Assembly (NCBI GenBank): GCA_902490565.1
Contig: CABUEK010000004.1
Span: 18,156-82,155, forward strand
Length of the DNA stretch: 64,000 bases
Source: an uncultured Collinsella sp.
GTDB taxonomy: Bacteria > Actinomycetota > Coriobacteriia > Coriobacteriales > Coriobacteriaceae
Direction: 5' to 3'
Positions 1-64,000 of this stretch are shown piece by piece. The notes under the pieces were generated by a model. It saw only the letters and a list, made by a program, of their open reading frames with translations, made no database searches and was not told the DNA's origin. Made by a program: the position numbers and the translations under genes. Positions within the stretch are counted from its first letter, which is position 1. Every line of letters begins with the position of its first letter.

Positions 1-7851: not shown

Positions 7852-8877
7852 ATGAAACAGTACACGGTTGCTATTTTGGGCGCGACGGGAGCCGTGGGCA
7901 CCCAGATGCTCGAGTGCCTCAACGAGCAGGAGTTCCCGGTCGGCAAGCTCAAGCTGTTGGCAAGCGCACGCTCCGCGGGCAAGACCGTCGAGTTCCGCGG
8001 CGAGCAAATCGTGATCGAAGAGGCTTGCCCCGAGGCCTTTGAGGGCTGTGACATTGTGCTTGGCGCTGCCGGCGACGATATCGCCAAGGAATTGCTGCCC
8101 GAGGCCGTAAAGCGCGGCGCCGTCGTGGTCGACAACAGCCATGCCTTCCGCATGGATCCCGAGGTGCCGCTGGTCGTGCCCGAGATCAATGCCGACGACA
8201 TCAAGTGGCATCACGGCCTTATCGCCAACCCCAACTGCGCGACCATCATCGGCCTGGTTCCCACGTGGCCGCTGCATCAGCTTGCCGGCGTGAAGCGCAT
8301 GATCGTCTCGACGTATCAGGCGGCTTCTGGTGCCGGTGCTCCCGGTATGGCCGAGCTCGAAGCGCAGCTTGCTGCCCTGGGCCGTGGCGAGGAGATTCCC
8401 GAGCCGCGCGCATTTGCCGCCCAGCTGGCGAGCAACCTGATTCCGCAGATTGGCGGCGTCAAGGAGGAGGGCTTTACCTCTGAGGAGATGAAGCTACAAA
8501 ACGAGGGCCGTAAGATCATGCACCTGCCCGAGCTGCGCGTGAACTGCACCTGCGTGCGCGTGCCTGTGCTGCGCTCGCACTCCGAGAGCATTACGCTCGA
8601 GTTCGAGCGTGACATTACGGTTGACGAGGCCCGTGTTGCGCTGGCTGCCGCTCCGGGCGTGAAGCTGGTTGACGACATGAGCGCCGAGGATGCGCACGAC
8701 CGCTTCCCCATGCCGATGGATACGTCCGATCAGGACCTGATTTGGGTCGGTCGCGTGCGCCGCGACATCTCGAACCCGGAGGCCGCGCGTGGCATTACCT
8801 TCTGGTGCTGCGGTGACCAAATCCGTAAGGGCGCGGCAACTAACGCCGTCCAGATTGCTAAGCTGCTCTGCGAGTAG
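7852..8877 (+). CDS. asd: aspartate-semialdehyde dehydrogenase
   Basis: MKQYTVAILGATGAVG Rossmann N-terminus and NPNCATI active-site Cys motif. GGGGGAAG RBS. Confidence 0.9.
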   Translation: MKQYTVAILGATGAVGTQMLECLNEQEFPVGKLKLLASARSAGKTVEFRGEQIVIEEACPEAFEGCDIVLGAAGDDIAKELLPEAVKRGAVVVDNSHAFRMDPEVPLVVPEINADDIKWHHGLIANPNCATIIGLVPTWPLHQLAGVKRMIVSTYQAASGAGAPGMAELEAQLAALGRGEEIPEPRAFAAQLASNLIPQIGGVKEEGFTSEEMKLQNEGRKIMHLPELRVNCTCVRVPVLRSHSESITLEFERDITVDEARVALAAAPGVKLVDDMSAEDAHDRFPMPMDTSDQDLIWVGRVRRDISNPEAARGITFWCCGDQIRKGAATNAVQIAKLLCE

Positions 8878-8889
8878 TGTGACCTGTCC

Positions 8890-9017
8890 GGCGGGGGCCG
8901 GGCTAGTTTTCAGAACGTCCTCGACCATGTGTGGCGCCTTGTCCTGCTCCTTCGGAGCCGCGGACAAGGCGCCACACTGGTCTGCGGAGTGTTCTGAAAA
9001 CTAGCCCGGCCCCCGCC
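8890..9017 (+). repeat. family-A composite palindromic element, copy 3 (after asd)
   Basis: 27-bp perfect outer stem, 16-bp perfect inner stem, and linkers GTCCTCGACCAT / TGGTCTGCGGAG matching the reverse complements of the copy-1 linkers. Confidence 0.75.
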
Positions 9018-9225
9018 TGCGGTGACGCTGCTGCAAGCGGCCTGCGATGGGGCCGTTGTTGGTTGGGGCCGCTGAGCTGATATGGGGGCGCGTGGCTGTT
9101 GCGGGCCCTGGTCCCGGCGGCGGCCTCGGCGCTGCGCGCCTGCTGCCTTGGGTGACTTTGGGGTCGATTGGGGTTGTCTGCACAATTCGCGGTATTATGT
9201 TGCGGAGTTTTGAAAGGAGCCGCTG

Positions 9226-9804
9226 GTGGTCACGACGACGTTTGCTTCGCCTTTGGGCGAAATCTTGCTTGCCGCTGATGGCCGCGGTCTGACGGGGCTT
9301 TGGTTTGAGGGACAGGAGCATTTTGGCTCCACGCTTCTCAAAGAAGATCCTGAACATGTTGAAGGCGCCGATGCAGTTTCTGGTGCTGGCGGCATGTCGT
9401 CGGTGAGTCCTGCAAATGGTGCGGCTTCTTCGGTGCTTGAGCGTTCGTGGGCTTGGCTGAATGCTTATTTTGCAGGGCAGGAACCTCGGTTTACGCCGCC
9501 GTTGCATTTGATTGGCACGGCGTTTCAGCGTGAAGTTTGGTACGAGCTGCTTTCTATTCCGCGTGGCGAGGTCGCTACGTATGGCGAGATCGCCCAGCGT
9601 GTTGCGGCTCGACATCGTGTGCCGGGAAATGAGACACCCGTTGTGTCTCCCCGTGCCGTGGGGGCCGCGGTCGCTCGCAACCCTGTTTCGATTATTGTGC
9701 CATGCCATCGCGTGGTGGCGGCCGACGGCTCGCTTAACGGATATGCCGGCGGGCTTGATCGCAAGGAGTGGCTGCTTCGGCTTGAGGGCGCGTACGAGGA
9801 GTAA
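9226..9804 (+). CDS. ogt: methylated-DNA--protein-cysteine methyltransferase
   Basis: IIVPCHRVV active site and YGEIA motif. GTG start with an AAAGGAG RBS. Confidence 0.85.
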   Translation: MVTTTFASPLGEILLAADGRGLTGLWFEGQEHFGSTLLKEDPEHVEGADAVSGAGGMSSVSPANGAASSVLERSWAWLNAYFAGQEPRFTPPLHLIGTAFQREVWYELLSIPRGEVATYGEIAQRVAARHRVPGNETPVVSPRAVGAAVARNPVSIIVPCHRVVAADGSLNGYAGGLDRKEWLLRLEGAYEE

Positions 9805-9840
9805 CACTCGAGCGCTTTGCATAGCCAAGATGCCGTGAAA

Positions 9841-9990
9841 GAACGGGACATGCTTTCCGAATGGAGGCTCAGACGGAAACTACGTCCCGGAATTCCGTTT
9901 TAAAGCGGGATGCGCTTTCCGAATGGCGTTCCAAGCGGAAACCGTGTCCCGGAATACAGCCTCAGAGTGGGACACCGTTTCCGGCTGAGA
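9841..9990 (+). repeat. 62-bp-period tandem hairpin repeat (2.5 units)
   Basis: GGGA(C/T)(A/G)NNC(T/G)TTTCCG at 9845, 9907 and 9969. The first two are paired with CGGAAACNNNGTCCC at 9874 and 9936. Confidence 0.65.
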
Positions 9991-10010
9991 CCACCTGCCT
10001 GGACATCGAT

Positions 10011-10205
10011 CTACGCCCGCTCCTGCAGGGCGTAGATGGACTTATCCATGTTGAACAGGTAAGCCACAACGCAGACAATAATGAACATCGGCAAGTTACC
10101 AAAGCCGAAGACTTCGCAGCCAATAAGGATGGGTGCGAGCAGCGTATTGGTGGCGCTGCCAAAGACGGCTGCGTAGCCCAGTGCGGCGCAGAGCTCGACG
10201 GGCAT
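10011..10205 (-). pseudogene. C-terminal remnant of a ClC-type chloride channel
   Basis: ELCAALGYAAVFGSATNTLLAPILIGCEVFG...FIIVCVVAYLF resembles the last helices of ClC proteins. There is no upstream body. Confidence 0.55.
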
Positions 10206-10230
10206 GCCGAGTTGAGCCTCGTTATGGCGA

Positions 10231-10585
10231 CATCTGGGTAACAGAAAGGCCCGCGTTCCTCAGAGGCAAGATAGGCAATTCTGCTTCTGAGGTAGATCTC
10301 AATTCTGCCGACCGCACTGCCGACCGCATCAAACATTAACTGCCGGAGGGCTCGGTCAAATTCATACGTGTAGATGATGGTTTCGAATGTTGTGCCTTCG
10401 CGAAAGATGGTAATCCCGGACTTGCATTTGGTTTTGTAGGGAAACCAGTAGGCCGACAGTCTGTAGTGGTTGGCTTCGACCAAGGCTCGCTCGAGTTCGC
10501 TTTGATCAGAGCACTTAAGACCCTTGTTTTCTGTCAATAGTGCTATTTGTTCGTTGATGGATATCCGCGACTTCTGGTATTTCAT
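10231..10585 (-). pseudogene. N-terminal remnant of an Abi (AbiD/F, Abi_2-like) abortive-infection protein
   Basis: HYRLSAYWFPYK...IIYTYEFDRALRQLMFDAVGSAVGRIEIYLRSRIAY resembles the Abi_2 N-terminal half. The reading frame then runs out of frame into the ClC remnant. AT-rich. Confidence 0.55.
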
Positions 10586-10755
10586 TAAGCCTCTTGATAG
10601 AAAAAGAGCTGGAGTTGCGCATCGTTGAGAGGCTTTCCAGCTTTAGCAAAACAAACTTATAAGATGCGACGGGCCGCGTCAAGATAATTACCGGACGGCC
10701 TAGGAGGCGGCTGGTTGGCTGGCTTAAAACCCAGCGCGTGAAATGACGCTCCACG

Positions 10756-11394
10756 CTATTCAGCGCGCTTGATAGGATGACGAACCACAGTCTTAAGTTT
10801 CTCCGGCGCACACTTGCGTGGATCGGAAAGATAGATTTCGTGATGTAAACGGGTGTCTGAGAAGTCGGGGACATAGCCCTGCTCGGTCGCATATTCATGC
10901 ATGGCGTCTACGGTTGCCGGCTCGCTGTCGTAGGGTCCGGTATGCATGCATTGAACGCAGAGACCCTCGTCAACTTTAAGCAGCTCGACGGCAGAAAAGT
11001 CCAGTTTCTTTTTGGCCGTGGCTTCCGCGACCGCCCAGTCAAAGTCATCCTGAGTGACGAAATCGGGCAGGCGGATGCACGAGATAAAGTTGAAATCGTC
11101 CTTGCGTACATAATCGATGTCGCCGCTCGGGGAGTCTTGCCACCAGAAGCCCTCGAGCGGCGGTACCACAAAGTCGAAATAGCCCTCGATACTCCTTGAG
11201 CCTTTCTTTGACATCTTGACGGTATAGGCGATGCCGTAAAGCAGCGGCAGGGCATTTTGATACTCGCCACCTTCGGTATTTGGGTCGCCCTTTCCGCGAA
11301 CGGCAACGTAGCTCATAGGCGGGACAGTTACGATACTCGGCTTGCTCGCAGGTCTGTAGAGCTCCTTGCATTCCTTCTTAAAGTCGAACGCCAT
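10756..11394 (-). CDS. GyrI-like small-molecule-binding domain protein
   Basis: FKKECKELYRP...VTVPPMSYVAVRGKGDPN...HHEIYLSDPRK pattern of the GyrI-like family. Confidence 0.7.
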   Translation of the reverse strand: MAFDFKKECKELYRPASKPSIVTVPPMSYVAVRGKGDPNTEGGEYQNALPLLYGIAYTVKMSKKGSRSIEGYFDFVVPPLEGFWWQDSPSGDIDYVRKDDFNFISCIRLPDFVTQDDFDWAVAEATAKKKLDFSAVELLKVDEGLCVQCMHTGPYDSEPATVDAMHEYATEQGYVPDFSDTRLHHEIYLSDPRKCAPEKLKTVVRHPIKRAE

Positions 11395-11560
11395 GTTGGC
11401 CGCCTTTCTGCGTATTGGCCTGCTTAGATAGCTGAATCATATCATAGAAACGAACAGCTGTTCGAATGATTTGGCTGACAGATTGAGATGCGTGCGTTGT
11501 GTTTGGCGGTCGGCCTGACCCCATCGATGATTTCTCTGCCTCCCCGGCGCCTCATCTATA

Positions 11561-11619
11561 GCTGCCGTTTCCCCATATAGAACCTGCCAAAATAAACCCG
11601 TCCCTTTTTAGTCGGTGCG
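11561..11619 (-). repeat. GGGAC(A/G)GG-loop element, C-type copy 1 (inverted orientation)
   Basis: The reverse complement reads AAAAAGGGACGGGTTTATTTTGGCAGGTTCTATATGGGGAAAC. It aligns with 19812-19877 and 21024-21082. Confidence 0.65.
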
Positions 11620-11665
11620 AAATGGGTAATACTAAAGAGTTATCCGACCAGATGGGAACCGATCG

Positions 11666-12367
11666 ATGGCTTATATCGAATTCAAAGACGTCATCAAGGC
11701 ATACGGCGAGGGCGACGCCCGCATTCACGCACTCGACGGCGCGAGCTTTACGGTCGAGCGCGGCGAGCTCGCCATCATTTTGGGTGCTTCGGGTGCCGGC
11801 AAGACCACGGCGCTCAACATTCTGGGCGGCATGGATACGGCGACTTCCGGCACCGTGACGGTGGACGGGCGCGATGTGAGCTCCGCTAACGAGGCGCAGC
11901 TCGTGGAATACCGCCGCGCCGACGTCGGCTTTGTCTTCCAGTTCTACAATCTGGTCCCCAACCTGACGGCGCTCGAAAATGTTGAGCTTGCGGCGCAAAT
12001 CTGCCCTGATTCGCTCGATGCCGAGCAAACGCTTTGCCAGGTTGGCTTGGGTGAGCGCCTCGCCAACTTCCCCGCGCAGCTTTCGGGCGGCGAGCAGCAG
12101 CGCGTGTCCATTGCCCGCGCACTGGCAAAGAACCCCAAGCTGCTTTTGTGCGACGAGCCCACGGGCGCACTTGACTATAAAACCGGCAAGCAGATCTTGC
12201 AGCTGCTGCAGGACACTTGCCGCAAGCAGGGCATTACGGTCATCATCATCACCCACAACTCCGCGCTGGCGCCCATGGCCGATCGCCTGATCCGCTTTAA
12301 GAACGGTCGCGTGGAGAGCGAGACGGTCCAGCAAAATCCCGTGCCTATCGAGACGATCGAGTGGTAG
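11666..12367 (+). CDS. ABC transporter ATP-binding protein (MacB/LolD-like)
   Basis: GASGAGKTT Walker [16 protein letters not shown] signature and [12 protein letters not shown] Walker B. Confidence 0.9.
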
Positions 12368-12372
12368 CGCCC

Positions 12373-15138
12373 ATGGACCAAGACCGCCAAAACAGCCTAC
12401 GCCGCGACGCGCAGAACACGGAGCGCGAGCAGGATTTTACGACCTACCGCACTGCCCAAAGCTCAAACGATATGGTGCCGACGGTTTTTCGCCGTGGCAT
12501 CTACCGCACAATCCGAGGCAGTCTTAAGCGCTTTTTGTCAATCGTGGTCATCACCGCGCTTGGCGTGAGCGTGATGTGCGGCCTTAAGGCGGGTTGCGAG
12601 GACCTGTGTGATTCGGTTGATGCCTACTTCGACCAGCAAAATGTCTATGACATTAACGTGCAGTCGACCTATGGCCTGACTGACGATGATCTCGACGCCA
12701 TACAAGAGGTCGATGGCGTCGAAACGGCCGAGGGCATCTACACCGAGACCGCCTACACCGCCGTGGGCACAACGCGCGAGCGCGTGGTCGTGCAGAGTCT
12801 CTCCAAGGAGAACATCGATCAGCCGGTGCTCGTGAACGGCGATTTGCCCGAGAGCGCCGATGAAGTCGCGGTGACTTCGAAGTTCCTGAAGGCATCGGGC
12901 AAGAAAATCGGCGATACGGTGAGTTTTGCCGCCAATGACGCGAGCTCGTCCAATCAAAGCGCCAAGGACCAGTTTGCCGCGGGCGATTACACCATTACGG
13001 CTGAGGTCCTCGACCCCACTGATGTAAGTTCTGACTCGACAGTCAACGCCTTTCGCGCTGCTTCGGCGGCGGACTATAAGTTCTATGTGAGCGAGGACGC
13101 CGCGACATCTTCTTCCTACTCCGCGGTCCACGTGATCGTCGAGGGAGCCAAGAGCCTCAACTCCTATTCGGATTCCTACGCGGCAAAGATCAATGAGGTC
13201 AAGGGCAATATCGAGAAGATCCGCGAGGAGCGTGAGAAGGCGCGCGCCCAGGAGCTGACGGTCGACACGCCGGCAAGCTTGGATGCGGCCGAGCGCCAGG
13301 CGAATATGCTCTTTGGGATTGAGCAGGACAACATCAATCGCATGGCCGAGGGCAGCGACGAGCGTGCGCAGGCGCAAGCCGACCTGGACCAGCGCCGTGC
13401 CGCCGCCGACCAGCAGTTTGCCGATGCCCGCGCCGAGCTTTCCGATCTGGGCGAATGCACCTGGTACATCCAGGACCGCGGCAATATCGCAAGCTACTCG
13501 AGCGTGGAGAGCGATAGCTCGTCAATTGAGGCTATCGCCACGGTGTTCCCGTTCATCTTCTTTATCGTCGCCGTGCTCATCAGCCTTACCACCGCCACGC
13601 GTATGGTCGAGGAGGAGCGCACGCTCATCGGCCTGTATAAGGCGCTCGGCTATTCGCGCGGGCGCATCCTGTCCAAATACGTGGACTATGCGCTGTGGGC
13701 TTGTCTGATCGGCGGCGTGCTCGGCAACATCATCGGATTTGTGGGCCTGCCGCTGTTCCTGTTTACGGTGTTCGACGACATGTACTCACTGCCCCAGATG
13801 CTACTTTCGTACGACATCGTGTCCTCGATCGTTTCGGTGGCGCTGTTTGCCGTGGGCGTGGTGGGCGCCACGATTATCGCCTGCCGCCACGAGATGGCCG
13901 AGACCCCGGCCTCGCTTATGCGTCCCAAGGCCCCGCGCGCTGGCTCGCGCATCTTGCTTGAGCGCATCGGCTTTATCTGGCGTCGCATGGGCTTTTTGAA
14001 CAAGGTGGCGGCGCGTAACCTGTTCCGCTACAAAAAGCGTGCCTTTATGACCATCTTCGGTATTGCCGGCTGTACGGCGCTCGTGATCTGCGGTATGGGC
14101 ATCCGCGACACGTCGGTGGCGCTTTCGCCCAAGCAGTACGGCCACATCACACGCTACGACCTGCTGGCGGTTGCCAATCCCGACGATTTTTCGCAGACGT
14201 GCGCGGCGCTCGACGACCGAAGCGCGGTCAAGGATTCCGGTGTGACCGTAACTTCGACGCTGCCGATCATGACCGACAACGTCACCTTTACATTCGGCGG
14301 AAAGAGCGAGACCGTGCAGCTGATCGTGGTGCCCGATGACCGCACGAACGATCTGGACGACTATGTTCGCCTTGAGGATGAGTCCAAAGAGCCACTGTCT
14401 TTGCGTGACGGAGACGTGTATCTGAGTAAGAGTTCACAGCTGGTGCTGGGGATTCAACCGGGCGATACGGCGCACGTCCAGGATTCGTCACTCAACGTCG
14501 CCAAGGTCAAGGTCAGCGACATTTCGCTTAACTATCTGGGCAACACGCTTTACATGACGCAGAGCACCTATGAGCGCGCGTTTGGGCGCAGCGTTCGCCT
14601 CAATGGCATCTTTGCGCTGCTCAAGGGTTCGTCGGCCGACCAGATTGCGTTTAGCAAGAAGCTTAAGAGTGACGGCTGGCTTTCGATTTCGAGCACGGCC
14701 GAGCATTGGGAGAACTTTGAGGCGAACTTCACTATTATCAATTCCGTCGTGGTGCTCGTGACCTTTATGGCGGCGTGCCTGTCGTTTGTGGTGGTGTTTA
14801 CGCTGTCCAACACGAATATCTCCGAGCGCGAGCGCGAGCTGGCGACCATCAAGGTGCTTGGTTTCCGCCGTGGCGAGGTGCACCATTACGTCAACAAGGA
14901 GACGTTGATCCTCACGGCAATTGGCGCCGCGCTGGGCGTGCCACTGGGCGGCTTGCTGGCCGAGAGTTTTACGTACATTTTGCAGATGCCGTCGCTGTAC
15001 TTTGATGTTGAGGTCGAGCCGCTAAGCTACGTGCTCGCCGTGGTGCTTTCCTTTGGCTTTACGTTTATCGTCAACCTCGCCACCAATCGTACCCTCAACA
15101 AGATCGACATGGTCGGCGCCCTCAAAAGCGCCGAGTAA
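12373..15138 (+). CDS. ABC transporter permease with two FtsX domains and a long extracytoplasmic/coiled-coil insert
   Basis: Two FtsX-like TM modules (KALGYSR... and LATIKVLGFRRGEV). Alternative GTG 12361 overlaps the upstream stop. Confidence 0.85.
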   Translation: MDQDRQNSLRRDAQNTEREQDFTTYRTAQSSNDMVPTVFRRGIYRTIRGSLKRFLSIVVITALGVSVMCGLKAGCEDLCDSVDAYFDQQNVYDINVQSTYGLTDDDLDAIQEVDGVETAEGIYTETAYTAVGTTRERVVVQSLSKENIDQPVLVNGDLPESADEVAVTSKFLKASGKKIGDTVSFAANDASSSNQSAKDQFAAGDYTITAEVLDPTDVSSDSTVNAFRAASAADYKFYVSEDAATSSSYSAVHVIVEGAKSLNSYSDSYAAKINEVKGNIEKIREEREKARAQELTVDTPASLDAAERQANMLFGIEQDNINRMAEGSDERAQAQADLDQRRAAADQQFADARAELSDLGECTWYIQDRGNIASYSSVESDSSSIEAIATVFPFIFFIVAVLISLTTATRMVEEERTLIGLYKALGYSRGRILSKYVDYALWACLIGGVLGNIIGFVGLPLFLFTVFDDMYSLPQMLLSYDIVSSIVSVALFAVGVVGATIIACRHEMAETPASLMRPKAPRAGSRILLERIGFIWRRMGFLNKVAARNLFRYKKRAFMTIFGIAGCTALVICGMGIRDTSVALSPKQYGHITRYDLLAVANPDDFSQTCAALDDRSAVKDSGVTVTSTLPIMTDNVTFTFGGKSETVQLIVVPDDRTNDLDDYVRLEDESKEPLSLRDGDVYLSKSSQLVLGIQPGDTAHVQDSSLNVAKVKVSDISLNYLGNTLYMTQSTYERAFGRSVRLNGIFALLKGSSADQIAFSKKLKSDGWLSISSTAEHWENFEANFTIINSVVVLVTFMAACLSFVVVFTLSNTNISERERELATIKVLGFRRGEVHHYVNKETLILTAIGAALGVPLGGLLAESFTYILQMPSLYFDVEVEPLSYVLAVVLSFGFTFIVNLATNRTLNKIDMVGALKSAE

Positions 15139-15199
15139 CCTGCCCTGGGATTCAAGTTCTAGCGAGCTGCCGACGCGCCCGCAGCAGCATTTTTGCATA

Positions 15200-15243
15200 A
15201 ACCGCCCCGCCAAATGCATACTTTGACGGGGCGGTTGCTTTTT
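15200..15243 (+). terminator. rho-independent terminator of the ABC exporter operon
   Basis: AACCGCCCCG / CGGGGCGGTT stem followed by GCTTTTT. Confidence 0.8.
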
Positions 15244-15535
15244 GCCCACAGGTACCCCAGGGGGCGCCGTGCAAATTCCGGAGTATTCAGCGTCCCGGGG
15301 TCCGCGGGCGCGGGGGCGGGGGTGCAAAACTGCGCTGAAAGCCCCGATTCTGAGTCCCAACGCCTCTAGAGCCGCTCGTTTTTTTACAGGATGCGGCCCA
15401 TGGTGCCTGCCTTTCGCCCAAAATCCAGTATGCAGGCACCCTCGGCTGCTGAATACTCCCAAAAATGCACGCCGCATCCTACCCCAGGCACCCGCAGCAA
15501 GAAGACGAATAGTCTCGGCCTCCCCAGTCACCGCA

Positions 15536-15656
15536 GGAGGCCCTAGGGCTTACCTCCCAAATCTTTCCGCAGGACGGAAGGATCCCGCCGCGCGAAGCGC
15601 ACGGCGGGATCCTGACATGTCCGAGGACGATTTGGGAGGCAAGCCCTGGGGTCTCC
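15536..15656 (-). repeat. family-A composite palindromic element, copy 2 (after pfkA)
   Basis: Linkers TTTCCGCAGGAC and ATGTCCGAGGAC are identical to copy 1. Outer and inner stems differ in sequence but stay complementary. Confidence 0.75.
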
Positions 15657-15679
15657 GATGAGAGCAGTTTCGGCCGAGG

Positions 15680-16759
15680 CTATTCGTCGCCGAAGCTGAT
15701 GCCCAGCGCCTTGGCCTCGCGCACTAGATCGCTCTGGGGGTCGACGTACTTGAGCTTGCCGGCGACCTCCTCGAGCGGCATGTGGCACATCTTGCCGTCA
15801 CGCAGGGCAATCATGTAGCCAAACTCGCCGCGCAGGCAGCCGAGCGCTGCCTCGACGCCGCACTGGGTCGCAAAGATGCGGTCCTGAGCGTCGGGCTGAC
15901 CGCCGCGCTGCGTGTGGCCGGGGATGGCGACGCGGGTCTCGCGACCGGTCTTGGCCTCGATCTCCTTGGCGATGTCGTACACGATCGAAGGGCTCGTACG
16001 CTCGGCGAGTTTCTTCTTGTACTCCTTCTTGGACAGCGCCGCGTCCTCCTTGGAGATAGCGCCCTCGGCGACGGCCACGATGGTAAAGCGGCTGCCGGTT
16101 TCCATGCGATGTTCAATGGTCTTGATGACGTTATCCATGTCGTAGGGAATCTCGGGAATCAAGATGACATCCGCGCCGCCCGCGACGCCGGCGTACAGCG
16201 GGATCCAGCCAACCTTGTGGCCCATGATCTCGATGACAAACACGCGGCCGTGACTCGAGGCAGTGGTGTGGATGTCGTCGATGCACTTGGTGGCGACGTC
16301 GATGGCGCTCGTAAAGCCAAACGTCAGCTCGGTGCCCCAGGTGTCGTTATCGATGGTCTTGGGCAGGGCGATAACGTTGAGGCCCTCTTCGCGCAGGCGG
16401 TTGGCGGTCTTGGTGGAGCCGTTACCGCCCAGCATAAACAGGCAGTCGAGCTGCAGCTTATGATAGGTGTGGACCATCGCCGGCACCTTCTCGACACCAT
16501 CGGCCTCGGGGGTATCCAGACGCTTGAACGGTGTGCGGCTCGTGCCCAGGATGGTGCCGCCGCGGGTGAGGATACCGCTAAAATCGGCGGGCGTCATGAC
16601 GCGGAACCTGCTGTAGATAAGGCCCTGGTAGCCGTCCTCAAAACCATAGATCTCGATAGGTTCTTTGCTATTGGTCATAAGCGTTTTGACGATGCCGCGC
16701 ATGGTGGCGTTGAGCGCTTGGCAGTCGCCGCCACTGGTAAGAAGACCGATCCTAAGCAT
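15680..16759 (-). CDS. pfkA: 6-phosphofructokinase
   Basis: MLRIGLLTSGGDCQALN, MLGGNGS and PKTIDND PFK motifs. Confidence 0.9.
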   Translation of the reverse strand: MLRIGLLTSGGDCQALNATMRGIVKTLMTNSKEPIEIYGFEDGYQGLIYSRFRVMTPADFSGILTRGGTILGTSRTPFKRLDTPEADGVEKVPAMVHTYHKLQLDCLFMLGGNGSTKTANRLREEGLNVIALPKTIDNDTWGTELTFGFTSAIDVATKCIDDIHTTASSHGRVFVIEIMGHKVGWIPLYAGVAGGADVILIPEIPYDMDNVIKTIEHRMETGSRFTIVAVAEGAISKEDAALSKKEYKKKLAERTSPSIVYDIAKEIEAKTGRETRVAIPGHTQRGGQPDAQDRIFATQCGVEAALGCLRGEFGYMIALRDGKMCHMPLEEVAGKLKYVDPQSDLVREAKALGISFGDE

Positions 16760-16898
16760 GATGAATCCTTCCGGGCAAGTTATAACATGCGCATAAGTTT
16801 ACCCCCGCACACTGTTGATACGGGGGTAAAACGTGTTAGCTCAAGCGTATGGAAATGTAAGCAACGTCAGGGAACGTAAGGTCGACGGGCCTGGCTCC

Positions 16899-17984
16899 TT
16901 ACAGCGCAAAGGCGTCGACGTCGCCCCAGTGGCGGCGCAGCGTGATGGCGGCAGCGGGCTCGGTATTGTCAAAGATGACCGACCATTGCGTATTGCTGGT
17001 GATGTCTTCCGGATTGGGCTCTTGGGCTGCGGCGCGAAGGGCCTTCCAAGCGACTGCCTCGTCCTGGGCACCGGCGTGGGCGTCAAGGACATCGGCGATT
17101 GCGACGGCGCGCTCTTTACCATGGCCCAGCTCGTCATTCTTTTGGTTGGGCAGCACTTCGTCGCCATAGCAGGCGTAGAAGTTCGTAACCTGGCGTACAG
17201 GAGTCGCCTTGCATGCACGGTCGGGGTCGCGCGGATCCCACTCCACCACCCGCGCGTCACCGGCGGCGTCGTTGATAAAGAAGTGGTAATCGCGTCCTGC
17301 CATGGCGTGCATGTCGTAGGCAGAAAGCAGGTCGACGGCCTCTTGCGTGGTAGCCGCGCGGTCGAGCACCAGACGGATGGCGAGCGAGGTATTGATGACG
17401 GGGCGTTGCGTGTCCTGGTCACAGGGCTTGGAATCCAGGGTGAGTACGGCAATGGACACGCCGCATTCGTTAACACCGTCGAGCTGGGCAAACGGGCCCA
17501 TGAGCGCGGCGGCGCGTCCGGCGACGGAGTCAAGCGGAGTGTTATCGCCCAGGTTGTTAAGGGCGGCAAACCCGATGGAGGCATAGCCGTCGCGTGGGTG
17601 ATTGCGCACCAGCAGCGCCGAGGTGTCGTCCTTAAAGTCGTAATTGCGACCGGTGCGCACGCGGCCTTCGGCATCTACGGCGACAAAAGCGCTGCAGGCA
17701 AACTGGGGCGCCTGGACATGTACCGGCACACCGGGCAGCACCTGCGCCATCACGGCATCGATGTAGGCCTGGTCGTCGCGCACGCCAGCGGCGATGATGC
17801 GATCAAGATCGTAGTCGTAGGCGATGTCGATTGCGTACAGGTCATAGCTATCCGCGTAGCCGGTCAAGCGTTTGAGCGACGCGGCGGACTTGATTTGCTT
17901 GTGATAAACGATACCGGTGGCAGCGGCAAGGCCAACGGCGACTCCCGCGACACCGCAGGCGATGGCAATGTTACGTGGCTTCAT
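16899..17984 (-). CDS. membrane-anchored Ntn-hydrolase family protein (C45 / choloylglycine-hydrolase-like linear amide hydrolase)
   Basis: N-terminal TM anchor, then FACSAFVAVD candidate nucleophile Cys and RNYDF motif. Confidence 0.55.
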   Translation of the reverse strand: MKPRNIAIACGVAGVAVGLAAATGIVYHKQIKSAASLKRLTGYADSYDLYAIDIAYDYDLDRIIAAGVRDDQAYIDAVMAQVLPGVPVHVQAPQFACSAFVAVDAEGRVRTGRNYDFKDDTSALLVRNHPRDGYASIGFAALNNLGDNTPLDSVAGRAAALMGPFAQLDGVNECGVSIAVLTLDSKPCDQDTQRPVINTSLAIRLVLDRAATTQEAVDLLSAYDMHAMAGRDYHFFINDAAGDARVVEWDPRDPDRACKATPVRQVTNFYACYGDEVLPNQKNDELGHGKERAVAIADVLDAHAGAQDEAVAWKALRAAAQEPNPEDITSNTQWSVIFDNTEPAAAITLRRHWGDVDAFAL

Positions 17985-18145
17985 GACGGCTCCTCTCGTC
18001 CTGTTAGCGTAATTGTCGCAAAAGGTGCACGGGCATGATGGCTCAACTTGGCGAGCGGCGCAGGATTAAACATGGAATGAAGAGCGCGGCGCTGGCGCGG
18101 CGGGGTATGCTGGAGGGGACCATCAACCCAGCGAAAGGGGAGAGC

Positions 18146-19531
18146 ATGACGGATCAGGAAACGCCCGAGCGCGCGCACGTGACGGCCGACGATATCGAGG
18201 CCGCCAACGACCTTATCGACTTTATCGAGGCATGCCCCAGCATGTTCCATACGGCGGCGACCATTATGGCCGAGCTCGACGAGGCGGGTTTTACCTACCT
18301 GCCCGAGAACGCGGCGTGGGATATCGAGCCGGGTGGTCGCTACTATACTCAGCGCAACACCTCGAGCGTTATTGCCTTTAAGGTGGGCGAGGACCTGGCC
18401 GCGACGTGGGGCGAGGACGGCGTTGCCGGCGACTATCATTTTCAGCTCACGGCGTCGCACAGCGATTCGCCGACGTTTAAGGTCAAGGCCGTGCCCGAGC
18501 TCGACGGCGCGGGCGAGACGCTGCGCCTGAACACCGAGGCCTACGGCGGCATGATCGACTACACCTGGTTCGACCGTCCGTTGGCACTCGCGGGCCGCGT
18601 GCTGGTACGCGAGGGCGACCGTATCGAGAGTCGTTTGCTCGCTACCGAGCGCGAAGTCGCCATCATCCCGAGCCTTGCCATCCACATGAACCGTGGCGTT
18701 AACGAGAGCTTTGCTCCCAACCGAGCCGTTGACCTGTGCCCGCTCATCAGCGCTGGCGACCTTAAGCAGGGCGACTTTGACGCCCTGATCGCCGACGAGC
18801 TGGATGTTGAGCCCGAGCAAATTCTGGGCCGCGATCTGTTCCTGGTCAACCGCCAGGATGCGCGCATTTGGGGCTGGGCCGACGAGTTTATCTCGACGCC
18901 CAAGCTCGACGACCTGGCCTGCGCCTACACCTCGCTGCAGGCATTTTTGGGTGCTGAGAACGCGCACGATGTTTCGGTCTTTTGCTGCTTTGATAACGAG
19001 GAGGTTGGCTCCGAGACCAAACAGGGCGCCATGTCGACGTTCTTGGCCGACGCGCTGCGCCGCATTAACGGATCGTTGGGCTTTGACGACGAGTCGTACC
19101 ATCGCGCCCTTGCCGCCTCGATGCTCGTAAGCTGCGACAATGCACATGCCGTGCACCCCAACCACGCCGAGAAGTGCGATGCCCGCAATCAGGTGGTGCT
19201 TAACGGCGGCATCGTCATCAAGGAAGCCGCCAACCAGCACTACTGCACCGATGCCTTTAGCCGCGCGGTGTTCCAGGCCATCTGCGATGACGCCGACGTG
19301 CCCACGCAGGCCTTCGCCAACAAGAGCGATATGGCCGGCGGCTCCACGCTCGGCAATCTGTCTAATATGCAGGCGAGCATGCACGCCGTGGACGTGGGCC
19401 TGCCGCAGCTGGCCATGCACTCGAGCTACGAGACCGGCGGCGTGCGCGACGTGATGTACGCCATCCGCGCCCTCACCGCCTTCTACGAGCGAAACCTAAC
19501 CATCAACGGCGCCGAAAGCGTGGAGCTGTAA
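18146..19531 (+). CDS. M18 family aminopeptidase
   Basis: DLIDFIEACPSMFH N-terminus, FDNEEVGS and SMHS-type metal ligand regions. AGGGGAG RBS before ATG 18146. Confidence 0.8.
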   Translation: MTDQETPERAHVTADDIEAANDLIDFIEACPSMFHTAATIMAELDEAGFTYLPENAAWDIEPGGRYYTQRNTSSVIAFKVGEDLAATWGEDGVAGDYHFQLTASHSDSPTFKVKAVPELDGAGETLRLNTEAYGGMIDYTWFDRPLALAGRVLVREGDRIESRLLATEREVAIIPSLAIHMNRGVNESFAPNRAVDLCPLISAGDLKQGDFDALIADELDVEPEQILGRDLFLVNRQDARIWGWADEFISTPKLDDLACAYTSLQAFLGAENAHDVSVFCCFDNEEVGSETKQGAMSTFLADALRRINGSLGFDDESYHRALAASMLVSCDNAHAVHPNHAEKCDARNQVVLNGGIVIKEAANQHYCTDAFSRAVFQAICDDADVPTQAFANKSDMAGGSTLGNLSNMQASMHAVDVGLPQLAMHSSYETGGVRDVMYAIRALTAFYERNLTINGAESVEL

Positions 19532-19714
19532 ATGCGAGCCGAAGAAATGAAGGCCGAGCATGGGGCTCAGCTTATTGATCGGGGTTTACAGCTGTTCGTC
19601 GCCGCTTGCCATGAGTCAGGGGTCGACGTGTCCAAGGCGCGACCAACGAGTGCTGAAGAACTCAAGCGTAACGCCTATTCGGACCGCTATGACGAGGAGA
19701 CGGATTGGCTCTAA
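19532..19714 (+). CDS. hypothetical small protein (60 aa), uncertain
   Basis: ATG abuts the aminopeptidase stop (TAAATG). No recognisable motif. Confidence 0.25.
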   Translation: MRAEEMKAEHGAQLIDRGLQLFVAACHESGVDVSKARPTSAEELKRNAYSDRYDEETDWL

Positions 19715-19811
19715 TAAGCGAAGTGTCGAAAACGCTAGATGTATGTTTGATATCACTTTGGCGAGAGTGTCGCAGACAGAACTACCGGTATGGCGCAAGC
19801 CAACCTGACCC

Positions 19812-19877
19812 CATTGCACCAAACCTACCAAAAAGGAACAGGTTCATTTTGGCAGGCTTTATCTGGGCAAATGCCGC
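19812..19877 (+). repeat. GGGAC(A/G)GG-loop element, C-type copy 2
   Basis: CCTACCAAAAAGGAACAGGTTCATTTTGGCAGGCTTTATCTGGGCAAAT. Confidence 0.65.
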
Positions 19878-19964
19878 AATGCCAACAGCTGGACGGAATT
19901 GTTAAGACACCGCGGGTTGAGCAAACGTCAGCGAGCGACGTCCAGAACGAACAAGTTGGCATGA

Positions 19965-20005
19965 AAAAGGCGAGGCATTGACCTTCTGGTCATGCCTCGC
20001 CTTTT
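19965..20005. terminator. bidirectional rho-independent terminator
   Basis: 14-bp stem AAAAGGCGAGGCAT / ATGCCTCGCCTTTT with A/T runs on both sides, between convergent genes. Confidence 0.75.
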
Positions 20006-20075
20006 GAATGACAAATTGTCGCTCTGGGCGGCGCGCAGCGTCGACCGGTCCGCCGTTCGTTAGAACGGCGGAACC

Positions 20076-21011
20076 CTAATGTTCGATCCAGCAACGCAGG
20101 GTCTCGCCGGCTTGCAGGTGACGCAGATTCTCCGCGGCGATGTCGACGACGTTGTTGAGCGTTGCTGCCAGGTGGAACCAACCGGAGACGTGCGGCGTGA
20201 TGAGCATGTTAGGCGCATCCCACAGTGGGCTTGTCTCAGGCAGCGGCTCGGGGTCGGTGACGTCGACCGCGGCGCCGGCGAGATGACCCGACTCCAGGGC
20301 GGCAACCAAGTCGTCGGCGACCACAAGGTCGCCGCGGCCGCCGTTGGCAAAGAAGGCGCCCGGTTTCATCGCAGCGAAGAACTCGGCGTTCGCCAAGCCG
20401 CGGGTCTCGGGCGTGCTGGGCATAAAGGATGCGACGATGTCAGCCTCGGCCAGACGCTCGGGCAGGGCGTCCATGCTGTCCATGTCCTCAAACACAATGG
20501 GGTAGACGAGCGGATGGCGCTTGATGCCGCGGACGTGCGCACCCATGTTGCGGCAGAGCGTGGCGAAGTGGCCACCGATATCGCCCGCGCCCAGCACCAG
20601 CACATTGGCGTTTTTGAGCGAGGTGACCGGCCCCAAATCCTCCCAGCGATGCTCGCGCTGCAGGTCCTGGTAGCCGGGCAGGCGCTTCATCATAGACAGC
20701 ACCATGGCAAACATGTGCTCGCTCACGGCCTGGCCGTAGGCGCCGATTGAGCAAGACAGCTTGGCTTCAGCCGGCACGGTGCCGGCGGCGAGATAGTCGT
20801 CATAGCCGGCGGTCTGCAGTTGCAGCAGCTGGAGGCGCTCGCATGCGGTCAGCAGGGAAGGGTCTATGTTGCCCAGGATCACGTCGGCATTGGCGACCTG
20901 TTCACGCGTGATGGCGTCGGAGCTCGTGTAGATAAAGTCCTCGCCCGGAGCGCTCGACTCAAGAATTGCGCGATGGCGGTCGTTGACGGGCAGCAAAACC
21001 AGGATGTTCAC
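20076..21011 (-). CDS. D-isomer-specific 2-hydroxyacid dehydrogenase family protein
   Basis: VLGAGDIGGHFA NAD-binding GxGxxG and ITPHVSG catalytic region. GTG start 21011 with a GGAAAGGA RBS; the upstream extension runs through repeat C3. Confidence 0.85.
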   Translation of the reverse strand: MNILVLLPVNDRHRAILESSAPGEDFIYTSSDAITREQVANADVILGNIDPSLLTACERLQLLQLQTAGYDDYLAAGTVPAEAKLSCSIGAYGQAVSEHMFAMVLSMMKRLPGYQDLQREHRWEDLGPVTSLKNANVLVLGAGDIGGHFATLCRNMGAHVRGIKRHPLVYPIVFEDMDSMDALPERLAEADIVASFMPSTPETRGLANAEFFAAMKPGAFFANGGRGDLVVADDLVAALESGHLAGAAVDVTDPEPLPETSPLWDAPNMLITPHVSGWFHLAATLNNVVDIAAENLRHLQAGETLRCWIEH

Positions 21012-21023
21012 AAGCAGTCCTTT

Positions 21024-21082
21024 CCGCTCGACCTGCCAAAAAGGGACAGGTTTATTTTGGCAGGTTGTATCAGGCAAAACGT
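21024..21082 (+). repeat. GGGAC(A/G)GG-loop element, C-type copy 3
   Basis: CCTGCCAAAAAGGGACAGGTTTATTTTGGCAGGTTGTATCAGGCAAAAC with a 10-bp stem CCTGCCAAAA/TTTTGGCAGG. Confidence 0.7.
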
Positions 21083-21085
21083 TAT

Positions 21086-21135
21086 AAAAACGCCGGGCTA
21101 CGCGATGGTTAACATATCCATCGCGTAGCCCGGCG
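21086..21135 (-). terminator. rho-independent terminator of map
   Basis: 18-bp perfect stem CGCCGGGCTACGCGATGG / CCATCGCGTAGCCCGGCG followed by a T5 run on the minus strand. Confidence 0.75.
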
Positions 21136-21144
21136 CATCCACAG

Positions 21145-22032
21145 CTACCAGCTCAGCAGCTCGTAGCCATCCTCGGTCACCACGAGCTGTACCTCGCACT
21201 GGGCCGAATCGCTGCCGTCCTTGGTGCGCACGCACCAGCCGTCACCCTTGCTGATCTTGATGTCGGGCGCTCCGGCGTTGACCATGGGCTCGATGGTAAA
21301 GACCATGCCCGGAGCCATGATGGTGTCCACATCGGGCGCCTCGGTGGTAAAGCCCACAAACGGGTCCTCGTGGAACTCCTTACCGATACCGTGTCCGCCG
21401 TACTCGCGCACCACGCTAAAGCCGGCGTCCTCGACCGTCTTTTGCACGGCCTCGGCCATCACGGACAGCGGTAGCCATGGCTTGACGGCCGCCAGACCCG
21501 CCTCCACGCTGGCGCGGGTGACGTCGACCAGGCGCTGGCGCTCGGCCGAGACCTCGCCGATGCAGAACATACGGCTCGAATCACTAAAGTAACCGTCCAG
21601 GATCGTGGAGCAGTCCACGTTGATGATGTCGCCCTCGTGCAGCACATCCGCATCGCAGGGGATACCGTGGCAGACGACGTCGTTGATCGAGGTGCACACG
21701 CTCTTGGGATAGCCCTCGTAGTTAAGATCGGCCGGCGTGCCGCCGTGCTCGACGGTGTAGTCGTAGATCATCTGGTCGATCTGGTTGGTGGTCATGCCCG
21801 CGGCGATGTGTTCGCCTACGTAATCGAGCACACCCACGTTGATGGCGGCCGAGCGCTTGATGCCCTCGATATCGGCGGGCGTCTTGTAGAGCGTGCGGGG
21901 CAGAACCTCCCAGCCCTCTTCCCACAAGCGCTCGAGGCGCTCATCAAAGGCGCTATGGCATTTCTTATATTTTTTGCCGCTGCCGCACCAGCAGACGTCG
22001 TTGCGGCCGGGCACGGGTCCATTGTCAAACAT
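21145..22032 (-). CDS. map: type I methionine aminopeptidase with N-terminal SEC-C zinc motif
   Basis: CWCGSGKKYKKCH SEC-C motif followed by a pita-bread fold with HGIP, DCS and GHGIG motifs. Confidence 0.9.
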   Translation of the reverse strand: MFDNGPVPGRNDVCWCGSGKKYKKCHSAFDERLERLWEEGWEVLPRTLYKTPADIEGIKRSAAINVGVLDYVGEHIAAGMTTNQIDQMIYDYTVEHGGTPADLNYEGYPKSVCTSINDVVCHGIPCDADVLHEGDIINVDCSTILDGYFSDSSRMFCIGEVSAERQRLVDVTRASVEAGLAAVKPWLPLSVMAEAVQKTVEDAGFSVVREYGGHGIGKEFHEDPFVGFTTEAPDVDTIMAPGMVFTIEPMVNAGAPDIKISKGDGWCVRTKDGSDSAQCEVQLVVTEDGYELLSW

Positions 22033-22087
22033 GGCTAACTTCCTTTCATTCGCAGCTAGTATAGCCCACTCACAGGGCAGCTGCGCG

Positions 22088-22870
22088 CTAGTAGCTCACC
22101 TGGCAGGGAATGCCGAGGGCGCGCACGCGCGCGGCGATGGCGTCGAGGGCCTCGGGCGCTGCTTTGGCAAGGCCGGCGACCGGCGTCTCGCGAGCCACCG
22201 TGTAGATGGTCGCTTCTTGTGGGCGAATGCGCTCAAGTGCCGCGAGCCAGGGGGCAACGTACTCCTCGCCGGTGTTGTCGATGGGCTTGCCCAGATACTC
22301 ACCGGTCAAAAAGATCGTCTGGATAATAACGTGACCGTCAAAGCTTGCGAACGTCTCAATCTGGTGCTCGACGTCGTAGGGGCCAACAGGCTGGTCGAGC
22401 AGCTGGATAAATGCCGGATCGACCGTATCGAGCTTGAGGATGTTGTCGTCGACCATCATGAGCGCATCGTGCACCTCGGGGCGGTCGGCGCGCGTACCGT
22501 TGGAGAGCACGGCGATTTTGGAGTTTGGGGCCAGCTGATCGCGCAGCGCGACGGCGCCGGCAATCGCCTGGGGAAACTCCGGTGCGGCGGTGGGCTCGCC
22601 GTTGCCTGCGAAGGTAATCACATCGGGGAGCTCGCCCTCGGCTGCCATCTCGCGCAGCTTTGCCTCGAGCGCGTCGAGTACCACGGCGGCTGTGTTGTAC
22701 GGCTCATGGCAGGGGCGCTCGGCGTTGAGGCCGTTTTCGCAGTAAATGCAGTCGAACGTGCAGATTTTGCCGCTGGCCGGCATCATGTTGACGCCGAGCG
22801 AGAGACCAAGGCGACGGCTGCGAACGGGCCCAAAGATGGGGCTGGCATTCAAAAACGTAGACATAGACAT
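22088..22870 (-). CDS. radical SAM domain protein
   Basis: CTFDCIYC CxxxCxxC cluster near the N-terminus. GAGGAG RBS before ATG 22870; the longer ORF in the track was rejected. Confidence 0.75.
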   Translation of the reverse strand: MSMSTFLNASPIFGPVRSRRLGLSLGVNMMPASGKICTFDCIYCENGLNAERPCHEPYNTAAVVLDALEAKLREMAAEGELPDVITFAGNGEPTAAPEFPQAIAGAVALRDQLAPNSKIAVLSNGTRADRPEVHDALMMVDDNILKLDTVDPAFIQLLDQPVGPYDVEHQIETFASFDGHVIIQTIFLTGEYLGKPIDNTGEEYVAPWLAALERIRPQEATIYTVARETPVAGLAKAAPEALDAIAARVRALGIPCQVSY

Positions 22871-23089
22871 ATGCTCCTCAAGACAATTGTGCCTAAGCAT
22901 AGCATCGGCTCCAAAGCAAGGTGCGGGCTCTTGCTTTACAAGTTTCGTTTTTTCACGTCGCTCATTATGCCGTGCCATGAAAAGCCTCGGGTCGGGTACA
23001 GTTAATCTGTTAACAAGGCGTAAGGCAATGCGGGTCCATCCAACCGCACTGACGTGCAACTGGATGAGCATTGATGATGGGGGCACAAC

Positions 23090-23887
23090 ATGGATTTTAC
23101 GGTCGAGAATGCGGGCACCACGATTGCCTGTCGCGAATATGCCGGCCCGGATGTGTCGCCTGATACTCCTGCCTTGGTGTGCGTGCACGGCGCTTGTGTC
23201 GACGGCACATTTTTTGACGGTATCGCTTGTGAGCTCAGTCGCAACTACCGCGTAATTGCTTACGACCGCCGCGGCTGCGGTGACAGCAGCGATGCGGCAG
23301 ACGACAGCTATGATCTTGCCGCTCAGGCCGCCGACCTGCAAGCCGTGATCGAACACGTTGGCGCTCCGGCAAATGTGCTTGCGCATAGCGCCGGTACGTT
23401 GGTGGCGCTGGAGCTTCTTCGCACCGAACCCCATCTCGTCGCCCGTGCGATTCTGCATGAGCCGGCTGTGTCGGCCGAAGGCGTCGGTATGGGCGCAGCT
23501 CCGGTTTTGCTCGATATGATTGCGGCTGGAAAGGTATCAAGGGCGCTCCGGCTTTTCTTGGGAGCCCTCGGCGACTTGGACCCCGAGGCTCCTGGGACGA
23601 CCGAAGCGGAAGTCAAACATGCCCTGCGCAATGGTCGTTGCTTTATGGCGAACGAATATGGAACAAATATGACTTACGTTCCCAATTGGGATAGTGTCTG
23701 CGCATCGAAGTCCGTTGCTGCTGTGCTTCTCGGCGAGCTTTCGGTCGATACACCCCGCGAGGCTGGCACGCGAGCGGCTGCCGAATATCTCGATTGCCCC
23801 CTTGTGACGATTCCGGGCGCGCATAACGGTCTGCGCGATCGCCCCGTTACGGCGGCAAACGCCGTTCGTGATGTCTTGGAGCGTTAG
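23090..23887 (+). CDS. alpha/beta hydrolase
   Basis: LVCVHGA oxyanion region and AHSAG nucleophile elbow. Confidence 0.75.
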   Translation: MDFTVENAGTTIACREYAGPDVSPDTPALVCVHGACVDGTFFDGIACELSRNYRVIAYDRRGCGDSSDAADDSYDLAAQAADLQAVIEHVGAPANVLAHSAGTLVALELLRTEPHLVARAILHEPAVSAEGVGMGAAPVLLDMIAAGKVSRALRLFLGALGDLDPEAPGTTEAEVKHALRNGRCFMANEYGTNMTYVPNWDSVCASKSVAAVLLGELSVDTPREAGTRAAAEYLDCPLVTIPGAHNGLRDRPVTAANAVRDVLER

Positions 23888-24098
23888 CACGCTCGATGAC
23901 CTGCGGGGAGAGGGGCTGTTAGCGTTTCGTCATTGTTAACGAATGCGCCCATAACCGCGCGCCTGCGGCTCCATTACCGCCGTTTGCCAGGTCATAAAAA
24001 TGCAACGATAATCGCGCGTTTGCCTTCAGCTGTTAGATGCTACCCTTGTACCAATTGATATGCACCGTTGCCGTGCGTAACGATAGAAAGGGCCCCAT

Positions 24099-25979
24099 AT
24101 GCTCAATAATCACGAGGTCAATCTAACCGACGAGGAGGCTGCCGCCGAGGTCGCCCGCGTCGCGAAGACCTACCCCGTGGTGCGTTTGCTGTCGGCCGAT
24201 CAGATTAAGAGCGAGCCTAACTGCCTGCTCGCCGGCAATCGCTGCCCTTGTCTGCGTCAGTCGAGTCTTGAGGCCTTGGCAGATTCGGGTGAGGTATCGG
24301 AGCAGCTGCTCAATGATGGTACCGAGTACCGCGCTCGCCTGCGCCCTCTGAAGGTTGAGGGCGAGCCTCACGTCCTGCTGATGGTGCGTCCGATCGATGA
24401 GCAAGAGGCTGCAGAAGAGGACCTCGTCTACACCGATGTGCTGACGAGTGTGCGCAATCGCCGATATTACGAGGAAAAGCTCCGTAGCGCCCGCATGAAT
24501 GCCGGCGTTGCGGTGATCGACCTTGATGATTTTAGGGTCTTCAACGATACGTGTGGCCGTCATGCCGGCGACCTTGCGCTCGGTGCTGTGGCGACGGCCA
24601 TACGCAGCGGAATTCGTTCGACTGACGAGCTTGTACGCTATGGCTGCGACAAGTTTGTGGTCGTCATGCCCAATATTCCCTCCGATGACTTCACCCGTCG
24701 CCTGCACCAGGTGTCCGATGCCGTTCATGCCACGATTGTTCCGGGCTATGAGTACGTGAGCTTGACGGCATGTGTTGGCGGTGTTCGCATTCATGGCGAG
24801 ACGGTCGATGAAGGAGTTGGCCGCGCTGTCCAGTTATTGAGCCGCGCTAAGGCAAAAGCCGGTACGGTCGTGACCGATGCCGATTCCATCGAAGCCTTCC
24901 AAAGCGAAAAGCCTTTGGTGCTTATTGTCGATGACTCCGAGATGAACCGAGCCATTCTCAACGAGATGCTCAAGGACGAGTATTGCATCCTCGAGGCCGA
25001 CAACGGTCGTACGGCGCTCGACATGGTCGACCGCTATGGCGATGAGTTGTCGCTCGTGCTGCTGGATATTGTCATGCCGGGCATAAGCGGCTTTGAGGTG
25101 CTGGCCGATCTGTCGCGCCGATCGGATATCGACAATCTGCCTTTCATCATGATTTCGAGCGAAGATTCCGATGATATGGTTCTGCGCGCGTACGAGCTGG
25201 GCGCCTCGGACTATATCAACCGCCCGTTTGATTCCCGTGTCGTGCGTCGCCGTGTAAGCAACACCATCCGCCTATACGCCAAACAGCGCCGCCTGACGAG
25301 TTTGCTGTCCCAGCAGTACAACGAGCGCGTCAAGAACAGTCGCATGCTCATCGACATCATGGCCGGCGTCATGGAGCTTCGCAACGGCGAGAGCGGCAGG
25401 CACGTTACGAACATCGAAAAGCTGACCGAGCTGCTGCTTGACTGTCTGGTCCAGCGTAGCGACAGTATCTCCCTCGACAATGAGGAACGCTCCACGATTG
25501 CCCTGGCTTCGGCGCTGCACGATATCGGCAAGATGGCGATTGACGATGCGATTCTCAACAAGCCCGGACGCCTTACGCCCGAGGAGTTCGAGATTATGAA
25601 GACGCATACCACGATCGGCGCCGACATGTTGCTTGAGCTGGGCCGCCATCATGTCGGCAATGCGCTTATGGAATATGCGTACCAGATTGCGCGTTGGCAT
25701 CACGAGCGCTGGGACGGCAAGGGCTATCCCGATGGCCTTAAGGGCGACGAGATTCCCATTGCCGCGCAGGTGGTCTCGGTGGCCGACGTGTATGATGCGC
25801 TGACGAGCGTGCGCGTGTACAAGGACGCTATCCCGCACAAGGAGGCGATCCAGATGATCCTGGACGGTAAGTGCGGCACCTTTAACCCACTGTTGCTCGA
25901 CTGCCTGCTCGAGGTGCAAGACCGTATTGCCGAGACGTTGGCACGCCCCGCCGACGTTGTCGCGTTTCCCACGATTTAG
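24099..25979 (+). CDS. signalling protein: N-terminal unknown domain, degenerate GGDEF (GCDKF with retained RxxD I-site), REC receiver, HD-GYP phosphodiesterase
   Basis: RSTDELVRYGCDKF; LVLIVDDSEMNR...LLDIVMPGISG; ALHDIGKM...HHERWDGKGYPDGL. Confidence 0.85.
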   Translation: MLNNHEVNLTDEEAAAEVARVAKTYPVVRLLSADQIKSEPNCLLAGNRCPCLRQSSLEALADSGEVSEQLLNDGTEYRARLRPLKVEGEPHVLLMVRPIDEQEAAEEDLVYTDVLTSVRNRRYYEEKLRSARMNAGVAVIDLDDFRVFNDTCGRHAGDLALGAVATAIRSGIRSTDELVRYGCDKFVVVMPNIPSDDFTRRLHQVSDAVHATIVPGYEYVSLTACVGGVRIHGETVDEGVGRAVQLLSRAKAKAGTVVTDADSIEAFQSEKPLVLIVDDSEMNRAILNEMLKDEYCILEADNGRTALDMVDRYGDELSLVLLDIVMPGISGFEVLADLSRRSDIDNLPFIMISSEDSDDMVLRAYELGASDYINRPFDSRVVRRRVSNTIRLYAKQRRLTSLLSQQYNERVKNSRMLIDIMAGVMELRNGESGRHVTNIEKLTELLLDCLVQRSDSISLDNEERSTIALASALHDIGKMAIDDAILNKPGRLTPEEFEIMKTHTTIGADMLLELGRHHVGNALMEYAYQIARWHHERWDGKGYPDGLKGDEIPIAAQVVSVADVYDALTSVRVYKDAIPHKEAIQMILDGKCGTFNPLLLDCLLEVQDRIAETLARPADVVAFPTI

Positions 25980-26002
25980 TTTGACCAAAGGAGTTTTAAT
26001 CC

Positions 26003-26359
26003 ATGATTTCCATGCGTGAGGCGTATGAGAAGATCGGCGCTAATTATGATGACGCGTGCGCTCGGCTGATGGGCGAGGAAATGCTTGCCCGCTTTGCCCT
26101 CAAGTTTTTGGATGACGAGAGCATGGACAAGCTGGAGGCCGCCATGGCGGCAGGAGACGCCGAAGGTGCGTTTATGGCAGCGCACACGCTCAAGGGCGTG
26201 AGCCAGAATCTGGGATTCGATAATCTGTACGAGCCGGCGGTTGTGGTGACCGAAGCACTGCGCGGCGCCGATGCCGTTGACGGCGCTCGCGAGGGAATGC
26301 ATGCGTTGCAGCAGCAATATGCGGCTACGATGTCGGCCCTGCGCGAAGCGGCTGAATAA
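26003..26359 (+). CDS. Hpt (histidine phosphotransfer) domain protein
   Basis: AAHTLKGVSQNLGF phospho-His motif in a roughly 118-aa helical protein. Confidence 0.75.
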   Translation: MISMREAYEKIGANYDDACARLMGEEMLARFALKFLDDESMDKLEAAMAAGDAEGAFMAAHTLKGVSQNLGFDNLYEPAVVVTEALRGADAVDGAREGMHALQQQYAATMSALREAAE

Positions 26360-26383
26360 GAGCTTGCGAGCCTTGATGACTAT

Positions 26384-26447
26384 GAGAGTGGATAATCTCC
26401 CGTTTTAGGCCCGGTGGTGGCCTCGAAGTGGGAGATTATCCACTCTC
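26384..26447 (+). repeat. 18-bp perfect-stem nested hairpin after the Hpt gene
   Basis: GAGAGTGGATAATCTCCC / GGGAGATTATCCACTCTC with an inner AGGCC..GGCCT stem. Partial third arm ATCCACTCTC at 26468-26477. No T-tract. Confidence 0.55.
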
Positions 26448-26589
26448 GTTCGATACGTGTCCAAAAATCCACTCTCACCCCTTCTGATTAGTGAATGGGC
26501 TATGCGCACCGGCGGGGCTTTCCGCATGCAATCAATATCGTTGTTCGATAAACTGTTCGAATAACGATAGAGTCGATGAGGGTGAGTGT

Positions 26590-27150
26590 ATGTCTAACAG
26601 CGTTCAGCGTATGGCCAAAGCGGGCGAAAATATCAGGAAGCTTGGCTTTTGCATGGCAGCCGTTTTTGCAGGGATGCTCGTCGCTTTTGCCGCGTTGGTT
26701 GTTTACGTGATCTGGTATGCGGTTGCAAACGTTGCTTCTGTCGATTCTTTCGGCGTCGTGACGCTTCTCGATGGCGGGTGCATCGTTATCCCAAGCGGAC
26801 TGTGCCTGGCACTCGTCGTGGGTATTTCGCTTGTCGTTCTGTGTGGGATCAGCCGTAACATCTCGCGAGGCGTCTCGCCCTTTACCAAGACGCATGTGCG
26901 GCTTATCCGTGTTCTTGCGCTTGCCTTTGCTGTTAACGCCGCGGTTTCGCTTATTGGTGCCTACGGATCGGTCAATCTTACCATTGGTGGGCTGGAGCTT
27001 TACGTCGTGCCTCATTCCTTCGTTATTGAGATTTGCCAAGGCGTTGCCTTTGATGCGGGGTCGCTTATCGGCGCGGCTGTCTGTCTGTGTATCTCGGTGA
27101 TCTGGAGTTATGCCTCGCTGCTCCAAGAGCAGTCTGACGAGCTTGTGTAG
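26590..27150 (+). CDS. DUF2975-like multi-pass membrane protein
   Basis: Four hydrophobic segments and immediate pairing with a YozG-type HTH gene. ATG 26590 preferred over the upstream GTG. Confidence 0.6.
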   Translation: MSNSVQRMAKAGENIRKLGFCMAAVFAGMLVAFAALVVYVIWYAVANVASVDSFGVVTLLDGGCIVIPSGLCLALVVGISLVVLCGISRNISRGVSPFTKTHVRLIRVLALAFAVNAAVSLIGAYGSVNLTIGGLELYVVPHSFVIEICQGVAFDAGSLIGAAVCLCISVIWSYASLLQEQSDELV

Positions 27151-27158
27151 GAGGAAGC

Positions 27159-27488
27159 ATGAGCTATCTCATCATCGAGCTTGAGACGCAGCTGCTTAAG
27201 ACCGGAAAGACCAGTGCTGATCTGATTCGTGCCACGGGGCATACTCCGGCTAATATTTCTAAGCTAAGAAACGGAAAAATTAAAGCTATTCGCCTTAAGA
27301 CGCTTCTCGATATTTGCGATGAACTTGACTGTCAACCGGGAGATATTATTCGGCGGGTGAGTGAGAAAGAGCTTGAGGAGCTTATTGTTGAGCGTGCAAA
27401 AAATGTCGTGAGACAGATGCGGGATGGTGGAGGCAACGAGGCGTCGCTTCCGACATCAGTCTTCGCTGTCGATTTGAGTGACGAGTAG
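27159..27488 (+). CDS. HTH transcriptional regulator (YozG/XRE-like)
   Basis: KTSADLIRATGHTPANISKLRNGKIKAIRLKTLLDICDELDCQPGDII. Confidence 0.8.
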   Translation: MSYLIIELETQLLKTGKTSADLIRATGHTPANISKLRNGKIKAIRLKTLLDICDELDCQPGDIIRRVSEKELEELIVERAKNVVRQMRDGGGNEASLPTSVFAVDLSDE

Positions 27489-27522
27489 CTTAAGGCGAAC
27501 AACTAAAACGAAGTATCAGCGT

Positions 27523-27557
27523 GAAGGGACCCGTGTCTAACACAGGTCCCTTCTTTT
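27523..27557 (+). terminator. rho-independent terminator
   Basis: GAAGGGACCCGTG / CACAGGTCCCTTC stem followed by TTTT. Confidence 0.75.
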
Positions 27558-27565
27558 AGATTATC

Positions 27566-27594
27566 TTGACAAATATGTGTTATCGAAAAACAAT
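27566..27594 (+). promoter_or_regulatory. candidate sigma-70 promoter for the LanFEG-like ABC operon
   Basis: TTGACA, 17-nt spacer, AACAAT (4/6 to TATAAT) in an AT-rich spacer. Confidence 0.3.
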
Positions 27595-27632
27595 AACAAC
27601 CATGGAAAACGATAAAAGAAAGAAGGAACGAT

Positions 27633-28394
27633 ATGAGCGGTTTTTCTATCAAGCAGAACGGGGGTCCAATGAACGCATCAGCGATAAAGTTATCAAAAGT
27701 TTCAAAACGCTACGGGAAACGACACGTTTTGCATGACGTTTCCTTCGAGGTGCATCAGTCTGAACTTTGCGCCCTTGTTGGTGCAAACGGGGCGGGCAAA
27801 AGCACGCTTATTAAAATAGTGCTGGGCCTCTGTGAGCCATCGTCGGGGAGCGTGGAGCTCTTTGGAGGCAAGTCGAAAAAAGAGCTGAGCCTGATGCGGA
27901 CGCGTGTCGGCTATGTGCCAGATTCCAGCGGAGCATACCAATCCCTCAGTGCGGTGGAGAATCTTCGGATCCGATGTGCGGAATGGGGGCTCGATGAGAA
28001 ACGTGAGGTTCCTCGCGTCTTGGGCCTAGTCGGGCTGGACGTCGATGAGAAAAAGAGCGTGAGCAGTTTTTCTCTGGGAATGAAACGGCGACTGGATATA
28101 GCTACGGCTTTGTTGGGCGACACCGACGTACTAATTTTCGATGAGCCGGCAAATGGGTTGGACCCGCTGGGCATCGAGAGTATATGGGCCCTTATCGGTC
28201 GATTGAATCGAGAACAGGGTAAGACCATGCTCATCTCTAGCCATGATTTGGATGAGTTGGCATCGGTTGCAACAAGTTGCGTGTTTATTCATGACGGTGA
28301 ACTGCTGAAAAAGGAATCGATGGATGTCATAAGGGATGAGGCGTCGTCCCTAAAAGAATATTACAGGCGCTTGATGAACGCGGTCTCGCTATGA
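27633..28394 (+). CDS. ABC transporter ATP-binding protein (ABC-2 / lantibiotic-immunity LanF-like)
   Basis: GANGAGKST Walker A, FSLGMKRRLDIATAL signature and LIFDEPANGLD Walker B. Confidence 0.85.
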   Translation: MSGFSIKQNGGPMNASAIKLSKVSKRYGKRHVLHDVSFEVHQSELCALVGANGAGKSTLIKIVLGLCEPSSGSVELFGGKSKKELSLMRTRVGYVPDSSGAYQSLSAVENLRIRCAEWGLDEKREVPRVLGLVGLDVDEKKSVSSFSLGMKRRLDIATALLGDTDVLIFDEPANGLDPLGIESIWALIGRLNREQGKTMLISSHDLDELASVATSCVFIHDGELLKKESMDVIRDEASSLKEYYRRLMNAVSL

Positions 28395-29215
28395 AGCGGG
28401 CGATCCATCCCATAAAGGCAGATATGATGCGTCTACACAGGATGTTTCCGGCGCAGTTTGGTCTTACGCTTATGTTGGCGTGCGGTCTTCTCTTCGGTGT
28501 TTTTCTAAATAACGGAGCAACGTTGCTAGGCTTTGGCTATGGCGTTTGTGGGGAGGATATTGGTTTCTTCTGGAATGCAATCGATCCTTCTGCGCCTGAT
28601 GAGTCCCTTGCGCGCAGCGCTTTTGCCGGTACATCCCTGTTCGTTCCACTCATCGTTTGTTTGGTGCTTTTACAGGAGCATGGCTATAAAGAGGGATACC
28701 GAATTTCTTCAGCAAGAGGTCTCGCCCGCTTTAATGGGGCTTTGGCACATGTGCTTTCGTCTGCTTTAATAGTCGGCGCAGCATATAGCGCACTTTGCCT
28801 TCTTTTGTTTGCAATAGCCATACTGCGTGGGGGGCAAAACTACACGCACGGCATGCTGACTGCATTTTTGCCTGCGATGATAATCAACGCCGTATTGGTG
28901 ATATCGGTTGCGTTGGAGACGATGACCATCTATCGGATTACAGGCAGCGCTGTATTGAGCGGGGCTGCAATCATAATTGGATTTGTCATGAGCCTGACGC
29001 TCTACGGAAGCTTCCTTCAGGTGCCTATACCATCCTTGCGATGGGTCTTACTCCTTCCGGGGCCGTACCTTGGAGTCGGATGTGCCCTTGGGTATAGCGA
29101 TATGGGACAGCTGACGCTTCTGGGATATGGCGTGGCAGCCAGCTGTCTATCGGTATTGATTTACGCTCTCGTGAGCTTTCGTGCCGGGGGTGTGTTCAAT
29201 GACTCGTCAGATTAG
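28391..29215 (+). CDS. ABC-2-type membrane permease (LanE/G-like), tentative
   Basis: Six or so hydrophobic segments. The start overlaps the ATPase stop (ATGA). Confidence 0.55.
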   Translation: MKRAIHPIKADMMRLHRMFPAQFGLTLMLACGLLFGVFLNNGATLLGFGYGVCGEDIGFFWNAIDPSAPDESLARSAFAGTSLFVPLIVCLVLLQEHGYKEGYRISSARGLARFNGALAHVLSSALIVGAAYSALCLLLFAIAILRGGQNYTHGMLTAFLPAMIINAVLVISVALETMTIYRITGSAVLSGAAIIIGFVMSLTLYGSFLQVPIPSLRWVLLLPGPYLGVGCALGYSDMGQLTLLGYGVAASCLSVLIYALVSFRAGGVFNDSSD

Positions 29216-30017
29216 AAGATTCCTCCATTCAGAATGGAAGCATGTGAGCAAATGGGCGTACGCCTTAATCCTGGTAATTTATGCGTACATGGTGGTATTG
29301 CAGCTTAATTCTTTCCCGATGTGGTTCTGTAGCCTCCGTGAGAACAGTTTCTTGGGCTTTTTCCCAGACCCGACGCTTCGGCTATCGGCAGAGGATGTCG
29401 TTCTATTTGGTAATGCAGAGGTTTTTCGCGGTCTGCTGTTCAACGTAGCCCCGTTGGCTCATGCATTGTACTTTCCGTTTGTCGCGGCTTGTATCGTGCC
29501 GCGCTTTGTCAGTTCGGACTTTATTGAGGAACCGTGGGGGCTGTCGGAGGCTCGGGGAGGGAAGCGTGTGTGCGCTATCGTTGCGCGAGTGGTGCTGTCT
29601 TCTTTTGCCCTTTTGGGCGCGTTTATCCTGACGAGTGTCGTTTTGTACTGTCTTAACTGCGCAATCGTTTCGGATGCTCAACAGTATTTCAACCTGAATA
29701 TATTTTGCGATCGACTTCTTCTGGCGAGTGTCGTCTGCCTTGCATACGTGGTCTCTTGCGTGATCGCTGTTTCCTATTTTGGGTCCGGCTTCGGTCCGAT
29801 TGGCATGCTGTTGCTTGTCAATGTTGTAGCGATCTACATACAGCTCGGGGCCAATTCCATGCTTCCGCTTCCAGCCTCGATGCTCATGTGGATTTGTGGC
29901 GTGACCCCGTTGGGGAATGGTCAATGCATCTCGATTTTAATTGACTGCCTAATCAACGTAGCAAGCGTTTTTACCATTTGCTTTACCGTAGACCGATTGC
30001 GGTCGAGATTTCTTTGA
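29199..30017 (+). CDS. second polytopic membrane protein of the ABC system, tentative
   Basis: Multiple TM segments. ATG 29199 overlaps the preceding gene by 17 nt. Confidence 0.5.
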   Translation: MTRQIRRFLHSEWKHVSKWAYALILVIYAYMVVLQLNSFPMWFCSLRENSFLGFFPDPTLRLSAEDVVLFGNAEVFRGLLFNVAPLAHALYFPFVAACIVPRFVSSDFIEEPWGLSEARGGKRVCAIVARVVLSSFALLGAFILTSVVLYCLNCAIVSDAQQYFNLNIFCDRLLLASVVCLAYVVSCVIAVSYFGSGFGPIGMLLLVNVVAIYIQLGANSMLPLPASMLMWICGVTPLGNGQCISILIDCLINVASVFTICFTVDRLRSRFL

Positions 30018-30057
30018 TTGTTTGTGAGGGATAATCATACCGAGCATACCAAATACA

Positions 30058-30093
30058 GGGGGGGGCGGGCACCGTGGCTGGTGTCCGCCCCCC
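30058..30093. terminator. GC-rich hairpin between convergent genes
   Basis: GGGGGGCGGGCACC / GGTGTCCGCCCCCC (13/14). Includes a G8 run. Confidence 0.5.
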
Positions 30094-30127
30094 GGCATGG
30101 AAGGTTTAAGCCTGCGTGATTCGCGAG

Positions 30128-30937
30128 CTAGCGGGCCTGCTTAACCTTTGCCGCTGCCTCGACAAACGACTTCCACAGGTTAAAGTCGGTCTCGAGCGTC
30201 TGCCAGGTGTACTCGGGATGCCATTGCACGCCCAGGCAGAAGGGTTGGCCTTCGACTTCGATGCACTCGGGCACGCCATCGGTTGCCTTGGCGACCAAGC
30301 GCGTGCTTTTACCCAGACGATCGACGCAGCAGTGGTGTGCGGAGTTGGTCTGGATAAGCCTGTGCCCGCCAAGCGCGCGCTCCAGCAACGAGCCCGGCAC
30401 GACCTCGACGGGATGCACGGGGTCGTTGAGCACGTGGGTATGGCGCCACTGCGTGCGGCCCTCGCGCGCGCCCAGGCTCGGTACGTCCATGCACAGGGTG
30501 CCGCCAGTAGCGACATTGAGCAACTGCGTGCCGCGGCAGGTGGTAAAGAGCGGCTTTTTGGCGCGGAGCACCTCGCCGACCAGCTTAAACTCAAAGCTAT
30601 CGCGGATCTCGCAGCAGAGGGTGGGATCGTAGGGTCGATCATCGCCCCAACGTTTGGGATTGACATCAGGGCCGCCGGGAATGGCGATGCCGTCGGCGAT
30701 ATCGACGTAATGACGGATGACCTCAATGTCCTCGGTGATGGACATCTGCAGCGGCAGGCCGCCGGCGGCAAGGATGGCATCGACAAAGACACTTGCGATT
30801 TCCTCGTTGGGGGAGAGCGTCTCGCTTAAAAACGGCTTTGCATCTTCCCAACGCGGCGCGACGAGGATGAGCGGACGGTCGGCGGGGGCAACGTCGACGT
30901 GCGGGGTATAGGACGAGGAAGTACGAGTTCCGATCAT
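30128..30937 (-). CDS. gamma-glutamyl-gamma-aminobutyrate hydrolase family protein (peptidase C26, class I glutamine amidotransferase-like)
   Basis: TCRGTQLLNVATGG nucleophile Cys and QWHPE motifs. Start ATG 30937 (alternative 30979); the longer ORF overlaps glnQ and was rejected. Confidence 0.8.
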   Translation of the reverse strand: MIGTRTSSSYTPHVDVAPADRPLILVAPRWEDAKPFLSETLSPNEEIASVFVDAILAAGGLPLQMSITEDIEVIRHYVDIADGIAIPGGPDVNPKRWGDDRPYDPTLCCEIRDSFEFKLVGEVLRAKKPLFTTCRGTQLLNVATGGTLCMDVPSLGAREGRTQWRHTHVLNDPVHPVEVVPGSLLERALGGHRLIQTNSAHHCCVDRLGKSTRLVAKATDGVPECIEVEGQPFCLGVQWHPEYTWQTLETDFNLWKSFVEAAAKVKQAR

Positions 30938-30989
30938 AGGTGTAACTTTCGAGTTTGGATGGTCATGGCGAGCGAACATGGCAATTGGG

Positions 30990-31754
<765 letters not shown>

Positions 31755-31790
31755 GGTGCTCGGCTCCTTATGACTCGAAATGGTAAAGCG

Positions 31791-32624
31791 TTAGCGGATG
31801 ATGGTCGCGCCGGTCTTGTGCGAAACGTAGATGGCGGCCTTGTTGATCGCGACGTTGATGAGGATGTAGATGACCGCGATTACCAGGTAGACCGACACGA
31901 GGGCGTCGTAGTTGGTAATGAGCACACGGGCATTTTGCATGAGGTCGGGGTAGCTCACCACATAGGCGACGGTGGTGTCTTTGACTACGACCACAAGCTG
32001 CGAAATCAACGACGGAATGATAAACCGAATAGCCTGCGGCAACACGATTTTAAAGGTGATTTTGGCCTTGGAGAGACCGAGCGCCTGGGCTGCCTCGACC
32101 TGACCGCGCGGCACGGCATTGACGCCGGCGCGGAAAATCTCGGCCAGCACGCCGGCCGCAGCGAGCGCGACAGGCAGTGTGAGCATCCAAAATGACGGTA
32201 GCGCGATCTTGTACTGGGGCAGCACCAAAAAGAAGAAGTAGATGAACAGCAGGCTCGGCACGCCGCGGAAGAAATCGGTGAGCACACGGCAGACCAGCTG
32301 TAACGGCTTGATGCCGCTGGTACGGCCGAGCATAAGGGCTAAGCCCAGTACCAGTGCAATGACGCCGGCGGTGAGTGCAACTTTAACGGTGCCCTCAAAG
32401 CCGGCAAGCAAGAACTTCCAGGTGGTTAAGTGCGTAAAGAAATACCAATAGTGGACCGAAAGCTGGCCGGTCACATAAAAGCGCTGCAGTACCAGGACGG
32501 CGAGCGCGGCGACGGCAACAAGCGAGATGGCGGTGCCGATGCGAATCTTGGCGCGCATCTTGGGGCCGGGAGCCTCGTAGAGCGCATCGCGCATGGTAAG
32601 CGCGGAGGTGGAGTGCTTGCTCAT
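31791..32624 (-). CDS. amino-acid ABC transporter permease (His/Glu/Gln/Arg/opine family)
   Basis: EAAQALGLSK EAA-loop motif in a polytopic protein. Confidence 0.85.
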   Translation of the reverse strand: MSKHSTSALTMRDALYEAPGPKMRAKIRIGTAISLVAVAALAVLVLQRFYVTGQLSVHYWYFFTHLTTWKFLLAGFEGTVKVALTAGVIALVLGLALMLGRTSGIKPLQLVCRVLTDFFRGVPSLLFIYFFFLVLPQYKIALPSFWMLTLPVALAAAGVLAEIFRAGVNAVPRGQVEAAQALGLSKAKITFKIVLPQAIRFIIPSLISQLVVVVKDTTVAYVVSYPDLMQNARVLITNYDALVSVYLVIAVIYILINVAINKAAIYVSHKTGATIIR

Positions 32625-33280
32625 CGGAGGATCCTCACCTTCTTATCGATGTAGTTGCCAATGTGGCTCACCACAAAGGCCGTGCCCAGGTAGCCGAGCG
32701 CCGAGATAAAGAACGCGGCGACGCCGCCGAGCGAGCGCGTGTTGATGTAGCTCACCACGCCAGTGAGCTCCTGCGGTTTAAGCGGCACCTGACTGCCGAG
32801 CGCGGTGGTAAGCATGACGGCGATAAAGAGGTTGGTCATGGGCAGTACGCTCGAGCGCAGCGCCTGCGGAATCACGATCTTGGCGAGGATACGGCTGAAG
32901 CTCATGCCGAGCGAGCGGGCGGCTTCCACCTGGCCGACGCCGACGGTGTTGATGCCACTCATAAAGTTCTCGGAGCCAAAGGCCGAGCCCAAAAAGACCG
33001 TGGCGACGATAACGCAGGTGCGGTAGGGCAGGACGACCTTGAGCGGTGGCAGTGCGTAGACGACGATGATGAGCAGCGCGATGCCGGGGATGTTACGGAA
33101 GACCTGGACATACAGGTCGCCAAAGATGCGCAGCGGCTTGAGCGGCGACACGCGCATCACAGTGACGGCGACGGCCAGCACCATGGCGATGGCAAACGAC
33201 TCAAGCGTCATGCCCCAGGTTGCTAGCAGCGCGTCGATATAGTTCTGGCCATAGAGCGACCAGAGCTCGGAGAGACTCAT
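32621..33280 (-). CDS. amino-acid ABC transporter permease
   Basis: VEAARSLGMS EAA loop. Overlaps the downstream permease start by 4 nt. Confidence 0.85.
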   Translation of the reverse strand: MSLSELWSLYGQNYIDALLATWGMTLESFAIAMVLAVAVTVMRVSPLKPLRIFGDLYVQVFRNIPGIALLIIVVYALPPLKVVLPYRTCVIVATVFLGSAFGSENFMSGINTVGVGQVEAARSLGMSFSRILAKIVIPQALRSSVLPMTNLFIAVMLTTALGSQVPLKPQELTGVVSYINTRSLGGVAAFFISALGYLGTAFVVSHIGNYIDKKVRILR

Positions 33281-33418
33281 GCGGACCTCCCGCCGATAAG
33301 GAAAGGGGCTCCCGTGTGTACGGAAGCCCCGACAACTCAGTGAGGAAACAGTTTACCGCAATAAAGCGCATCATGCGTTTCCATATGGTTTCGTTGCGGC
33401 CGTTACCAGGCTCGCTGC

Positions 33419-34414
33419 CTAGGCGCCGATCTCGGGCAGCTCGGGAACATTGGTGTCGCCCGTACGGTCACCGATGCAGATCTGCCACAGCTCAGTCCAG
33501 GTGCCGTCGTCCTCGATCTTCTTAAGGAAGTCGTTGACAAAGGCGACGCCGTCGGAATCGAGCGGCAGGCCGATGCCATAGGGCTCCTTGCTGCCGAAGG
33601 GCTTGCCGGCGATCTTGTACTTACCGGGCTCGCGGACCAGGGCGCTCTGCTGCATGTTGTTATCGATGACATAGGCGTCAACGCGACCCTGCTGGAGTGC
33701 CTGACGGGCCTCCTCGTCGGTCTTGAACTCCTGCTGGCTGGCCTTGGGGGCGAACTCCTCCAGGATGGCGGGGCCGTTGGAGCCGGACTGGACAGCGACG
33801 TTCTTATCGGCCAGGTCGTCGACGCTCTTGATGTCGTCGTTGTCGGCGAGCACCAGGATGGCCTGCTGGGTGTAGTAGTAGGGGCCGGCAAAGGAGACGA
33901 GCTTCTTGCGCTCGTCAGTGATGGTGTAGGTGGCAAAGACGGCGTCGACCTGGCCGTTCTGCAGGACGGACTCGCGCGTGTCCGAGGTCACCTGGGTGAT
34001 CTCGACCTTGTTCTCGCCCAGAATGTAGTTGGACAGGAGCTGTGCGATACCGGCGTCGAATCCGCGGGTCTGACCGTCTTTCTCGTTGAGGAGGGAGAAG
34101 AGCGTGGAGGTCTGAACGCCGCCGATCTTAAAGACGCCGGCATCCTTGACGGCCGTCGCCCAGGTGCTGGCGGCGATGGCGTCGTCATCGGCCTTGGGGC
34201 CGTTGTCGACGAGCTTGTCGAATGCCTTAGCGTCGAGCGTGGTGGAAGCCTCGGTATCTTCGGAGCTCTTGGAGGAGCCGGCGGCGGAACCCTTGTCGGC
34301 CTCGGCGCTGGTGTCGGAGCAGCCGGCAAGACCAAGGCCGGCGACGGTTGCGAAGGTGGCGGCAACGAAGCCGCGGCGGTCGAGAACGACCTGCTGGGAG
34401 AGGTTCTTGCTCAT
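33419..34414 (-). CDS. amino-acid ABC transporter substrate-binding lipoprotein
   Basis: LGLAGCSD lipobox, Ser/Ala-rich linker and a family-3 SBP body (GFDAGIA...ATYTIT). Confidence 0.85.
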   Translation of the reverse strand: MSKNLSQQVVLDRRGFVAATFATVAGLGLAGCSDTSAEADKGSAAGSSKSSEDTEASTTLDAKAFDKLVDNGPKADDDAIAASTWATAVKDAGVFKIGGVQTSTLFSLLNEKDGQTRGFDAGIAQLLSNYILGENKVEITQVTSDTRESVLQNGQVDAVFATYTITDERKKLVSFAGPYYYTQQAILVLADNDDIKSVDDLADKNVAVQSGSNGPAILEEFAPKASQQEFKTDEEARQALQQGRVDAYVIDNNMQQSALVREPGKYKIAGKPFGSKEPYGIGLPLDSDGVAFVNDFLKKIEDDGTWTELWQICIGDRTGDTNVPELPEIGA

Positions 34415-34457
34415 GGGAGAACACCTTTCTCAATAAAATCCCTAGCGGTTGAGTAGA

Positions 34458-34487
34458 GTTATACCCTATCCCGCTCAAATGGGTCAA
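34458..34487 (-). promoter_or_regulatory. candidate sigma-70 promoter of the amino-acid ABC operon
   Basis: Minus strand reads TTGACC, 18 nt, TATAAC, about 45 nt upstream of ATG 34414. Confidence 0.45.
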
Positions 34488-34528
34488 CACGAAATAACTC
34501 AGAAACATACTGACCTTATGGGTTATTC

Positions 34529-34563
34529 TACCTACCAAATAGGGACGGGCGCCTTTGTGGTGG
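34529..34563. repeat. degenerate GGGACGGG-loop hairpin (D-type copy 4)
   Basis: ACCTACCAAATAGGGACGGGCGCCTTTGTGGTGG resembles the hairpin at 61399-61441. Confidence 0.4.
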
Positions 34564-34597
34564 TTCTTGCAGATGTGGTGGCCTGTCTCGCTGCTTT

Positions 34598-34817
34598 GTC
34601 TCAATCTGTAACAGTTAGACGAGGAAATGGGTTCTACCTGTTACAGATCGAGATTTTCTCTTCAGGGGAATTCGAATGTCTCAATCTGTAACATCTGGAC
34701 GGCCAAAAGGTCCCTATCTGTTACAGATTGAGACAAAGGTCTGGGACTAAGATGTCTTATCTCGATCTGTAACAGTTAGACGGAAATTCGGGCCATAGAT
34801 GTTACAGGTTAAGATAA
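34598..34817. repeat. three tandem about-80-bp units, each a 16-bp inverted repeat TCTCAATCTGTAACAG ... CTGTTACAGATTGAGA
   Basis: Unit left arms start near 34599, 34679 and 34760. Loops of 23-25 nt share TTAGACG/CTGGACG. Confidence 0.75.
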
Positions 34818-34827
34818 TCGCGTCGCG

Positions 34828-34868
34828 AAAATAAAAACCTCCGCAGGGGTGCTTTCCTTGCGGAGGTT
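34828..34868 (-). terminator. rho-independent terminator of dxs
   Basis: AACCTCCGCA / TGCGGAGGTT stem followed on the minus strand by TTTTTATTTT. Confidence 0.7.
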
Positions 34869-34871
34869 TTC

Positions 34872-36653
34872 TTACTCGTTCAGCAAGCGTACGGCTTCGG
34901 CAGCCATATTCTCGACCGTCATGCCGTTCTGAGCGAGCAGCTCGTTGGGGTCGTAGCGGTCGGGGAAGCCCTTGGCGATGCCGAAGGTGCGCGTGCGCAA
35001 CGGCGTGCATGCCAGGTAGCACGCGACGCGCTCGCCCCAGCCACCGTCCAAGATGCCGTCCTCGAGGGTGACGACAACGCGATGCTCGGCGGCAAGGCTA
35101 TCGAGGAACTCGCGGTCGAGCTCGGTTGCAAAGCGCGGGTTGACGAGCGTGGCCTCGATGCCGTACTCGGCAGCCAAGCGGTTTGCCACGCGCTCGCCCA
35201 GCTCAAAGAAATCGCCAAGCGCGAGCACGGCAACGTCGCGACCCCGGCGCACCACGTTGTAGCGAACGGCGCTGTAGTCGGTGTCTTCGGCGGGCGCCAG
35301 ATCGGGACGGCTCACCAGGCCGATGCCCGGTACGCGAATCGCCGCGGGATGCTCGCGGTGGTCGAGCGACCAGCTCAGCATGGACAGATATTCCTCCATG
35401 CAGGCCGGCGCTAGGTAGCGCATGTTGGGAAGTCCACCCAGCATGGAAATATCAAAGAACGAAAGGTGCGTCTCGGACGTGGTGCCAAAGATTGACGCAC
35501 CAAACACCAAAATGGTTGCCGGGGCGTCGTTGAGGCACAGGTCGTGCCACAGCTCGTCGTAAGCGCGCTGCAAAAACGTGCCGTACACACCAAAGACTGG
35601 CTTGGCGCCCGAGCGCGCAAGCGCGGTGGCAAAGGTCACGGCGTGCTCCTCGGCAATGCCCACATCGACGAACTGTTTGCCGGCGGCAGCGCGAAGCTCG
35701 GGTGTAAAGCCCATGATGTAGGGCGTGGCGGCCGTGATGCCCACGACCTGCGAATCGCGCTCGATGGCGGCGCTGAGCGCCTCGCCCGTAATGTCGGCAT
35801 AGGTGCGCGGCGCAGGCTCGCTCGGATGGCCCGGGCAGAGCTTGCGTCCAGTTGCCATGTCAAACGGACCCACGTGATGCCAGCGTTCGGGGTCGTTCTG
35901 GGCTGGCTCAAAGCCCTTGCCCTTGGCGGTGGAGACGTGCAGCACGATGGGATGATCGATATTGCGCAGTTCCTGCAACGCGTCGACGAGGGCCAACACG
36001 TCGTTACCGGCGTCCAGATAGCGGTAGTCGAGCCCCATCGCGCGGAAAACGTTGCGCTCACAGGTACCGTTGCTGGCTCGCAGCTCGGCCAGATTGCGAT
36101 ACAGGCCGCCATGGTTCTCGGCAATGGACTGGTCGTTATCGTTGACGATGATGATCAGGTTGCTATCGAGTTCGGCGGCATTGTTAAAGCCCTCAAACGC
36201 CAAGCCGCCCGAAAGCGAGCCGTCGCCAATAACGGTGATGACGTTGTACGTATCGCCCGCCAGGTCACGAGCGTGCGCCAGGCCGCAGCCCAGGCTCACC
36301 GACGTGGAGGTATGGCCCATGGCGAACAGGTCGTGCTCGGACTCGTCGGGATTGGCAAAGCCAGAAGCCTCACCATAACGCTCCGGATCGATATAAGTGT
36401 ACGCGCGCCCGGTCAGCGCCTTGTGGGCGTAGGTCTGGTGCGAAACGTCAAAGACAATCTTGTCGATGGGGGAGTTAAATACGCGATGAAGCGCAACCGT
36501 AAGCTCAACGACGCCCAAGTTGGGGGCAACGTGCCCGCCGACGGCGGCGGAGCTTTCGAGGATTGCCTGACGGATCTCGCCGCAGAGCAGCGGAAGCTCG
36601 GCGCGATCGAGAGCCTTGACGTCCTCGGGCGTTGTCGTTTGCGTAAGCAGCAT
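34872..36653 (-). CDS. dxs: 1-deoxy-D-xylulose-5-phosphate synthase (transketolase-like)
   Basis: GGHVAPNLGVVELTVALH, DVSHQTYAHK and GDGSLSGG ThDP motif. Confidence 0.85.
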   Translation of the reverse strand: MLLTQTTTPEDVKALDRAELPLLCGEIRQAILESSAAVGGHVAPNLGVVELTVALHRVFNSPIDKIVFDVSHQTYAHKALTGRAYTYIDPERYGEASGFANPDESEHDLFAMGHTSTSVSLGCGLAHARDLAGDTYNVITVIGDGSLSGGLAFEGFNNAAELDSNLIIIVNDNDQSIAENHGGLYRNLAELRASNGTCERNVFRAMGLDYRYLDAGNDVLALVDALQELRNIDHPIVLHVSTAKGKGFEPAQNDPERWHHVGPFDMATGRKLCPGHPSEPAPRTYADITGEALSAAIERDSQVVGITAATPYIMGFTPELRAAAGKQFVDVGIAEEHAVTFATALARSGAKPVFGVYGTFLQRAYDELWHDLCLNDAPATILVFGASIFGTTSETHLSFFDISMLGGLPNMRYLAPACMEEYLSMLSWSLDHREHPAAIRVPGIGLVSRPDLAPAEDTDYSAVRYNVVRRGRDVAVLALGDFFELGERVANRLAAEYGIEATLVNPRFATELDREFLDSLAAEHRVVVTLEDGILDGGWGERVACYLACTPLRTRTFGIAKGFPDRYDPNELLAQNGMTVENMAAEAVRLLNE

Positions 36654-36881
36654 CGTTGTGGGTTACTCCATGCGAATCGTGCGCCGGCACTCCCTCGGCC
36701 GGCACAATTGCACAAGACAGTCTCGCACATTTTGGCGTTTGATATGTGACGGCGGCGCGGTAATTCGCCAACTGGTGGGGCAAAACGTTTTGTCCGATGC
36801 CATACTGATATGTTCCATGATGTTTTTATCGATTGTGCACAGGCCGTGGCTTGTCGCCGTGAGTCGCTGGAAGGAGGCAGC

Positions 36882-37418
36882 ATGTCCGATGCCGTTCGTG
36901 CCGAAAAAATCGCGCACGAGGTCGACTATGCCGCCCGCCAGCTGGCCCAGGCGGGCCGCTTGGACCTGACGCACGAGTTTATCCAGCATGGCGACGTGAC
37001 GGTCTATGCACATGTGACTTCGGTAGCGCGGGCGAGCCTGTCCTTTGCCGAGCGCTTGGGCCGTGCCGGCATTTCGGTCGACCGTGCTTCGTTGTTGCGC
37101 GGGGCCCTGCTGCACGATTACTTTCTCTATGACTGGCACGATCCCGACCCAAGCCATCGGCTGCATGGCTTTCGCCACCCGTTTTTTGCCCTGGCACGTG
37201 CGGAGGAAGATTTTGAGCTGACGCCGCGCGAACGGAACATTATCGTGCGGCATATGTTTCCGCTGGTGCCAGTGCCGCCGACGTGTCGTGAGGCTTGGAT
37301 TGTATGCCTGGCAGATAAATGGTGCGCTCTGCGCGAGACGGTCGCCGGTCGTCTGCGGCGCAAGGACGAGGCGGACGATGACGTGAGTAAAGCATCGAGC
37401 GAAAAGAGGAGAGGGTAG
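36882..37418 (+). CDS. HD-domain phosphohydrolase
   Basis: AHVTSVA...LLHDYFLYDWHD HD motif. GGAAGGAGG RBS before ATG 36882. Confidence 0.7.
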   Translation: MSDAVRAEKIAHEVDYAARQLAQAGRLDLTHEFIQHGDVTVYAHVTSVARASLSFAERLGRAGISVDRASLLRGALLHDYFLYDWHDPDPSHRLHGFRHPFFALARAEEDFELTPRERNIIVRHMFPLVPVPPTCREAWIVCLADKWCALRETVAGRLRRKDEADDDVSKASSEKRRG

Positions 37419-37421
37419 ACG

Positions 37422-38441
37422 GTGGAAACCGCGATTGATATGGCGTTTGGCGGCGCGACGCTTGCCGCCTGCCCACTCTCGGCACTGGTGCTCTCGTTTG
37501 CCTTTTACGGGTTTTGCGGTTGGGCATGGGAGTCGACAGTATGTGCCATGCTCAATCACGGACGATTTGCCAACAGCGGCTTTTTGCTGGGGCCGTGCTG
37601 CCCAATCTATGGCGCGGGCGGCATTGCCTGCTGGCTGCTGTTGCGCGGGATTCCGGATGCCTCGAGCCAGTTTGTCGCTGCAGCACTCGTATGCAGCGTG
37701 ATTGAGTATAGCGTAGGCGTGCTGTTGGAAAAAACAACGGGCGCTCGCTTTTGGGATTATTCGCACCTGCCGTTTAACCTGCACGGACGTATCTGCCTGT
37801 ACTGGGCCTGCGCGTTTGGCCTGGGTTCGTTGTGCATTTGCCGTTTGGTGGAGCCGGCATTGCTGGGACTGCTTGGCCATCTGCCGGTGCTGATTGTGCG
37901 GCTGTCCGCCTTTATCGTCGCGGTCGCGATGATGGTCGACGCGGCATGCTCGTTGGCGAGCTGGCGGCGTCTGTCCGATCAGCTGGAGCGCGTGCGCGCC
38001 GACCTTGCCGACCGCATCAACGAGTCGCTTGCCGATGCCTCGGACTCAATGCTCGAGCGCATTCCCGATTCGGCAATCGACTCGGTGGCACAGACGCATA
38101 TCCGCAGCCGTGCCGTTAACGCGTGGCTGGCCGAGCTGGGCGACGCGACACTCGATGCCCTTCGTGAGAAGGCTTCGATGCCGACATTTATCTCGGATGG
38201 TGCTCGCGGCCTGGCACTTGCCGCCCGCCGCGTGGCCGATGCCGCGCCGAGCATGCCGCGTCCGTCGCTCAGTCGCCGCCTTGCCGGCAAGCGCATGAGC
38301 CGTCCGGTGCCAAGCGTGTCGCTCAGCCGACGCGACCTGCGCTTCTTCAATGCCTTCCCGCGCTTGCGCATCAACCGCTACGAAGGTGTCATTCGAGCAA
38401 CTAATCTCCGCGACCGCGCCCACGAGCTGTTTCGGCGCTAG
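37422..38441 (+). CDS. membrane protein with CmpB/DUF1113-like N-terminal domain and a long cytoplasmic tail
   Basis: FYGFCGWAWES...GPCCPIYGAGG motif region, then an Arg/Ala-rich tail. Confidence 0.55.
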   Translation: METAIDMAFGGATLAACPLSALVLSFAFYGFCGWAWESTVCAMLNHGRFANSGFLLGPCCPIYGAGGIACWLLLRGIPDASSQFVAAALVCSVIEYSVGVLLEKTTGARFWDYSHLPFNLHGRICLYWACAFGLGSLCICRLVEPALLGLLGHLPVLIVRLSAFIVAVAMMVDAACSLASWRRLSDQLERVRADLADRINESLADASDSMLERIPDSAIDSVAQTHIRSRAVNAWLAELGDATLDALREKASMPTFISDGARGLALAARRVADAAPSMPRPSLSRRLAGKRMSRPVPSVSLSRRDLRFFNAFPRLRINRYEGVIRATNLRDRAHELFRR

Positions 38442-38486
38442 CCGGGACGGGCACGCTCACGGCTCCCTTGCTCGCGTATTTCCCGT

Positions 38487-38556
38487 CCGTTTCGCGTCCG
38501 TTGCCGTGCCGTTTCTAAGATTGCGGCACCGTTTCCATTCGACAACGCAGCGTTTA
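38487..38556 (-). promoter_or_regulatory. helically phased GAAAC/GCAAC boxes upstream of amtB (GlnR-box-like)
   Basis: CCGTTTC at 38487, 38509 and 38529; CCGTTGC at 38498; GCGTTTA at 38550. The opposite strand reads GAAAC-n6-GCAAC-n6-GAAAC. Confidence 0.4.
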
Positions 38557-38639
38557 ACAACGCCGTATCTGGTCTACACCAGTTGCCCCTCGGCCGCATT
38601 ATGGGCGCCGACAACGTTCATGCGATCAAGGGGGAGCGA

Positions 38640-39917
38640 ATGTACGATACGGGATCGACAACGTTTATGCTCATCTGCACCATGCTCGTGTTTTTAATGA
38701 CACCGGGTCTGGCGTTTTTCTATGGCGGCCTGTCCAGGCGCAAAAATGTCATCAACACCATGCTCATGTGCTTTGGCGCCATTGGCCTGGTTGGTGTGCT
38801 GTGGATTGTTGCCGGCTGGTCGCTGGCTTACGGCGGCGACGGTTCCAGCCCGTTTATTGGAGGCCTTGACCAGCTGCTGTGCCTGCCGGTGCTCGGTCAG
38901 GTGCTGCAGGCGGCCGAGGGCACCGCGTCGGACGGCGCCGTCTACCCGGAGATTATCAACATCGCCTTTCAGATGGCATTTGCCATGATCACTGCTGCTA
39001 TCGTCACGGGCAGCCTGGCCGGCCGCGTTAAGTTTGGTGCCATGACGGCCTTCCTGGGCATTTGGCTGCTCATGGTCTATGCGCCGCTTGCCCACATGGT
39101 TTGGGGCGGCGATGGCTCCTTTATCGGTGACATTATCGGCGCACTCGACTTTGCCGGCGGCGACGTGGTGCACATTTCGTCCGGTCTTACGGGCCTGATC
39201 CTCTGCTTAATGCTCGGCCGTCGTCGCGGCTTTGGCATGGTGAGCTATCGTCCGCATAACGTGCCGTTTGTGGCGCTGGGCGCCGGGCTGCTTTGGTTTG
39301 GCTGGTTTGGATTTAACGGCGGCAGCGAGTTCAAGGCCAATGCCGTGGCGGCGCTTGCCATCCTCAACACCGTGACGGCCAGCGCGGCGGGCATGGTCTC
39401 GTGGCTTGCCGTCGAGCGCGTGTACACTGGTCGCCCCACGCTGGTGGGCGCCAGCACCGGTCTGGTTGCGGGCCTTGTGGTGGTCACGCCCGGCGCGGGC
39501 TTTGTCGAGCCGTGGGCAGCGCTGGTTATGGGCCTGATCGTATCGCCCGTCTGCTACCTGGCTATCAGCCATCTTAAGACCAAGTTTGGCTACGACGATG
39601 CGCTCGACGCGTTTGGTTGCCACGGCATCGGCGGCATCTTGGGCGGCGTGCTCACGGGCCTGTTCTGCGTGCCGGAGCTTTCGTGGACCGGTAAGGGTGG
39701 CCTGTTCTACACGGGCGATGTGTCGCTGCTGGTCTCGCAGATCTTGGGCATTGTGGTGACGGTCGCTATTGTGCTGGTGCTCGATTTGGTGATCGCCGCG
39801 GTGGTCAAGGCGCTATTCCACGGCAGCCTGCGCGTGGACGAGGCCGACGAGGCGCTGGGCCTGGATGCGAGTCAGCACGGCGAGAGCGCATACCCTTCGT
39901 TCTCCGGACTCGATTAG
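38640..39917 (+). CDS. amtB: ammonium transporter
   Basis: TGSTTFMLICTMLVFLMTPGLAFFYGG and DFAGGDVVHISSG motifs. GGGGGAG RBS. Confidence 0.9.
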   Translation: MYDTGSTTFMLICTMLVFLMTPGLAFFYGGLSRRKNVINTMLMCFGAIGLVGVLWIVAGWSLAYGGDGSSPFIGGLDQLLCLPVLGQVLQAAEGTASDGAVYPEIINIAFQMAFAMITAAIVTGSLAGRVKFGAMTAFLGIWLLMVYAPLAHMVWGGDGSFIGDIIGALDFAGGDVVHISSGLTGLILCLMLGRRRGFGMVSYRPHNVPFVALGAGLLWFGWFGFNGGSEFKANAVAALAILNTVTASAAGMVSWLAVERVYTGRPTLVGASTGLVAGLVVVTPGAGFVEPWAALVMGLIVSPVCYLAISHLKTKFGYDDALDAFGCHGIGGILGGVLTGLFCVPELSWTGKGGLFYTGDVSLLVSQILGIVVTVAIVLVLDLVIAAVVKALFHGSLRVDEADEALGLDASQHGESAYPSFSGLD

Positions 39918-39924
39918 CAGCTTC

Positions 39925-40011
39925 CCCAAGCACCGCACCTTGCCGTTCAATCGTCGCTCACGTACTTAAGTACGCTTCGCTCCTCTTTCACGGCAATCTG
40001 CGGCACTTGGG
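39925..40011. repeat. family-B-like nested palindrome between amtB and glnK
   Basis: Outer stem CCCAAGCACCGCACCTTGCCG / CGGCAATCTGCGGCACTTGGG (17/21). Inner palindrome CGTACTTAAGTACG preceded by TCGCTC. Confidence 0.5.
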
Positions 40012-40129
40012 AAACCTGCTAAGACCAGTCAGTTGAACTTTTTGATCTCTGAGGTTGGTTCGCGGCACCTGGAAAACCTGTGCCATGTGAAGGACAATCA
40101 ATTTCTTTTTTTGAAGAGAGGAATTCACT

Positions 40130-40468
40130 ATGAAGAAGATTACGGCGATCGTTCGTGCCGAAAAGCTTGAGGTTCTTAAAGACGCGCTGTTTGCTGCTGA
40201 TGTTCGCGGTATGACTATCAACCAAGTGCAGGGCTGCGGCGCGCAGCATGGCTGGAAGGAATACGTGCGCGGCAACGAGTTGCTTGTCAACACGATCCCT
40301 AAGGTGCAGTTCACCCTCATCTGCGCCGATGAACATGTCGATGGCATTGTTGACATCATCTGCAACGCTGCTCGCACCGGTGCCGTTGGAGACGGCAAGA
40401 TTTGGGTCGAGCCGATCGAGGAGGTTATCCGCATCCGTACCGGCGAACACGGCCCCGCCGCGGTGTAG
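40130..40468 (+). CDS. glnK: nitrogen regulatory protein P-II
   Basis: MKKITAIVRAEKLEVLKDAL...GDGKIWV typical P-II, directly downstream of amtB. Confidence 0.9.
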   Translation: MKKITAIVRAEKLEVLKDALFAADVRGMTINQVQGCGAQHGWKEYVRGNELLVNTIPKVQFTLICADEHVDGIVDIICNAARTGAVGDGKIWVEPIEEVIRIRTGEHGPAAV

Positions 40469-40481
40469 AATCGACCGCCTG

Positions 40482-40535
40482 CCATCCGCAACGTTAAAAT
40501 GCTGCAATGAGGCACAAGACTTGCGTTGCGGATGG
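40482..40535 (+). other. 12-bp perfect-stem hairpin between glnK and the TetR gene
   Basis: CCATCCGCAACG ... CGTTGCGGATGG with a 30-nt loop, ending 7 nt before ATG 40543. Confidence 0.5.
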
Positions 40536-40542
40536 ACGGATT

Positions 40543-41205
40543 ATGGGTCGTAATAAATATCCCGAGGAGACGGTCGCGAAGATTCTCGACGCGGCGCTGG
40601 AGCTATTCTGCGCACAGGGTTATGAGGGGACGAGCATTCAAGACATTGTCGACCGCCTCGATGGCATGACCAAGGGTGCTGTCTATCATCACTTTAAGAG
40701 CAAAGAGGAGATTTTCAACGCCGCATTTGATCGGGCAATGGCTCCGATTGTTGAGCACCGTCGCTCAATGCTTGGTATCGGCAATATGACCGGAGCCCAA
40801 AAGCTCAAGCGACTGTACGCGCCCGAGTCTGTCGTTCCACAAATTGAGCTATGGACACGCATGCACCCTGCAGCGGATCCGGTAAAAAGCTCGCGTCTAC
40901 TGGCGATGCAGTACCAGGGCTCGTTTGACGAGTCGGCCGATGGCTGTCTCTTGCCAGTGATCGAGGAGGGCATCGCCGACGGCTCCATTGCGTGCGAATG
41001 CCCGCACGAAGCGGCGGAGGCCGTATCGTTGTTGGCGAATCTTTGGCTGCTGCCATTGTTCCGTCCGCTCGAGTCCAAGGAGCGAATGCTCGCTCGCGCA
41101 CAATGTTTGGCGCAGATGGCGGCCGCGGTGGGGCTCGATTTGGGTAATGAAGTGCTTCAGACAACGGCGCAGATTTGGGACGTATGGGACCGCGCCGGGT
41201 GGTAA
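40543..41205 (+). CDS. TetR/AcrR family transcriptional regulator
   Basis: ILDAALELFCAQGYEGTSIQDIVDRLDGMTKGAVYHHFKSKEEI HTH region. Confidence 0.85.
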   Translation: MGRNKYPEETVAKILDAALELFCAQGYEGTSIQDIVDRLDGMTKGAVYHHFKSKEEIFNAAFDRAMAPIVEHRRSMLGIGNMTGAQKLKRLYAPESVVPQIELWTRMHPAADPVKSSRLLAMQYQGSFDESADGCLLPVIEEGIADGSIACECPHEAAEAVSLLANLWLLPLFRPLESKERMLARAQCLAQMAAAVGLDLGNEVLQTTAQIWDVWDRAGW

Positions 41206-41210
41206 TATAG

Positions 41211-41292
41211 ATACCAACGGTATGTAATTGATTTATGAGGGTAGCTACGGCTGCCCTTTTCAAGTCATTAAATACATACTAACGGTATGTAT
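41211..41292. promoter_or_regulatory. two palindromic candidate TetR operators sharing AACGGTATGTA
   Basis: ATACC-AAC-GGTAT at 41211-41223 and ATACATAC-TAACG-GTATGTAT at 41272-41292, overlapping the MFS gene RBS/start. Confidence 0.5.
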
Positions 41293-41304
41293 AGGGGTGG
41301 GCTT

Positions 41305-42567
41305 ATGGCTGGAATGCGGAGGAGTGGCGTCTCGTTGACGCAAAAAACAGTACGATCTATCAGACTTTTTGGCCTTCTTGTTGCGCAGCTGTGCACGTAT
41401 TCGATGCTGTCGGCGCTGTGCTTTGCGTATCCGCTTTACTTGTTCGATTGCAGCGGCTCGTCAACGTTATATGGCGCTGTCGCGGCGATAGCGTTCATAC
41501 CAGGTGTGCTCGCGACTCCGGTTGGCGGGATCTTGGCGGATCGGGGAAGACAGCGCGAGGTCCTCGTGGCCCTCGGTATTGCTCTGATGACTGCATCGCT
41601 GCTGTCTATCCCCATGAAGCGCTCATTGCCTCTTGCGGTCGTCGTAGTAGCGATACTTTGTGTTCAATACGGTGTTCAATCGCTGCTAAAGCCAATGCTC
41701 CAAATTGAGACGGTGCGCATGGCGGGTGAAGGGAAGGTTGAGCGGGCCACTGCATTGGTTTCGCAGTCGACCATGGTGAGCAATATCTTGGGCCCTGTGG
41801 TCGGTACGGCAGTCTATGGGTGCTTTGGCATCGATACTCTTTGCGCAACCGCGTCGGTGACGTTTGCGATTTCAGCCCTGCTGTTTGGGGGTGCACTCAG
41901 GCAAAATGCCTCATCTGAAACGATGGGAGACGGCGCGACTCGTACGACATGCCGAAACGATTTTAGGGAGTCGATTCGGTATCTGTTGCAAAATGCATCA
42001 TTGGTCGCTGTGATTTTGCTTGCGGCAGTTTTGAACCTTGCGTTGGTTGGGCTAACGATTGGCGCTCCTATTATTGTTACAAAGCATCTCGGCATGCAGT
42101 CATCCTTTGTTGGGATTATTGAGGTGGCTATGGGCTTAGGTGGTCTTGTCGGCAGTGGTTTGGTCGGTATTTGGCCGCATCGTTTTTCCTTCAAGGGCAT
42201 ATGTCGATATGTTGCGATGATCTGTTTAGGAGTCGTACCGATTATTGTCACGCTACTGAGCGGTCCTGATGAATTTGCGTTTGTCGCGCTTGCGGCCGGC
42301 TCGGCATGGGTCATGGCGTGGGCAAGCATTGCATCGGTCGAAATCGTTTCATTTGTTCAGCGGTCAGCGCCAAAGGAACTCTGCGGAAAAGTGCTGGCAC
42401 TCGTTTATATGATGCTTTCCTGTGCAACGCCTATTGGCCAATTGGTTTACGGGCTCGCATATGATCGATGGGCACCGGCGATTGTATTCGCAGACATGTT
42501 GGGGGTGCTGACGTTGATGACGGCGCTGTTTTATCGGCTGAAAAGTCGCTTGTGGCGATTGTCTTAA
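41305..42567 (+). CDS. MFS transporter
   Basis: About 12 hydrophobic segments and a GGILADRGRQRE loop motif. Alternative start 41287. Confidence 0.8.
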   Translation: MAGMRRSGVSLTQKTVRSIRLFGLLVAQLCTYSMLSALCFAYPLYLFDCSGSSTLYGAVAAIAFIPGVLATPVGGILADRGRQREVLVALGIALMTASLLSIPMKRSLPLAVVVVAILCVQYGVQSLLKPMLQIETVRMAGEGKVERATALVSQSTMVSNILGPVVGTAVYGCFGIDTLCATASVTFAISALLFGGALRQNASSETMGDGATRTTCRNDFRESIRYLLQNASLVAVILLAAVLNLALVGLTIGAPIIVTKHLGMQSSFVGIIEVAMGLGGLVGSGLVGIWPHRFSFKGICRYVAMICLGVVPIIVTLLSGPDEFAFVALAAGSAWVMAWASIASVEIVSFVQRSAPKELCGKVLALVYMMLSCATPIGQLVYGLAYDRWAPAIVFADMLGVLTLMTALFYRLKSRLWRLS

Positions 42568-42628
42568 CGCGTTGGGGCACCATGAATTCGTGGAGGCAGT
42601 GGCACGCCGCGCCGGGACGGCATTGTTT

Positions 42629-42682
42629 GGGCACGCCCCTCCTTCGTCTACAATATCGTGCAGACGAAGGAGGGGCGTGCCC
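42629..42682 (+). promoter_or_regulatory. 20-bp perfect hairpin sequestering the RBS of the HAD hydrolase gene
   Basis: GGGCACGCCCCTCCTTCGTC / GACGAAGGAGGGGCGTGCCC. The 3' arm contains GAAGGAGG and ends 1 nt before ATG 42683. Confidence 0.65.
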
Positions 42683-43540
42683 ATGATCAAGATGTTTGCG
42701 AGCGACTTAGACGGAACGCTGCTGAACGCCCTGCACGAGGCAGATGGGACCATCCGCCGCGCCATTCGCGAGCTGACCGAGGCTGGCTTGCATGTGGTTC
42801 CCGCGACCGGGCGCTCGACGTTGCCAATCGGCGAGCATGGCTTTACGGGGCTGGCGCTCGATGCCTGCTGCTCTAACGGCTCCATCGTGCGCGACAGTCA
42901 TGGCGAGGTGCTTAAAACCTGGACCATCGATCCGCAGATTACCGAGGAGCTGCTCAAGGCGTTCCCGGACATTTGCTTTGATTGCTCCACGCCCGATGGC
43001 ATGTACTCGAGCGGTTCGTTCGAGATGCATCAGGCGGGCTTTAAAAAGGATAGCCCCATCAAGCGTATTGTGATGCGCGGCATGCGTGCACGTGGCGGGT
43101 ATCACGAGGAGCAGTATTTCGACCAGTCGATCGGCGATATCTTGCGTCACGATGTATGCAAGATCAATTGTCGCGTGACCTCGCCCGAGCTGGAGCGTGA
43201 CCTTAAGGCTTATCTTGCCGAGCGTTCGGACCGCGTGGTCAACGCGCCGTTCGATCCGGTGATGTTCGAGATCACGGACGTGGCGTGCAACAAGGGCGAG
43301 AGCGTGGCCTGGCTGGCGGGCTACTACGGTATTGCCGAGGACGAGGTCGCGGTTTACGGCGACGGCGGCAACGACATCGCCATGCTCAAGCGCTTCCGTC
43401 ACAGCTACGCGACCAAAAACGGCAGCGATGCCGCCAAGGCCGCTGCGAGTGCAACTATCGGCAGCTGCATGGTCCACGCCGTCCCCAAACACATGCTCGC
43501 CACCATGCGCAAGCAAAACTCCCGCACCATCATCGAATAA
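42683..43540 (+). CDS. Cof-type HAD-IIB family hydrolase
   Basis: FASDLDGTLLN motif I and YGDGGNDIAML motif IV. Confidence 0.85.
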   Translation: MIKMFASDLDGTLLNALHEADGTIRRAIRELTEAGLHVVPATGRSTLPIGEHGFTGLALDACCSNGSIVRDSHGEVLKTWTIDPQITEELLKAFPDICFDCSTPDGMYSSGSFEMHQAGFKKDSPIKRIVMRGMRARGGYHEEQYFDQSIGDILRHDVCKINCRVTSPELERDLKAYLAERSDRVVNAPFDPVMFEITDVACNKGESVAWLAGYYGIAEDEVAVYGDGGNDIAMLKRFRHSYATKNGSDAAKAAASATIGSCMVHAVPKHMLATMRKQNSRTIIE

Positions 43541-43541
43541 T

Positions 43542-43568
43542 GTGACAAAGGGACAGCCCCTTTGTCAC
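43542..43568. repeat. GGACAG-loop hairpin (D-type copy 1)
   Basis: GTGACAAAGGGACAGCCCCTTTGTCAC, 1 nt after the HAD stop. Confidence 0.6.
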
Positions 43569-43694
43569 GGGGGTCTGTGTGCTTGGAATACGAACATATA
43601 TTCGTATATATAACTAGGCTCTGGTAGAATCGGTATCGTTGACGGCAGTTCCATGTGCCGGGCAACGCCCTCCATCTGATGGGAGGTGATGCCC

Positions 43695-43820
43695 ATGACC
43701 GATCTGATTGATTTTGTGAGACTTCTGACCGCTTTGGTCTCGTTCTTCACAGCGCTCGTCGGGCTTTCCGAGGCACTCAAGCAACGTTCGAAGCAACGTA
43801 AAAGGGGTCGCCGCCGCTAA
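43695..43820 (+). CDS. 41-aa hydrophobic peptide with poly-basic C-terminus (type I toxin-like), not in the ORF track
   Basis: GGGAGG RBS 8 nt before the ATG. MTDLIDFVRLLTALVSFFTALVGLSEALKQRSKQRKRGRRR. Hairpin AAGGGGTC..GACCCCTT over the stop. Confidence 0.45.
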   Translation: MTDLIDFVRLLTALVSFFTALVGLSEALKQRSKQRKRGRRR

Positions 43821-43975
43821 GGCGTTGACCCCTTAATCCAAGCAACGGCACTGCCCAGCTTTCCAGAACTTGGGCTGCCGTCGAAACTATTCTACCCACG
43901 AATGACATTTTGGACAATCGGTAATGCCGCTCTAAAAGCCTGGCACAACCGGCACAACCTAGGCGGTCGCTGGAT

Positions 43976-44002
43976 GTGACAAAGAGGCTGCCCCTTTGTC
44001 AC
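43976..44002. repeat. GGGCAG-loop hairpin (D-type copy 2)
   Basis: GTGACAAAGAGGCTGCCCCTTTGTCAC, a near twin of 43542-43568. Confidence 0.6.
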
Positions 44003-44095
44003 ATTCCAAATATTGCCTTTACGTGTTGATACACACGGTGTGCAATAATACTCGCACTGTGCAATAGCGCACAGGCTGAGTAACAAGGAGGACGC

Positions 44096-44806
44096 TTGTC
44101 CCAGCTCGAGAAATGCGATCGCCGGTCCCTTCGCTCGCAGCGTGCCCTTCGCCAGGCGCTTGCCAGCGAGCTTGCCGAAAGCGGCGACCTTTCGCGCATT
44201 AACGTCGCGTCGCTCACCGAGCGCGCCGGTCTTACACGCCGCACGTTCTATTCGCACTACCGCGATATCCCCGACTTTATCAGCCAGATCGAGGACGGCC
44301 TGCTTGCCGAGATTCGCGAGCGGGTGGAGCTTATCACCGCAGCTCAATTACCCGATCTTTACCGCAATATCGACGAGCTCGAGCCGGCACCCGGTTCGGT
44401 TGAGCTGCTTCGCTATCTTGCGGCTAATCGCGACCTTATCGGGGCCCTGCTGGGCCCGGGCGGCGACCCCGCCTTTATTAAAAAGATCATCGATACCGCA
44501 CGCGAGGCCGTGGTGCCGCGTGCACAGACGGGCATTTTGGGCTTGGCGCTGGGCACCTTCTTTGACTACTACGTCACCTATGTCGTGAGTGCCGAGGTCG
44601 GCATGATCCAACGTTGGTTTGAGCGTGACCTTTCTGAATCGCCCGAGACCATGGCGCGCATTATGACGGTCATCGCCTTTGTGCGCCCCGGCGACCTGTA
44701 TGGCCAACCCATCGATATCAACGTGCCGGAATACGGCATGAAGCTATTGAATCTGCAGCTCGAGGATGCGGTCGACACCACCGCAACCGTCGAGTCCAAC
44801 AACTAA
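44096..44806 (+). CDS. TetR family transcriptional regulator (DhaS-like C-terminal domain)
   Basis: INVASLTERAGLTRRTFYSHYRDIPDF HTH. TTG start after an AGGAGG RBS. Confidence 0.8.
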   Translation: MSQLEKCDRRSLRSQRALRQALASELAESGDLSRINVASLTERAGLTRRTFYSHYRDIPDFISQIEDGLLAEIRERVELITAAQLPDLYRNIDELEPAPGSVELLRYLAANRDLIGALLGPGGDPAFIKKIIDTAREAVVPRAQTGILGLALGTFFDYYVTYVVSAEVGMIQRWFERDLSESPETMARIMTVIAFVRPGDLYGQPIDINVPEYGMKLLNLQLEDAVDTTATVESNN

Positions 44807-44818
44807 GAGGAGAGACAG

Positions 44819-47800
44819 ATGAGCAAACTCGTCGAGGGCATTAAGGACCGTGTGGTTGCTGCCGCACGCGAGGCCGCGCCCGCCGTGGTGGACGCCGCGC
44901 AGAAGGCCGCGACCGCGGCTGCCGAGAAAGTTGCCGAGGCGGTTGCCGAGGCCAAGAACGCGGCAGGGGAGACGCCCGTCGCTAGCGAGCCCGTCACTGC
45001 CGCTGAGCCCGTAGCCGCCACCGCCGCCCACGCCCCCGAAGGCGCGATCTTCAACCCCGGCAACGCCCACGGCAACCTGCACCTGGGCATTGACGTGGGC
45101 TCCACCACCGTTAAGCTCGCCGTACTCAACGACGATAACCAGATCGTCTACGCCAAGTACCAGCGCCACCACACCGACGTCCGTGCCTGCGCCCGCGACC
45201 TGTTCGAGGGCGCTGCGACGGTGCTGCCGACGGCCCAGATGACCTGCGCCATTACCGGCTCGGGCGGCCTGCTGCTGTCCCAGTGGCTCGACCTGGAGTT
45301 TGTCCAGGAGGTCATCGCCAGCAAGCGTGCCGTCGAGACCCTCATCCCGGCCACCGACGTCGCCATCGAGCTGGGCGGCGAGGACGCCAAGATCATCTAC
45401 TTCGACAACGGCATCGAGCAGCGCATGAACGGCACCTGCGCCGGCGGCACGGGCGCGTTCATCGACCAGATGGCAACCCTGCTGCACACTGACGCCAGCG
45501 GCCTTAACGAACTCGCGGCCAACGCCACCACCATCTATCCCATCGCCAGCCGCTGCGGCGTTTTTGCCAAGACCGACGTGCAGCCGCTGCTCAACGAGGG
45601 CGCCCGCCCCGAGGACGTGGCCGCCTCCATCTTCCAGGCTGTCGTGACCCAGACCATCTCGGGCCTGGCGTGCGGCCGTCCCATCCGCGGCAACGTCGCC
45701 TTCCTGGGCGGCCCGCTGCAGTATCTCTCCGAGCTGCGCCACCGCTTCTACCTCACGCTCAATCTGGACGAGGAGCACCGTATCGTGCCCCAAAACGCTC
45801 ACCTGTTTGTGGCGAGCGGCGCCGCCATGGCGCACGAGTCCAACAAGCTCAGCACGTTCCCGCAGCTCATCGGGGCCATCGATGCCCTGGGTGACACGCA
45901 GGGTGCCGAGGTCGAGCGTCTGGATCCGCTCTTTGCCACCGACGAGGACTTTGCCGAGTTCAAGACCCGCCACGACACCGAGGTCGTCCCCAAGGGCAAG
46001 CTCGAAGGCTACACCGGACGCGTGTTCATCGGCATCGACGCCGGCTCCACCACCATGAAGGCCGCGCTCGTGGGCGAGGACGGTCAGCTGCTGCACACCT
46101 GGTACGGCAACAACAACGGCGACATCCTAGGCACGGCCAAGGTCATCATGGCCGATTTCTACAACCACATCCCCGCGGGCTGCACCATCGGCCACGTGAC
46201 CACCACGGGCTACGGTGAGGCGCTGCTCATCGAGGCCCTCAAGGCCGATTCCGGCGAGATCGAGACCGTCGCGCACCTGCGCGGCGCCAAGGCGTTCCTG
46301 CCCGGCGTCGAGTTCATTCTGGACATTGGCGGCCAGGACATGAAGTGCCTGCGCGTCAAGGACGGCGTCATCGAGCACATCATGCTCAACGAGGCCTGCT
46401 CGTCGGGTTGCGGTAGCTTTATCGAGAGCTTCGCCGTCTCTATGAACATGGACGTGCGCGCGTTCGCCAACGCCGCCATCCATGCCAAAGCCCCGGTCGA
46501 CCTGGGAAGTCGCTGCACGGTCTTTATGAACTCGCGCGTCAAGCAGGCGCAAAAGGAAGGCGCCACGGTGGGCGACATCGCCGCCGGCCTGTCCTATTCC
46601 GTCATCAAGAATGCCCTGTTCAAGGTCATTAAGCTGCGCGATCCCAAGGAGATCGGCAGCCAGGTAATCGTCCAGGGCGGCACCTTTATGTCCGATGCCA
46701 CGCTGCGCGCGTTTGAGCAGCTCACCGGCGTTCATGCCGTGCGTCCCGACATCGCCGGCTGCATGGGCGCCTACGGTGCGGCCCTGCTCGCCCGCGATCG
46801 CGCCGGCGCCGACGGCACCTCGACCATTCTTTCGGCTGAGGACATCGCGCACCTCACCGTGACGCAAAAGCATGTCCGCTGCGGCCGTTGCTCCAACAAC
46901 TGCCAGCTTACCGTCAACGACTTTGGCGGCGGTAGGCGCTTCATTACCGGCAACCGCTGCGAGAAGGGCGCCGGCCACAAAAAGCAGAAGACTGAGGCCC
47001 CCAACCTCTTCAAAAAGAAAAACGAGCTGCTCTTTGACCGCGAGGTCCTGAGCCCCGACGAGGCCCCGCGCGGCACCGTGGGTATCCCGCGCGCACTCAA
47101 CATGTACGAGAACTACCCCTTCTGGCATGCGTTCTTTACGCGCCTGGGCTTTAGCGTGCAGCTGTCCGACCAGTCGAGCAAAAAGACCTACCAGGCGGGC
47201 ATCGAGTCCATGCCGTCCGAGAGCGTGTGCTATCCGGCCAAGATGAGCCACGGCCACGTGATGAACCTCATTGACCGTGACGTCGACTTTATCTGGATGC
47301 CGTGCGTGCGCTGGGAGCGCAAGGAGGATCCGACCGCCGGCAACTGCTATAACTGCCCCATCGTCATGAGCTACCCCACGGCGCTGGCGCTCAACATCGA
47401 CGAGATCCGTGAGCAGAACATCGAGTTCCTGTACCCGTTTGTGCCCTATCACGACAAGACCGAGCTCAAGCGCCGTCTATACCAGGTGCTCGCCGTCGAC
47501 CGTGTGGCCGATGCTGAGGCCGGTCGCGGTCGCGTGCGCGGTCCCAAGATCACGCGCTCTGAGGTCGATGCCGCCGTCAACGCCGCCTACGAGGCCGACG
47601 CGCGTTTTCACGAGGACATCCAGACCATGGGCGAGGAGGCCCTTAAGTGGGTCGAGGACCACGGCGGCCACGGCATCGTACTCGCCGGTCGTCCCTACCA
47701 TAACGACCCCGAGATCAACCATGCCCTGCCCGAGCTTATCTCGAGCTTTGGCTTTGCGGTCTTTACCGAGGATTCGCTCGCGCATCTGGTGAAGCCCGAG

Positions 47801-49606
47801 CGTCCGATTCGCGTCGTCGATCAGTGGATGTATCACAGCCGCCTGTACGCCGTCGCCCGTTTTGTGACGATGCGCAACGACCTGGACCTGATCCAGCTCA
47901 ATTCCTTCGGCTGCGGCCTGGACGCTCTGACCACCGATCAGGTGCAGGAGATTCTGGAAGCCAGCGGCAAGATCTACACCGTGCTCAAGATTGACGAGGT
48001 GTCCAACTTGGGCGCCGCGCGTATCCGTATTCGCTCGCTCATGGCGGCGCTCAAGGACCAGGAGGCCGAGCGCTTGGCCGAGGCTACGGCCGCGGGCGAG
48101 ACTTACGAGCAGGGCGATGCCGCGCCGGTGGCGCCCTCCACGGATGCCCCCGCGTTCGCGAGCCGTAAGTACACGTTCGAGGCGCAGCGCGAGAGTGCTT
48201 CGACCGCGTGGCCCAAGGTGCCCTTTACCGAGCAGATGCGCGAGGAGGGCTACACCATCCTGTGCCCGCAGATGGCGCCGATCCACTTTGACCTGGTCAA
48301 AGAGGTGTTCCGTGGTGCTGGCTACAACTTGGAGCTGCTGCCCTCGACCGATCACGATGCCGTCGAGGCCGGCCTGCGCTACGTGAACAACGACATCTGC
48401 TATCCGTCGATCCTGGTGACGGGCCAGATCATGGAGGCCATCGAGAGCGGTCGATACGACCTGTCCAAGACAGCCGTGGTTATCAGCCAGACCGGCGGCG
48501 GCTGCCGTGCCACCAACTACATCGCACTCATCCGCAAGGCCCTGCGCGAGAGCGGCCACCCCGAGATCCCGGTGATCTCGCTTTCGGCCGTGGCGCTGGG
48601 CGAGGACAACCCTGGCTTTAAGATTACGCCGGCGCTGCTTAAGCAGGCAGTCTACGCGGTGCTCTTTGGCGACGTGATGATGCAGATGCTCTATCGCTGC
48701 CGCCCGTACGAGGCTACGCCCGGTGCCGCCAACGCGCTCTACGAGGAGTACATGGCGCGCGCTCGCAAGCTGGCGCCCAAGTTTAACCGCCACAACTACA
48801 CCAAGCTGTGCCGCGAGGCCATCCGCGCGTTCGACACCATGCCGCTCGTGGGCGAGGGTACCAAGCCGCGCGTGGGCGTGGTCGGCGAGATCCTGGTCAA
48901 GTTCCATCCCACAGCCAACAACCACGTGGTCGATGTCATCGAGCGCGAGGGCTGCGAGGCCGTGGTGCCGGGTCTGCTCGACTTTTTCCTGTACTCCATG
49001 AGCAACGCCGAGCTGCAGAAGGACGAGTTGGGAAGCTCCGCTACCACGCGCGCTGGTATGCAGGCGCTCATCAAGCTCGTGGACTGGATGCGCACGCCGG
49101 TGGAGGAGATGCTCGAGAAGTCCCGCCGCTTCGAGGCGCCCGAGCGCATCGGCACCATGGCCGACAAGGCCCGTACGGTGCTTTCGGTGTGCAACAACAT
49201 GGGCGAGGGCTGGTTGCTCACGGCCGAGATGCTCGACCTGATCGACCATGGCGCACCCAACATCATCTGCACGCAGCCCTTTGCGTGCCTGCCTAACCAC
49301 GTGGTGGGCAAGGCCGTGATCAAGGAGCTGCGCCGTCAGCACCCCGAGAGCAATATCGTCGCAGTGGACTACGACCCCGGTGCGTCCGAGGTCAACCAGC
49401 TCAACCGTATTAAGCTCATGATCAGCGTGGCCAAGGAAAACATGCGCGCCGGCAAGGGCTTTAAGCTTGAGAAGGTGGCGCCGCTCGCGATGGACGAGGT
49501 CACCGGCCAGATGCGTGCCCACGACGGCTGCGTGAGCTGCGGTTCGGTCGATGAGAGCGCCGTGGCGTCGGTCGCTGAGCGCCTGGGACGCGGCATTAAG
49601 AAGTAG
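44819..49606 (+). CDS. fused acyl-CoA dehydratase activase-related protein: Ala-rich N-terminus, 2x BcrAD/BadFG ATPase, Cys cluster, DUF2229-like and HgdB-like dehydratase-component domains
   Basis: LGIDVGSTTVK and IGIDAGSTTMK ATPase starts; CGRCSNNCQ; GIPRALNMYENYPFWHAFF; GVVGEILVKFHP. Confidence 0.85.
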   Translation: MSKLVEGIKDRVVAAAREAAPAVVDAAQKAATAAAEKVAEAVAEAKNAAGETPVASEPVTAAEPVAATAAHAPEGAIFNPGNAHGNLHLGIDVGSTTVKLAVLNDDNQIVYAKYQRHHTDVRACARDLFEGAATVLPTAQMTCAITGSGGLLLSQWLDLEFVQEVIASKRAVETLIPATDVAIELGGEDAKIIYFDNGIEQRMNGTCAGGTGAFIDQMATLLHTDASGLNELAANATTIYPIASRCGVFAKTDVQPLLNEGARPEDVAASIFQAVVTQTISGLACGRPIRGNVAFLGGPLQYLSELRHRFYLTLNLDEEHRIVPQNAHLFVASGAAMAHESNKLSTFPQLIGAIDALGDTQGAEVERLDPLFATDEDFAEFKTRHDTEVVPKGKLEGYTGRVFIGIDAGSTTMKAALVGEDGQLLHTWYGNNNGDILGTAKVIMADFYNHIPAGCTIGHVTTTGYGEALLIEALKADSGEIETVAHLRGAKAFLPGVEFILDIGGQDMKCLRVKDGVIEHIMLNEACSSGCGSFIESFAVSMNMDVRAFANAAIHAKAPVDLGSRCTVFMNSRVKQAQKEGATVGDIAAGLSYSVIKNALFKVIKLRDPKEIGSQVIVQGGTFMSDATLRAFEQLTGVHAVRPDIAGCMGAYGAALLARDRAGADGTSTILSAEDIAHLTVTQKHVRCGRCSNNCQLTVNDFGGGRRFITGNRCEKGAGHKKQKTEAPNLFKKKNELLFDREVLSPDEAPRGTVGIPRALNMYENYPFWHAFFTRLGFSVQLSDQSSKKTYQAGIESMPSESVCYPAKMSHGHVMNLIDRDVDFIWMPCVRWERKEDPTAGNCYNCPIVMSYPTALALNIDEIREQNIEFLYPFVPYHDKTELKRRLYQVLAVDRVADAEAGRGRVRGPKITRSEVDAAVNAAYEADARFHEDIQTMGEEALKWVEDHGGHGIVLAGRPYHNDPEINHALPELISSFGFAVFTEDSLAHLVKPERPIRVVDQWMYHSRLYAVARFVTMRNDLDLIQLNSFGCGLDALTTDQVQEILEASGKIYTVLKIDEVSNLGAARIRIRSLMAALKDQEAERLAEATAAGETYEQGDAAPVAPSTDAPAFASRKYTFEAQRESASTAWPKVPFTEQMREEGYTILCPQMAPIHFDLVKEVFRGAGYNLELLPSTDHDAVEAGLRYVNNDICYPSILVTGQIMEAIESGRYDLSKTAVVISQTGGGCRATNYIALIRKALRESGHPEIPVISLSAVALGEDNPGFKITPALLKQAVYAVLFGDVMMQMLYRCRPYEATPGAANALYEEYMARARKLAPKFNRHNYTKLCREAIRAFDTMPLVGEGTKPRVGVVGEILVKFHPTANNHVVDVIEREGCEAVVPGLLDFFLYSMSNAELQKDELGSSATTRAGMQALIKLVDWMRTPVEEMLEKSRRFEAPERIGTMADKARTVLSVCNNMGEGWLLTAEMLDLIDHGAPNIICTQPFACLPNHVVGKAVIKELRRQHPESNIVAVDYDPGASEVNQLNRIKLMISVAKENMRAGKGFKLEKVAPLAMDEVTGQMRAHDGCVSCGSVDESAVASVAERLGRGIKK

Positions 49607-49634
49607 CTGGCCTGCTATGGGCTGGATATGAGAC

Positions 49635-49672
49635 AAACGGGTGGTGGCCGTACCGGCTACCACCCGTTTTTG
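49635..49672 (+). terminator. rho-independent terminator
   Basis: AAACGGGTGGTGGCCG / CGGCTACCACCCGTTT stem followed by TTTT. Confidence 0.8.
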
Positions 49673-49725
49673 CTTGGACATATGTTGCGTAAACGCCCCG
49701 ACTATCACCCTTTGCGAACTCAGAT

Positions 49726-49853
49726 TTCGGAAGTATGCGGCAAAATCTGAATAGACCGAGCACACCGAATATGTCCAAGCCCTGTACCTGCGGTTTTATT
49801 GGCGGAAAATCGGGGGTGCTCAAGGGTTCCGGAATTTGCCGCATACTTCCGAA
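49726..49853. repeat. 19-bp perfect inverted repeat separated by 90 bp
   Basis: TTCGGAAGTATGCGGCAAA at 49726-49744 and TTTGCCGCATACTTCCGAA at 49835-49853. Confidence 0.65.
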
Positions 49854-50023
49854 AACGACGTCTCTGCGGCACCAAAAATCGCCCCCAGAACCCTGAGATA
49901 ATGAACATATGTAGCCGTTTGCCGCGAAATACCATCCGTTTAAGGAACCCGTCCCCAACGCGCGTCATCTTTACGGTTGAATAAATACACATCTATGGAA
50001 TTACGTAAGAGAGGACTGTTCCT

Positions 50024-50983
50024 ATGAGCTACAAGACCGTTTGCGTTGCTGGCGGCGGCGTGCTGGGAAGCCAGATTGCCTTTCAGGCTGCCTACTGTGG
50101 CTTCGATGTGACGATTTGGCTGCGCAGCAAGGGCAGCATCGGCCGCACCCAGCCCAAGATCGATCATGTGCGCGAGGAGTACATCGCGGCTATCGAGGGC
50201 ATGGCGGACGGCACGGGCGAGTGGTGCGCCGGTATCGCCGATAGCGGCCAGCCCTTCGACAAGGAAGCGGCGCTCGCCGCCGTTGAGCGTGCCTACTCCA
50301 CACTCAAGCTGGAGCTCGATCTTGCCAAGGCAGTGGCTGACGCCGACCTGGTTATCGAGTCTATGGCTGAGGATACCCAGGCAAAGATTGACTTCTACAA
50401 GAAGCTCGCCCCGGTCCTCCCGCAAAAGACTGTCGTCGTGACCAACTCCTCCACGCTGCTACCGAGCACCTTTGCCAAGTACACCGGCCGCCCCGAGAAG
50501 TACCTGTCGCTGCACTTTGCCAATTCCATCTGGAAGAACAACATGACCGAGGTCATGGCGCAGGACCAAACCGACAAGCGCTACTTCGACGAGCTTGTCG
50601 ACTTTGCCAACGATATTCGCATGCTTGCCCTGCCCGTCAACAAGGAAAAGAACGGCTATCTGCTCAATTCCATGCTGGTGCCATGGCTGCTTTCGGGCCT
50701 TGATCTGTACGTCTCGGGCGTGAGCGATCCCAAGAGCATCGACCTCGCGTGGACGCGTGGCACCGGCGCTCCCAAGGGCCCGTTCCGCGTATTCGACACG
50801 GTGGGTATCCAGACGGCCTACAACATCGTCATGCAGTATCAGAAGGTGCCGGGCCTGGTGAGCCCGCTGCTCAAGAAGATGATGATGCCCTACAACTTTA
50901 AGGCCATGGCCTCCGTCCTCAAGAAAATGCTCGACGAAGGCAAGCTGGGCGAAAGCTCGGGCGAGGGCTTCTTCAAGTACTAA
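50024..50983 (+). CDS. 3-hydroxyacyl-CoA dehydrogenase family protein
   Basis: VCVAGGGVLGSQIAFQAA NAD-binding motif and a C-terminal 3HCDH dimerisation-type region. Confidence 0.85.
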   Translation: MSYKTVCVAGGGVLGSQIAFQAAYCGFDVTIWLRSKGSIGRTQPKIDHVREEYIAAIEGMADGTGEWCAGIADSGQPFDKEAALAAVERAYSTLKLELDLAKAVADADLVIESMAEDTQAKIDFYKKLAPVLPQKTVVVTNSSTLLPSTFAKYTGRPEKYLSLHFANSIWKNNMTEVMAQDQTDKRYFDELVDFANDIRMLALPVNKEKNGYLLNSMLVPWLLSGLDLYVSGVSDPKSIDLAWTRGTGAPKGPFRVFDTVGIQTAYNIVMQYQKVPGLVSPLLKKMMMPYNFKAMASVLKKMLDEGKLGESSGEGFFKY

Positions 50984-51100
50984 GAACGATCCCTCGGGGT
51001 CGGAGGAAAACGGATCATTTTCGGCCGCCAGCAGTGAGAAGATGGACCCAGAAATAGAAAGGAGTGGCAATGGGCTGGCTCGGGCTTTGAAGACAAGTTA

Positions 51101-51541
51101 TTGCAGGCCCAGGGCGATTTCTCGCTCAATGCAGGCCAGCACAGCGTGACGTATCTGCCGAGTTCTGACACGGCAGCGACTGGTCGCTACCAGGTGCTGC
51201 TATACGACAACAACTTTGGTGCGGCCGAGAGCTATCCCAAGTTCGACTGGGGCCAGCTGGGCGCCGCGGTGGTGACCGACTACAGCAAGGGAACGCATTC
51301 GTTTGGGCGCATCTTTACGGTGGATGAGACCGCGCGCACCTACAAGCTTGTGGACCAGATCGCGGTGCCGTTCTCGGGCTACGTTAGTAGTGCGCAGCGC
51401 GTCGGCGATTCGAATAGCATGCTCGTGGCTTCGGGCCAGGCCAAGACCTTCACCGAGTACGATCGCTATGGACTTCCCATCGCCACCTACGAGATGGAAG
51501 CCGAGAAGTACATCTACCGCGTGTACAAGTACGAGCTGTAG
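51101..51541 (+). pseudogene. C-terminal fragment of an arylsulfotransferase (ASST)-like protein
   Basis: GQHSVTYLP...YQVLLYDNN...SGYVSSAQR...YRVYKYEL resembles the last beta-propeller blades of ASST. No N-terminal body or signal peptide. Confidence 0.55.
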
Positions 51542-51555
51542 CGCTGCGCTCTGCA

Positions 51556-52695
51556 TCACTTCACGTCAAATTCCACGCGGTCGAGTTCAGGCACGTTGAG
51601 GTCGATGAGCTTGCGGGCGACGCGGCGATCGTGTGCCCCAAGCGCCTCGCTTGTCGTCACATGGGCGACGATTTCGCGCTCTACAATGCCTTCCTCGTCC
51701 CCTTCGGTGGCCGAGGTCTCGACGGCGACGGTGTAATCCTTAAAGCCTGGCAGCACCGCCGCAAGCTCGCGCGTGGTTTCGGTGACGCCGTAGCCGTCCT
51801 GCACGCCGGCCTGCGCCGAGCCAATGGAGCCTGCTGTCATGACGATGCAGGGGATGGCAAAGATCGTCGTGCCCACAATGATGCGGCGGCGCACCTTGCG
51901 CGACAGCTCGTCGACCTCGGCGTCTTCCTCAGCGGTCACAATGCCGTCGCCGTTCAGGTCGCGCTTGAGCGGCACGCGCAAAAGAAGCAGCACGGCTTCG
52001 GCAGCCAGTGCGATAAAGACCACGTTGATGCCAAACTCATAAAGTGCCGAGAGAAACAGTGATCCGCTTGCGATGGCGATGCCGTAGCCCGCCGCGCACA
52101 GGGGCGGCATGAGCGCGGTCGCCACGGCCACGCCGGCGATGAGCGTGGCGGGTTCCTGGTCGCGCGAGTTGCCCAGCCCGCCTGCAAAGCCGCCTGCGAG
52201 TGCGACGGTAAGGTCCCAGACGGTGGGTGTCGAGTTGTCGATGATGGCGGCCGTGGTGGTGCCAAGGGGCGAGAGCTTAAAGTACAGCGTGGACGTGACC
52301 AGGCAAAAGGCCATCTGCAGCGCAAGGCTGGCGACGGCTTCGACGGTAATCTCGCGGTCGAGCGTGGCAATACCGTATGCCATGGCAAGGACCGAGCCCA
52401 TGAGCGGGCAGATGAGCATGGCGCCCACGATGGCGATGTCCGAATCGATATCGAGGCCGATGCTCGCGATCAACATGGCGATGATGAGGATGCATAGGTG
52501 GGAGCCAGTCAGACGCGCCCCGTTTACAAAACGCTTGCGGATCACATGATAGGGCGCGCGTCCCTCGCGAATGTTGAACGCGCGCTTGAGGAAGCGGGTG
52601 ATGTTTTCCATGGCTTCGCTATGAGCGGGGCGGATGCCGTGACGCCGATGATGACGCTCGCGCAGTCGCTTGATCTGTTGTTTGTCGAGCTCCAT
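51556..52695 (-). CDS. DUF389 (TIGR00341-like) membrane protein
   Basis: LIASIGLDIDSDIAIVGAMLICPLMG and GGLGNSR... repeated hydrophobic modules. Start ATG 52695. Confidence 0.7.
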   Translation of the reverse strand: MELDKQQIKRLRERHHRRHGIRPAHSEAMENITRFLKRAFNIREGRAPYHVIRKRFVNGARLTGSHLCILIIAMLIASIGLDIDSDIAIVGAMLICPLMGSVLAMAYGIATLDREITVEAVASLALQMAFCLVTSTLYFKLSPLGTTTAAIIDNSTPTVWDLTVALAGGFAGGLGNSRDQEPATLIAGVAVATALMPPLCAAGYGIAIASGSLFLSALYEFGINVVFIALAAEAVLLLLRVPLKRDLNGDGIVTAEEDAEVDELSRKVRRRIIVGTTIFAIPCIVMTAGSIGSAQAGVQDGYGVTETTRELAAVLPGFKDYTVAVETSATEGDEEGIVEREIVAHVTTSEALGAHDRRVARKLIDLNVPELDRVEFDVK

Positions 52696-53002
52696 GTCCA
52701 CCTCGTTCCAGCGCGGTCCGCGCAACGCGCCCGTTGTCTTAACTCTACACCGTGGCGGGCGAGGTGTCTGTTGGATGCGGAATCCGATAGGACGGATGAC
52801 GCGGGAGCAAATGCAAATCACAGGCTCAATTCCATCACGCGAAAATATGATGCACCAGCTCCTTCAAATGTGACGAAATTGTGAAGCACAGGAGCATGAA
52901 TTTCAAAAAATACGCTGGTCGCCAATGTTGCGCAACAGAATTCAAAAATCAGCTCCTACATTTTGAAGCGTATGGATACATCCGTGTCAAAGGGAGAAAG
53001 CC

Positions 53003-56000
53003 ATGACAAACTACAGTCCACAACACTTTGAGCCTCGGGCCAAGGCCGTCAACGTCAAGGGCGTTGCCAACCGCGCCGTCGCAACCGTTTTGACGGCGGG
53101 CCTCATCGCTCAGCCGCTTATGTCGCCGCTGGCGGCAATCGCCGCACCGTCAACCGGTAACGGCGATTCTGTGCAGGGGGGGGGGTAGTTCTGTAGAGAA
53201 TACCGTTGCCGCCGGTAACCAAGCGGTCGTAAAGACGGCTGCCCAGCTGGCCGAGGAGTCGGCAAAGCAGCTCAAGGACGCTCAGGCCGCCTACGATGCC
53301 GCCCAGAAGAAGGCCGACGCGGCGGGCCAGTCTCAAAAGCAGGCGCAGCAGCAAAAGAATCAGGCCTCGCAGGCCGTGACCGATAACGCCGCCGAGCAGA
53401 ACGAGGCCGAGGTAGCCGCGCTTCAGGAGAAGATCGACGAGCTTAAGGCGGCCGTCGACAAGGCCGAGCAGCAGCAGAAGAAGCTGGGCGACCTGAACGA
53501 TCAGCTCGATCAGGCCAACAAGAGTGTCGAGGATAAGACCCAGGCGCTCAAGGACGCCAAGGCAAAGCAGGATGAGGCCAAGAAGGCCCTCGATGATGCC
53601 CAGGCCAAGCTCGAGGCCATGGGTATGGACGAGTACGAGGCCGCCAAGAAGGCCGTCGAGGACGCACAGGCAAAGCTCGATGACGCCAATAAGGCCGTTG
53701 CTGCTGCACAGGCCAATCTGGACCAGGCCAAGGCCGCCGAGGCCAGTGCACAGCAGGAAAAGAAGGACACTGAGGCCGCTCTGACTTCCGCCCAGGCCAA
53801 GAAGCAGGAGACTGCCGCTGCTCTCGCAGCCGCAACCACCGCGCGCGATAACGCCCAGCAGAAGTTCAACCAGGCGCAAGCCGCGCTCGATGCTGCCGTC
53901 TCGGGTACGGGTGTTGACCTGAGTGCGCTTGAGGCCACCAAGAACGCTGCTGCTGGTGAGCTCAAGACCGCGCAGGCGGAGCTCAATGCCGCGACGGATG
54001 CCGACGCCACCGCACAGGCGAACCTGCAGGCTGCGCAGACTACCGTCACCGCCGCGCAGGAGAAGGCCAACGCCGCCAACGCCGCCGTGGCATCTGCCCA
54101 GTCTGCATATGATGCGGTAAGCAAGGAATACAACGCCGCCGTCAGCAAGCGCGACGCCGCCAAGGCCGCATGCGAGCAGGCCCAGCAGACCGAAGCCGAC
54201 AAGAAGGCGGAGTACGACCGACTCGTCGAGGTCCGTCAGCAGAAGCGCAGCGAGTGGGAGGCGGCCTGCGCCGCTTCGAACGCCGCGGAAAAGGCTTATG
54301 ACGCTGCTAATGCCCAGGTTGAGGCTCTTGAACAGCAGATTGCAGACCTAAAGTCCAACATGACCGTTGACCAGGAAGTCATCAATAAGGGCATGCTCGG
54401 CTTTATGGCCTACATCAGCAACAGCAGCGATTTCACCGCCACACAGAAAAAGAACGCCCAGGATGCCGTATCGATGCTGACCGGTGCTGAGGACAAGGCC
54501 GACTGGTATGACCAGTACGTCGATCAGGATATGTCTCGCGACACCAATCCGCTCTCCTTGGAGCAGATGCGCAACGCCCTGACATATCTCGACACCCAGA
54601 ACAACCTCCGCAAGGCGAACGGTCAGTCGGCGCTCAGCGTCAGCCTCCGTATGACTGCGGCAGCCGCCCTTAATACATCATATTCATCGAACATCTGGGG
54701 ACACTCGAACTGCTACTTCGACAACGGTGAAAACCTTGCTGGCGGAGGCGGCGCATATACCGGCGGCGAGACCGAGGATACCCTCGGCTGGCCCTATACC
54801 GGCCTCTATACTCAGGAAAAGAAGATTTTCGACAAGTATGTAGAGCAGTATGGTGACAAACTCGGCAAATATCGATATGAGTCCTATTACATCTATCAGA
54901 ACTACAACAGCATCTACCACGAGTGCGGGCACTATCTCAACATTATCGATGCCTCTACGAGAGCCATCGGCATCGCGACCGGTAGCGGCAAGAATACCGA
55001 TTCCGAGGTAACCATCTTCGATTACAGCGATGATGACACGCAGGCTGATTTCACTGTCTCCGAGTTCAAGAAGCTCCTCAACGACTACATCGATTCCGCC
55101 TACAATGCGGGCGGCACGCAGGCGCAGAAGGCGCAGCTCAAGGAGCTCCAGGGCAAGCTTGCCGAGGCGCAGAAGAACTTTGGAACTACAAGGGAAGCTT
55201 ACTTCGCAGCTGTAAACGGGCAGGATGCCGCCCAGGACGCTTTCACCGCAGCCGATGTGAACATGAACACCGCCAAGGGCGAGTACGAGAAGGCTAAGTC
55301 CGGCACCGCCGCCGCGAAGACGGCATACGACGCCGCCGAAGCCAAACTCAAGGGTATCGACGTCAAGACGCCCAAGACCAAGCTCGACGCCGCCAAGAGC
55401 GAGGCCGCTACTGCCCAGGCAGCTCTCGATAAGGTAAACGCCACGCTTGCTGACAGCAAGACGAAGGCAGCCGAGGCCGCCGCTCACAAGGCGAAGGCTC
55501 GCAGCGCCCGCGATGCCGCCAAGGCAAAGTCCGAACAGGCCAACGAGGCGTATGACAACGCTACCGCTTCGGTCAAGGACCTTGCCGCCAAGCGCGATGC
55601 CGCCCAGGCGGACCTTGCGAATAAGCAGGGCTCGCTTGACGAGGCAAAGAAGGCCGACGATGCCGCCCAGGCTGGTGTAGACAAGGCCCAGGCCGCAGAT
55701 GTCCAGGCCGCGACTGCTCTTTCGGACGCCAAGCAGGCAGTTGCCGCCAAGACGCAGGCCCTGTCCGACGCGCAGGCCAAGGCCAAGGCCGCCGAGGGCG
55801 AGCTTGCCACCGCACACAAGGCCTTCGAGCGCTTCGCCGGCGCTCAGAAGGCGGTCGACGACGCCAAGGCCGCCTATGACGCTGCCGTCGCCGGTGTCGC
55901 CGATGCCCAGAAGCAGCTCGAGGCCGCCAACGAAGCCGTCGTCGATGCGAACCTCGAGATCGTCAAGGCCAAGGCCGAGCTTGCCAGCGATGAGGCACTC

Positions 56001-56459
56001 AAGGCCGATCTTGAGGCTGTCGACCACAAGGCCTCTCTTGCCGCGGGCACGACGGGTAACGAGAAGCTGGTCAAGCTGAACGCTGCCTACGCTCGCTATA
56101 AGGCCGCCGTCGATGCCGCCGCTGGCCTCAAGGCTGCTCTGAGCGATGCCGATGCCAAGCTGTCCGATGCCAACGACGCCTGTGCCGCCGCGCTTGCCGA
56201 GCTCGGAGATGCCAAGGATGCCCTGGCTGCCGCTCAGGCCGAGTACGACAAGTATCATCCCAAGGCTGAGCCGCAGGCCAAGCCTCAGGTTGCGCAGGCT
56301 GCTGCAAAGGCCCCCGTTGCCAAGAAACAGGCTGCGCCTGCCGCGCTCGCCCAGACTGGCGACAATTCCGCGCTTGCGGGCGAGGTGTTCGTCATCGGCG
56401 GTGTGACGCTCGTGGCAGCGGGCGTGACGCTGGGCGATCGTCGTCGCAAGCAGATGTAG
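53003..56459 (+). pseudogene. cell-wall-anchored (LAQTG) coiled-coil surface protein with central CAP/SCP-like domain, frame-interrupted at a G10 tract (phase-OFF or homopolymer sequencing error)
   Basis: Signal-peptide ORF 53003-53188 stops at TAG right after G10. The downstream frame is open from 53187 to 56459 and ends LAQTG + TM + RRRKQM. G9 or G12 would fuse the two frames. Confidence 0.75.
53176..53185 (+). repeat. poly-G(10) homopolymer inside the surface-protein gene
   Basis: Counted directly: GTGCA-GGGGGGGGGG-TAG. Confidence 0.9.
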
Positions 56460-56526
56460 CGTTTCGAGCGTAGATTCTGCAACGAACTTCGGTTCATAGC
56501 AGGAACGCTTCGATAGCTTAACCGAT

Positions 56527-56572
56527 AAGGCCGGCGCGCTGTTAAACGCAGCGCCCCGGCCTTTCTTTGTTT
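56527..56572 (+). terminator. rho-independent terminator of the surface-protein gene
   Basis: AAGGCCGGCGCGCTG / CAGCGCCCCGGCCTT stem followed by TCTTTGTTT. Confidence 0.7.
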
Positions 56573-56660
56573 CGATATCAAAAAGTCCGGTCAGCAGCCG
56601 CAGAAGCTACCGACCGGGCAAGCCGTAGGCAATATGGTTGCTGTCGAGCAGCTGCTCGAC

Positions 56661-58364
56661 TTAGCCCAGCAGGCTTAAGCCCACGGAGACAAACGCCAGG
56701 ATAACGCCGACGATGGACTCGCCGCCGAGCAGGCCGCTGGCAACGACCAGACCCTGTTCCTGGAAGGCGGCGTCCTTGGCAGCTCTCTCCTCGTCGGAAA
56801 GACCAGCGGTGGCGTCGCGGTGGGCGGACCACTTGTCGTAGGCGAGCTTGACGCAGGAGCCCAGGAATGCCGTGAGTGACATGTAGAACGGCAGGTACAC
56901 GCCCAGGCCGATCATCATGGCCGGAATGCCGAGCCAGTACATGACGATGCCGGCGATAAAGCCGCCAACGAACCACGGCACGCTCGGGATGCCCGAGACC
57001 ATGGTGGCGACGACGCTTGCCTGCGCGGCAACAAAGCTCTTGTCGGGGCCAAAGGCGTCCGGGCCATAGGCGGTGACGAGCGCGACCATGACGGCTGCGG
57101 CGACCAGGGCGCCCACGATGCCGCCGATGGCTTGGCCGATCCATTGCGCACGCGGGTTGGTGCCCAGCACGGCGCCGGCCTTAAAGTCGTTCATGACGTC
57201 GCCCGCAAGGCCGCACGCCACGGCAACGATGCCGGCGATAAAGAACAGCTTGACCTGAGCGATCTGTGCGAAGGCAGCCACGATGAGCATAACGATGAGG
57301 CCAAAGATTTCCATGGGGTCGATACCCGTCTGGCCGCAGCTCTGCGCGCTCATGATGGTGGTGACAAAGGTGAACAACGTGACGATGACGGCCGGAACGG
57401 GGCCAAGGTCGAGCGCGATGGCAACGATTACGGCGATGGCGGCAGCGCCCAGGCCGATGATGCCGGCGTCGAGCTTAAGAGAGCCCGAGATAAGCGACTG
57501 CTCGTCGGTGTCGGTGGAGCTGTCGGCGGCAAGACCGCGGACGATGCCGGTGACCTGCGGCAGGATGTCCTTGAGGACGACGGCGACGCCAAAGCCCATC
57601 ATGAGGCCCATGCCCAGGGACTTGACGATGCCCTGCGCGGTCACAATATCGAACAGGCCAGCAGCGGTACCGCCCACGATGATGCCAAAGTTGCCCAGCA
57701 GGGCGCCGGCAAACCAGAAGGCGACGGGGGCGAAGCCCACGAGGAAGCCGACGGAGAGCAGCATGGGCGAGTTGTAGATGCCAAAGGTCACGCCGGGGAT
57801 GTTGAGCGTGCACAGCATGCTGGGCACCACGCCCAGGGCGTCGCGCAGCACGCTATAGATGCCGGCGATGGCCATGGAGCCAAAGAGCTGCTTGCCGGTT
57901 TTGCCGCCGGCCTCGGTGGCGCGCAGGGTCTGAGCTGCGGCGTTGCCGGTGGGGAACTCAAGCGCGGCGTCCACGATAAAGTGACGGTGGATGAGTGCCG
58001 TGGCCAGCAGGCCCAGGATGGTGCCGGCGAGTGCCACGATAAACATGTCGAGCCAGCTGATCTGGTCGGCATAGCCCAGCATCCAGGCACCCGGGATGGT
58101 AAACGCTAGGCCGCCGGCGACCATGGCGCCCGCGGACATGATGGTGTGGGTGACGTTGGCCTCGTTGAGGCTGGCATTGCCCATGAGCTTAAGGAAGAAC
58201 AGCGAGATGACGGCAGCGAAGACGATCGGCCAGGGGAGTGCGCCCATCTTGAGGGCGGTGTAGGCCGAGCTTGCTGTGATAATCACGCAGCCAAGGACGC
58301 CGATGACGACGCCACGCAGCGTGAGTTGCCCGCGCATCGAAGCACGGTTCGAGGGATTGCTCAT
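56661..58364 (-). CDS. OPT-family oligopeptide transporter
   Basis: About 16 hydrophobic segments, N-terminal RGQLTLRGVVIGVLG... and the overall OPT pattern. Confidence 0.8.
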   Translation of the reverse strand: MSNPSNRASMRGQLTLRGVVIGVLGCVIITASSAYTALKMGALPWPIVFAAVISLFFLKLMGNASLNEANVTHTIMSAGAMVAGGLAFTIPGAWMLGYADQISWLDMFIVALAGTILGLLATALIHRHFIVDAALEFPTGNAAAQTLRATEAGGKTGKQLFGSMAIAGIYSVLRDALGVVPSMLCTLNIPGVTFGIYNSPMLLSVGFLVGFAPVAFWFAGALLGNFGIIVGGTAAGLFDIVTAQGIVKSLGMGLMMGFGVAVVLKDILPQVTGIVRGLAADSSTDTDEQSLISGSLKLDAGIIGLGAAAIAVIVAIALDLGPVPAVIVTLFTFVTTIMSAQSCGQTGIDPMEIFGLIVMLIVAAFAQIAQVKLFFIAGIVAVACGLAGDVMNDFKAGAVLGTNPRAQWIGQAIGGIVGALVAAAVMVALVTAYGPDAFGPDKSFVAAQASVVATMVSGIPSVPWFVGGFIAGIVMYWLGIPAMMIGLGVYLPFYMSLTAFLGSCVKLAYDKWSAHRDATAGLSDEERAAKDAAFQEQGLVVASGLLGGESIVGVILAFVSVGLSLLG

Positions 58365-58556
58365 ATAAAACTCCTTTGCGTATATCCGCTTCCTCCGGGA
58401 GCGCCGCTACGGATACGGCGCGGGAAGTCGGGTTACCAAGGGCCGCCGCGTGAGCTCGCGCGCGACCGCGCACCAGTATAGCCGCAAGCTAGTCATTTTG
58501 GGATGACTGGTTTAGGTAGGCGATATACTGCTGGGCAGACGAAAGGAGCGCCGACG

Positions 58557-59408
58557 ATGCTTAATGGGTGCGCATATATATTGACGGTCGACGTGGGCAA
58601 CACGTTCATTCGCTTTGGCCTATTTGCCGAGGATTCGGCTGCGGCGCAGGAATGTCCGCTTGCGACGTGCGAGATCACGACGCCGTCGAGCATCACGGCC
58701 GATGAGGCTCGTATGAGGCTCGCGCAGGTCATGGGCGCGCTGGCGGCCGATGCGGGCATGCCCGGCGCGCTCGTTCCCGCGGCCGCAGTGCTGAGCTGCG
58801 TGGTGCCGGCGCTCGAGCGCCCGTGGAAGGTGGCGCTTTCCCGTACCTGCACGGGACGCGTGCTCACGGTGGGACCGGGACTTAAGACTGGCATGCCCGT
58901 CCACTACGACGACCCGGCCGAGATCGGCCCCGACCGCATCGCCGACGCCGTGGCGGCCCGTGCCGTCTACGGCTCTCCGTGCATCGTGATTGACCTGGGC
59001 ACCACGACCAATATCGAGGTCATCGACGCGCGCGGTACCTTTGTGGGCGGCGTCATCGCGCCGGGTCTGGCGCTTGGCGCCCGTTCGCTTTCGGCGGCCG
59101 CGGCGCGTTTGCCTCAGGTCGAGCCCTCGGCGCCCACGCATGTGATCGGCCGCAACACGCGCGAGGCTATGCGCTCGGGCGTGGTCTTGGGCGAGGTGGC
59201 CCGCATCGACGGCATGCTCGACATGGTGCTCGCCGAGATGCGCGCGACCAAGGCCGCGGGGGAGGGCGACGTGCCCATCGTCATTACCGGCGACGACGCC
59301 GAGGCGCTCGCGTTGCTGGTCGGCCATAGCCTGACGGTTGACGACGCGCTGACGTTGCGGGGTCTCGCCGAGCTCTACCGCATCAACCAAAAGCCCCGCC
59401 GCGTGTAA
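58557..59408 (+). CDS. coaX: type III pantothenate kinase
   Basis: ILTVDVGNTFIRFGLF and PAEIGPDRIADAVAA motifs. GAAAGGAG RBS before ATG 58557. Confidence 0.85.
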   Translation: MLNGCAYILTVDVGNTFIRFGLFAEDSAAAQECPLATCEITTPSSITADEARMRLAQVMGALAADAGMPGALVPAAAVLSCVVPALERPWKVALSRTCTGRVLTVGPGLKTGMPVHYDDPAEIGPDRIADAVAARAVYGSPCIVIDLGTTTNIEVIDARGTFVGGVIAPGLALGARSLSAAAARLPQVEPSAPTHVIGRNTREAMRSGVVLGEVARIDGMLDMVLAEMRATKAAGEGDVPIVITGDDAEALALLVGHSLTVDDALTLRGLAELYRINQKPRRV

Positions 59409-59492
59409 AGGTGAGGGCGCCGGTGGGACAAACGCCTCCACCTTTCACCTGCTACAATGGGTCAAACTATTGCGATTACGGAGGTGTCTGCC

Positions 59493-60017
59493 ATGTCGGA
59501 CGATCTTCATCAAACTTCGTCAGGCAAGCGCCTGGACGTCATTAGCTGGGACGAGTTCTTTATGAGCGTGGCCATCGCCGCGCAGCGCCGCAGCAAGGAC
59601 CCCAACACGCAGGTGGGTGCGTGCATCGCCAACACCAACCACCGCATCCTTTCGGTGGGTTACAACGGCACACCCTCGGCACTCAACGATGACTTTTTCC
59701 CGTGGGGAACGAGCGACGACCCGCTGCAGGACAAGCACAACTACGTGGTGCATGCCGAGGCAAACGCCGTGCTCAACTACCGCGGCTCGCTCAAAGACCT
59801 CGAGGGTTCCACGGTCTACGTCACGCTGTTCCCGTGCCACGACTGCGCCAAGATCCTGGCGCAGGTGGGCGTGGGCGAGGTCGTCTACCTGGACAATAAG
59901 TATGCCGACACCGATGACGGCCGTATCAGCCGCCGCATCCTCGACTCCTGCGGCATCAGCTACCGCCAGGTCATCGTCGATGTTCAGATTGGTACCGGGG
60001 GACAAGCTCAGCAGTAG
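59493..60017 (+). CDS. comEB: dCMP deaminase (ComEB-type)
   Basis: HAEANA zinc ligand and PCHDCAK motifs. GGAGG RBS before ATG 59493. Confidence 0.85.
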   Translation: MSDDLHQTSSGKRLDVISWDEFFMSVAIAAQRRSKDPNTQVGACIANTNHRILSVGYNGTPSALNDDFFPWGTSDDPLQDKHNYVVHAEANAVLNYRGSLKDLEGSTVYVTLFPCHDCAKILAQVGVGEVVYLDNKYADTDDGRISRRILDSCGISYRQVIVDVQIGTGGQAQQ

Positions 60018-60187
60018 TGCGTGCCAACGCCAGCTGGCGGCAAAACAGCCAAAAGAGCCCCGTCCCAAATTGACTACTCGTGAAAGTCGCGTCTGCGCGC
60101 ATGGACGGCTCGTGAGCGGGTACATGGCTGTAGTAACATAGCTTCTGTCCGCGGGCGCGCCCGCGTTATTGTGAGAAAGGAGCCCCT

Positions 60188-60466
60188 GTGGCTGTTAACG
60201 AAGAGCTGCTTAAGAAGGTTCTTGAAGAGATTCGCCCCAACCTGCAGGCCGACGGCGGCGACATGGAGTATATAGGCGTTGATGACGAGGGCGTCGTCAA
60301 GCTGGAGCTTCAGGGCGCCTGTGCCGGTTGTCCCATGAGCGCCCTGACGCTTTCCATGGGCATCGAGCGTATCCTCAAGGAGCACGTGCCCGGCGTTACG
60401 CGTGTCGAGCAGGTCAATGCCTCCGGCGAGACCGATGACCTGTACGACGAGTATGCGCCGTTCTAA
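60188..60466 (+). CDS. NifU-like (Nfu) Fe-S cluster domain protein
   Basis: LQADGGDMEYIGVDDEGVVKLELQGACAGCPMS CxxC motif. GTG start after an AAAGGAG RBS. Confidence 0.8.
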   Translation: MAVNEELLKKVLEEIRPNLQADGGDMEYIGVDDEGVVKLELQGACAGCPMSALTLSMGIERILKEHVPGVTRVEQVNASGETDDLYDEYAPF

Positions 60467-60575
60467 GAAGTGAAAGCTGCGGGCGATATGCTCCGCATAG
60501 ACGTCACGCCCGAATATGCGGCTGCGAGCGCAAGGCCCGCGGCCGCATTTGTATGTAGGGAGCAGGGGGACCGAT

Positions 60576-61397
60576 ATGCTCAACGACCTCTACCATATGC
60601 TTGATCCCGTCGCCATCTCGGCGGGGCCCATCACCATCTACTGGTACGGCTTGGCCTATGTGGTCGGAGCTCTGCTCACGGCGGTCGTCATGTACCGCAC
60701 GCAGCGCCGTTGGGGTTTTGACATTACGGTCGACGACCTGACGAGTGTCGTGGTCGGCGTGGTCTTTGGCCTTATCATTGGCGCCCGCCTGTTCTACGTC
60801 ATCTTTTACGGCGACGGCTACTACTGGGCGCATCCGCTCGAGATCTTTGCTACCAATGAAGGCGGCATGAGCTTCCATGGCGGCCTGGTGGGCGGCATCA
60901 TCGGCGGCGTGCTCGTGTGCCGCATGTACAAGCTCGACGCCTGGACCATCGCCGACCTTGCCGTTATCGGTGCTCCGCTGGCCTTATGTCTGGGACGCTG
61001 CGCCAACTTTGTCAACGGCGAGCTGTGGGGCAAGCCGACCGATCTGCCCTGGGGCGTGATCTTTGGCGGCACCGCGGGCGATATGCCGCGTCATCCTTCC
61101 CAGCTCTATGAGGCATTCCTAGAGGGCGTCGTGCTCTTCTGTATTTTGCAGGTGCTCAGCCGCAAAAAGCCGCTGCTGCCCCAGGGTACGTTTATGGGCG
61201 TGTTCGTGATGGGGTACGGCATCGTCCGCTTTCTCGTTGAGTTCGTGCGCGTGCCCGATGCCCAGCTGGGTTATCTGCTGGGGGGCGTCATCACCATGGG
61301 CCAGCTGCTGAGCCTGCCACTCGTGATTGCCGGTCTGGCGCTCATCATCTTCGCCCGACACCGCAATCGTCCCCAGCGCATCTACCTCGACGCCTAA
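60576..61397 (+). CDS. lgt: prolipoprotein diacylglyceryl transferase
   Basis: ITIYWYGLAYVVG, GRCANFVNGELWG and RHPSQLYEAFLEG motifs. Confidence 0.9.
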   Translation: MLNDLYHMLDPVAISAGPITIYWYGLAYVVGALLTAVVMYRTQRRWGFDITVDDLTSVVVGVVFGLIIGARLFYVIFYGDGYYWAHPLEIFATNEGGMSFHGGLVGGIIGGVLVCRMYKLDAWTIADLAVIGAPLALCLGRCANFVNGELWGKPTDLPWGVIFGGTAGDMPRHPSQLYEAFLEGVVLFCILQVLSRKKPLLPQGTFMGVFVMGYGIVRFLVEFVRVPDAQLGYLLGGVITMGQLLSLPLVIAGLALIIFARHRNRPQRIYLDA

Positions 61398-61398
61398 C

Positions 61399-61441
61399 CA
61401 AGACCACCACAAAGGGGACAGGCACCTTTGTGGTGGTCTTG
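61399..61441 (+). repeat. GGACAGG-loop hairpin (D-type copy 3), terminator-like, directly after lgt
   Basis: 17-bp perfect stem CAAGACCACCACAAAGG / CCTTTGTGGTGGTCTTG with loop GGACAGGCA. No T-tract. Confidence 0.65.
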
Positions 61442-61477
61442 CCGAGTTTGATAGGTTTCTAGAAAGGCTTTCGGACT

Positions 61478-64000: not shown

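Follow-up and report, generated by a model that had tools for sequence, protein, structure and literature searches.

A length-variable poly-G tract sets the reading frame of a predicted CAP-domain surface protein in Collinsella and is probably a replication-slippage phase switch

The window, which is the whole 64-kb stretch of Collinsella DNA analysed here, contains a run of exactly ten G residues at 53176–53185 on the plus strand, at a point where two plus-strand reading frames meet. The upstream open reading frame (53003–53188) is preceded by a Shine–Dalgarno-like GGGAG at 52992–52996, 6 nt ahead of its ATG at 53003 (sequence GTCAAAGGGAGAAAGCCATG), and it encodes 61 amino acids, MTNYSPQHFEPRAKAVNVKGVANRAVATVLTAGLIAQPLMSPLAAIAAPSTGNGDSVQGGG, with a signal-peptide-like N-terminus, before ending at a TAG (53186–53188) directly behind the run. 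The gene body lies in the +1 frame (53187–56459), which reads SSVENTVAAGNQ from 53187 and is free of stops over 1090 codons. An earlier note made from the letters alone had described this run, the short frame closed by TAG and a 1090-codon frame leading to an LAQTG anchor, and direct reading confirms all three, with two corrections of position: the +1 frame is indeed open through 53187 but opens already at about 53094, and the LAQTG motif, which had been placed at 56459, is found at 56346–56360, 56459 being the last base of the stop codon (TAG 56457–56459). It was also right that nine G would restore a continuous protein, as deletion of one G joins the two frames through VQGGGSSVENT into an unbroken product of 1151 aa. 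A tract of six G is likewise in frame, tracts of seven, eight and ten are out of frame, and a G12 variant would read VQGGGGSSVENT. Over its 3.3 kb the window copy carries no second lesion. Past the tract, the body frame offers its first start codon at GTG 53376, which has no signal peptide behind it and no visible Shine–Dalgarno-like sequence ahead.

The gene is flanked by minus-strand neighbours, DUF389 upstream and a convergent OPT transporter gene downstream. Between the latter and the CAP gene lies a 13-pair hairpin (56587–56617, minus strand), which is likely to be a terminator, and the CAP gene would therefore stand alone; a promoter scan of the region upstream of it gave no plus-strand matches. 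Among the homopolymers of the 64 kb, the G10 tract is the longest. Run-length counts in the window drop steeply, from 38 runs of G5 to two of G6, so that a run of ten would be unexpected by chance in a sequence of this size. The tract is built of GGG, a codon that makes up 5.8% of the glycine codons in 15 other open reading frames of the window. The single other run of at least eight nucleotides, a G8 at 30058–30065, was considered as a second switch and rejected, since it makes up the stem of a terminator-like hairpin between genes.

The best explanation of the product is that it is secreted by a bacterium of the Collinsella aerofaciens group and anchored by sortase as a fibrillar surface protein, with a signal peptide, a helical stalk, a CAP domain, a second helical stalk and an LAQTG anchor following one another. 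The N-terminus resembles a Sec-type signal peptide, with a basic n-region, the hydrophobic segment AVATVLTAGLIAQPLMSPLAAIAA and then AIAAP; the hydrophobic stretch covers aa 21–48, with Kyte–Doolittle windows of up to 1.65 and the hydropathy peak at aa 21–40. The poly-G run occupies codons 58–61, directly past the predicted signal-peptide cleavage region. On composition and on the helices of an AlphaFold2 (AF2) model, an Ala/Lys/Gln-rich, coiled-coil-like stalk is predicted at 53199–54359 and a C-terminal stalk at 55056–56255 (both plus strand). Between them, at 54588–55025 on the plus strand (residues 529–674 of the fused protein), lies a CAP (SCP/PR-1) domain that matches Pfam PF00188 over its full profile (1–117 of 117) with E = 6.7e-10 and 40.3 bits, the gathering threshold being 21.1. 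Relatives in the database are likewise labelled with this Pfam family and are named ‘CAP domain-containing protein’ by NCBI. The C-terminus has the form of an LPXTG-type cell-wall sorting signal (56346–56456, plus strand), in which LAQTG is followed by the hydrophobic stretch DNSALAGEVFVIGGVTLVAAGVTLGD and the tail RRRKQM; in Actinobacteria, class E sortases act on LAxTG motifs. When the 1090-aa product was modelled by AF2 from the single sequence with no alignment, it gave continuous helices at aa 4–411 and aa 624–1023, and pLDDT values of 20–30 across the CAP domain, for which the model is useless. A sequence search of the PDB with the CAP region returned no CAP entries, and an NCBIfam search gave no above-threshold matches, its SMC/Rad50-type coiled-coil matches being sub-threshold. 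One idea is that the two equal stalks might fold back on each other as a hairpin tipped by the CAP domain. The layout recalls the M-protein-like fibrillar LPXTG proteins of Gram-positive cocci, which likewise have a signal peptide, long Ala/Lys/Gln/Glu-rich alpha-helical stalks, a wall-spanning segment rich in Pro/Ala/Lys and an anchor of LPXTG type; they differ in that the Collinsella protein has a CAP domain at mid-protein between two stalks of similar length and uses LAQTG, and there is no sequence homology beyond coiled-coil composition.

Comparison of the tract across some 250 related assemblies revealed lengths from 6 to 10 G. The unbiased part of this comparison took one genome per GTDB species and found the loci via the CAP domain, not via the tract. 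Among the 71 Collinsella species-representative loci reaching the site, the in-frame G9 is commonest (43/71), with G10 in seven, G8 in four, G7 in two and G6 in three; the remainder are two loci with an in-frame 6-nt deletion allele, seven with an insertion sequence (IS) and three that the script did not read, and the in-frame G6 forms together account for 5/71. All 13 tract-OFF copies among the 61 full-length loci are free of any other frameshift or stop. Elsewhere in these 61 loci of 3.4 kb there are no small frameshifts or single-nucleotide indels, and three nonsense mutations; in the unbiased set, nonsense TAGs stand at codons 241, 342 and 644. A metagenome scan keyed on the left flank of the tract gave a similar range in 118 contigs (G9 73, G10 9, G8 13, G7 7, G6 6), and cultured isolates sequenced at about 26–28x show G10 (L098, 28.6x), G7 (L101, 26.6x) and G6 (L086). 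The G6, G7, G8 and G10 states each recur in many independent lineages. The predicted OFF peptides are themselves on record, that of 61 aa (G10) in 75 contigs, that of 63 aa (G8) in 341 and that of 60 aa (G7) in 326, and the exact 61-aa G10 product is found in 134 index blocks. Nine further independent G10 loci have an intact downstream frame of 1027–1038 aa and represent several allelic backgrounds that are 32–397 nt away from the window allele, from which it appears that G10 arose more than once. Rare alleles interrupt the run (G6AG3 in L233; QEGG in P0278), and the divergent allele L191 still has a G8 run, which one more G would bring into frame. A different picture, that of a recurrent pseudogene with no intact copies, had first been suggested by loci L001–L022, which all have a second lesion; these were fetched via a first protein search, solely as N-truncated calls of 650–825 aa, and are all lesioned through selection bias, because only a broken gene yields such calls. 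The CAP-anchored scan of one genome per species led to the rejection of that picture. An N-terminal protein search was dominated by low-complexity candidates and missed known relatives.

The tract differs between very close relatives in which the rest of the gene is unchanged. Indeed L053 (G9) and L055 (G10) have no differences in 3416 nt apart from the tract, the same is true of L013–L020 (G9) against L021 (G10), and the pairs L040/L058 and L152/L165 have two differences each. On the tree of the 71 genomes, at least 24 changes of tract state are needed. These comparisons suggest that the tract changes length far faster than the rest of the gene. The synonymous sites of the tract, by contrast with those elsewhere, show no changes in 110 loci: other four-fold sites have a mean of 7.1 changes and other Gly third positions a mean of 10, and only 11–15% of these are unchanged. 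The probability of this outcome is about 0.01–0.02 at gene-wide rates and about 0.13 at the slower local rate for the two sites, 36% of the four-fold sites in the first 700 nt being unchanged. On the local rate, the case for maintenance of the tract is of moderate strength at most.

The gene is under purifying selection, with pN/pS at 0.16–0.28 in every region including the signal peptide (about 0.2 overall). This value, the presence of an intact in-frame copy in most genomes and the lack of a second lesion in the window copy all weigh against a plain pseudogene, in which the gene would be dead and decaying in the source strain. That explanation draws on the gene being out of frame as assembled and on its automatic annotation as a separate ‘hypothetical protein’ and an N-truncated ‘CAP domain-containing protein’; it was already disfavoured and is highly improbable.

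It is also unlikely that the tract length in the window is an error, such that the source strain truly has G9 and the extra G came from sequencing or assembly. G tracts are known to be troublesome for Illumina and hard for other platforms (PMC9187656), and the contig L024 of a metagenome-assembled genome begins with adapter sequence exactly at the tract. Several low-coverage metagenome contigs have many single-nucleotide deletions. Against this, the G10 state recurs at the counts given above in species representatives, metagenome contigs and index blocks, it is found in the well-covered isolate L098, and the genome-set loci lack other single-nucleotide indels; the polymorphism of the population would stand even were the window wrong. 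Contigs L128, L135, L150, L198 and L221 are visibly error-ridden and were excluded from the rate test.

The locus is thus likely to be a replication-slippage phase switch, in the OFF state in the window copy. A homopolymer of at least eight nucleotides lies in the 5′ coding region and sets the reading frame, with G9 fusing the two frames; its length varies between near-identical genes; and the OFF alleles are otherwise intact in a gene under purifying selection. The earlier note had proposed a slipped-strand on/off tract caught OFF, or else a length error, and had suggested comparing tract length in other isolates; the variation found there, about a G9 mode and with otherwise intact OFF copies, supports its proposal. 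With G9 or G6 the entire 1151-aa protein would be produced and exported (ON). With G7 or G10 translation would end at the TAG immediately past the run, and with G8 at a stop three codons further on, to give the 63-aa peptide. Exported protein would be absent from OFF cells because the GTG at 53376 has no signal peptide after it. Slipped-strand mispairing at replication would alter tract length much faster than point mutation, so that lineages may drift between ON and OFF, presumably reversibly within a clone, and host pressures (e.g. antibody or phage) could favour either state. The window copy, G10 and otherwise intact, would then be one slippage step short of ON.

Irreversible lesions also occur in the CAP gene, namely nonsense TAGs, single-nucleotide deletions and IS insertions, so that simple selection for loss could account for part of the pattern. 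In its full form this explanation holds that production of the protein carries a cost in some hosts and that the G run is simply the easiest breakpoint, a mutational hotspot and not an evolved reversible switch. It would account for the three nonsense codons of the unbiased set, for the insertions in 7/71 genomes and for five different TAGs and two single-nucleotide deletions in the truncated-gene-call set, these coming in part from one near-clonal lineage. It accounts less well for the 13 of 13 full-length tract-OFF copies that lack secondary lesions, which fits young or reverting OFF states, and for the multi-step lengths (G7 and in-frame G6), which indicate repeated slippage; the tract has moreover persisted unbroken although codon usage is strongly biased against GGG, and the divergent L191 keeps its G8 run in a context that is in frame at G9. 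Selection for loss at a hotspot has, on this evidence, a minor chance of being the whole explanation.

Transcriptional slippage occurs at homopolymers, and the OFF state could be leaky through recoding, either by RNA polymerase slippage in the G10 run or by a +1 ribosomal shift at GGG-UAG behind an SD-like G run (in the manner of prfB), which would yield some full-length protein. The sequence context is suggestive, with a G-rich run directly ahead of a GGG codon and a UAG stop. G/C runs generally slip less efficiently than A/T runs, and recoding is not needed for expression, since the in-frame G9 genotype is modal. It is quite improbable, and might act alongside the DNA-level switch and not in its stead.

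As a phase switch the tract belongs to a classical type. The contingency loci of Neisseria, Haemophilus, Campylobacter and Helicobacter are likewise surface protein genes with a homopolymer in their 5′ coding region, and they too switch on and off by frameshift and vary in tract length between close strains; gonococcal pilC reportedly has a poly-G run in its signal-peptide region. Those are, however, loci of Gram-negative pathogens that encode outer-membrane proteins or LOS enzymes, whereas the protein described here is a predicted sortase substrate of a Gram-positive gut commensal. A near-identical precedent is found in the pilin genes bbr_0113 and bbr_1889 of Bifidobacterium breve UCC2003, where a G tract acts as a replication-slippage switch in a layout that was tested experimentally, the switch being measured by maximum-depth sequencing (Penno et al. 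2022, PMC9187656). There too, in a gut actinobacterium, an intragenic poly-G run separates an ORF for a Sec signal from an ORF for an LPXTG-bearing body that has neither a usable start nor a usable signal of its own, and tract length decides whether translation continues (PMC9187656). The B. breve pilin gene differs in heading a pilus operon that has a sortase of its own, in place of a stand-alone gene for a CAP domain with helical stalks, and its annotated tract is G11, with mainly G11 and G12 in culture (PMC9187656), whereas the commonest Collinsella tract is the in-frame G9; the Collinsella evidence is comparative. The earlier note was right in placing the DNA in a Coriobacteriia-type gut actinobacterium, the host being Collinsella. 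It knew of no description of the mechanism in such bacteria. In the literature library searched, no paper reports phase variation by homopolymer for Collinsella, but the B. breve case makes the mechanism known in gut Actinobacteria.

Collinsella aerofaciens is among the commonest actinobacteria of the human gut. In a quarter of the assemblies a large surface protein appears to be switched off at one 9-bp site, so that strains that look alike by marker genes would not show the host the same surface, which bears on studies of antibody coating, adhesion and phage. It bears also on annotation, as pipelines split the gene into two entries, one of them a ‘hypothetical protein’.

An abundant IS110-family element lies inside the same G tract in seven of the 71 genomes, through at least six independent insertions, with filled sites reading G6|IS|G3–4 against empty sites of G9–10. 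Every other copy with readable flanks also sits in a G/C run, as C3–4|IS|C6–8. Tentatively, the tract might be a two-mode switch, working by slippage and also as the attachment site of a bridge-RNA-type IS110 element whose natural target would be a G/C homopolymer of about 9–10 nt; such an element would home to poly-G contingency tracts in surface-protein genes, of which the CAP gene is one and at least one DUF7601 gene another, and its insertion would silence the genes. For the IS110 family, whose recombinases use bridge RNAs, sequence-specific insertion and scarless excision have been reported (PMC11208160), and such excision would make insertion into the tract reversible. The locus is a natural case for asking whether an RNA-guided IS110-type element targets homopolymer switches. 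To our knowledge, no IS110 member with a G/C-homopolymer target has been described. Reversible insertion of IS492 in Pseudoalteromonas atlantica is said to drive phase variation of EPS, and the Collinsella element shares with IS492 and its family the DEDD and Transposase_20 domains, and its long left end and short right end may correspond to theirs; it differs in its apparent target, a G/C homopolymer that would itself be a slippage switch. The domain pair, as in the IS110 subgroup of the family, was found in a 390-aa ORF of L113 (DEDD PF01548, 2.4e-30; Transposase_20 PF02371, 1.2e-19). An Rfam search of the element gave no relevant matches; its ends measure about 270 nt (left) and 110 nt (right), and the left end, where the bridge RNA of the family would lie, folds with z = -4.2.

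The cell-wall-anchored CAP-domain gene of the window is divided into two open reading frames by a homopolymer. A GGGAG box (52992-52996) precedes the ATG at 53003, from which an ORF of 61 codons, whose product has a hydrophobic core (AVATVLTAGLIAQPLMSPLAAIAA) behind a basic start, as well as an AIAAP stretch, runs to a TAG immediately 3′ of a tract of ten G (G10, 53176-53185). The +1 frame is open from 53187 over 1090 codons, through LAQTG (56346-56360) to the stop codon at 56457-56459, and deletion of one G in silico yields a continuous protein of 1151 aa that reads ...DSVQGGGSSVENT... The arrangement proposed in the earlier note, namely a signal-peptide ORF ending behind ten G, a stop-free +1 frame as far as the anchor, and the joining of both ORFs by a G9 tract, is therefore borne out. 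In the fused protein, residues 529-674 match the Pfam CAP domain (PF00188; score 40.3 bits, threshold 21.1), which is flanked on both sides by Ala/Lys/Gln-rich sequence predicted by structure modelling to form long helices, and at the C-terminus LAQTG, followed by a hydrophobic segment and RRRKQM, makes up the sorting signal. Housekeeping genes on the opposite strand flank the CAP gene, DUF389 upstream and an OPT transporter downstream, and a hairpin lies 3′ of it, so that a switch would act on this gene alone. Relatives are found in Collinsella, chiefly in C. aerofaciens-group isolates and MAGs. The tract is the longest homopolymer of the 64-kb window; the one other run of at least 8 nt, a G8 at 30058-30065, was rejected as a coding-region switch, being noncoding and forming one arm of a terminator-like intergenic hairpin (GGGGGGGGCGGGCACC...GGTGTCCGCCCCCC) between convergent ORFs.

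The simplest reading of this anatomy is that replication slippage alters the length of the G run. Tracts of G9 and G6 would place the body in frame with the signal peptide (ON), whilst G7, G8 and G10 would be OFF, limiting the product to a signal-peptide fragment of 60-63 aa; the next start in the body frame, a GTG at 53376, would have no export signal behind it. Recoding on a G10 template, either by transcriptional slippage or by a +1 shift at GGG-UAG, is a possible but unsupported way of producing the full-length protein.

The top database matches in a protein search were all N-truncated gene calls, and in all 22 loci that they led to, a nonsense TAG or a 1-nt deletion was present in addition to the tract; this sample was set aside as biased, because truncated calls arise only where the gene is broken. 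Ten of the loci compared (L003-L012, gene at ~2145-5666 in each) come from contigs of different samples, have the same 721-aa C-terminal product and lie ~2 nt apart, yet five different nonsense TAGs (codons 286, 290, 345, 354 and 450) occur among them and their tracts are 8, 9 or 10 nt long; they represent repeated independent losses within one lineage, drawn via broken gene calls. A genome set was instead built with the CAP domain as query and one genome per GTDB species, keeping the best 80 of 474 loci, 71 of which span the tract and the 3′ end. A metagenome set of 118 contigs came from a scan keyed on the left flank of the tract.

All lengths from G6 to G10 were found. The 71 genome-set loci comprise 43 with G9, seven with G10, four with G8, two with G7, three with G6, two with an in-frame 6-nt deletion allele, seven with an insertion element at the tract and three unread by script, one of which (L045) is G9 by eye. 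The metagenome contigs gave G9 in 73 of 118, G8 in 13, G10 in nine, G7 in seven, G6 in six, the in-frame 6-nt deletion allele in five and an insertion-element junction in two; the other three are a G9 with a 1-nt deletion just 3′ of the tract (L120), a divergent allele (L191) and a contig end (L188). Amongst cultured isolates, six are G9, two G6, one G10 (L098, 28.6x), one G7 (L101, 26.6x) and three carry insertions. In the 61 full-length genome-set loci, all 13 out-of-frame copies lack any further lesion, three of the G9 copies are interrupted by a nonsense codon, and no small frameshift was found anywhere outside the tract; with the seven insertions counted too, 20 of 23 inactivating lesions fall within 9 bp of a 3.4-kb gene. 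The comparison of tract length across isolates suggested in the earlier note thus revealed OFF copies that are otherwise intact, and phase variation at the tract is well supported by these comparative data.

Several minor forms were also observed. A recurrent in-frame allele, CAGGGGGGTTCTG (L070, L087, L111, L119, L158, L201, L214), has lost GGGTAG, leaving a protein without Gly-Ser and a run of just G6. Interrupted tracts are rare and could be locked states: L233 reads G6AG3 (4173-4182; still 10 nt and out of frame), and the product of P0278 ends VQEGG. Metagenome contigs L128, L135, L150, L198 and L221 contain numerous scattered 1-nt deletions (L128 and L150 at ~2x coverage), and tract lengths from such error-ridden contigs are not trustworthy. 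Other contigs start or end exactly at the tract (L024 1-45, L081 1, L188 end), one starting with a Nextera adapter; the tract therefore breaks assemblies, through read artefacts, mixed lengths or the insertion element.

Genes that are near-identical elsewhere can differ in tract state. L053 (G9) and L055 (G10) differ at 0 of 3416 nt, the coding sequences of L013-L020 (G9) and L021 (G10) show no differences, and the pairs L040/L058 and L152/L165, which differ at the tract, have two differences each. Most OFF loci have a G9 locus as their nearest neighbour, and a UPGMA tree of the 71 genomes requires at least 24 changes of state. The closest relatives of the window are G9 (L033, 99.7%) and G8 (L034, 99.6%), and an error of tract length in the window's own assembly, the other explanation raised in the earlier note, could still account for its G10. 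The window's own 61-aa product is recorded, in exactly this form, on 75 contigs and in 134 index blocks. For G8, the product (63 aa, ...QGGVVL) is found on 341 contigs, one of them 2.45 Mb long, and for G7 (60 aa) on 326. Nine of ten loci fetched via the 61-aa product are G10 with an intact downstream ORF of 1027-1038 aa, the tenth having the interrupted run G6AG3; since the nine lie 32 to 397 nt from the window, G10 has had more than one origin.

The gene is under constraint: pN/pS is 0.16-0.28 in each region (signal peptide, both stalks, CAP domain and anchor). Across 15 other ORFs of the window, 5.8% of glycines are encoded by GGG. Over 110 loci, synonymous positions within the tract show no changes, against parsimony means of 7.1 at other 4-fold sites and 10 at Gly third positions, and 4 and 9 changes at the gene's two other GGG codons. 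The counts support maintenance of the run, though not in a decisive way, since the gene evolves more slowly at its 5′ end, where 36% of 4-fold sites have not changed. In the divergent allele L191 (CAGGGGG CAACATT GGGGGGGG TGTTTCGGAAGAAAAT) the local sequence differs and a G8 run is retained alongside a G5; as it stands in the assembly it is out of frame, and one extra G in either run would bring it into frame. Irreversible losses of the gene (nonsense TAGs, 1-nt deletions, insertions) are also present, which suggests that producing the protein is sometimes a disadvantage, and it is in such conditions that a switch pays. We infer that slippage causes the length changes, that these revert and that some agent selects for each state. 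Such a mechanism is classical, and a close precedent exists: in pilin genes of Bifidobacterium breve UCC2003, maximum-depth sequencing was used to measure tract lengths, which shifted in vivo (PMC9187656). On comparative data the Collinsella locus is read as working alike, in a gut actinobacterium of another class and in a protein of a different kind; the literature library searched yielded no paper reporting homopolymer phase variation for Collinsella.

The tract is also the site of an insertion element (IS). In seven of the 71 genomes (L025, L031, L042, L043, L044, L060, L096), including a C. aerofaciens ATCC 25986 isolate, strain RTP21484st2 and Collinsella sp. AF23-2, foreign DNA extends up to ...TTCAGACTGTAAT and is followed by GGG(G)TAGTTCTG, the 3′ edge of the tract; these contigs end 37-138 nt beyond the junction, as contigs do within repeats. 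The other junction, ...CAGGGGGG|TGTTCCTATAG, occurs in L113 (element at 524-2061), in L219 and in 74-aa ORFs spanning the signal peptide into the element; the filled site is G6|IS|G3-4. The element is ~1.54 kb long, has the ends ATTACAGTCTGAA...CTATAGGAACA and encodes a protein with DEDD_Tnp_IS110 and Transposase_20 domains. Its left end (~270 nt) folds strongly (z = -4.2) and its right end is short, an arrangement that resembles the IS110-subgroup layout, where the left end encodes a bridge RNA (PMC11208160). It is very abundant (5117 members in one protein cluster), and the gene tree requires at least six independent events for the seven insertions; L060 (insertion) is identical to L053 (G9) and L055 (G10) across nt 200-3456. 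All other copies with readable flanks lie in C runs, with 3-4 C to the left and 6-8 C to the right, one right flank being CTCCCC (L103 680; L104 6617; L223; L224 3003-4360, minus strand; L226; L227 715-2273; L228; L229 715-2251; L230-L232), and L230 and L231 show the same site with C8 and C7. From these flanks the element appears to target G/C homopolymers of ~9-10 nt. Runs like the hairpin-arm G8 are also landing sites (right flank in L113). As the IS110 family excises scarlessly (PMC11208160), insertion may be a second, reversible route to silencing the same switch. On the minus strand of L229 (1-716 and 2252-2320), the IS interrupts a second gene of the same layout, with a signal-peptide-like MRRTFVMLAAVLCAFVMV, a G run of 6+4 around the element (G9 would be in frame) and then a product of >1000 aa with Pfam DUF7601; this shared design suggests a family of poly-G-switched surface proteins. 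Of these findings, the association of IS110 elements with homopolymer switches most deserves to be followed up. The copy in the IMG/VR contig L103 (681-2189, minus strand) is itself interrupted after ~385 nt by an opposite-strand ORF of 502 aa that has a YMDD-type motif and is reverse-transcriptase-like.
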